DNA from: an uncultured virus (IMG/VR IMGVR_UViG_3300021197_000608)
Lineage: Duplodnaviria; Heunggongvirae; Uroviricota; Caudoviricetes
Direction: 5' to 3' (one strand)
Length of the DNA: 20,000 bases
Virus record (IMG/VR): IMGVR_UViG_3300021197_000608
Below, piece by piece: positions 1 to 20,000 of the stretch. Within the stretch, counting starts at the first letter, position 1, and each line of letters opens with the position of its first letter. Below the pieces are notes generated by a model. That model was given only the letters and a program-made list of their open reading frames with translations, had not been told where the DNA came from and did not search any database. Position numbers and translations under genes: made by a program.

Positions 1-1
1 G

Positions 2-3000
2 CTCATCAACCTTAATTACAATAGCATATTCAGCATCGTCTTTAAGATACACTGGTGAGTCAAACTCAAAAGTTGTAGAAGAAGAAGCATCAGTTGAAAC
101 ATTAATCTCTTCTGGTTTCAGAACTTTTTGTGCAAGTACTTTGTTTGATGGGTGTCCATCGACAGTATCAGTTAACTGAACATATACAGGTCGTGTACCA
201 GCAGTTTGGAAGAACAAGTCAACTTTAGTAACGAATGCACCTTCTTCACCTTGGTTAATAAATGTCTGTGCAAGTGGATCATGACCCCTACCTCTAGGCG
301 GAGGCGGAGGCGGTGGATCAGCAACAAACGAACTTGCAATTTGTCTACTAGATGTATTAACACCACCACGAAGTTCTCTACTAACAGTTCTTTCTCTTTG
401 AACTCTATCACGAACAAACTCTGCTTTTCTTACATTAAGAATTGTTTGTTCTCTCTCTTCTGCGATACCAGTTGCAGAATAAATTCTTTCTGCAGCTGAT
501 GTAAACGCACCAGTTGTTTTTTCGTTATTGACATTATCAATAAGTCTGAATACTCTTTCACCAGTTCTGAAGCGAAGTGCATCTGTATTTGGAAGATAGA
601 AAACTCCACTAAATTGACCAATAGAATTAGTTACTAGATTGGAAGAGTTTGTAAATACTGATGGGTTGGTTGTTGTTGAGGTGCCACCATTAATTTCTGT
701 AATAGTAACTTGGTTAACCCCACCACCATTTACACTTTTTCTACTTACTGTACCAGTACAAACATCACTTATGGCAAATCCATTGATTATGTTTGTTGCG
801 TATACTTCTCTAACTGAAGTACTGCCTGGCCCTTCCATTGCAACGTGACAAGAAGCCTGAAGTCTTTGACAAGAACCACCAGATGAGTATGAACTAACAG
901 TACCCAACACACTACCATCAATATTTGTAATTGTAAAGGTATTTGCCGAAGTATTAACAGAAGTAACAAGATAATTATTTTGTAAAGAATTTCTAAAGTT
1001 CAATTGTGTTGAACCACTAATACTACTAAGTTGTACATGGTGTCCAGGCCGTATACCTGATACACTTGCAACGGTTATTGTTGCAACAGTCGTACTGTTT
1101 TTAACAACACCAGAAATATTAGTTGCAGTTTGAGTTTGGTTACGAATAATGTCACCATAGTTAAATGCATTTGCAAAATCATCTTCACCGTCTGTAAAAC
1201 GAGCAGAGTCAGTACTACCACTTGAGCCAGGCGATTGAATATCTTTAGGACTAAATCTAATGTTTGAACCATTGACTTTGAAAATATCAGCAGGACGAAC
1301 AAAGTTACTTACATCTTCATTATCAAAGAATGCATGAACTCTTGTTTTTGGTTTTAGGTTTCCTACATTTACAGATATTGGTCGAGAACGCATGAAAGGA
1401 ATCATAGAGATACTAGTAATTCTATCTCCAAGATTATTTGATTCTACTGTAGACTGCATAGTAGTTCTAATACCAGAACTAACTTGTCCTACTTGTTGTG
1501 AGAACACCTGTCTACTCTGAACTGTTTGTGTGGTTGTAAATTGTGTACCACCACGAACTCTTTGGGCTGAAGTATTATTTCTACGAGATAGAACTTCTGT
1601 TCTAGTTGGAACTCTACGTCCATACCAGTTATCCTGCCATGAATTCCATACTGTTCCTGTTACACCAGCTGCATCTGCAAGTTCACGAATAACATCAAAG
1701 TTATTATCATCATTCACAATTACGTCTGGGCGACGTTCAACATCATTCCAATCATCCGAATATGGAACTAAGAAAATCTCACCAGTAAATGGTGCAACCT
1801 TATATGGGTTTGTATCAAAACTATCTGAAGCAAATGGATTCTTGATATGTTCTTCTGATGTATATGGAAGAGTAACAATTCCGTCTGGATGCATTGTATA
1901 ATTTGCAGAAGATCTACTTGCATCACTGGTAACAGATTCAAGCAACTGTACATTATCAGTAAATGCCTTTGGACGAGCTTCACGTTCTGTCATGTCAACT
2001 GCGATATTGTAATCTTTATTCTGAATATCACCAATAATGTGTCCAGTAAAGTTGTCTACAACAAAACCATTCTTTAGTCTATCAAATCCAGCAGAGTCCT
2101 TAATTACCAGATCAGCAGTTTCTTTTTCTAGAAGGTTGAGTGAAGTGTAGTATTCTAGATTTGAAATTCTCTTATCTAACTTACCAATGTCACGCATTGT
2201 GTATCTACGATTATCAAGTTTAGTAACTTGAACTTCATTCAACGACACGACATATGGTTCATAAACCATTTCAAATAGAACCATTCCACTGTCTGGTTGT
2301 TGTGGTTTCTGTGGATCAAGAGCTGGTACACCTTGGATAATATCAAATCTTCCAAGTCTATCCATAAACATAATATCCATTCTTGCGAGGAAGAATGAGA
2401 AGTCTGCTTCCATGTTTGTACCGATAGCAGGAAGTTCTGAAACAACAGCAGTTGCATTTGTAAAGTTTGCACCAGTGTCATCAATACGAGGTCTAAAGTC
2501 GATACAGTCTCTTAGTTCAAAGAAACTACCATCACCGTTTGCAGATGTGTAAGTTGGAATATTAACATAGTCTACAACACCATCATAGGAGTCAACAGAA
2601 AAGTAATCACCAGCACCATGTGTAAAGAAATCGAATGTAACACGCAATGCACCAGTTGGAGCTGGTTGTCCTGGCTTTAGTTTAATTCTTGCGAGATCAT
2701 AGAATGCATCTCTTTGTCCACCATCAAAATCATATCTATCTGTGATATCAATTGCACCAGAAGTTGCATACGCACCAAATCCACTGGGTTGCATTGAAAC
2801 ACTTGTAAGTTTAAATCCATCTGCTTTTCCAAGTGTAACCTCTGTTGATTGTACTGAAGTTTGACCAGTGATATCAACTGTAGCAGCAGACTGAAGTGTT
2901 TTAGTTTTTTCTGTAGCGTCATTTGCAGATACACGAATAGATGCAATCAATGTAACGGTGTCACCATTTGCCAATACATTAGTAATACCAGCATTAAGTC

Positions 3001-4993
3001 CACTAAATGTTATTGTTCTATCCGAACCACTCAATCCCATTTTTGCACTGGTGATATCAACAATGTCTCCAGCTGAACGAGGACTTGCCCCTGTTGCAAC
3101 AACAAGAGTATAGTTTCTCAAGTCTGAAATAGGTCTGAATGTTTCATCTGAACCAGCAACTGTAAATGAAACTGAGTTTGTTGATACGGTTGCAGGCGCA
3201 AACTTTCGTCTTACTGTATATGCAGTAGACTTTTCATTGTCTGGATTTGAAGTGGAGTCACCACGAATTTTTCTAACTCTGAAAAAGTTTGTTGGGAATA
3301 CAAGTAACTTTTGATCTGGACGAACAAGTTCTGCTTTAAATCTTTTGATTGTACCACCAGAGACAGCAGCTGCACCATTAGCATCTAGTGTAATTGCTTG
3401 TTGTCCACCAATACTTGCGACAGAACCAATGAGTGTGTCGTTGAGGAAAATAACATCACCAGTTTCAACTTCTTGTAAGAATACTGTACCAACACCAGTA
3501 ATGGTAGTACTACCTGTTGTAGATGTTGCAGTACCAGTTAGTGATACGAGTGTAGGACTTATGTTTGCAGTAAAGGTTGAACCAACATTATCTACAGATT
3601 TCACATCTCTTTCAAAATCGAAACCAGCATTCATGTTGATATCGAAGAGTCCAAGTTTAAATTTCTTTGTCGCAAGTGTACCCTGATAGTCACCATCGTG
3701 TAGAATAAATGAACGAGCTCTTGCAGAACCAATCTGTGTATTCTGTCCTAAATCTTCATACAATCTGATAACTTCAAACTCATCAATCTCTGGTACACCA
3801 GACACAGCTGTTACGAGAACAAAATTACCGATTGGTGTTTGAATTGGTTTATCGTTAACACGACCAAATGTTCTTGGTTTATCAGTCTTGACAAACTGAG
3901 TTGTCATAGTTTCTAATTCATAACCTTCAACATATGCTTTGCCAGGCTCAACTGCGAATACTAATTTAGATTCCTCACCACCAGAAGCCTGAGTATAGAT
4001 ACCACGGTTTGTTCCATCGTTTAAATGTTCACGAGTTTCAGAAAGGAATGGACGAACTTCATAGTTACCACTTTCATCAAATGTTCTACGAGCAAGTGTA
4101 TGTTCCAACTCAGCATAGTCTGCATACTTTTTAAACTTTTCAACAGTACCCTGATTAACACGAGCAAGTTCGATGAAGTCTGTGTCATCAGTTGCAGTAA
4201 GAGTTTTCTTTGATAGGGTAAGGTTGATTTTAAATCTGTGAGCGCCTGGCGCATTTGTGTTTGATGTTCCAGTTGCATTATCTAGAAGAGATGAATCCTC
4301 TTCAGGTGAAACAAAACTTTCTGCAATAGTCCAACCAACTCTATAAGAAGGAGTTGAACTATACTTGTCTAAAAGTATAACCTGTTCTGAATTTTCTACA
4401 AAGAAACCATTGACAAAGTAAACACCTTTGTGTACAAGTATAGCAGAACCAGTTCCTACTGGGGCGTTTGTCGATTGAATATTTGCACCAAGTTCTGTTA
4501 TTTGATTTGTTGTTAGTAATGGGTTTAGTACAGTTGTATTATCAGCATTAGTTGAAAGAACAGTTTCACCAGATGCAAATGTTTTTGTCTCTCCATCTGT
4601 ACCACTATCTTCATACTTGAAATATATTGTTAAAGGATCATCACCAGAAGCTGCAACTGTACCAATTACTTTTGCTTTGACACCAGTTGTTTGTCCAGTA
4701 ATAATTTTGTTTTGAAAATCTGTTCTATAACCTTCAACATCTTGTGCATTGTAAATTGATTCAACTTTAAGATATTCATATTCCATGTCGATATTAATAT
4801 CGCCTGGAATTACCATAGAACCTTGTTCAAAAACATGTTCACCAAAGTTATTAAGTTGTCTTTGGATTATAGTTTGTAATTGTGTAAGTTCACGAGCCTG
4901 AATTGAAAAGCCAGGACGAAACATAACACGATGAAAGTTCTTGGTTGAATCAAAGTCATCATAGTATGGGTTTACGTTGAAGTTAGTAGCCAT
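2..4993 (-). CDS. Large virion structural protein, VrlC/DUF4815-like (3' end outside window, >=1664 aa)
   Basis: Not in the ORF track because no stop falls in the window. ATG at 4993 with AGGA upstream. N-terminus MATNFNVNPYYDDFDSTKNFHRVMFRPGFSIQARELTQLQTIIQRQ matches the 'PYYDDF...FRPG..QARELTQLQ' start of T4-like phage VrlC/DUF4815 proteins. The same frame at the left edge reads DPLAQTF...VTKVDLFF...FEFDSPVYLKDDAEYAIVIKVDE. Frame checked at both ends and several internal points, not at every codon. Confidence 0.88.
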   Translation of the reverse strand, partial: MATNFNVNPYYDDFDSTKNFHRVMFRPGFSIQARELTQLQTIIQRQLNNFGEHVFEQGSMVIPGDINIDMEYEYLKVESIYNAQDVEGYRTDFQNKIITGQTTGVKAKVIGTVAASGDDPLTIYFKYEDSGTDGETKTFASGETVLSTNADNTTVLNPLLTTNQITELGANIQSTNAPVGTGSAILVHKGVYFVNGFFVENSEQVILLDKYSSTPSYRVGWTIAESFVSPEEDSSLLDNATGTSNTNAPGAHRFKINLTLSKKTLTATDDTDFIELARVNQGTVEKFKKYADYAELEHTLARRTFDESGNYEVRPFLSETREHLNDGTNRGIYTQASGGEESKLVFAVEPGKAYVEGYELETMTTQFVKTDKPRTFGRVNDKPIQTPIGNFVLVTAVSGVPEIDEFEVIRLYEDLGQNTQIGSARARSFILHDGDYQGTLATKKFKLGLFDINMNAGFDFERDVKSVDNVGSTFTANISPTLVSLTGTATSTTGSTTITGVGTVFLQEVETGDVIFLNDTLIGSVASIGGQQAITLDANGAAAVSGGTIKRFKAELVRPDQKLLVFPTNFFRVRKIRGDSTSNPDNEKSTAYTVRRKFAPATVSTNSVSFTVAGSDETFRPISDLRNYTLVVATGASPRSAGDIVDITSAKMGLSGSDRTITFSGLNAGITNVLANGDTVTLIASIRVSANDATEKTKTLQSAATVDITGQTSVQSTEVTLGKADGFKLTSVSMQPSGFGAYATSGAIDITDRYDFDGGQRDAFYDLARIKLKPGQPAPTGALRVTFDFFTHGAGDYFSVDSYDGVVDYVNIPTYTSANGDGSFFELRDCIDFRPRIDDTGANFTNATAVVSELPAIGTNMEADFSFFLARMDIMFMDRLGRFDIIQGVPALDPQKPQQPDSGMVLFEMVYEPYVVSLNEVQVTKLDNRRYTMRDIGKLDKRISNLEYYTSLNLLEKETADLVIKDSAGFDRLKNGFVVDNFTGHIIGDIQNKDYNIAVDMTEREARPKAFTDNVQLLESVTSDASRSSANYTMHPDGIVTLPYTSEEHIKNPFASDSFDTNPYKVAPFTGEIFLVPYSDDWNDVERRPDVIVNDDNNFDVIRELADAAGVTGTVWNSWQDNWYGRRVPTRTEVLSRRNNTSAQRVRGGTQFTTTQTVQSRQVFSQQVGQVSSGIRTTMQSTVESNNLGDRITSISMIPFMRSRPISVNVGNLKPKTRVHAFFDNEDVSNFVRPADIFKVNGSNIRFSPKDIQSPGSSGSTDSARFTDGEDDFANAFNYGDIIRNQTQTATNISGVVKNSTTVATITVASVSGIRPGHHVQLSSISGSTQLNFRNSLQNNYLVTSVNTSANTFTITNIDGSVLGTVSSYSSGGSCQRLQASCHVAMEGPGSTSVREVYATNIINGFAISDVCTGTVSRKSVNGGGVNQVTITEINGGTSTTTNPSVFTNSSNLVTNSIGQFSGVFYLPNTDALRFRTGERVFRLIDNVNNEKTTGAFTSAAERIYSATGIAEEREQTILNVRKAEFVRDRVQRERTVSRELRGGVNTSSRQIASSFVADPPPPPPPRGRGHDPLAQTFINQGEEGAFVTKVDLFFQTAGTRPVYVQLTDTVDGHPSNKVLAQKVLKPEEINVSTDASSSTTFEFDSPVYLKDDAEYAIVIKVDE

Positions 4994-5015
4994 TTATTTC
5001 ACATTCCTATTATGA

Positions 5016-6581
5016 TTAGAATTCGACAACAATTTTTATATCTTCTGTTTGGTCAGAAGCACGAGAAATTGGTCTACGATTTTCTACATAAATTAATTTT
5101 CCACTATCTGGTTCTAGTTCTGGAAGGGCAAACCCTCCACCACCAGATGTGAATGCAATAGATCCACCATTACTTAGTGTTTCCGTTGGTGATGTATTTG
5201 CTGGAGTTCCAGCAGCACCAGATGTGCCACCTGTAATAGTATTAGTTCCAGTAAATGCAATGTATTGTTGATATGTCGAAGATGAACTATTTGAATTAAT
5301 GCCATAGTTTAAAAACTGTTCTTGTTGATAGTAAAGAATATTATTCGTAGCATCAAACTCAACAACCCTACCAGTTGCATTATTAGTTGCTTGTGTAATC
5401 TTTTCATCTGGTTCAAATGTTCCAGTAGCAGAAGAAAATTTTACTGCATATGTTAATCTTGTTTGAGTTGCAGTTGCAGCTGTTGTTGTACCAGCGTTTG
5501 TTGGGTTTACAAGAATACCAACTTCTCTAAAATCATTTCCAATTGCAAAGTCATCAGTTTCAGTTTGTTCTAACTTAGTATTCATCATTACAAAGTGTCC
5601 ACCAAGTTCTTCTTGTCCACTGAAACCGTGTCCAACTTTTGGTGAGATGATGGGTAATATTACACCATTAGAACCACTACCAATTGTTGTTGCAGTTGAT
5701 AAGTTTGCATCTTTATAAACTTCACCTAGATTTACTACACCATAAGTGTAGTTCTGTCCAGCAGCTTCAATTTGTGTATTCGTTGTTGCGTTAGAACCGA
5801 AAGGTTTAATCTCTCCACCAACCACAACAATCTTAACTTTACCAGAAATACCATCACCACGAATAGGTGAATAATAGATACCGCCTGGCCCACCAGCACC
5901 ATCAGTTCCATTGGTATTGGAATAACCAGAACCAGAAGTAACTCTAACAACTTTGATAGGAGCACCTGAATATGGTGCAGTGTCACCTGATGCTGTCACT
6001 GCATCAGCAGAAACAGTTGCGTCTGTTTTCACTGGCATAAAATCTGTTGTAACAAACTTTTGAACTTCAGAAGTTGTAAGTGTATACATGTACTGAAGAT
6101 AGTAACCACCTTCAAAGAATGGTGTAGATGAAGTTGATGTTGGCCCATTTGCACCAGCAGCAATGGGTGCTCCATTATTATTGTCTAGTACTTTATAGAC
6201 TTTATACTCAGAAGTCATAAAGAAATACTTTCCATCATATAAGTTAATCGCACCAGACTGTGCTGGGTTGGTTGTTGTTATATCATGTTCGTACATGTCA
6301 TAAACTGTTCCGTTAACATAGTTCCTACGAGGAACACAAAACGAAACGTCAGTAGATCCAATTCTTTTGGCAGCAAGCATTGAATCCCACTTATAACTTT
6401 CTACAGTAACAGTATCTTGGGGTGCTGGTGGTGTTGTATCTGTACCACCAGTTGTTGTTGTAGTAAAGGGTGTTGCCTTACCAATGAATAGATAATAGTT
6501 TGATGCAGCTGCTTCTGAAAAAGATTCCAAAAACTGTTCTGCATTATGTTGTCTGAATTTTTCAGTAATAATTGCTGCCAT
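5016..6581 (-). CDS. gp8: Baseplate wedge subunit, T4 gp8-like (521 aa)
   Basis: MAAIITEKFR start, YYLFIGK, W..MLAAKRI, YKVYKVLDNN, YMYT, DFMPV and the C-terminus SGKLIYVENRRPISRASDQTEDIKIVVEF typical of gp8 in T4-like phages. Confidence 0.92.
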   Translation of the reverse strand: MAAIITEKFRQHNAEQFLESFSEAAASNYYLFIGKATPFTTTTTGGTDTTPPAPQDTVTVESYKWDSMLAAKRIGSTDVSFCVPRRNYVNGTVYDMYEHDITTTNPAQSGAINLYDGKYFFMTSEYKVYKVLDNNNGAPIAAGANGPTSTSSTPFFEGGYYLQYMYTLTTSEVQKFVTTDFMPVKTDATVSADAVTASGDTAPYSGAPIKVVRVTSGSGYSNTNGTDGAGGPGGIYYSPIRGDGISGKVKIVVVGGEIKPFGSNATTNTQIEAAGQNYTYGVVNLGEVYKDANLSTATTIGSGSNGVILPIISPKVGHGFSGQEELGGHFVMMNTKLEQTETDDFAIGNDFREVGILVNPTNAGTTTAATATQTRLTYAVKFSSATGTFEPDEKITQATNNATGRVVEFDATNNILYYQQEQFLNYGINSNSSSSTYQQYIAFTGTNTITGGTSGAAGTPANTSPTETLSNGGSIAFTSGGGGFALPELEPDSGKLIYVENRRPISRASDQTEDIKIVVEF

Positions 6582-6599
6582 TGTTTTTTCCTATAATAT

Positions 6600-6607
6600 T
6601 ATTTATT
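6600..6607 (-). promoter_or_regulatory. Possible variant T4 late promoter (AATAAATA) upstream of gp8
   Basis: One mismatch to TATAAATA, 18 nt upstream of the gp8 ATG, overlapping the stop codon of the upstream small ORF. Confidence 0.5.
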
Positions 6608-6776
6608 CTGCATCTTTAATGGTTAATGTACCAGCATCAACTTGTTTTAATATCTCTGCATAGTGCCTGTTACTTGCAACTAAAGGAACAGAAATGTGTA
6701 CACCTTCTGTTTCACAATTAATTGCACAGTTTTCTCCAGATGCATTTTTAATATATTGTGCGTTTTCTATTTTCAT
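6603..6776 (-). CDS. Small 57-aa protein, putative tail-fibre-associated assembly chaperone
   Basis: Below the track cutoff. Translated by hand: MKIENAQYIKNASGENCAINCETEGVHISVPLVASNRHYAEILKQVDAGTLTIKDAE*. Starts 2 nt after the fibre gene stop and fills the gap. The 'VP....NRHYAEIL.QV.AGTLTI.DA' motif resembles small proteins that follow this fibre type in marine phages. Confidence 0.8.
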   Translation of the reverse strand: MKIENAQYIKNASGENCAINCETEGVHISVPLVASNRHYAEILKQVDAGTLTIKDAE

Positions 6777-6778
6777 AT

Positions 6779-7984
6779 CTATAACTCCGCATCCAATGCT
6801 ACATACGCCCCAGATGCATTATTTGCCCTCACTGCACCAGAACTTCCAGCACCAGCACTTACAGAACCAAAAGCATTACAATAAAACTGTCCATGTATTG
6901 TTCCGTCATCTATACCTGTGTCTACCGAAAAGGTGGAAAGTGCAGTATTAGTATTTTTAACCCATAACGCATAGTTACCAACAGTTCCAGTTGTTTCAAG
7001 AGCTGGTATTCCTCTCATTGTGGTTACTAAAGGAATAGCAACTGTTCCATATGAAGTTCCACCAACATCTGCTCCAATAAAAACCAAACCAAAATGCTTA
7101 TAATTGTCACTAGCAGCTTTTGTTTTTTGATAATATCTACTACACCTAAGCAACTCATCTCCGAATGATCGGTGAGTAAAATCTGTTGCATTATCGCCTG
7201 GTTCTAGTTTAACTCCAGTAATTCTCCAACTATTAGATGTACTAGCTGCAAGATTGACTTGTCCTACCGCTTTATTAGCGTTAGTATTTGTACCCCAAGC
7301 AGTTTGAAGAGTTCCAGATGTAAATGTAGACCCTGCTGCTAAATACCACAGAATAATTAAACAATTACCATTGGTATTTGCTAGTTCGCCAGTTGTATCC
7401 GCTGGAAAAGTAATTGTCTTCTTCTCCCATGTATTAGCAGTAGAAACAGTATATGACTTACTAACAAAACGATTATTATTATTATCAAATAACTGACAAA
7501 TGTATGTACCAGTTGTAGTTGATTTTACATAAAAACTCATAGTCCATGTATTAGCACTAGATAAACCTTTTTTGAAATGTTGTAAATCTTGACCTTCAAG
7601 TCTTGTTTGTATTGCTAAATCATCATTAGCAGCTGGAGATGCATCTGCTGTAGTGCAATCCATTACTAATGAGTGTGCAAATCCATCTGGTGAATCATTA
7701 GATTGACTCATTGTCCAAACTCCAAGATTGGCATTACTTACTTTCCATCTATCCACAGTATAATAACCACTAGTAGTAATTCCAGTGACGCCATTAGTTC
7801 TTTGAGCCACTGTCATAGCACCATTGATTATTACATTATTATCACCACCAGCGAGTCCAGTAGTTTTTTCTTGTGTGATTGCACCATTAGCAATCTTTGC
7901 AGTAGTGATAGTACCAGCTGCTATGTCAGCGGCTGATACCGCTAAATCGGCAATCGCATTAGAGCCTAATCTATCTAGAGCCAT
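6779..7984 (-). CDS. Tail fibre / receptor-binding-like protein with putative carbohydrate-binding module (401 aa)
   Basis: N-terminal 10-aa repeats (IADLAVSAAD/IAAGTITTAK/IANGAITQEK), then the 'NVIINGAMTVAQR...VDRW...WEKKTITF...ITGVKLE.G..AT.F.HRSFGDELLRCSRYYQK' module common in phage fibre proteins, then a variable C-terminal tip. Confidence 0.75.
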   Translation of the reverse strand: MALDRLGSNAIADLAVSAADIAAGTITTAKIANGAITQEKTTGLAGGDNNVIINGAMTVAQRTNGVTGITTSGYYTVDRWKVSNANLGVWTMSQSNDSPDGFAHSLVMDCTTADASPAANDDLAIQTRLEGQDLQHFKKGLSSANTWTMSFYVKSTTTGTYICQLFDNNNNRFVSKSYTVSTANTWEKKTITFPADTTGELANTNGNCLIILWYLAAGSTFTSGTLQTAWGTNTNANKAVGQVNLAASTSNSWRITGVKLEPGDNATDFTHRSFGDELLRCSRYYQKTKAASDNYKHFGLVFIGADVGGTSYGTVAIPLVTTMRGIPALETTGTVGNYALWVKNTNTALSTFSVDTGIDDGTIHGQFYCNAFGSVSAGAGSSGAVRANNASGAYVALDAEL

Positions 7985-8009
7985 AGGATACCTTCCTTAT
8001 AATTTTATA

Positions 8010-8783
8010 TTACAGAGCGGCGACTGCTGTTTTGAAAGCAGCAAAGTCTGATGCACCAGCAACCAATGTTTTCCAATCTGCAAGTTTATAGTAACCTGTT
8101 ACGGTTGTTGCAGTGACAGTTGTTGCTGCAATAGTACCAGCTGCAGTAATATTACCACCAGTGATTGTCATTGTTCCATCTGTAATTGTTGCTGATGTAA
8201 GTGAAGTCATACCAGCGATAGTTGTTACAGTAGCACCAAGTGCCATGCCAGTTGAACCAAGAGTAATCTGACTGTTTGTAAGTGCAGAGTTTGGTAGTGC
8301 TGTTATTGTATTTGTACCACCACTTATACTTTTATTAGTAAGTGTATCAGTTGATACTCTACTTACCAAAGTTGAGTCTGCACCAGCAGGAAGCAATTGT
8401 ATGTTAGTAACACCAGCTGAGTGTGGTTGACCAAGAAGTTTCTGTCCATGTGAATTTGATTCACAGTTTAGTGTAATTGATCCAGAGTTTGAACCACCAC
8501 CACGAATTTCAACGATTTGGTTTCCAGCAGAAATTTTTAGGTTAGCAGATGATCCTGATTTGATACCACTACTACCATCTATTTCTGGGTCGGTTAAAGT
8601 TTTGTTTGTAAGTGTCTGTGTACCAGTAAACGTAGCAAAGCTATCTGCGCTTAGAGCAGACCCATTACCGAGTTTGGTATAGATTTCTACAAAGTTGGCG
8701 TTGACTTTGCCTGCACCAGTGCGGAGGTCATCACCTGTTCCGTCATTTGCAGCCGAACCACGCCCGATTGATTGATATGCCAT
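8010..8783 (-). CDS. Baseplate/fibre connector with T4 gp9/gp10-like N-terminus and short fibre-like body (257 aa)
   Basis: MAYQSIGRGSAANDGTGDDLRTGAGKVNANFVEIY matches the gp9/gp10 N-terminal motif (DGTGD.LR....K.N.NF.E.Y). It also has T(Q/D)TLTNK repeats and an LNCESNSHG fibre motif. GGAG Shine-Dalgarno and late promoters lie upstream. Confidence 0.75.
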   Translation of the reverse strand: MAYQSIGRGSAANDGTGDDLRTGAGKVNANFVEIYTKLGNGSALSADSFATFTGTQTLTNKTLTDPEIDGSSGIKSGSSANLKISAGNQIVEIRGGGSNSGSITLNCESNSHGQKLLGQPHSAGVTNIQLLPAGADSTLVSRVSTDTLTNKSISGGTNTITALPNSALTNSQITLGSTGMALGATVTTIAGMTSLTSATITDGTMTITGGNITAAGTIAATTVTATTVTGYYKLADWKTLVAGASDFAAFKTAVAAL

Positions 8784-8815
8784 TTCTGGTTTCTCCTATT
8801 AAATTAATATACCTT

Positions 8816-8823
8816 TATTTATA
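8816..8823 (-). promoter_or_regulatory. T4-type late promoter TATAAATA (gp55-dependent)
   Basis: Exact TATAAATA on the minus strand, intergenic, 32 nt upstream of the gp9-like ATG. Confidence 0.8.
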
Positions 8824-8855
8824 CATTTAGGTCAAAGGTATTCTGTGGTTTGAGT

Positions 8856-8863
8856 TATTTATA
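8856..8863 (-). promoter_or_regulatory. Second T4-type late promoter TATAAATA
   Basis: Exact TATAAATA immediately after the gp7-like stop codon, 40 nt upstream of the other copy. Confidence 0.7.
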
Positions 8864-11800
8864 TTACGTTCCTTCATCATATGTTACTGAGGATGATATA
8901 GCACCACCTTGTGCCTCATCAAATTGTTCAATAACCATATCGAATGTGTAAGGTGTTTCAGTATCAGAAGTTTCAGTAACGAATTTTCCACCTATAGCAT
9001 CTTCAAGTGATATATATCCTCCAACCTCGTTTAACATTGCAAACGCAGTAGAGTCGAATAGTCCAGCAAGCGAACCCACATCGAATAGTCTAGAGGTTGA
9101 ATCGAATGATTCAAATTTTGTTGCAGATGTATCACGAGGGAATATTCTTTCATCGAATGTTGCTGGATCAAATGTAACATTGTTTGCATCAAACTTGACA
9201 CTGTTCTGATCAAATCTATTAACGGTAAAGTCAAACTTCAAGTTACTAGTATCAAATCTATTCGTTCCGAATGCAGTAGCCTCTGAGAACTCTTGTCTGT
9301 TGTCATCGAATGATCTAAACGTATCATCAAATCCATTAATACGAAGTCCTCTAGAAACAAATATCTCGCCTGGAGGTGGTACGTTAGTTTTTGTTCGATA
9401 TGCAGAAAGAGGAATAATGATATTCGTTTCGTCAAATGAATTTGTTTCAATCTGGTACTTATCTTCTTGATCAAATTTTATACTTGTATTAGAAAAATTT
9501 GTTCTTCCAGTAACATCAGACCTTACTGATACTTGATCGACTCTGATATGTCCAAACTGATTTAGTGTGTAGTATGCACCCTCATTATCTGCCCTGATTG
9601 CTCTTGATCTAAATCCATCAGAGCCAGGATAGTGTTGTGCATATGCAACACTGTCGATTGGTGGTTGTGTAAATGCATACTTGGGTAACAAGTCAAGAGT
9701 TGGGCCAAGTGCTTGTGGTGAATTACCAGCAACCCCACCACTGAATTGAACAGATACACTAACAGAAGATGTGAGTGTTAGTTCTCGTGTACCAGATGAT
9801 AGAGGCGCATCCTCTTGTCCTTCTCTAGTAATATCTCTACTAAAGATAATATTGTCACCAGTTTCAAGAAGAACATCATTCCCATCTTCAAGTAAAAGAT
9901 CACCTTCTTCTGCTCGTAGTGTTGTACCATCAGTCTTAGTACCCAACCTTCTACCAAACACTTCAACAAAAAGTGTTCTGAGTGTAGATGCAAGTTCTGG
10001 TGTGAATGTCTGAGTATCACCTGTGAAGTCAATGACATCACCAGCAGATGGATTTCGTATACGCAAAGAATTAAGTTGTGCATCTGCTAAGGATGTTGCA
10101 AATGATACCTCACCAAACACGTTCCACCCAGCTGGGTGAATTGAACGTCTAATAGAGTCACGCCAAAGATTAATTGATTCGCCGATACGAACAACATAAG
10201 AATAATCTTGATAGTAGAAACTATCTTGAACCTTCATAGAGTTTTCGCTTATGTGTCCTCTTTCAGTTACAAACTGTCCACCAGTATTTGCAATTGCAGT
10301 GATAGCAGTTGTAGCCTTTGAATGTTCACATTGTACAACTGTACCAATAGCACCACCAGCAGTTTTAATAATATCACCAGTAAAGAAATGTTCTACTGGT
10401 GTTTCCAATTCCAAAATCCTATTAGTAGGATTAAAAGATACGATAGAGGCAGTATGGGTTGTTAGTGTATCACCAATCGTGAAAGTACCTGTTATATCTT
10501 TAACTATAATATTTCTGTTCATGGTAATCTTTGGAATAGAACTATAGCCCAATCCAAGATTATTAATCTTAATTCCTAATACTTTACCAACACCACTTCT
10601 TGATAGCGCTAAAGAAGATACATTAGAACCTATACTAGAACTTATACTAATAGTTGGTAGTGTTGTATATCCATCACCATTAGATACCATTCGTATTTTA
10701 GAAATAGAGGTAGCTTCAGCTGCAACACTCAAGTCAGTAAAGGTTTGTGTCTCAACGATTATATTATTACCATCTTCTAATATAAGTTGGTCTGTTTCTG
10801 TTAACTGTTGTTCTTGGTGTAAGAAGAACTCTTCTGATTCTTCTCTGAGAAGTTTCTCAATACCCTCACTTCCCTCACGAATAATCCTACCACCATCTTC
10901 AAAGAGTAGGTCATCACCAGCATCTGCTCCAGATGTATTAGACTTATCTAGAAGTAGAGTATAGAACTCCTCAACAATGTGATCACCATCTTCAAATAAA
11001 AGTTTATCAACATGTTCTAAGACAATATCATTGTGATGCGTTTCACCTTCATATACAATGTTGTCTACTTCTGTTTCGTCTTCCAAAACAAAAGAACCAC
11101 CAAGGATTGTAATCCTTGCAGATGCACCAGCACCATTTGTATTTGAATTATTAAAAACAACTTCATCATCATAAGTGTAGTTTACACCACCATTCTCAAT
11201 ATTAATTTCATCAATACCGCCTGCACCTACAGCAGCAACGGCAGCCTGAACTCCGATACTACCTAAGAGTTCAAAGTTAACTTTGTCGCCTGTTTTATAA
11301 TATGCACCTTGTTCTGTTACTGTTGTTTCATTAACAATACCAGAAACTTCTGCACGAATAAGTTGGTCAAGTTCATTAGAAACAGCGTTGACAGTTTCAC
11401 CAATAGTGAACTCACCATTTATTGTTGTCCTATCAAGATTAAGTTCAGCAATAAGTTGTGCGCCTTCTTTATACTTAATAACTGTTTGGACAACAGCAGT
11501 AGCTTCAGATGTCTCACCTGTTATAACTCTACCAACAATCTGTGAGTAATCAGATGTACCAATCTCTGTAACACGCATAAGAAAATCATCAGACCACTGA
11601 CCATCAGATATCCTTAAAACATTTTCTCTTGGGTAAATGAGAGAGGACTCTTCATCAAAGAGAATTCTAAAAAATAGTTTGTGTCCTTCTTCTGTACCTT
11701 TTGTCTCATACAAGTCTCTGATGTTCTTCATCAGATTTCTTTTTGATATCCCATCTGCAACTGTCTCTGGAATAGATTCCATAATAGCTGCTTTGAACTT

Positions 11801-12295
11801 ATCTAAGAATGCATAAACAGTATTGTCAGTATCAGCATACGCAAGAAGTTGTTGAATGTTTTGTACTGGATTTGCTTTGTATGAAACAACTGGAGCCTTT
11901 GCACCAGAGGTTTCTCCGACAACATTCTCTCCCTCTTCAAATCTTTGTTGGGATGTAATGTAAAGAACTTGGTCTGAATCATAATCGTCTACAAGAATAG
12001 TGGCAGTATAACCACTAGTCTCACCACGAATTATTTCACCAGCCTGAAACTTACCAACGGACTCTTCAAGAACAACTTTCTCTTCTATCTGAGAAAGAAT
12101 ATAGTTTACACTATTTGTTTCTTGAATAACATAATCGTTTGAACCACCCAATTTAAGTTGAGCGGCTTCCATGAACTGAAAATAATGTTTCAGAAATTTG
12201 ATAAATTGTGGGTGTTCTGACTGAACGAATTCAGGCAGTTGACTTTGAATATGAGGTGAAATCTTATTCGTTAGTTTTGGAGTACGTCCATCCAT
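8864..12295 (-). CDS. gp7: Baseplate wedge initiator, gp7-like (1143 aa)
   Basis: Follows gp6. Motifs 'I.SQLPEFV...HP.F..FL..YF..ME', 'KNIRDLYETKGTEE...LFFRILF', and 'QDSFYYQDYSYVV...W......IHPAGW.VFGE' are as in gp7-like wedge proteins of marine T4-like phages. Confidence 0.8.
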   Translation of the reverse strand: MDGRTPKLTNKISPHIQSQLPEFVQSEHPQFIKFLKHYFQFMEAAQLKLGGSNDYVIQETNSVNYILSQIEEKVVLEESVGKFQAGEIIRGETSGYTATILVDDYDSDQVLYITSQQRFEEGENVVGETSGAKAPVVSYKANPVQNIQQLLAYADTDNTVYAFLDKFKAAIMESIPETVADGISKRNLMKNIRDLYETKGTEEGHKLFFRILFDEESSLIYPRENVLRISDGQWSDDFLMRVTEIGTSDYSQIVGRVITGETSEATAVVQTVIKYKEGAQLIAELNLDRTTINGEFTIGETVNAVSNELDQLIRAEVSGIVNETTVTEQGAYYKTGDKVNFELLGSIGVQAAVAAVGAGGIDEINIENGGVNYTYDDEVVFNNSNTNGAGASARITILGGSFVLEDETEVDNIVYEGETHHNDIVLEHVDKLLFEDGDHIVEEFYTLLLDKSNTSGADAGDDLLFEDGGRIIREGSEGIEKLLREESEEFFLHQEQQLTETDQLILEDGNNIIVETQTFTDLSVAAEATSISKIRMVSNGDGYTTLPTISISSSIGSNVSSLALSRSGVGKVLGIKINNLGLGYSSIPKITMNRNIIVKDITGTFTIGDTLTTHTASIVSFNPTNRILELETPVEHFFTGDIIKTAGGAIGTVVQCEHSKATTAITAIANTGGQFVTERGHISENSMKVQDSFYYQDYSYVVRIGESINLWRDSIRRSIHPAGWNVFGEVSFATSLADAQLNSLRIRNPSAGDVIDFTGDTQTFTPELASTLRTLFVEVFGRRLGTKTDGTTLRAEEGDLLLEDGNDVLLETGDNIIFSRDITREGQEDAPLSSGTRELTLTSSVSVSVQFSGGVAGNSPQALGPTLDLLPKYAFTQPPIDSVAYAQHYPGSDGFRSRAIRADNEGAYYTLNQFGHIRVDQVSVRSDVTGRTNFSNTSIKFDQEDKYQIETNSFDETNIIIPLSAYRTKTNVPPPGEIFVSRGLRINGFDDTFRSFDDNRQEFSEATAFGTNRFDTSNLKFDFTVNRFDQNSVKFDANNVTFDPATFDERIFPRDTSATKFESFDSTSRLFDVGSLAGLFDSTAFAMLNEVGGYISLEDAIGGKFVTETSDTETPYTFDMVIEQFDEAQGGAISSSVTYDEGT

Positions 12296-12308
12296 TTAAA
12301 AAAACCTA

Positions 12309-14258
12309 TCAATAACCAGAGGAGCTGGAAGAGTGACTATGAGAACCAGAACTTGAGGAACTTGAACTTGAAGAAGAAGAACTTGAAGTTGAAGAGATTG
12401 TTGTTCCACCACTTGCAGCACCACTTGTAGCTTTACCGAATGTACCAACCACAGTATGAGAACCAGGCGAAGGAGTACTTCCCTGTTGATCTGTCTGTGC
12501 AGTAATTCTTGAACCACCACTATCAATACTTAAAAGTTGGTTTCTTACTGGAACGATATCATTTGAATCTGGAATTGCAAAGAAGTGAATTGTACCATCA
12601 CCATTCATAGTAGATGTGATCTGTAAATCATTTACAGTAATTGTACCTGTAGTATAATTGATATCACCAGCGTTTGCATTTACATAAACTCTTGATTGTG
12701 CGACTACCTGATAAACTCTTACGATACCAGAACCATCATCATCAATGAAATGTGTTGCAGTAGAACCAGCGACAGTAAATCCTGTTGATGATATTACTGG
12801 TGGTTCATCATCATGTGGATGATAGATTGAATTATAAAATTTTATAACATATTGTTTCTTAGTATTAATCTGAGCTCTTTGTGATTTGTACATTCTAATA
12901 TTAGAAATGTTGCTAATGATAGAAGTGTCGGATGTGTCAATCAATCTAGATATTTCTGAGAAACGATACATACCGTCAAACTTTTCTAGATTATTATCAC
13001 TGTATTCTGAAATTGTATTTGCAACTATTGTTTCTAAGTCACCAGAACTCTTAGTAGTTGTTGTCGGATCATATCTAAAGTTTACATCCATGATGACGTA
13101 AATGTTTTCTGGATCAACAATAACTGGACGAACCGAAGCAATGTTATAAGATTTTAATTGAGAGACAATATTTTCTTTTTGAGCTTCAGTTAAGAATGTT
13201 CCTTGAAGTGGACTAATAGAAATATAAACCTGTCCGTAAACTGGAGGATCATTATCTTCTCCACCCCACACTTGGATAGTTTTAATGTTGGGATATATTG
13301 TAGGAAGAATTTGTTTATAATCAAATCCAGTGACAGCACGTTTCTGTGCAGTATAACTGAGAGGTGCATAGTACTTGATTGATTGAATTGTTTCTGCTTC
13401 ATCACCACCAGATGCAGATTGAATAGTAGACACCGCAACATTTGTTTGTCCATTGATAGATGTTACAGTAAATTGATTTGCACTATTAGCTAATGTTTTA
13501 TTTGTAACAACGTATTCCATAATAATAATGTTACCATCAGAAAGTTTCTTACCAATTACATCATCCCCAAAGTAAACTTCAAATCTACCGTCATCTGTTT
13601 CTTGTAGAAAGTATACTGGATCAGAACCAGTTGTGCCTATGATTTCACTTGCAAGTGCAAATGTTTCTAATGTAGTATCTGTGGCAGATTTCTGTACTGA
13701 CACTTTAAGTGTTGTCGTATCAGCTCTATCATTCGCCAATAAATATTTCTTTTCTGGATTGTTATAATCTACTGTGTACTTTGTTGTTGTGAGTGTACCT
13801 TCATAGATTGGAATGTTTGAAAAGATAAGAAGTCCGTTTGTAATTTGTGTTGTGATATCTTCATTAGTAACAAAACCATAAGTCGAGTTGTTTACTGAAG
13901 TTGAAAACTTTGTACCTTTAGGCATTGTCAAGTTTGACAACTGATTATTAGTTACAGTAATCTCTACTCTTGCAACTGGAGCTCTTGCAGAACGTGGAGT
14001 ATATCCCAAACTCTTTGCGTGTGATACAACTGAACCACGAGTTGTTGCACTATCCAAAAACATTTCATTTGTTGCGAAGTTAGCATTCATTGCAAGATAG
14101 TGAGTATTGTATGCAAGTAAGTCGATGATAGTTGAAAGTCCAGAACCTTCAAAGTTATAATCAGAAAAGTCTGATTGACCTTTCATGTATGTTTTTAAAT
14201 TATTTTTTATTGCATCGAAATCTAATTCGGTAACATTAACTTCTGATTTACTTGACAT
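12309..14258 (-). CDS. gp6: Baseplate wedge subunit gp6 (649 aa)
   Basis: LDFDAIKNNLKTY...FSDYNFEGSGLS...LLAYNTHY...NEMFLDSA..RGSVVSHAKSLGYTPRS, FEVYFGDDVIGK, and Q.RAVT..DY motifs. Confidence 0.95.
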   Translation of the reverse strand: MSSKSEVNVTELDFDAIKNNLKTYMKGQSDFSDYNFEGSGLSTIIDLLAYNTHYLAMNANFATNEMFLDSATTRGSVVSHAKSLGYTPRSARAPVARVEITVTNNQLSNLTMPKGTKFSTSVNNSTYGFVTNEDITTQITNGLLIFSNIPIYEGTLTTTKYTVDYNNPEKKYLLANDRADTTTLKVSVQKSATDTTLETFALASEIIGTTGSDPVYFLQETDDGRFEVYFGDDVIGKKLSDGNIIIMEYVVTNKTLANSANQFTVTSINGQTNVAVSTIQSASGGDEAETIQSIKYYAPLSYTAQKRAVTGFDYKQILPTIYPNIKTIQVWGGEDNDPPVYGQVYISISPLQGTFLTEAQKENIVSQLKSYNIASVRPVIVDPENIYVIMDVNFRYDPTTTTKSSGDLETIVANTISEYSDNNLEKFDGMYRFSEISRLIDTSDTSIISNISNIRMYKSQRAQINTKKQYVIKFYNSIYHPHDDEPPVISSTGFTVAGSTATHFIDDDGSGIVRVYQVVAQSRVYVNANAGDINYTTGTITVNDLQITSTMNGDGTIHFFAIPDSNDIVPVRNQLLSIDSGGSRITAQTDQQGSTPSPGSHTVVGTFGKATSGAASGGTTISSTSSSSSSSSSSSSSGSHSHSSSSSGY

Positions 14259-14702
14259 TTATCTAAGTCTCTCTAAAAATACGTTTATCGTCTGAGCACC
14301 AGATGGAGAGTTTACAACAAAGAATTCTATAGTTACATTGTAAGCATTTTTATCCACATCTGCATTTGATGATACGTTGATAAGTTCTACTCTAGGCTCA
14401 AAGTTTGTAATAACATCTTGAACATGTCGTGAAAGAACACTCTCTACAATTGGTGTTACTGGTTCAAATAAAACTGCACGAACATCAGAACCAATCTCTG
14501 GGTGAAATGGCCTCTCATAGAAATTCGTATTAATTAAATTACGAACACTTCTCTTCACTGCTTCAACATTAGTGAGCTTAGTTATATCACCAGTAAGAGG
14601 GTGAGCAACAAAATTTAAATTCAAGTCAGAGAAGACTTGTGCGTTTCTATCTGAATCGTTTGTTGCAGACGCATCTCTAAATGCAGTTGGATTAGCAGCC
14701 AT
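14259..14702 (-). CDS. gp25: Baseplate protein gp25 (147 aa)
   Basis: FSDLNLNF..HP.TGDI.KL.N.EAVKRSVRNL..TN.YERPF.P.IGS...FEPRV motifs. GGAG Shine-Dalgarno and a late promoter lie upstream. Confidence 0.95.
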   Translation of the reverse strand: MAANPTAFRDASATNDSDRNAQVFSDLNLNFVAHPLTGDITKLTNVEAVKRSVRNLINTNFYERPFHPEIGSDVRAVLFEPVTPIVESVLSRHVQDVITNFEPRVELINVSSNADVDKNAYNVTIEFFVVNSPSGAQTINVFLERLR

Positions 14703-14719
14703 TTAATTCTCCTTAATTG

Positions 14720-14727
14720 TATTTATA
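14720..14727 (-). promoter_or_regulatory. T4-type late promoter TATAAATA
   Basis: Exact match 17 nt upstream of the gp25 ATG. Confidence 0.82.
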
Positions 14728-14733
14728 ACGAAA

Positions 14734-15135
14734 TTACAAAACGACTAGAGCTCTATTCTTTATATGTTCTTCTTCTATGTCATCTTTTGACTGTCCATGA
14801 TATGCAACAGCATGATGTTCTGATATCATCTTATCATTAAGAATACTTCCATCAGTCAATTTAAATTGACCGAGTATCCTACCATATTTACCCTTCCCAT
14901 CCTTGACAGTCACAAGAGTCTGGTTAGAACCTACAGGCATATGTGCCTTAACATATTCCTTTGCAGCTGTTCCATACTTCTTTTCTTCCAAGTCTCTCGT
15001 TCTAGATTCTGGTGTATCAATACCATAAAAACGTATACGTTGTTTTCTCAACCATACACCAAACCCCAAGTCAATGTCAACATCTGTTGTGTCACCATCA
15101 ACCACTCTTAATATCTTACAATTATATTCGTACAT
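14734..15135 (-). CDS. Staphylococcal nuclease (thermonuclease)-like protein (133 aa)
   Basis: MYEYNCKILRVVDGDT...RIRFYGIDTPE...GKYGRILG carries the SNase DGDT, GIDTPE and YGR motifs. The real start is likely 15135 (GGAGG just upstream, 1 nt after the PAAR stop), not 15216. Confidence 0.85.
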   Translation of the reverse strand: MYEYNCKILRVVDGDTTDVDIDLGFGVWLRKQRIRFYGIDTPESRTRDLEEKKYGTAAKEYVKAHMPVGSNQTLVTVKDGKGKYGRILGQFKLTDGSILNDKMISEHHAVAYHGQSKDDIEEEHIKNRALVVL

Positions 15136-15136
15136 C

Positions 15137-15433
15137 TTATCCTCCAGCGAATACGTTAGACGAACCAGAGTTGGATGCATTAGGCACCCATGAACCGTGG
15201 CCACCTGTTGCGTCACCTTTTCGATGAACGCCTATACCATTTACAAATACGGTTGAACTTCCAGCTGTTGCTGGATCTCCGCATGATGTTGTGTCTCCAA
15301 TCCTAACAGTCGCTGCACCATTTGTAAATACATTTGGTGAACCAGCTGCGTATGCGGTTTGGTGAAATGGATTAGGTGTAGGACTTGCGTGTCCTACATG
15401 ATTATCTAATCCAACTCTTGTTACTTCAGGCAT
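15137..15433 (-). CDS. gp5.4: PAAR-repeat spike tip protein, T4 gp5.4-like (98 aa)
   Basis: Three R.GD-type repeats (TRVGLD, VRIGD, HRKGD), GSPNVFTNG/GSSTVFVNG/GSSNVF, His/Cys metal ligands; directly downstream of gp5. Confidence 0.93.
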   Translation of the reverse strand: MPEVTRVGLDNHVGHASPTPNPFHQTAYAAGSPNVFTNGAATVRIGDTTSCGDPATAGSSTVFVNGIGVHRKGDATGGHGSWVPNASNSGSSNVFAGG

Positions 15434-15441
15434 AATTATTC

Positions 15442-17232
15442 CTATGCGTATATCTGATAGAACTTACCGTACTCTTTATATCTTCTATGATTATAAAAAG
15501 TTGCAATATCAAATCTATTACCAGACGGTTTAAGTGAAATGTGTAACCAAGGATTACCAGAACCACCAGTTTGATATTCTAGTAAGAATTGATCGTGTGG
15601 TACATTTTCACGAACCCACAATGCAATATCATAATACTCTGATCTTGATGCGCCACTAAATTGCATATCAGCAGCCATTCCTCTTTCATGCTGAGATGAA
15701 CCTTTTGCTGGGCGGAAACCAGAAGTGATAAACATATTTGGGTATTGGTCTTTTATTGGATCAAGAACATTAGTTGCCAAGTTCTTGAGATTATTTATTA
15801 TATCCTCTAGAGTTAAACCGTGTTGTTCTTTTATCTTATGTCCGAACACCGCATTCTTTGATACGTCACCCACCTTATAATGTTTTGATATCTGTAGACT
15901 ATAATCAACAGTCTGTTCCGTAAGTGTAACCTGATCAACAGCTCCTACTGATTGATTACCAGCCTCTACAGATGCTATGTTTGGATTTTCTCCTGTTTCT
16001 GCACCGTGTTCTGTAATGTCATCTGGAACATTTGGTTCTGCAATTAATCTTCTTGACGCACTTTCTGTATTATATCTACCCTCAAGCGCATTGAAAGAAT
16101 AATCAGAGAATGATGTCGGTAGATATTTTCCAGCAGCAACCGCAGCTTTGATTTCATCTTCACTCTTCTCAACATCATCGTCACCCATGAACTCACCTTC
16201 ATCTGGCAATTCTATTCTTGCTTTCTCATCAAGGACTATTGCCTCTGGTGGTTCAGTAATATCTTCACCTTCTTCATATGTTGGAAACCCACGAGAGTCT
16301 TTGAACTCAATGTCTGGAGCAGCTATCACCGCAGCTGCAGCTCTGCCCGCTTTGTTAAAGTCTATGGTAGAACCAACCAAGTCCATTGCACTAGTAGATG
16401 TAATGTTCATTGTAGTACCAGCATTGATATCCATAATTGTAGAAGTGATAAGATTAATATCATCACCAAACATATAGACACCATGTCCATCACCAACAAT
16501 ATCCAAGTTTCCTTTAATGTTTGTTTTGTAATCCCCATCCACATTGATAGTAAAGTTTGCCTGTGTCTGTAGTTTTATATCTGCAACAGCTGTTGCGGTA
16601 ATGTTTTGTTGTGAAGTAATCTCTGTAGACTCATTTGAATACATACGAATATTTTTGCCCGCATGGAACGTAATGTTTCTTCCGACATTCCAAGTCATGT
16701 CCTCATCTACTTGTCCATTGACAGAACCACGAACATAAAGATTAGTATTGCCGTCAACATATAAATCTACATTACCACGAACACGAACCTTTTTGTTCTT
16801 GTGAACGACTTCATAGTCCTCACCAATAATCTTAGTAACCTTTGTTCCGTCAGGATGAACTTCATAGAACGTACCAGAACGATGATACTCATGTATCCGT
16901 TCATGGCCAGGCGTATCATCAAACTCTTGAATGTGACCAGACTCAGTTTCCCTTACATGGTTGAATGGATACTGTGCATTGAATGGAGTCTTTGGCTCAC
17001 CTGTCAAATCATCCACACGTTTCTTTTTGAAATCTACTACTGGATGTTGTTTAGCTAAATCATTTACCGCAAGTCTGTTTGTGTCTACCTCATTTACCCT
17101 ACGAGGATAATAAGAGCGAGGATCACCAAACCCATTAAGAGTCTGTTGCGTTGAAACTGTTACTTCAACTTCCGTACCTTCTCTTGGTGGTTCATCGAAT
17201 ATGATTTTGTTATCTTCAATTTTATATGACAT
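15442..17232 (-). CDS. gp5: gp5 C-terminal part: beta-helix needle plus C-terminal M15A-type (Peptidase_M15_3) zinc peptidase (596 aa)
   Basis: GFGDP..YYPRR...DTN.L linker, YPFNHVRETESGHIQEFDDTPGHER..H.SGTFYEVHPDG, 8-residue V.G(N/D) repeats ending in GSTIDFN (T4 gp5 ends GSRIDIG), then a ~303-aa extension with ITSGFR...SQHERGMAAD...WLHIS. GAGGT Shine-Dalgarno 6 nt before the ATG. Confidence 0.9.
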   Translation of the reverse strand: MSYKIEDNKIIFDEPPREGTEVEVTVSTQQTLNGFGDPRSYYPRRVNEVDTNRLAVNDLAKQHPVVDFKKKRVDDLTGEPKTPFNAQYPFNHVRETESGHIQEFDDTPGHERIHEYHRSGTFYEVHPDGTKVTKIIGEDYEVVHKNKKVRVRGNVDLYVDGNTNLYVRGSVNGQVDEDMTWNVGRNITFHAGKNIRMYSNESTEITSQQNITATAVADIKLQTQANFTINVDGDYKTNIKGNLDIVGDGHGVYMFGDDINLITSTIMDINAGTTMNITSTSAMDLVGSTIDFNKAGRAAAAVIAAPDIEFKDSRGFPTYEEGEDITEPPEAIVLDEKARIELPDEGEFMGDDDVEKSEDEIKAAVAAGKYLPTSFSDYSFNALEGRYNTESASRRLIAEPNVPDDITEHGAETGENPNIASVEAGNQSVGAVDQVTLTEQTVDYSLQISKHYKVGDVSKNAVFGHKIKEQHGLTLEDIINNLKNLATNVLDPIKDQYPNMFITSGFRPAKGSSQHERGMAADMQFSGASRSEYYDIALWVRENVPHDQFLLEYQTGGSGNPWLHISLKPSGNRFDIATFYNHRRYKEYGKFYQIYA

Positions 17233-18302
17233 TATGATACCTCTGTGTTAATCCCTTTTTCCTCTGCGTATTCCTTAATACTTTGAGAACCATTCTTTAG
17301 GGAAGTAGGTGGGCCTTTTGTAAACTCAGATGGATAGAAGTGTCCAACATCATTTGGAATATCATTCTTTAATTTAAATTGTCCTAATGCTGCAACTGCA
17401 AGTGAAGTATAGTTGTCACCACTTGTTCCTGTGTCATACTTTCCGTTTGGTAAATAGATAAGAAGATCTATTGCACATCCGTAATTGTGCCATGAAGAAC
17501 CAGGCCGTGCAGCTCTGTTTTTTGTTCTACCAGATTTATAATCGTTGTAAAGTTTTCTTTGTTCTGACATAGACCTGTATCCGTATCCGATACTTGCATC
17601 ATAGTCTGGATTATCTTCAATGAACTTTTTGATACCATTCGCCCATCTATCACGCAACCAAGGAACAAGACTGTTCAGTGCTTTTGCTGTTCTGTTGCCA
17701 TATCTCGATCTACCGAAGTCATCCCCTGTATATGTTTGACCACCAGAAAACTCTGGTGCTTGTGCTTCTGTATTGATTGGTGATTCTGATGGTCTGTTTT
17801 CTGCTACATCTGATTCGCCATCTTTTGTTACGAGAACAGTTGAGTCCATAGTTCCAATTGGTGTTGTGAATTCTGTAGTGTTACCATCTGCAATAAAAGA
17901 AGTTGTCTGAACTTGTGCAGCTGGTTTTTGTTGATCGTCAGAGTAATCAAATGGAGCTCCACCTTGTGGTGCAGCGGAAGCATTAATCTTGCCTGGCAAT
18001 GTTCCGAATACCATTGGTTCTTGCATGAAGTCTGGATCACGCCAGAAACCAATCACCCATGTACCTTCAATCGGCCCAGTAGGTGACATACCAATACCAC
18101 CAGATGATGCAGAGTTCGCTGGTTGAATACAAAACGCCCAAGGCAAATCACCAGTAGGAAGTTTTGTTTTATCTTCTGTGTGATATCCGAATACACGAAC
18201 ACGAACTCTACCTAGTGCCTGTGGGTCGCCTCTATCTTCTACGACACCAATCCACCAGATAAACCCATCACGCCCAGCAAAATAAGAAAGATTTTGTTCC
18301 AT
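17232..18302 (-). CDS. gp5: gp5 N-terminal part: OB-fold hub plus M15B/C-type zinc peptidase (356 aa)
   Basis: F.WWIGVVEDR.DP..LGRVRVRVFGYH...LPT.DLPWA...GIG.SPTG.IEGTWVIGF..D...QEP..FGT is the gp5 OB-fold. GYRS..EQ..LY...A.PG.SWHNYG.AID...DVGHF matches VanY / L-Ala-D-Glu peptidase-type motifs. Confidence 0.9.
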   Translation of the reverse strand: MEQNLSYFAGRDGFIWWIGVVEDRGDPQALGRVRVRVFGYHTEDKTKLPTGDLPWAFCIQPANSASSGGIGMSPTGPIEGTWVIGFWRDPDFMQEPMVFGTLPGKINASAAPQGGAPFDYSDDQQKPAAQVQTTSFIADGNTTEFTTPIGTMDSTVLVTKDGESDVAENRPSESPINTEAQAPEFSGGQTYTGDDFGRSRYGNRTAKALNSLVPWLRDRWANGIKKFIEDNPDYDASIGYGYRSMSEQRKLYNDYKSGRTKNRAARPGSSWHNYGCAIDLLIYLPNGKYDTGTSGDNYTSLAVAALGQFKLKNDIPNDVGHFYPSEFTKGPPTSLKNGSQSIKEYAEEKGINTEVS

Positions 18303-18319
18303 ATAGAATTCCTTTGAAG

Positions 18320-18327
18320 TATTTATA
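18320..18327 (-). promoter_or_regulatory. T4-type late promoter TATAAATA
   Basis: Exact match 17 nt upstream of the gp5-N ATG. Confidence 0.82.
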
Positions 18328-18442
18328 CTGTTGTATCAAAGCACCAAACAGGATTTATTTTTTATGGCTATAAAAATGTTCAGCTGTAACTAATAAGTAA
18401 TAGTCGCATATAGACTATGCGTAATCAAAGGATTTCAATTAC

Positions 18443-18820
18443 ATGAAACATATAATACTTGCTGCAACATTGGTTGCAGGCACATCAGCTATGGCCGAGG
18501 ATGGACTTTCTTGGGGTGGCGAATTAGATACAAAATACAAAGTTGATGCAGAAACATTAACTATGTCATTAGAACCAGACGTAACATACACATGGGGTTC
18601 ATCTGCTTTAACAGTAGGTATGGACATTCCAGTATGGAACTCTACTTCTGCTGATAGTTTTGTATTACTAGATGCATTGGATGCTGGTAAACAGCCTGAT
18701 CTAGATATGGAAGTTACTCATCAGTTACGAGACAACCTAGAGTTGTCAGTAGGAACTGCATGGGATTTAAACAGACAAGCACGAGAAGACGTTACACTAG
18801 GTGTTACTTTCTCATTCTAA
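18443..18820 (+). CDS. Small exported outer-membrane beta-barrel-like protein (125 aa)
   Basis: Signal peptide MKHIILAATLVAGTSAMA (A-X-A), alternating amphipathic strands, C-terminal beta-signal VTLGVTFSF. AAGGA Shine-Dalgarno upstream and a terminator downstream. Confidence 0.75.
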   Translation: MKHIILAATLVAGTSAMAEDGLSWGGELDTKYKVDAETLTMSLEPDVTYTWGSSALTVGMDIPVWNSTSADSFVLLDALDAGKQPDLDMEVTHQLRDNLELSVGTAWDLNRQAREDVTLGVTFSF

Positions 18821-18828
18821 TATAATAA

Positions 18829-18864
18829 CAAAAGGGAGCCCGAACAGGACTCCCTTTCTCTTTT
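18829..18864. terminator. Rho-independent terminator, probably bidirectional
   Basis: AAAGGGAG-CC-cgaaca-GG-a-CTCCCTTT hairpin with a T-rich tail on the plus strand and an A-run on the other side; sits between the convergent OMP-like gene and tRNA. Confidence 0.8.
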
Positions 18865-18867
18865 CGT

Positions 18868-18944
18868 TGGTCGGAGATGCTGGATTTGAACCAACGACCC
18901 CTTGTTCCCAAAACAAGTGCGCTACCAGACTGCGCTAATCTCCG
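18868..18944 (-). tRNA. tRNA-Pro (anticodon TGG), CCA encoded
   Basis: Reverse complement CGGAGATTAGCGCAGTCTGGTAGCGCACTTGTTTTGGGAACAAGGGGTCGTTGGTTCAAATCCAGCATCTCCGACCA: acceptor CGGAGAT/ATCTCCG, D-arm GCGC/GCGC, anticodon stem CTTGT/ACAAG with loop TT-TGG-GA, T-loop TTCAAAT; 77 nt. Confidence 0.97.
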
Positions 18945-19244
18945 TCAGACAGATGGAAGATTTTCTACAGTGTCAATTAAATCAATCACCGAATCTTTAT
19001 TCAGAAAACCATTCACCGTATCTTCATCATTTGTAATGGGTGGAAGCGAGTACGGTTCACCATTACGAGTCAGCATAATTTCAAACAGACCCATCTTGCC
19101 GCCATACGACATGTCGTGACGCACGATTGATAGTCCATATCCATTATCAAAGTCAACTTCACCACCATACTCGCTTCCTTTCAAACTATCCTCTTTAAAA
19201 AAAAGATAGTCCGAAACTTTATATTCCTTTACCTTATCAAACAT
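18945..19244 (-). CDS. Conserved phage hypothetical protein (99 aa)
   Basis: Likely start MFDKVKE at 19244, 1 nt after the upstream stop, rather than 19328 which overlaps the upstream ORF. The 'F.NGYG.S.....SYGG..GL.E' motif recurs in phage hypotheticals. Confidence 0.75.
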   Translation of the reverse strand: MFDKVKEYKVSDYLFFKEDSLKGSEYGGEVDFDNGYGLSIVRHDMSYGGKMGLFEIMLTRNGEPYSLPPITNDEDTVNGFLNKDSVIDLIDTVENLPSV

Positions 19245-19245
19245 C

Positions 19246-19518
19246 TTAGTAGCATACAATCTTAGGTGTCTTACTTCCGTCAGAGTGATAAACAAACTTA
19301 CTCCAACACTGCTGGATACCCATACCATTATTAATATTACCAGTACCTACAGTAAACTTCACTTGATTATTAATATTTGTATTACCACCAAGTAGTTGTT
19401 GAAGTACCGATTGAATCAGAACTTGTTTCATCACAGCGTCATTACTCTGTATCTCAAAAGCATTCGCATTACCTACAAGCCCTAAACTCAAAACTATTCC
19501 ACAAATTATTTTTTTCAT
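19246..19518 (-). CDS. Hypothetical exported protein (90 aa)
   Basis: GGAG 6 nt before the ATG at 19518. Signal peptide MKKIICGIVLSLGLVGNANA; C-terminal C-x17-C. Confidence 0.72.
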   Translation of the reverse strand: MKKIICGIVLSLGLVGNANAFEIQSNDAVMKQVLIQSVLQQLLGGNTNINNQVKFTVGTGNINNGMGIQQCWSKFVYHSDGSKTPKIVCY

Positions 19519-19547
19519 ATTCATCTCCGATTGACCTTGACCGTTTT

Positions 19548-19859
19548 TTACGCTTCCTCTAAGTATTCTGTTTTCAGAACATTTAGAGCCTCTTCCGCTT
19601 TATCTAAATTACCTAACCAGTACTTCAATGATTCGTTTTCAGCAATATCCGTTCTTGCGTCATGCACAATGATTCGAGGATTGTTCGCCATCGCCCAGTA
19701 CTCGTAAACTTTCACAGCACCATCGTTGTACATAACAGTGACTAACGTATCATCGTTTGCAGCTTCGTGAATAGATGTGATTTCGCCTTCTGCGATAACA
19801 TTGTCTTCACCTATCTTGGGGTAAACTCTAATAACACTGTGTCCAATTTCAAAACCCAT
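19548..19859 (-). CDS. Hypothetical early protein (103 aa)
   Basis: AAGGA Shine-Dalgarno; first ORF after the consensus sigma70 promoter. Confidence 0.75.
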   Translation of the reverse strand: MGFEIGHSVIRVYPKIGEDNVIAEGEITSIHEAANDDTLVTVMYNDGAVKVYEYWAMANNPRIIVHDARTDIAENESLKYWLGNLDKAEEALNVLKTEYLEEA

Positions 19860-19890
19860 AATGATTCCTTTTCTCTCTGATTACATATAC

Positions 19891-19919
19891 ATTATACGTT
19901 ATAAGAACAACAATGTCAA
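19891..19919 (-). promoter_or_regulatory. Consensus sigma70 (early) promoter
   Basis: Minus strand TTGACA (19919-19914), 17-nt spacer, TATAAT (19896-19891), with an A/T-rich UP-like region upstream. Confidence 0.9.
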
Positions 19920-20000
19920 GCACTAAATGTAAAAAAGATTTCCTTATAAAACAATGACTTAGGAGAATAGTGACGAATAAGTTTCAAGTTTCTTTCTCTT

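Follow-up and report, generated by a model that had tools for sequence, protein, structure and literature searches.

In the 20,000-nt stretch of DNA from an uncultured Caudoviricetes virus analysed here (the window), a gp5-type spike is encoded by two genes that meet directly behind a peptidase domain. An earlier note had drawn attention to two short peptides, one ahead of the peptidase on the first chain and the other at the start of the second chain, which resemble parts of a phage tail module. This raises the question of whether the two peptides belong to a single domain, where that domain was interrupted and whether its parts could still hold the two chains together.

Two coupled genes encode the central spike

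Two translationally coupled genes make up the central-spike locus (gp5) of this marine myophage, which resembles Melnitz (Table 1). Chain 1 matched the baseplate hub family phrog_430 (8.7e-44) and is 56% identical to the Melnitz 'OB domain protein'. The N-terminal OB domain of gp5 was clearly recognized (Pfam Gp5_OB, 63.2 bits with a cut-off of 25, E 4.1e-17), and its core is strongly conserved among 45 relatives, with a mean pairwise identity of 0.89 and a dN/dS of 0.07. The second domain of chain 1 matched Pfam VanY (1.9e-07; 31.3 bits when the whole chain was searched, 33 bits with the domain alone, cut-off 25) as well as endolysin PHROGs. Residues H272, D279 and H321 of this peptidase were invariant in 30 sequences; we take them to be the putative metal-binding His, Asp and His of M15 peptidases.

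Table 1. Positions of genes, domains and motifs of the spike locus in the window
Feature	Positions	Strand	Basis
Chain 1 gene (356 aa): gp5 OB domain, N-half, VanY/M15 peptidase	17232..18302	-	ORF, Pfam, PHROG
OB-fold core, chain 1 residues ~10-105	17988..18275	-	Pfam and PHROG matches
N-half of XD-like module, chain 1 residues 132-162, strands 1 and 2	17817..17909	-	hhalign
VanY/M15 peptidase domain, chain 1 residues ~196-340	17283..17717	-	Pfam, PHROG, fold
TAATG junction, chain 1 stop / chain 2 start, one-base overlap	17230..17234	-	sequence
Chain 2 gene (596 aa): C-half, GFGDP..DTNRLAVND motif, beta-helix needle, C-terminal M15-like peptidase	15442..17232	-	ORF, PHROG
C-half of XD-like module, chain 2 residues 1-26, strands 3-5	17155..17232	-	hhalign, phrog_2710
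GFGDP...DTNRLAVND motif, chain 2 residues 34-60	17053..17133	-	alignment with gp5, Pfam Gp5_OB
gp5C-type beta-helix needle, chain 2 residues ~85-300	16333..16980	-	phrog_430, alignment
Second, C-terminal M15-like peptidase, chain 2 residues ~441-596	15445..15912	-	phrog_894
PAAR spike-tip protein, next gene downstream	15137..15433	-	Pfam PAAR_motif 7.4e-11

Chain 2 carries the C-terminal triple-stranded beta-helix needle that characterizes gp5-type spikes. It matched phrog_430 with an E-value of 4.6e-59, the needle corresponding to positions 315-544 of that family, and it is 48% identical to the Melnitz 'baseplate hub subunit/tail lysozyme'. Two stretches of the needle, YPFNHVRETESGHIQEFDDTPG and the block ETESGHIQEFDDTPG, aligned with T4-type gp5; the scores against Pfam Gp5_trimer_C (20.8 bits) and DUF2345 (21 bits) were both under the cut-off. 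Ahead of the needle, the GFGDP...DTNRLAVND motif could be aligned with the T4-type gp5 of phage wV7 and with Mosig gp5, and it matched positions 75-109 of Pfam Gp5_OB; in single-chain gp5 proteins this segment directly follows the OB domain. The C-terminus of chain 2 matched the endolysin family phrog_894 (3.4e-14), and reached only an E-value of 0.019, under the cut-off, with Pfam Peptidase_M15_3.

One module of the jellyroll type divided over two chains

Chain 1 residues 132-162, which lie between the OB domain and the VanY peptidase, read QTTSFIADGNTTEFTTPIGTMDSTVLVTKDG (referred to as the N-half), and chain 2 begins with MSYKIEDNKIIFDEPPREGTEVEVTV (the C-half). Both peptides of the earlier note were thus confirmed in the two ORFs where it had located them. 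Alignments of the N-half (A1) and of the C-half (A2) were compared by hhalign with 43 aligned copies of the uninterrupted module (A3), taken from tail-fibre genes in related phages. The N-half matched module columns 2-36 (E 1.7e-5, probability 78.7%) and the C-half matched columns 37-60 (E 1.9e-6, probability 89.6%), i.e. the two ranges abut exactly, which bears out the proposal that the peptides are complementary N- and C-terminal parts of one widespread phage tail module. The module is indeed small, but comprises about 60 residues and not the 70 or so that had been suggested. At E<=0.001 the module was matched in 18,674 representative proteins, single proteins carrying as many as 22 copies, and uninterrupted copies are present in tail-fibre genes of both Melnitz and Mosig.

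Both halves were also recognized by PHROG 2710 (tail fiber), the N-half at positions 192-222 (5 of 18 sequences) and the C-half at positions 225-249 (8 of 19 sequences), and the window's own C-half matched this family with an E-value of 0.001. With a local HMM built from 70 intact modules, the best hits in chain 1 extended from positions 1-4 to positions 29-36 (best 60 of 62 sequences), and those in chain 2 from positions 37/38 to 59/60, located at residues 2/3-24/25 (60 of 64 sequences listed). To control for the register, a consensus sequence of the halves was scored against that of intact modules, which gave a BLOSUM62 score of +98 over 55 positions and of -15 to -59 in 12 shifted registers. 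The window's own copies are weak when taken singly: against the local HMM, the N-half scored 7.8 bits and aligned no further than position 29, and the C-half scored 4.0 bits. The case for homology therefore rests on the family and not on this one sequence. Pfam searches with both segments alone (E up to 10) returned no family, and a PDB sequence search with both half-profiles gave chance-level matches only (E 0.25-3).

The fold predicted for the intact module (pLDDT 93.7) has five strands. It superimposed on residues 10-78 of T7 gp17 (Z 9.4, rmsd 1.6, 62 aligned residues), on XD2 of CBA120 TSP4 (residues 192-249; Z 8.4, 28% identity) and on the T4 baseplate chain 5iv5_AC, i.e. gp10 (residues 166-247; Z 5.8); intact relatives of the module gave Z-scores of 8-10 with T7 gp17, TSP4 and LME-1. 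As judged from these predicted folds, all of which derive from intact relatives, the module is the beta-jellyroll docking fold of the T7 gp17 N-terminal domain, of CBA120 TSP4 XD2/XD3 and of T4 gp10. The XD2/XD3 jellyrolls mediate protein-protein docking, and their N- and C-terminal strands are neighbouring and antiparallel (TSP4 paper, PMC8825819). When chain 1 was folded alone (30 sequences), residues 183-356 formed a block with pLDDT values of 77-96 and residues 1-182 stayed below 50; as this region includes the certainly folded OB domain, the prediction is uninformative on the N-half, either way.

Accordingly, the sequence profile of the module is matched only by both chains together and is not contiguous on a single chain, module positions 35/36 and 37 being separated by about 195 residues, the stop of chain 1 and the start of chain 2. 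One module of the jellyroll type is thus located between the OB domain and the GFxDP..DTNRLA segment, with the VanY/M15 peptidase nested between strands 2 and 3. Strands 1-2 reside on chain 1, which ends right after the peptidase, and strands 3-5 correspond to the first 25 residues of chain 2. The break falls into the loop between strands 2 and 3, in line with the earlier suggestion that a peptidase together with a stop and restart occupies a loop of the module.

Junction and constraint across relatives

The TAATG junction of the window is preceded by a GAGG 7 nt upstream of the ATG, and GAGG or GGAG in general lies 7-8 nt before the chain 2 ATG; a slippery run was not visible at the window junction. 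Among 80 IMG/VR loci, 62 span both regions, and both halves were present in all 62. The junction was TAATG in 54 loci, an in-frame TAA-GAA-ATG in four, ATGA in two, and TAACATG in L013 and L014. A stop followed by a start was retained in all loci containing both the peptidase motif and the C-half (60/60), and the C-half begins at residue 2, corresponding to module position 37, in all 57 chain 2 relatives. The Melnitz record likewise contains two CDS sharing one base, and the isolate genomes of Melnitz annotate two CDS. While T4 gp5 is made as one polypeptide and cut later, two ORFs with a stop and restart were found in all relatives examined. No fused chain was detected among 64 longer chain 1 relatives from a collection of 5.8 billion proteins (at most 56% of chain 1 was covered), and gp5 homologues with an uninterrupted module, for which the earlier note had proposed to look, were found neither among these (0/64) nor among the chain 2 relatives (0/57), these searches being based on shared 5-residue words, by which distant forms could be missed.

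Both halves retained the hallmark residues of the module and in this respect still look intact, as had been claimed. Invariant residues were G, F, T, P, D, T, V and G in the N-half and Y3, I5, F12, P16 and E21 in the C-half; all of these are module hallmarks, and they were kept despite an overall divergence of about 50%. Gaps were absent from either half. The dN/dS values were 0.24 for the N-half and 0.18 for the C-half, no lower than those of the flanking linkers (0.19-0.20) and the peptidase (0.20), the compared pairs being non-independent; selection thus does not single out the halves. Per-position conservation in the halves and in intact modules showed a non-significant correlation (Spearman 0.21, p 0.13). 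In the clade of the window, KDGESD has replaced NGVVQ at the end of the N-half and the alignment stops at module position 29, whereas the N-half of Melnitz keeps the canonical NGVVQ end.

Possible pairing of the halves and comparison with known spikes

On balance, the best explanation of the locus as a whole is a split module of the jellyroll type around a nested peptidase, whose halves probably pair into a two-chain clasp. That the resemblance to one module is due to chance, or that two unrelated truncated modules are involved, appears highly improbable: the low bit scores of the window's own halves and the empty Pfam and PDB searches would fit such a reading, but the family-level alignments abut exactly, the same abutment was obtained on an independent PHROG profile and the shifted registers all scored negative. 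We consider it equally improbable that the division into two genes is artefactual or is overcome in translation, with a single chain, in which the peptidase is an ordinary nested domain, resulting from read-through of the stop, from a programmed frameshift or from a frameshift error. The one-base overlap in TAATG might be taken to indicate this, as might the four loci with chain 2 in frame behind TAA-GAA, where read-through would fuse the chains. It is contradicted by the stop and start retained in 60 of 60 loci and in four junction forms, by the missing slippery run, by the GAGG/GGAG 7-8 nt before the ATG, by the failure to find a fused protein among the 64 longer relatives and by the two CDS in the Melnitz isolate genomes.

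A more serious alternative, although we regard it as rather unlikely, is that the halves are relics of a module disrupted either by cassette exchange or by the peptidase together with the chain break, and now serve only as linkers or strands along the needle without forming a jellyroll. Their dN/dS equals that of the neighbouring linkers, the NGVVQ edge strand was lost in the window's clade, and in T4 gp5 the two linkers flanking the lysozyme lie side by side along the helix on their own (PMC3004832). Furthermore, a sister lineage of IMG/VR contigs (L072-L082) has a two-gene gp5 without module halves. As in the window, the gene for the OB domain and an enzyme overlaps a gene for the GFxDP segment, the needle and a C-terminal M15 peptidase, but the first enzyme is a different one and a long unrelated N-terminal region of chain 2 replaces the C-half. 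Two gp5 chains can therefore be held together without such a clasp, and, to judge from the gene arrangement in these contigs, the chain break may be older than the module. Against mere relics stand the core residues retained in both halves at about 50% divergence, the absence of indels, a break fixed at one module position in all 57 chain 2 relatives and in all local-HMM hits listed, and the constant co-occurrence of the halves in 62 of 62 loci.

We infer that N-half and C-half may plausibly refold together in trans to form a clasp. Following their coupled translation, they would pair into a single two-chain jellyroll in which the first strand, on chain 1, and the last strand, on chain 2, would lie side by side. 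Pairing would restore the link between OB domain and needle without a covalent bond, and would keep the peptidase tethered beside the needle. The clasp would be the genetic counterpart of the proteolytically cut (gp5*-gp5C)3 of T4, and purely by analogy with gp5*/gp5C it could open during penetration, freeing the peptidase. A further-reaching version is held only tentatively: the two-chain jellyroll might be the main tether of the hub-bound OB/peptidase chain to the needle chain, a self-assembling split domain that arose by gene fission around a nested enzyme and opens under the load or environment of penetration, releasing and activating VanY in the periplasm. If the halves pair, a small natural beta domain spread over two polypeptides would provide a non-covalent joint in a force-bearing machine, a wall-degrading enzyme could be carried by the spike and set free with no protease involved, and a compact natural split-domain pair would be at hand for protein engineering. 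The idea is testable, as Melnitz and its relatives are abundant in the ocean and their hosts can be cultivated.

The spike combines known kinds of arrangement, i.e. a two-chain gp5*/gp5C spike and a domain insertion, and with the docking jellyroll of the XD/gp17 type three known themes meet in one locus. Known examples of this jellyroll (XD2/XD3 of T4 gp10 and CBA120 TSP4, T7 gp17 N-terminal domain) are likewise of about 60 residues and used in tail fibres, but are single-chain domains of fibres, spikes and the baseplate periphery; the module of the window instead lies within a central spike protein, has an enzyme nested in it and is divided over two polypeptides. The same two genes occur in Methylophilales phage Melnitz (genes 154/155; 56% and 48% identity), with half-modules and a one-base overlap; in the searched text of the Melnitz paper (PMC9004378), the terms gp5, baseplate hub, peptidase and OB domain are absent and the split is not described.

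The (gp27-gp5*-gp5C)3 complex of T4 and the locus both have an OB domain at the N-terminus, a central wall hydrolase and a beta-helix needle, and in both a gene for a PAAR-type tip is located nearby. In both cases the chain is broken right after the enzyme, separating OB domain and enzyme from the needle; T4 gp5 is cleaved between Ser351 and Ala352, and its products remain joined non-covalently (PMC3004832). The break is proteolytic in T4 and genetic in the window, chain 2 of the window ends in a second peptidase unlike T4 gp5, and T4 gp5 contains no jellyroll module, whereas the enzyme of the window is flanked by its halves. The enzymes also differ, being a lysozyme in T4 and a VanY/M15 peptidase in the window, and so does their place: the T4 lysozyme follows the GFxDP..DTN segment and precedes the needle, and the window enzyme precedes GFGDP. 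This different placement points to independent acquisition, and the comparison of domain order thus suggests that gp5 gained its tail lysin on more than one occasion, with different enzymes at different insertion sites in T4 and in this phage.

The spike locus and its conservation

The baseplate and central-spike block of the window was encoded on the minus strand, with gp5 divided between two genes, chain 1 and chain 2. In chain 1, Pfam identified the OB domain of gp5 (4.1e-17) as well as a VanY/M15 peptidase (31.3 bits, cut-off 25). The gp5 needle (phrog_430, 4.6e-59) lies in chain 2, which also has, past the needle at the C-terminus, a second, endolysin-like domain (phrog_894, 3.4e-14). The stop codon of chain 1 overlaps the ATG of chain 2 as TAATG, and a GAGG is located 7 nt upstream of this ATG. 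The two peptides from which the earlier note had started were found at chain 1 residues 132-162 (N-half) and chain 2 residues 1-26 (C-half), in agreement with the positions given in that note.

Features of the spike locus and other elements of the window
Feature	Position	Strand	Remarks
tRNA-Pro (TGG)	18868-18944	-	upstream of chain 1 gene
Chain 1	17232..18302	-	356 aa
M15-type peptidase, VanY-like	17283-17717	-	in chain 1
Chain 2	15442..17232	-	596 aa
M15-type peptidase	15445-15912	-	in chain 2
PAAR protein	15137..15433	-	
SNase-like nuclease	14734-15216	-	listed ORF with GTG start, 160 aa; Pfam SNase 8e-12
gp25 and gp6 homologues		-	same block
Serine run (SSSSSSSSSSSSSGSHSHSSSSSGY)	12309-12400	-	long; closes gp6 homologue
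Very large ORF	2-4993	-	>1664 aa; leaves window end; PPPPPPPP run inside

Two distinct cell-wall peptidases of the M15 type are present in the spike; according to precomputed annotation, many single-chain gp5 relatives also have C-terminal M15 domains (PF05951, PF08291). The nuclease ORF shares 80 bases with the end of the PAAR gene, and its real start is probably an internal ATG. The closest named relatives were four genomes of Methylophilales phage Melnitz (Kyanoviridae), with 56% identity in chain 1 and 48% in chain 2. The inspected record of Melnitz-3 (MZ577098.1) has two annotated CDS with one base in common; a term search of the text of the Melnitz paper (PMC9004378) gave no mention of gp5, baseplate hub, peptidase or OB domain. 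Melnitz has a shorter annotated 'nuclease-like protein' at the nuclease position and a tRNA-Leu at the counterpart of the tRNA-Pro site.

Among 80 IMG/VR loci obtained with chain 1 as query, both half-peptides were present in all 62 that span both regions. Five loci, each ended by a contig edge, had one half only, and the 13 with neither comprised 2 truncated loci and 11 of another lineage. The junction, investigated in the 60 loci in which the peptidase motif was found along with the C-half, was TAATG in 54, TAA-GAA-ATG, which leaves chain 2 in frame with chain 1, in 4 and ATGA in 2; TAACATG was observed in the loci L013 and L014. Retention of the stop even where both genes share one frame speaks for selection acting on the break as such. 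All 57 proteins found with chain 2 residues 1-80 start with M-x-Y-x-I-E. A gp5 homologue with an uninterrupted module, which the earlier note had proposed to look for, was absent from all 64 longer chain 1 relatives (624-2000 aa), and a fused chain 1 was likewise not found among them, the maximum coverage of chain 1 being 56%.

Two halves of one module

The N-half matched PHROG family 2710 (tail fiber) in 5 of 18 sequences (best E 0.0049) and the C-half in 8 of 19 (best E 0.001, the window's own copy), at profile positions 192-222 and 225-249, respectively. When this family was used to search one IMG/VR contig and the genomes of Melnitz and Mosig, tail-fibre genes with uninterrupted copies emerged, among them Melnitz gene 170, a 'putative tail fiber protein'. 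From 80 relatives of this gene, 115 distinct modules were obtained, 43 of which were aligned (A3). In hhalign comparisons with A3, the N-half alignment matched columns 2-36 at E 1.7e-5 with a probability of 78.7%; for the C-half alignment, the match covered columns 37-60 at E 1.9e-6 with a probability of 89.6%. A local HMM of 70 more diverse modules gave the same abutting ranges for all chain 1 and chain 2 sequences among the matches listed; the window's own halves were weak by themselves (7.8 and 4.0 bits), and its clade has KDGESD in place of NGVVQ at the N-half end. The BLOSUM62 score was +98 in the true register against -15 to -59 at twelve shifted registers. The observation of the earlier note was correct. 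Both halves are very probably homologous to one XD/gp17-type module, which is interrupted within a loop by a nested VanY peptidase together with a gene boundary that is conserved.

At E<=0.001 the A3 profile matched 18,674 representative proteins, a number that fell to 4,285 at E<=1e-10; tandem arrays of 2-22 copies per protein were frequent. Three tandem copies make up the Melnitz-like 'putative tail fiber protein' of about 270 residues (L092-L171; gene 170, L087/L091), in which copy one contains an additional insertion within the strand 3-4 hairpin. The intact module was predicted to fold with a pLDDT of 93.7 and strands at residues 10-12, 23-27, 38-41, 44-47 and 56-61, and these positions place the chain break in a predicted loop at about residues 32-37. 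Foldseek with this fold gave nothing at E<=0.001; its top rows were without exception phage tail proteins (TM 0.7-0.88). VIA-align of these rows yielded Z 10.0 for the LME-1 tail protein, 9.4 for T7 gp17 residues 10-78, 8.4 for TSP4 residues 192-249 (28% identity) and 5.8 for T4 baseplate chain 5iv5_AC residues 166-247. We take the latter, a 602-residue chain, to be gp10. The TSP4 paper (PMC8825819) lists T4 gp10 under entry 5IV5 and describes XD2/XD3 as jellyrolls with adjacent, antiparallel N- and C-terminal strands and a role in protein-protein docking. By transfer from this fold, strand 1 (chain 1) would pair directly with strand 5 (chain 2).

Position of the split in gp5

T4-type gp5 (phage wV7), Mosig gp5 and both window chains were aligned. 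In Mosig gp5 the OB domain is followed directly by GFYDP..DTNRLAVND and then the needle. The lysozyme of T4-type gp5 is located after GFSDP..DTN. In the window, a cassette composed of the N-half, the peptidase, the break and the C-half precedes GFGDP. The window's enzyme thus entered gp5 at another site than that of T4. T4 gp5 is described as cut between Ser351 and Ala352 into gp5* and gp5C, with the linkers on both sides of the lysozyme running side by side along the helix and full lysozyme activity restored once gp5C dissociates (PMC3004832). By analogy, the window arrangement would be the genetic counterpart of this cut, in which the half-modules occupy the positions of T4's two linkers.

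Proposed assembly of the halves in trans

Re-assembly of the halves in trans as a clasp joining the two chains, as the earlier note had suggested, is the most likely reading of these sequences, although our confidence in it is only modest. Invariant hallmark residues in both halves, zero indels in either, dN/dS values of 0.24 (N-half) and 0.18 (C-half), the constant co-occurrence of the halves and the fixed break position were counted for a functional two-chain domain. Against it, or neutral, were the same rate in the linkers (0.19-0.20) and the peptidase (0.20), and entropy profiles of the halves and the intact modules that showed no correlation (rho 0.21, p 0.13). Chain 1 folded alone had a pLDDT below 50 at residues 1-182, OB domain included, and of 77-96 in the peptidase, a model that speaks neither for nor against the clasp. 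Release of the clasp on penetration, by analogy with T4, is speculation.

Also against or neutral for a functional clasp were the loci L072-L082, in which gp5 is encoded by two genes with another enzyme and without half-modules. The chain break of gp5 may therefore be older than the module, and a clasp of the half-module type is not obligatory for a two-gene gp5. The module may have received the insertion itself, or an already split cassette may have been exchanged. L072-L082 represent a second marine lineage with two overlapping gp5 genes (e.g. L072 3483-6901): the first encodes the OB domain and an enzyme of another kind, which contains a GGASYGTYQFAS motif, and the second an N-terminal region of about 230 residues, GFxDP, the needle and an M15 peptidase.

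Follow-up and report, generated by a model that had tools for sequence, protein, structure and literature searches.

In a 20,000-nucleotide stretch of DNA from an uncultured virus (hereafter, the window), two overlapping genes probably encode a glycosidase-free central spike, the equivalent of gp5, in a marine T4-like myophage related to phage Melnitz; the two chains would be translationally coupled and each would carry a peptidase. Direct support for this reading comes from the identities of the domains, the lack of a lysozyme, a split that is conserved among relatives, and metal-binding and catalytic residues that are conserved as well. A two-gene, two-peptidase spike appears to be undescribed so far.

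The genes of the window lie on the minus strand throughout, including ORF A (chain 1) and ORF B (chain 2), and the surrounding genes encode PAAR, gp25 and gp6 proteins (Table 1). ORF coordinates and sequence agree with a reading made earlier from the sequence alone (the sequence-only reading), which had assigned the OB fold and the needle to two ORFs joined by a TAATG overlap and had given the second ORF its own GAGGT. On the minus strand the overlap reads TAATG, so that the A of the ORF A stop codon TAA doubles as the A of the ORF B start codon ATG. In relatives, purine-rich Shine-Dalgarno equivalents (AAGGGA and AAGGAG) occupy the position of GAGGT. The octamer TATAAATA upstream of ORF A, which we take to be the T4 late-promoter consensus, occurs at four places in the window, each of them intergenic, on the gene strand and immediately 5' of a gene; taken by itself, this count is not significant (1.65 expected; at least 4 in 13 of 200 shuffles). 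A PAAR homologue follows chain 2 within 400 nt in 33 of the 59 related loci with room for one.

Table 1 Features of the two-gene spike locus (positions in the window).
Feature	Residues	Position	Strand	Basis or detail
T4-late-promoter-like octamer TATAAATA		18320..18327	(-)	17 nt upstream of ORF A start codon
Chain 1 gene, ORF A	356 aa	17232..18302	(-)	stop codon 17232-17234
gp5 OB-fold domain	aa 1-107	17982..18302	(-)	Pfam Gp5_OB and phmmer
Low-complexity linker	aa 108-200	17703..17981	(-)	composition: 51% P/G/S/T/N/Q
VanY/M15C-type zinc peptidase domain	aa 201-356	17235..17702	(-)	Pfam VanY, phmmer, Foldseek
Shine-Dalgarno GAGGT for chain 2		17239..17243	(-)	6 nt 5' of ATG, within the end of ORF A
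TAATG stop/start overlap of ORF A and ORF B		17230..17234	(-)	plus strand CATTA
Chain 2 gene, ORF B	596 aa	15442..17232	(-)	stop codon 15442-15444
Chain-2 N-terminus (aa 1-29), linker motif GFGDP..YPRR..DTN (aa 30-54) and 22-aa bridge		17005..17232	(-)	
Triple-stranded beta-helix needle (predicted)	aa 77-300	16333..17004	(-)	phmmer to gp5
Acidic tether	aa 301-440	15913..16332	(-)	composition: 24% D/E
M15A-type zinc peptidase domain	aa 441-596	15445..15912	(-)	R507, H515, D522, E552, H564
PAAR tip protein, next gene downstream of chain 2	98 aa	15137..15433	(-)	Pfam PAAR_motif, 42.6 bits

Chain 1 begins with the OB fold of gp5. ORF A matched the PHROGs family phrog_430, 'baseplate hub subunit and tail lysozyme' (E 8.7e-44, profile positions 14-155), and its residues 43-174 matched Pfam Gp5_OB at 63.2 bits (cut-off 25). 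phmmer recovered 9f4a (E 4e-21) and T4 gp5 (1pdl, E 4e-18), with ORF A residues 14-107 as the counterpart of T4 gp5 8-105. The OB part of the AF2 model of chain 1 is unreliable (pLDDT below 50; whole-model mean 56.6), most residues of the linker also have pLDDT below 50, and no family match was found for linker residues 108-200.

The C-terminal domain of chain 1 is a VanY-type peptidase. Residues 233-280 matched Pfam VanY (31.3 bits; cut-off 25), and phmmer aligned the domain, motifs included, with Ply500 (2vo9, 5.6e-7) and LysB4 (6akv, 6.5e-6). Foldseek revealed a hedgehog/DD-peptidase fold and returned the same structures (6akv 1.7e-4, 2vo9 2.2e-4, probability 1.00 for both), followed by ChiX, LysECD7 and the RB49 L-Ala-D-Glu peptidase. 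Here most 10-residue blocks of the AF2 model have a mean pLDDT of 75-94, with a dip to 53-63 at residues 241-280. The motif runs S270-x-H272-x-x-G-x-A-x-D279 ... D318-x-x-H321; H272, D279, D318 and H321 are invariant across 21 aligned chain-1 homologues (52-89% identity) and align with Ply500 and LysB4, and we take the H-x6-D ... D/E-x-x-H residues to act as zinc ligands on the basis of the family literature. Match, motif and fold thus bear out the proposal that chain 1 ends in a peptidase of M15B/C type. Scores against the NCBIfam LdcB and VanXY models were far below their cut-offs, so the domain is not one of those equivalogs. The closest structures are active L-Ala-D-Glu endolysins at 25-30% identity, and by analogy with them the chain-1 enzyme would cleave L-Ala-D-Glu bonds.

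Chain 2 continues the gp5 architecture. ORF B also matched phrog_430 (E 4.6e-59, profile positions 315-544), and residues 30-54 (LNGFGDPRSYYPRRVNEVDTNRL) aligned weakly and locally with T4 gp5 109-132, where the linker motif is part of the N-terminal domain region. This stretch scored 19.4 bits, below the cut-off, against positions 75-109 of the Gp5_OB profile, and seven of its residues (G34, F35, D37, P38, P43, T51 and N52) show no variation among 28 sequences. Farther on, ORF B 77-165 aligned with T4 gp5 376-464 and 76-186 with 9f4a 376-486 (phmmer, domain E 1e-19), while Pfam Gp5_trimer_C (20.8 bits; cut-off 30.9) and DUF2345 stayed below their cut-offs. Judged by these alignments, the helix is a gp5-type C-terminal triple-stranded beta-helix, and a trimer is predicted. 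In relatives the needle segment mostly measures 224, 240, 256 or 272 aa (i.e., 16-aa steps) and the tether 98-181 aa; a search for a family match to tether residues 301-440 found none. The two alignments to T4 mean that T4 gp5 133-375 is replaced by 22 residues, and no lysozyme family was found in ORF A or ORF B with Pfam or PHROGs, as the sequence-only reading had held. Because the GH24 lysozyme has no counterpart, the protein is a gp5 homologue and not a 'tail lysozyme'.

The C-terminal domain of chain 2 was modelled well by AF2 (pLDDT 86.1, pTM 0.84). Its best VIA-align match was 1lbu (Z 11.7, rmsd 3.3 A over 130 residues; next 6.9), which we take to be the Streptomyces albus G zinc D-Ala-D-Ala carboxypeptidase, an M15A-type enzyme; Foldseek gave the same structure with probability 0.99 and TMq 0.48. 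The domain scored 15.5 bits against Pfam Peptidase_M15_3, below the cut-off of 23.2, and matches to this profile were weak in 28 of 28 chain-2 family members (best E 3.7e-4). Aligned by hhalign to 21 canonical gp5 C-terminal Peptidase_M15_3 domains, it gave a probability of 95.5% (E 1.5e-8), and it matched the phrog_894 endolysin family at 3.4e-14. R507, H515, D522 and H564 do not vary across 28 sequences at 26-84% identity, and the conservation of E552 reaches at least 90%. H515, D522 and H564 align with the H/D/H of the canonical Peptidase_M15_3 domains and of Sonic hedgehog; S566, two residues past the last His, stands where canonical Peptidase_M15_3 has D. Fold and invariant H/D/H support the assignment of this end of chain 2 to the M15A type, and both terminal domains have the M15 fold with H/D/H invariant.

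The split of gp5 is real and conserved. It was present in 73 of 74 IMG/VR relatives with a readable junction region (80 loci in all); in the 7 loci without a junction, the chain-1 frame leaves the contig in 6 and ends early near the contig end in the other (L073). TAATG forms the overlap in 56 of the 73, and the rest have ATGA, TAA plus one nucleotide plus ATG, or TAA-GAA-ATG (four types). Four genomes of the cultured Methylophilales phage Melnitz annotate two overlapping CDS. Contigs of three DNA runs from three independent studies span the junction with 0 gaps, so that the indel fusing the ORFs that could have undone the sequence-only reading is absent. Of 64 longer homologues, none is a fused form that includes the VanY part (maximum query coverage 56%); of 21 near-length matches to this part, 18 are proteins of 348-356 aa, all 18 with Gp5_OB (precomputed Pfam).

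Two readings would deny the split. The window is metagenomic, and one relative (L021) has an in-frame TAG within chain 1, as would fit faulty assembly or sequencing, or gene decay confined to one contig; this is already refuted by 73 split junctions seen across many samples in IMG/VR contigs of 52-98% identity, by the four Melnitz genomes, by the indel-free junctions of the three-study contigs, and by constraint on both ORFs (mean column identity 71% for ORF A and 47% for ORF B, catalytic residues invariant). It is also very improbable that the split is only apparent, with programmed frameshifting or read-through of the stop codon yielding one fused gp5. Phage tail genes do offer examples of recoding, and in four relatives (L020, L022, L024 and L026) the TAA-GAA-ATG junction is in a single frame, where read-through would fuse the chains. 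However, the junction types of the relatives put chain 2 in each of the three possible frames relative to chain 1, which does not fit a single recoding mechanism; the chain-2 frame is open for just 9 nt 5' of the ATG in the close relatives of the window; no slippery heptamer was seen in the last codons of ORF A; and the start of chain 2 is conserved in its start codon, its N-terminus (MSY/MAY-x-IE) and its purine-rich Shine-Dalgarno.

Relatives revealed where the enzymes of such spikes sit. The chain-1 enzyme slot holds GH19, Phage_lysozyme2 or VgrG3-like lysozymes in other relatives, some of which carry Pfam T6SS_VgrG3-like_C (178-189 bits), and Cr30, BUCT-ZZ01 and the split relatives of VgrG3 type have a glycosidase exactly there. 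The proposal that neither peptidase occupies the lysozyme site therefore holds against T4 and fails for chain 1 against these relatives. The M15A-like module was found in 5502 cluster representatives, always C-terminal, carried by one-chain gp5 (as in pf16, Cr30 and BUCT-ZZ01), by a split chain 2, or by PAAR proteins (as in Milchi and Vibrio phage 1.244.A). Among the best 150 of the 5502, 95 have the gp5 linker or helix, 2 the OB fold only, and 11 PAAR. That the same domain ends both one-chain gp5 and PAAR proteins fits a tip-borne cargo.

We propose that the OB fold of chain 1 would dock on the hub and lead through a flexible linker of ~90 residues to the M15C (VanY-type) peptidase, while chain 2 would run from the gp5 linker motif through the trimeric needle and the 140-residue acidic tether to the M15A-type peptidase. 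The chains would assemble 3:3, the N-terminal motif of chain 2 anchoring it to the OB domains of chain 1, and the downstream PAAR protein would cap the needle tip. That three C-terminal extensions would have to leave the helix tip beside a PAAR cap is a point against this model. On sheath contraction, the M15A domains on their tethers would cross the outer membrane first, carried by the needle, and the hub would bring the chain-1 peptidase behind them, so the domain order implies one enzyme on the hub side and one travelling with the needle. Both would cut peptidoglycan peptide stems or cross-links, opening the wall locally for the tail tube, and their nearest structures suggest different bond specificities. 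The gene split would achieve genetically the same two-piece outcome as the cleavage of T4 gp5 into gp5* and gp5C.

It is unlikely that the M15A-like domain is not delivered by the needle at all (i.e., that it is removed at maturation, serves mainly in assembly, or is a lysis enzyme). The domain sits past a trimeric beta-helix and a long, disordered-looking tether, some trimeric fibres and spikes carry C-terminal intramolecular chaperones that are cut off, and T4 gp5 is itself cleaved during maturation; PHROGs calls the nearest family, phrog_894, 'endolysin', and the fold recurs in small stand-alone viral proteins of M15A type. A folding aid, however, would not need zinc ligands and a likely general base that are invariant or nearly so in 28 divergent sequences, and the fusion of this domain to PAAR tip proteins in other phages points to a location at the virion tip; the gp5 and PAAR carriers counted above among the 150 best relatives also speak against this reading. 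Nor do we expect one or both domains to be inactive modules for wall binding or structure, an improbable reading for which Hedgehog N-domains (same fold, no peptidase action) and S566 in place of the canonical D speak. Against it, both families conserve the full H-x6-D...H set together with an Arg upstream of it and an acidic residue ahead of the last His, and the nearest structures of chain 1 are active endolysins.

The proposed spike can be compared with that of T4, where gp5 is the textbook 'tail lysozyme' and where the one-gene, cleaved, glycosidase-bearing form has become the usual model of wall breaching by contractile tails. Shared with T4 gp5/gp5.4 (1k28, 1pdl) are the OB fold, the GFxDP..YPRR..DTN linker, the start of the beta-helix (ETESGHIQEFDDTPG) and the adjacent PAAR gene, and the assembled spike would end up as (OB+enzyme)3 plus (needle)3, much like cleaved gp5*/gp5C. 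In contrast to the single cleaved polypeptide of T4, two genes are used; the break falls before the linker motif instead of after the enzyme; the GH24 lysozyme is missing; and an enzyme slot is found upstream of the linker motif and a second enzyme past the helix. Melnitz genes 154/155 (MZ577095-98) have the same two-gene architecture with overlapping stop and start (56% and 48% identity) and the same neighbour order (PAAR-sized ORF, nuclease, gp25, gp6), with a longer chain 2 of 667 aa (longer helix and tether). Their annotation goes no further than 'OB domain protein' and 'baseplate hub subunit/tail lysozyme', and the accessible text of the Melnitz paper mentions no gp5, peptidase or PAAR and does not discuss these genes.

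The enzymes also have parallels outside phage spikes. The motifs GYRSxxEQxxLY...SxHNYGxAxDL...DxxHF align chain 1 with Ply500 (2vo9), LysB4 (6akv), ChiX (5opz) and the T5 and RB49 endolysins; those enzymes are free endolysins or secreted, whereas here the domain ends a virion OB-fold protein. The chain-2 domain shares its fold and H..D..H set with 1lbu (at 15% identity) and Peptidase_M15_3, and is homologous to the canonical gp5-tail domains. T6SS evolved VgrG and PAAR effectors likewise carry a domain that degrades peptidoglycan, placed either past the beta-helix at the C-terminus or on PAAR, as in the V. cholerae VgrG3 spike. Unlike those, the present spike is a phage virion component with neither a gp27-like VgrG N-terminus nor an immunity gene; Pfam found no gp27/VgrG N-terminal family in the ORFs (Phage_base_V, 15.8 bits, below cut-off), and with phage baseplate genes as neighbours we rejected membership in this group. 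The hub protein gp15 of Anabaena myophage A-1(L) also places two wall-degrading domains at the centre of a contractile-tail baseplate, with glucanase and peptidase activity in vitro (PMC10966104); in the available text of that study the domains lie on a gp27-like hub, not a spike, and the gene is not split.

An abundant marine phage group, including one phage cultured on the OM43 clade, is thus predicted to use two genes and two peptidases for its spike, which corrects a routine mis-annotation as 'tail lysozyme'. The very divergent 'gp5' protein clusters of marine myophages, noted without explanation (PMC7029224), would be explained by this design. As a broader and tentative reading, which we hold to be possible but do not favour, phage central spikes may be modular cargo carriers in the way that T6SS spikes are, with wall-degrading cassettes exchanged at two places: inside the spike, in a slot that follows the OB fold, and at the tip, in a slot on the needle C-terminus or on PAAR. 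The split would then be a selected substitute for cleavage that is heritable, lets the needle with its tethered enzyme part from the hub-bound enzyme in the periplasm and eases cassette exchange. In this lineage, glycan cleavage would have given way to a pair made up of peptidases only, which may be adapted to the walls of OM43 and other small marine hosts. The pair offers enzymology two compact, naturally tethered candidate peptidases that would target Gram-negative walls, and the tip-borne M15A-like module, very common on needles or PAAR proteins, puts phage spikes in direct parallel with the effector-loaded spikes of T6SS.

The gp5-equivalent spike of the window is carried as two overlapping genes, ORF A (chain 1; gp5 OB fold, linker and VanY-type peptidase) and ORF B (chain 2; gp5 linker motif, beta-helix needle, acidic tether and M15A-type domain), and all genes of the spike region lie on the minus strand. 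Re-reading the sequence upheld the coordinates and the description of the junction in an earlier, sequence-only reading: at 17230-17234 the plus strand has CATTA and the coding strand TAATG, with one A common to the ORF A stop and the ORF B start.

Coordinates of the spike genes, neighboring features and the PAAR fusions of two phages (window positions unless a locus is named)
Feature	Position	Strand	Details
ORF A (chain 1)	17232..18302	-	356 aa
ORF B (chain 2)	15442..17232	-	596 aa
GAGGT	17239-17243	-	6 nt 5' of the chain-2 ATG
Beta-helix	16333-17004	-	chain 2 aa 77-300
PAAR gene	15137-15433	-	downstream of chain 2
SNase-type nuclease	14734-15216 (listed)	-	Pfam SNase, 46 bits; phrog_452 endonuclease
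TATAAATA octamers	18320-18327, 14720-14727, 8856-8863, 8816-8823	-	four in window
tRNA-Pro (TGG)	18868-18944	-	just upstream of the spike operon
PAAR + M15A-like fusion, Pseudomonas phage Milchi	L085 4125-5129		annotated 'endolysin'
PAAR + M15A-like fusion, Vibrio phage 1.244.A	L086 3459-4448

The split two-peptidase spike is a real feature. Related contigs keep the split, with the junction present in 73 of the 80 IMG/VR loci retrieved with chain 1 (52-98% identity to the window; the 73 include many close relatives and are not independent events). The chain-1 frame runs past the contig end in six other loci, one of which (L075) resembles the unsplit, enzyme-less type, and in the last (L073) it stops early, 67 nt short of the end of the contig. 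The nearest cultured phage, Methylophilales phage Melnitz (four genomes; 56% identity for chain 1 and 48% for chain 2), which grows on Methylophilales sp. H5P1, likewise carries the pair as overlapping CDS, under the names 'OB domain protein' and 'baseplate hub subunit/tail lysozyme'. Two short proteins considered as stand-alone peptidases, P0077 (203 aa) and P0067 (260 aa), were rejected and read as truncated chain-1 gene calls, and Pelagibacter phage Mosig was rejected as a separated chain 1, having a minimal unsplit gp5 of OB fold and short helix with no enzyme. One locus with a TAATG junction (L021) carries an in-frame TAG inside chain 1, at 2828-2830.

A conserved frameshift or read-through could in principle join the two chains into one product, and in four loci (L020, L022, L024 and L026) the chains do share a frame with only TAA-GAA between them, so that read-through would fuse them. 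However, the junction is TAATG in 56 of the split loci, ATGA in nine, TAA plus one nucleotide and ATG in four, and in-frame TAA-GAA-ATG in four, and chain 2 is found among the relatives in all three possible frames relative to chain 1. This use of any frame speaks against conserved frameshifting or read-through and favors a translation start of its own for chain 2, probably coupled to chain 1. The split could also be an indel that interrupts a single gene, yet in three DNA runs, each from a different study, contigs cross 17230-17234 without a gap. A 218-nt contig from a metatranscriptome library spans the junction with zero differences as well; because DNA carry-over is possible, we do not count it as proof of expression. 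As for fused close relatives, none of 64 longer homologues (624-2000 aa) covers the VanY part.

Chain 1 begins with a gp5 OB fold (Pfam Gp5_OB, 63.2 bits), in which aa 14-107 align with T4 gp5 8-105 (phmmer E 4e-18) and the OB region with the Klebsiella phage spike 9f4a (E 4e-21). It ends in a peptidase that matches VanY at 31.3 bits (Pfam cut-off 25); a comparison with NCBIfam models gave no score near their cut-offs. The C-terminal 162 residues alone match Ply500 (2vo9, an L-Ala-D-Glu peptidase from Listeria phage A500) at 5.6e-7 and LysB4 at 6.5e-6, with the motifs GYRSxxEQxxLY, SxHNYGxAxDL and DxxHF in register with both enzymes. AF2 modeled the peptidase domain with mean pLDDT 75-94 in most 10-residue blocks and 53-63 at aa 241-280; the OB and linker parts were poor (pLDDT <50) and were left out of use. 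LysB4 (1.7e-4) and Ply500 (2.2e-4) were among the top Foldseek matches, together with Serratia ChiX, LysECD7, VanX, LdcB and the RB49 L-alanoyl-D-glutamate peptidase, and residues H272, D279, D318 and H321 are invariant across 21 homologues of 52-89% identity. These results bear out the assignment of this peptidase to the M15B/C type. Our guess is that aa 135-175 of chain 1 and aa 1-29 of chain 2 together make up one small beta unit.

Alignment of chain 2 with T4 gp5 revealed that the spike has lost its glycosidase. Residues 30-54 (LNGFGDPRSYYPRRVNEVDTNRL) align weakly with T4 gp5 109-132 and residues 77-165 strongly with 376-464 (domain E about 1e-15 to 1e-19), leaving only 22 residues opposite T4 133-375, a stretch that includes the lysozyme domain. 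No lysozyme family of Pfam or PHROGs matched either chain, in agreement with the earlier claim that the lysozyme is absent. The beta-helix segment measures 224, 240, 256 or 272 aa in most relatives (alignment A2), and these 16-residue steps suggest that whole repeat pairs are gained and lost in the needle. The helix is followed by a tether of 140 residues, 24% of them D/E, and by a C-terminal domain that reaches only 15.5 bits against Pfam Peptidase_M15_3 (cut-off 23.2), a marginal score; this model is weakly matched by all 28 family members. Profile comparison with 21 canonical gp5-tail Peptidase_M15_3 domains gave a probability of 95.5% (E 1.5e-8) with H, D and H aligned. The domain was modeled confidently (AF2 pLDDT 86.1, pTM 0.84), and a Foldseek-independent scan of 48,161 PDB representatives placed 1lbu, the Streptomyces albus G zinc DD-peptidase and M15A type enzyme, first at Z 11.7 (rmsd 3.3 A, 130 residues aligned), with hedgehog N-domains as runners-up at 6.9. 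Foldseek also returned 1lbu (probability 0.99, best TM-score 0.48). A profile search of PDB sequences gave weak matches to Sonic hedgehog (E 0.09-0.4) and one unrelated weak match; the hedgehog matches are suggestive of the LAS fold and are not standalone evidence. R507, H515, D522 and H564 do not vary across 28 sequences, and at least 90% of these keep E552. The 1lbu similarity, the profile match and the invariant H/D/H set together support the M15A type proposed for this domain.

The slot between the OB core and the GFxDP motif holds different enzymes among relatives. Ten more distant IMG/VR loci (L074, L076-L084) are split at the same topological place, with a chain 1 that joins the OB fold to a T6SS_VgrG3-like_C lysozyme; the five loci scanned score 178-189 bits. 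In the phage collection searched, no cultured-phage record covers at least 80% of this OB + VgrG3-like chain. Before its gp5 linker motif, chain 2 of these loci (735-781 aa) bears an additional N-terminal stretch of ~190 aa that is rich in N/S/T and matched no family. One-chain relatives carry GH19 (BUCT-ZZ01, 939 aa) or Phage_lysozyme2 (Cr30, 701 aa) in the same slot. In T4 gp5 the lysozyme follows the GFxDP motif, whereas in relatives of the window the enzyme precedes it; the claim that the peptidases sit away from the lysozyme site therefore holds relative to T4 but fails relative to relatives with a glycosidase in the chain-1 slot. In a quick OB-domain tree (90 rows, 120 columns, SH-aLRT only), VanY-type split forms cluster (30 rows, support 92), as do VgrG3-type split forms (nine rows, support 86), and the two clusters are not sisters. 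The tree allows one origin of the split with re-fusion and also two origins.

The tip module of chain 2 is widespread. Domains of its type end the one-chain gp5 of pf16, Cr30 and BUCT-ZZ01, and many metagenomic gp5 proteins of 636-880 aa that lack a lysozyme likewise end in canonical Peptidase_M15_3 (41-68 bits). Searched with a profile, a set of 1.84 billion representatives yielded 5502 relatives at E <=0.001, of which 385 reach <=1e-30. Among the best 150 of the 5502 the domain is essentially always C-terminal; by our own ad hoc HMMs, 52 of these have OB and helix, 43 helix without OB, 11 PAAR and two OB only, and 42 are unclassified. The 43 proteins are split-like, though truncated gene calls may account for some of them. 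In BFVD, names derived from UniProt already label proteins with this domain 'Peptidase M15A, C-terminal'. In Milchi and 1.244.A the domain is fused to PAAR, and the fusion gene adjoins a minimal gp5 without enzyme; such fusions are a phage counterpart of T6SS PAAR-effector fusions.

Downstream of chain 2, on the same strand, follow PAAR, the SNase-type nuclease, gp25, gp6 and further baseplate genes. The nuclease gene likely starts at the ATG at 15135, directly after the PAAR stop, rather than at the listed GTG, and most relatives keep it between PAAR and gp25, as does Melnitz ('nuclease-like protein'). The four TATAAATA copies, which look like T4-type late promoters, share the strand of the genes and fall in short gaps between them, just upstream of ORF A (17 nt before it, at 18320-18327), gp25 and a gp9/10-like gene; their number (1.65 expected) is not significant by itself. 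At the place of the tRNA-Pro, Melnitz has instead tRNA-Leu and tRNA-Arg. The gp6-like baseplate wedge protein (12309-14258, minus strand) has a long C-terminal serine run (…SSSSSSSSSSSSSSGSHSHSSSSSGY). A 125-aa ORF (18443-18820, plus strand), partly overlapping a 62-aa minus-strand ORF, begins with a sequence resembling a signal peptide (MKHIILAATLVAGTSAMA) and matched no family. A 1664-aa ORF (2-4993, minus strand), open at the window edge, matches DUF4815 (184 bits) and probably encodes a large protein of the baseplate or of a fibre.

Tail-associated wall hydrolases, gp5, PAAR and evolved VgrG effectors are already known. So is a dual-hydrolase hub, according to the accessible text on A-1(L) (PMC10966104); the accessible part of the Melnitz paper treats the baseplate in general terms only, and that of the pelagimyophage paper (PMC7029224) notes, on gp5, only very divergent clusters. 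A literature search with most subscription journals outside its reach turned up no account of a gp5 encoded by two genes, of a spike with two peptidases and no lysozyme, or of PAAR-M15 fusions in phages. The two-gene gp5 with two peptidases is thus a variant within known tail-spike biology for which we found no earlier description.

We hypothesize that chains 1 and 2 assemble 3:3, with the N-terminal gp5 motif of chain 2 docking on the chain 1 OB trimer and PAAR capping the needle. T4 cleaves its gp5 into gp5* and gp5C; the two-gene split would arrive at the same two-piece state. The tip would bring the M15A domains into the periplasm on acidic tethers, the L-Ala-D-Glu-type peptidase would come after on the hub side, and both peptidases would open up the sacculus at its peptide network.
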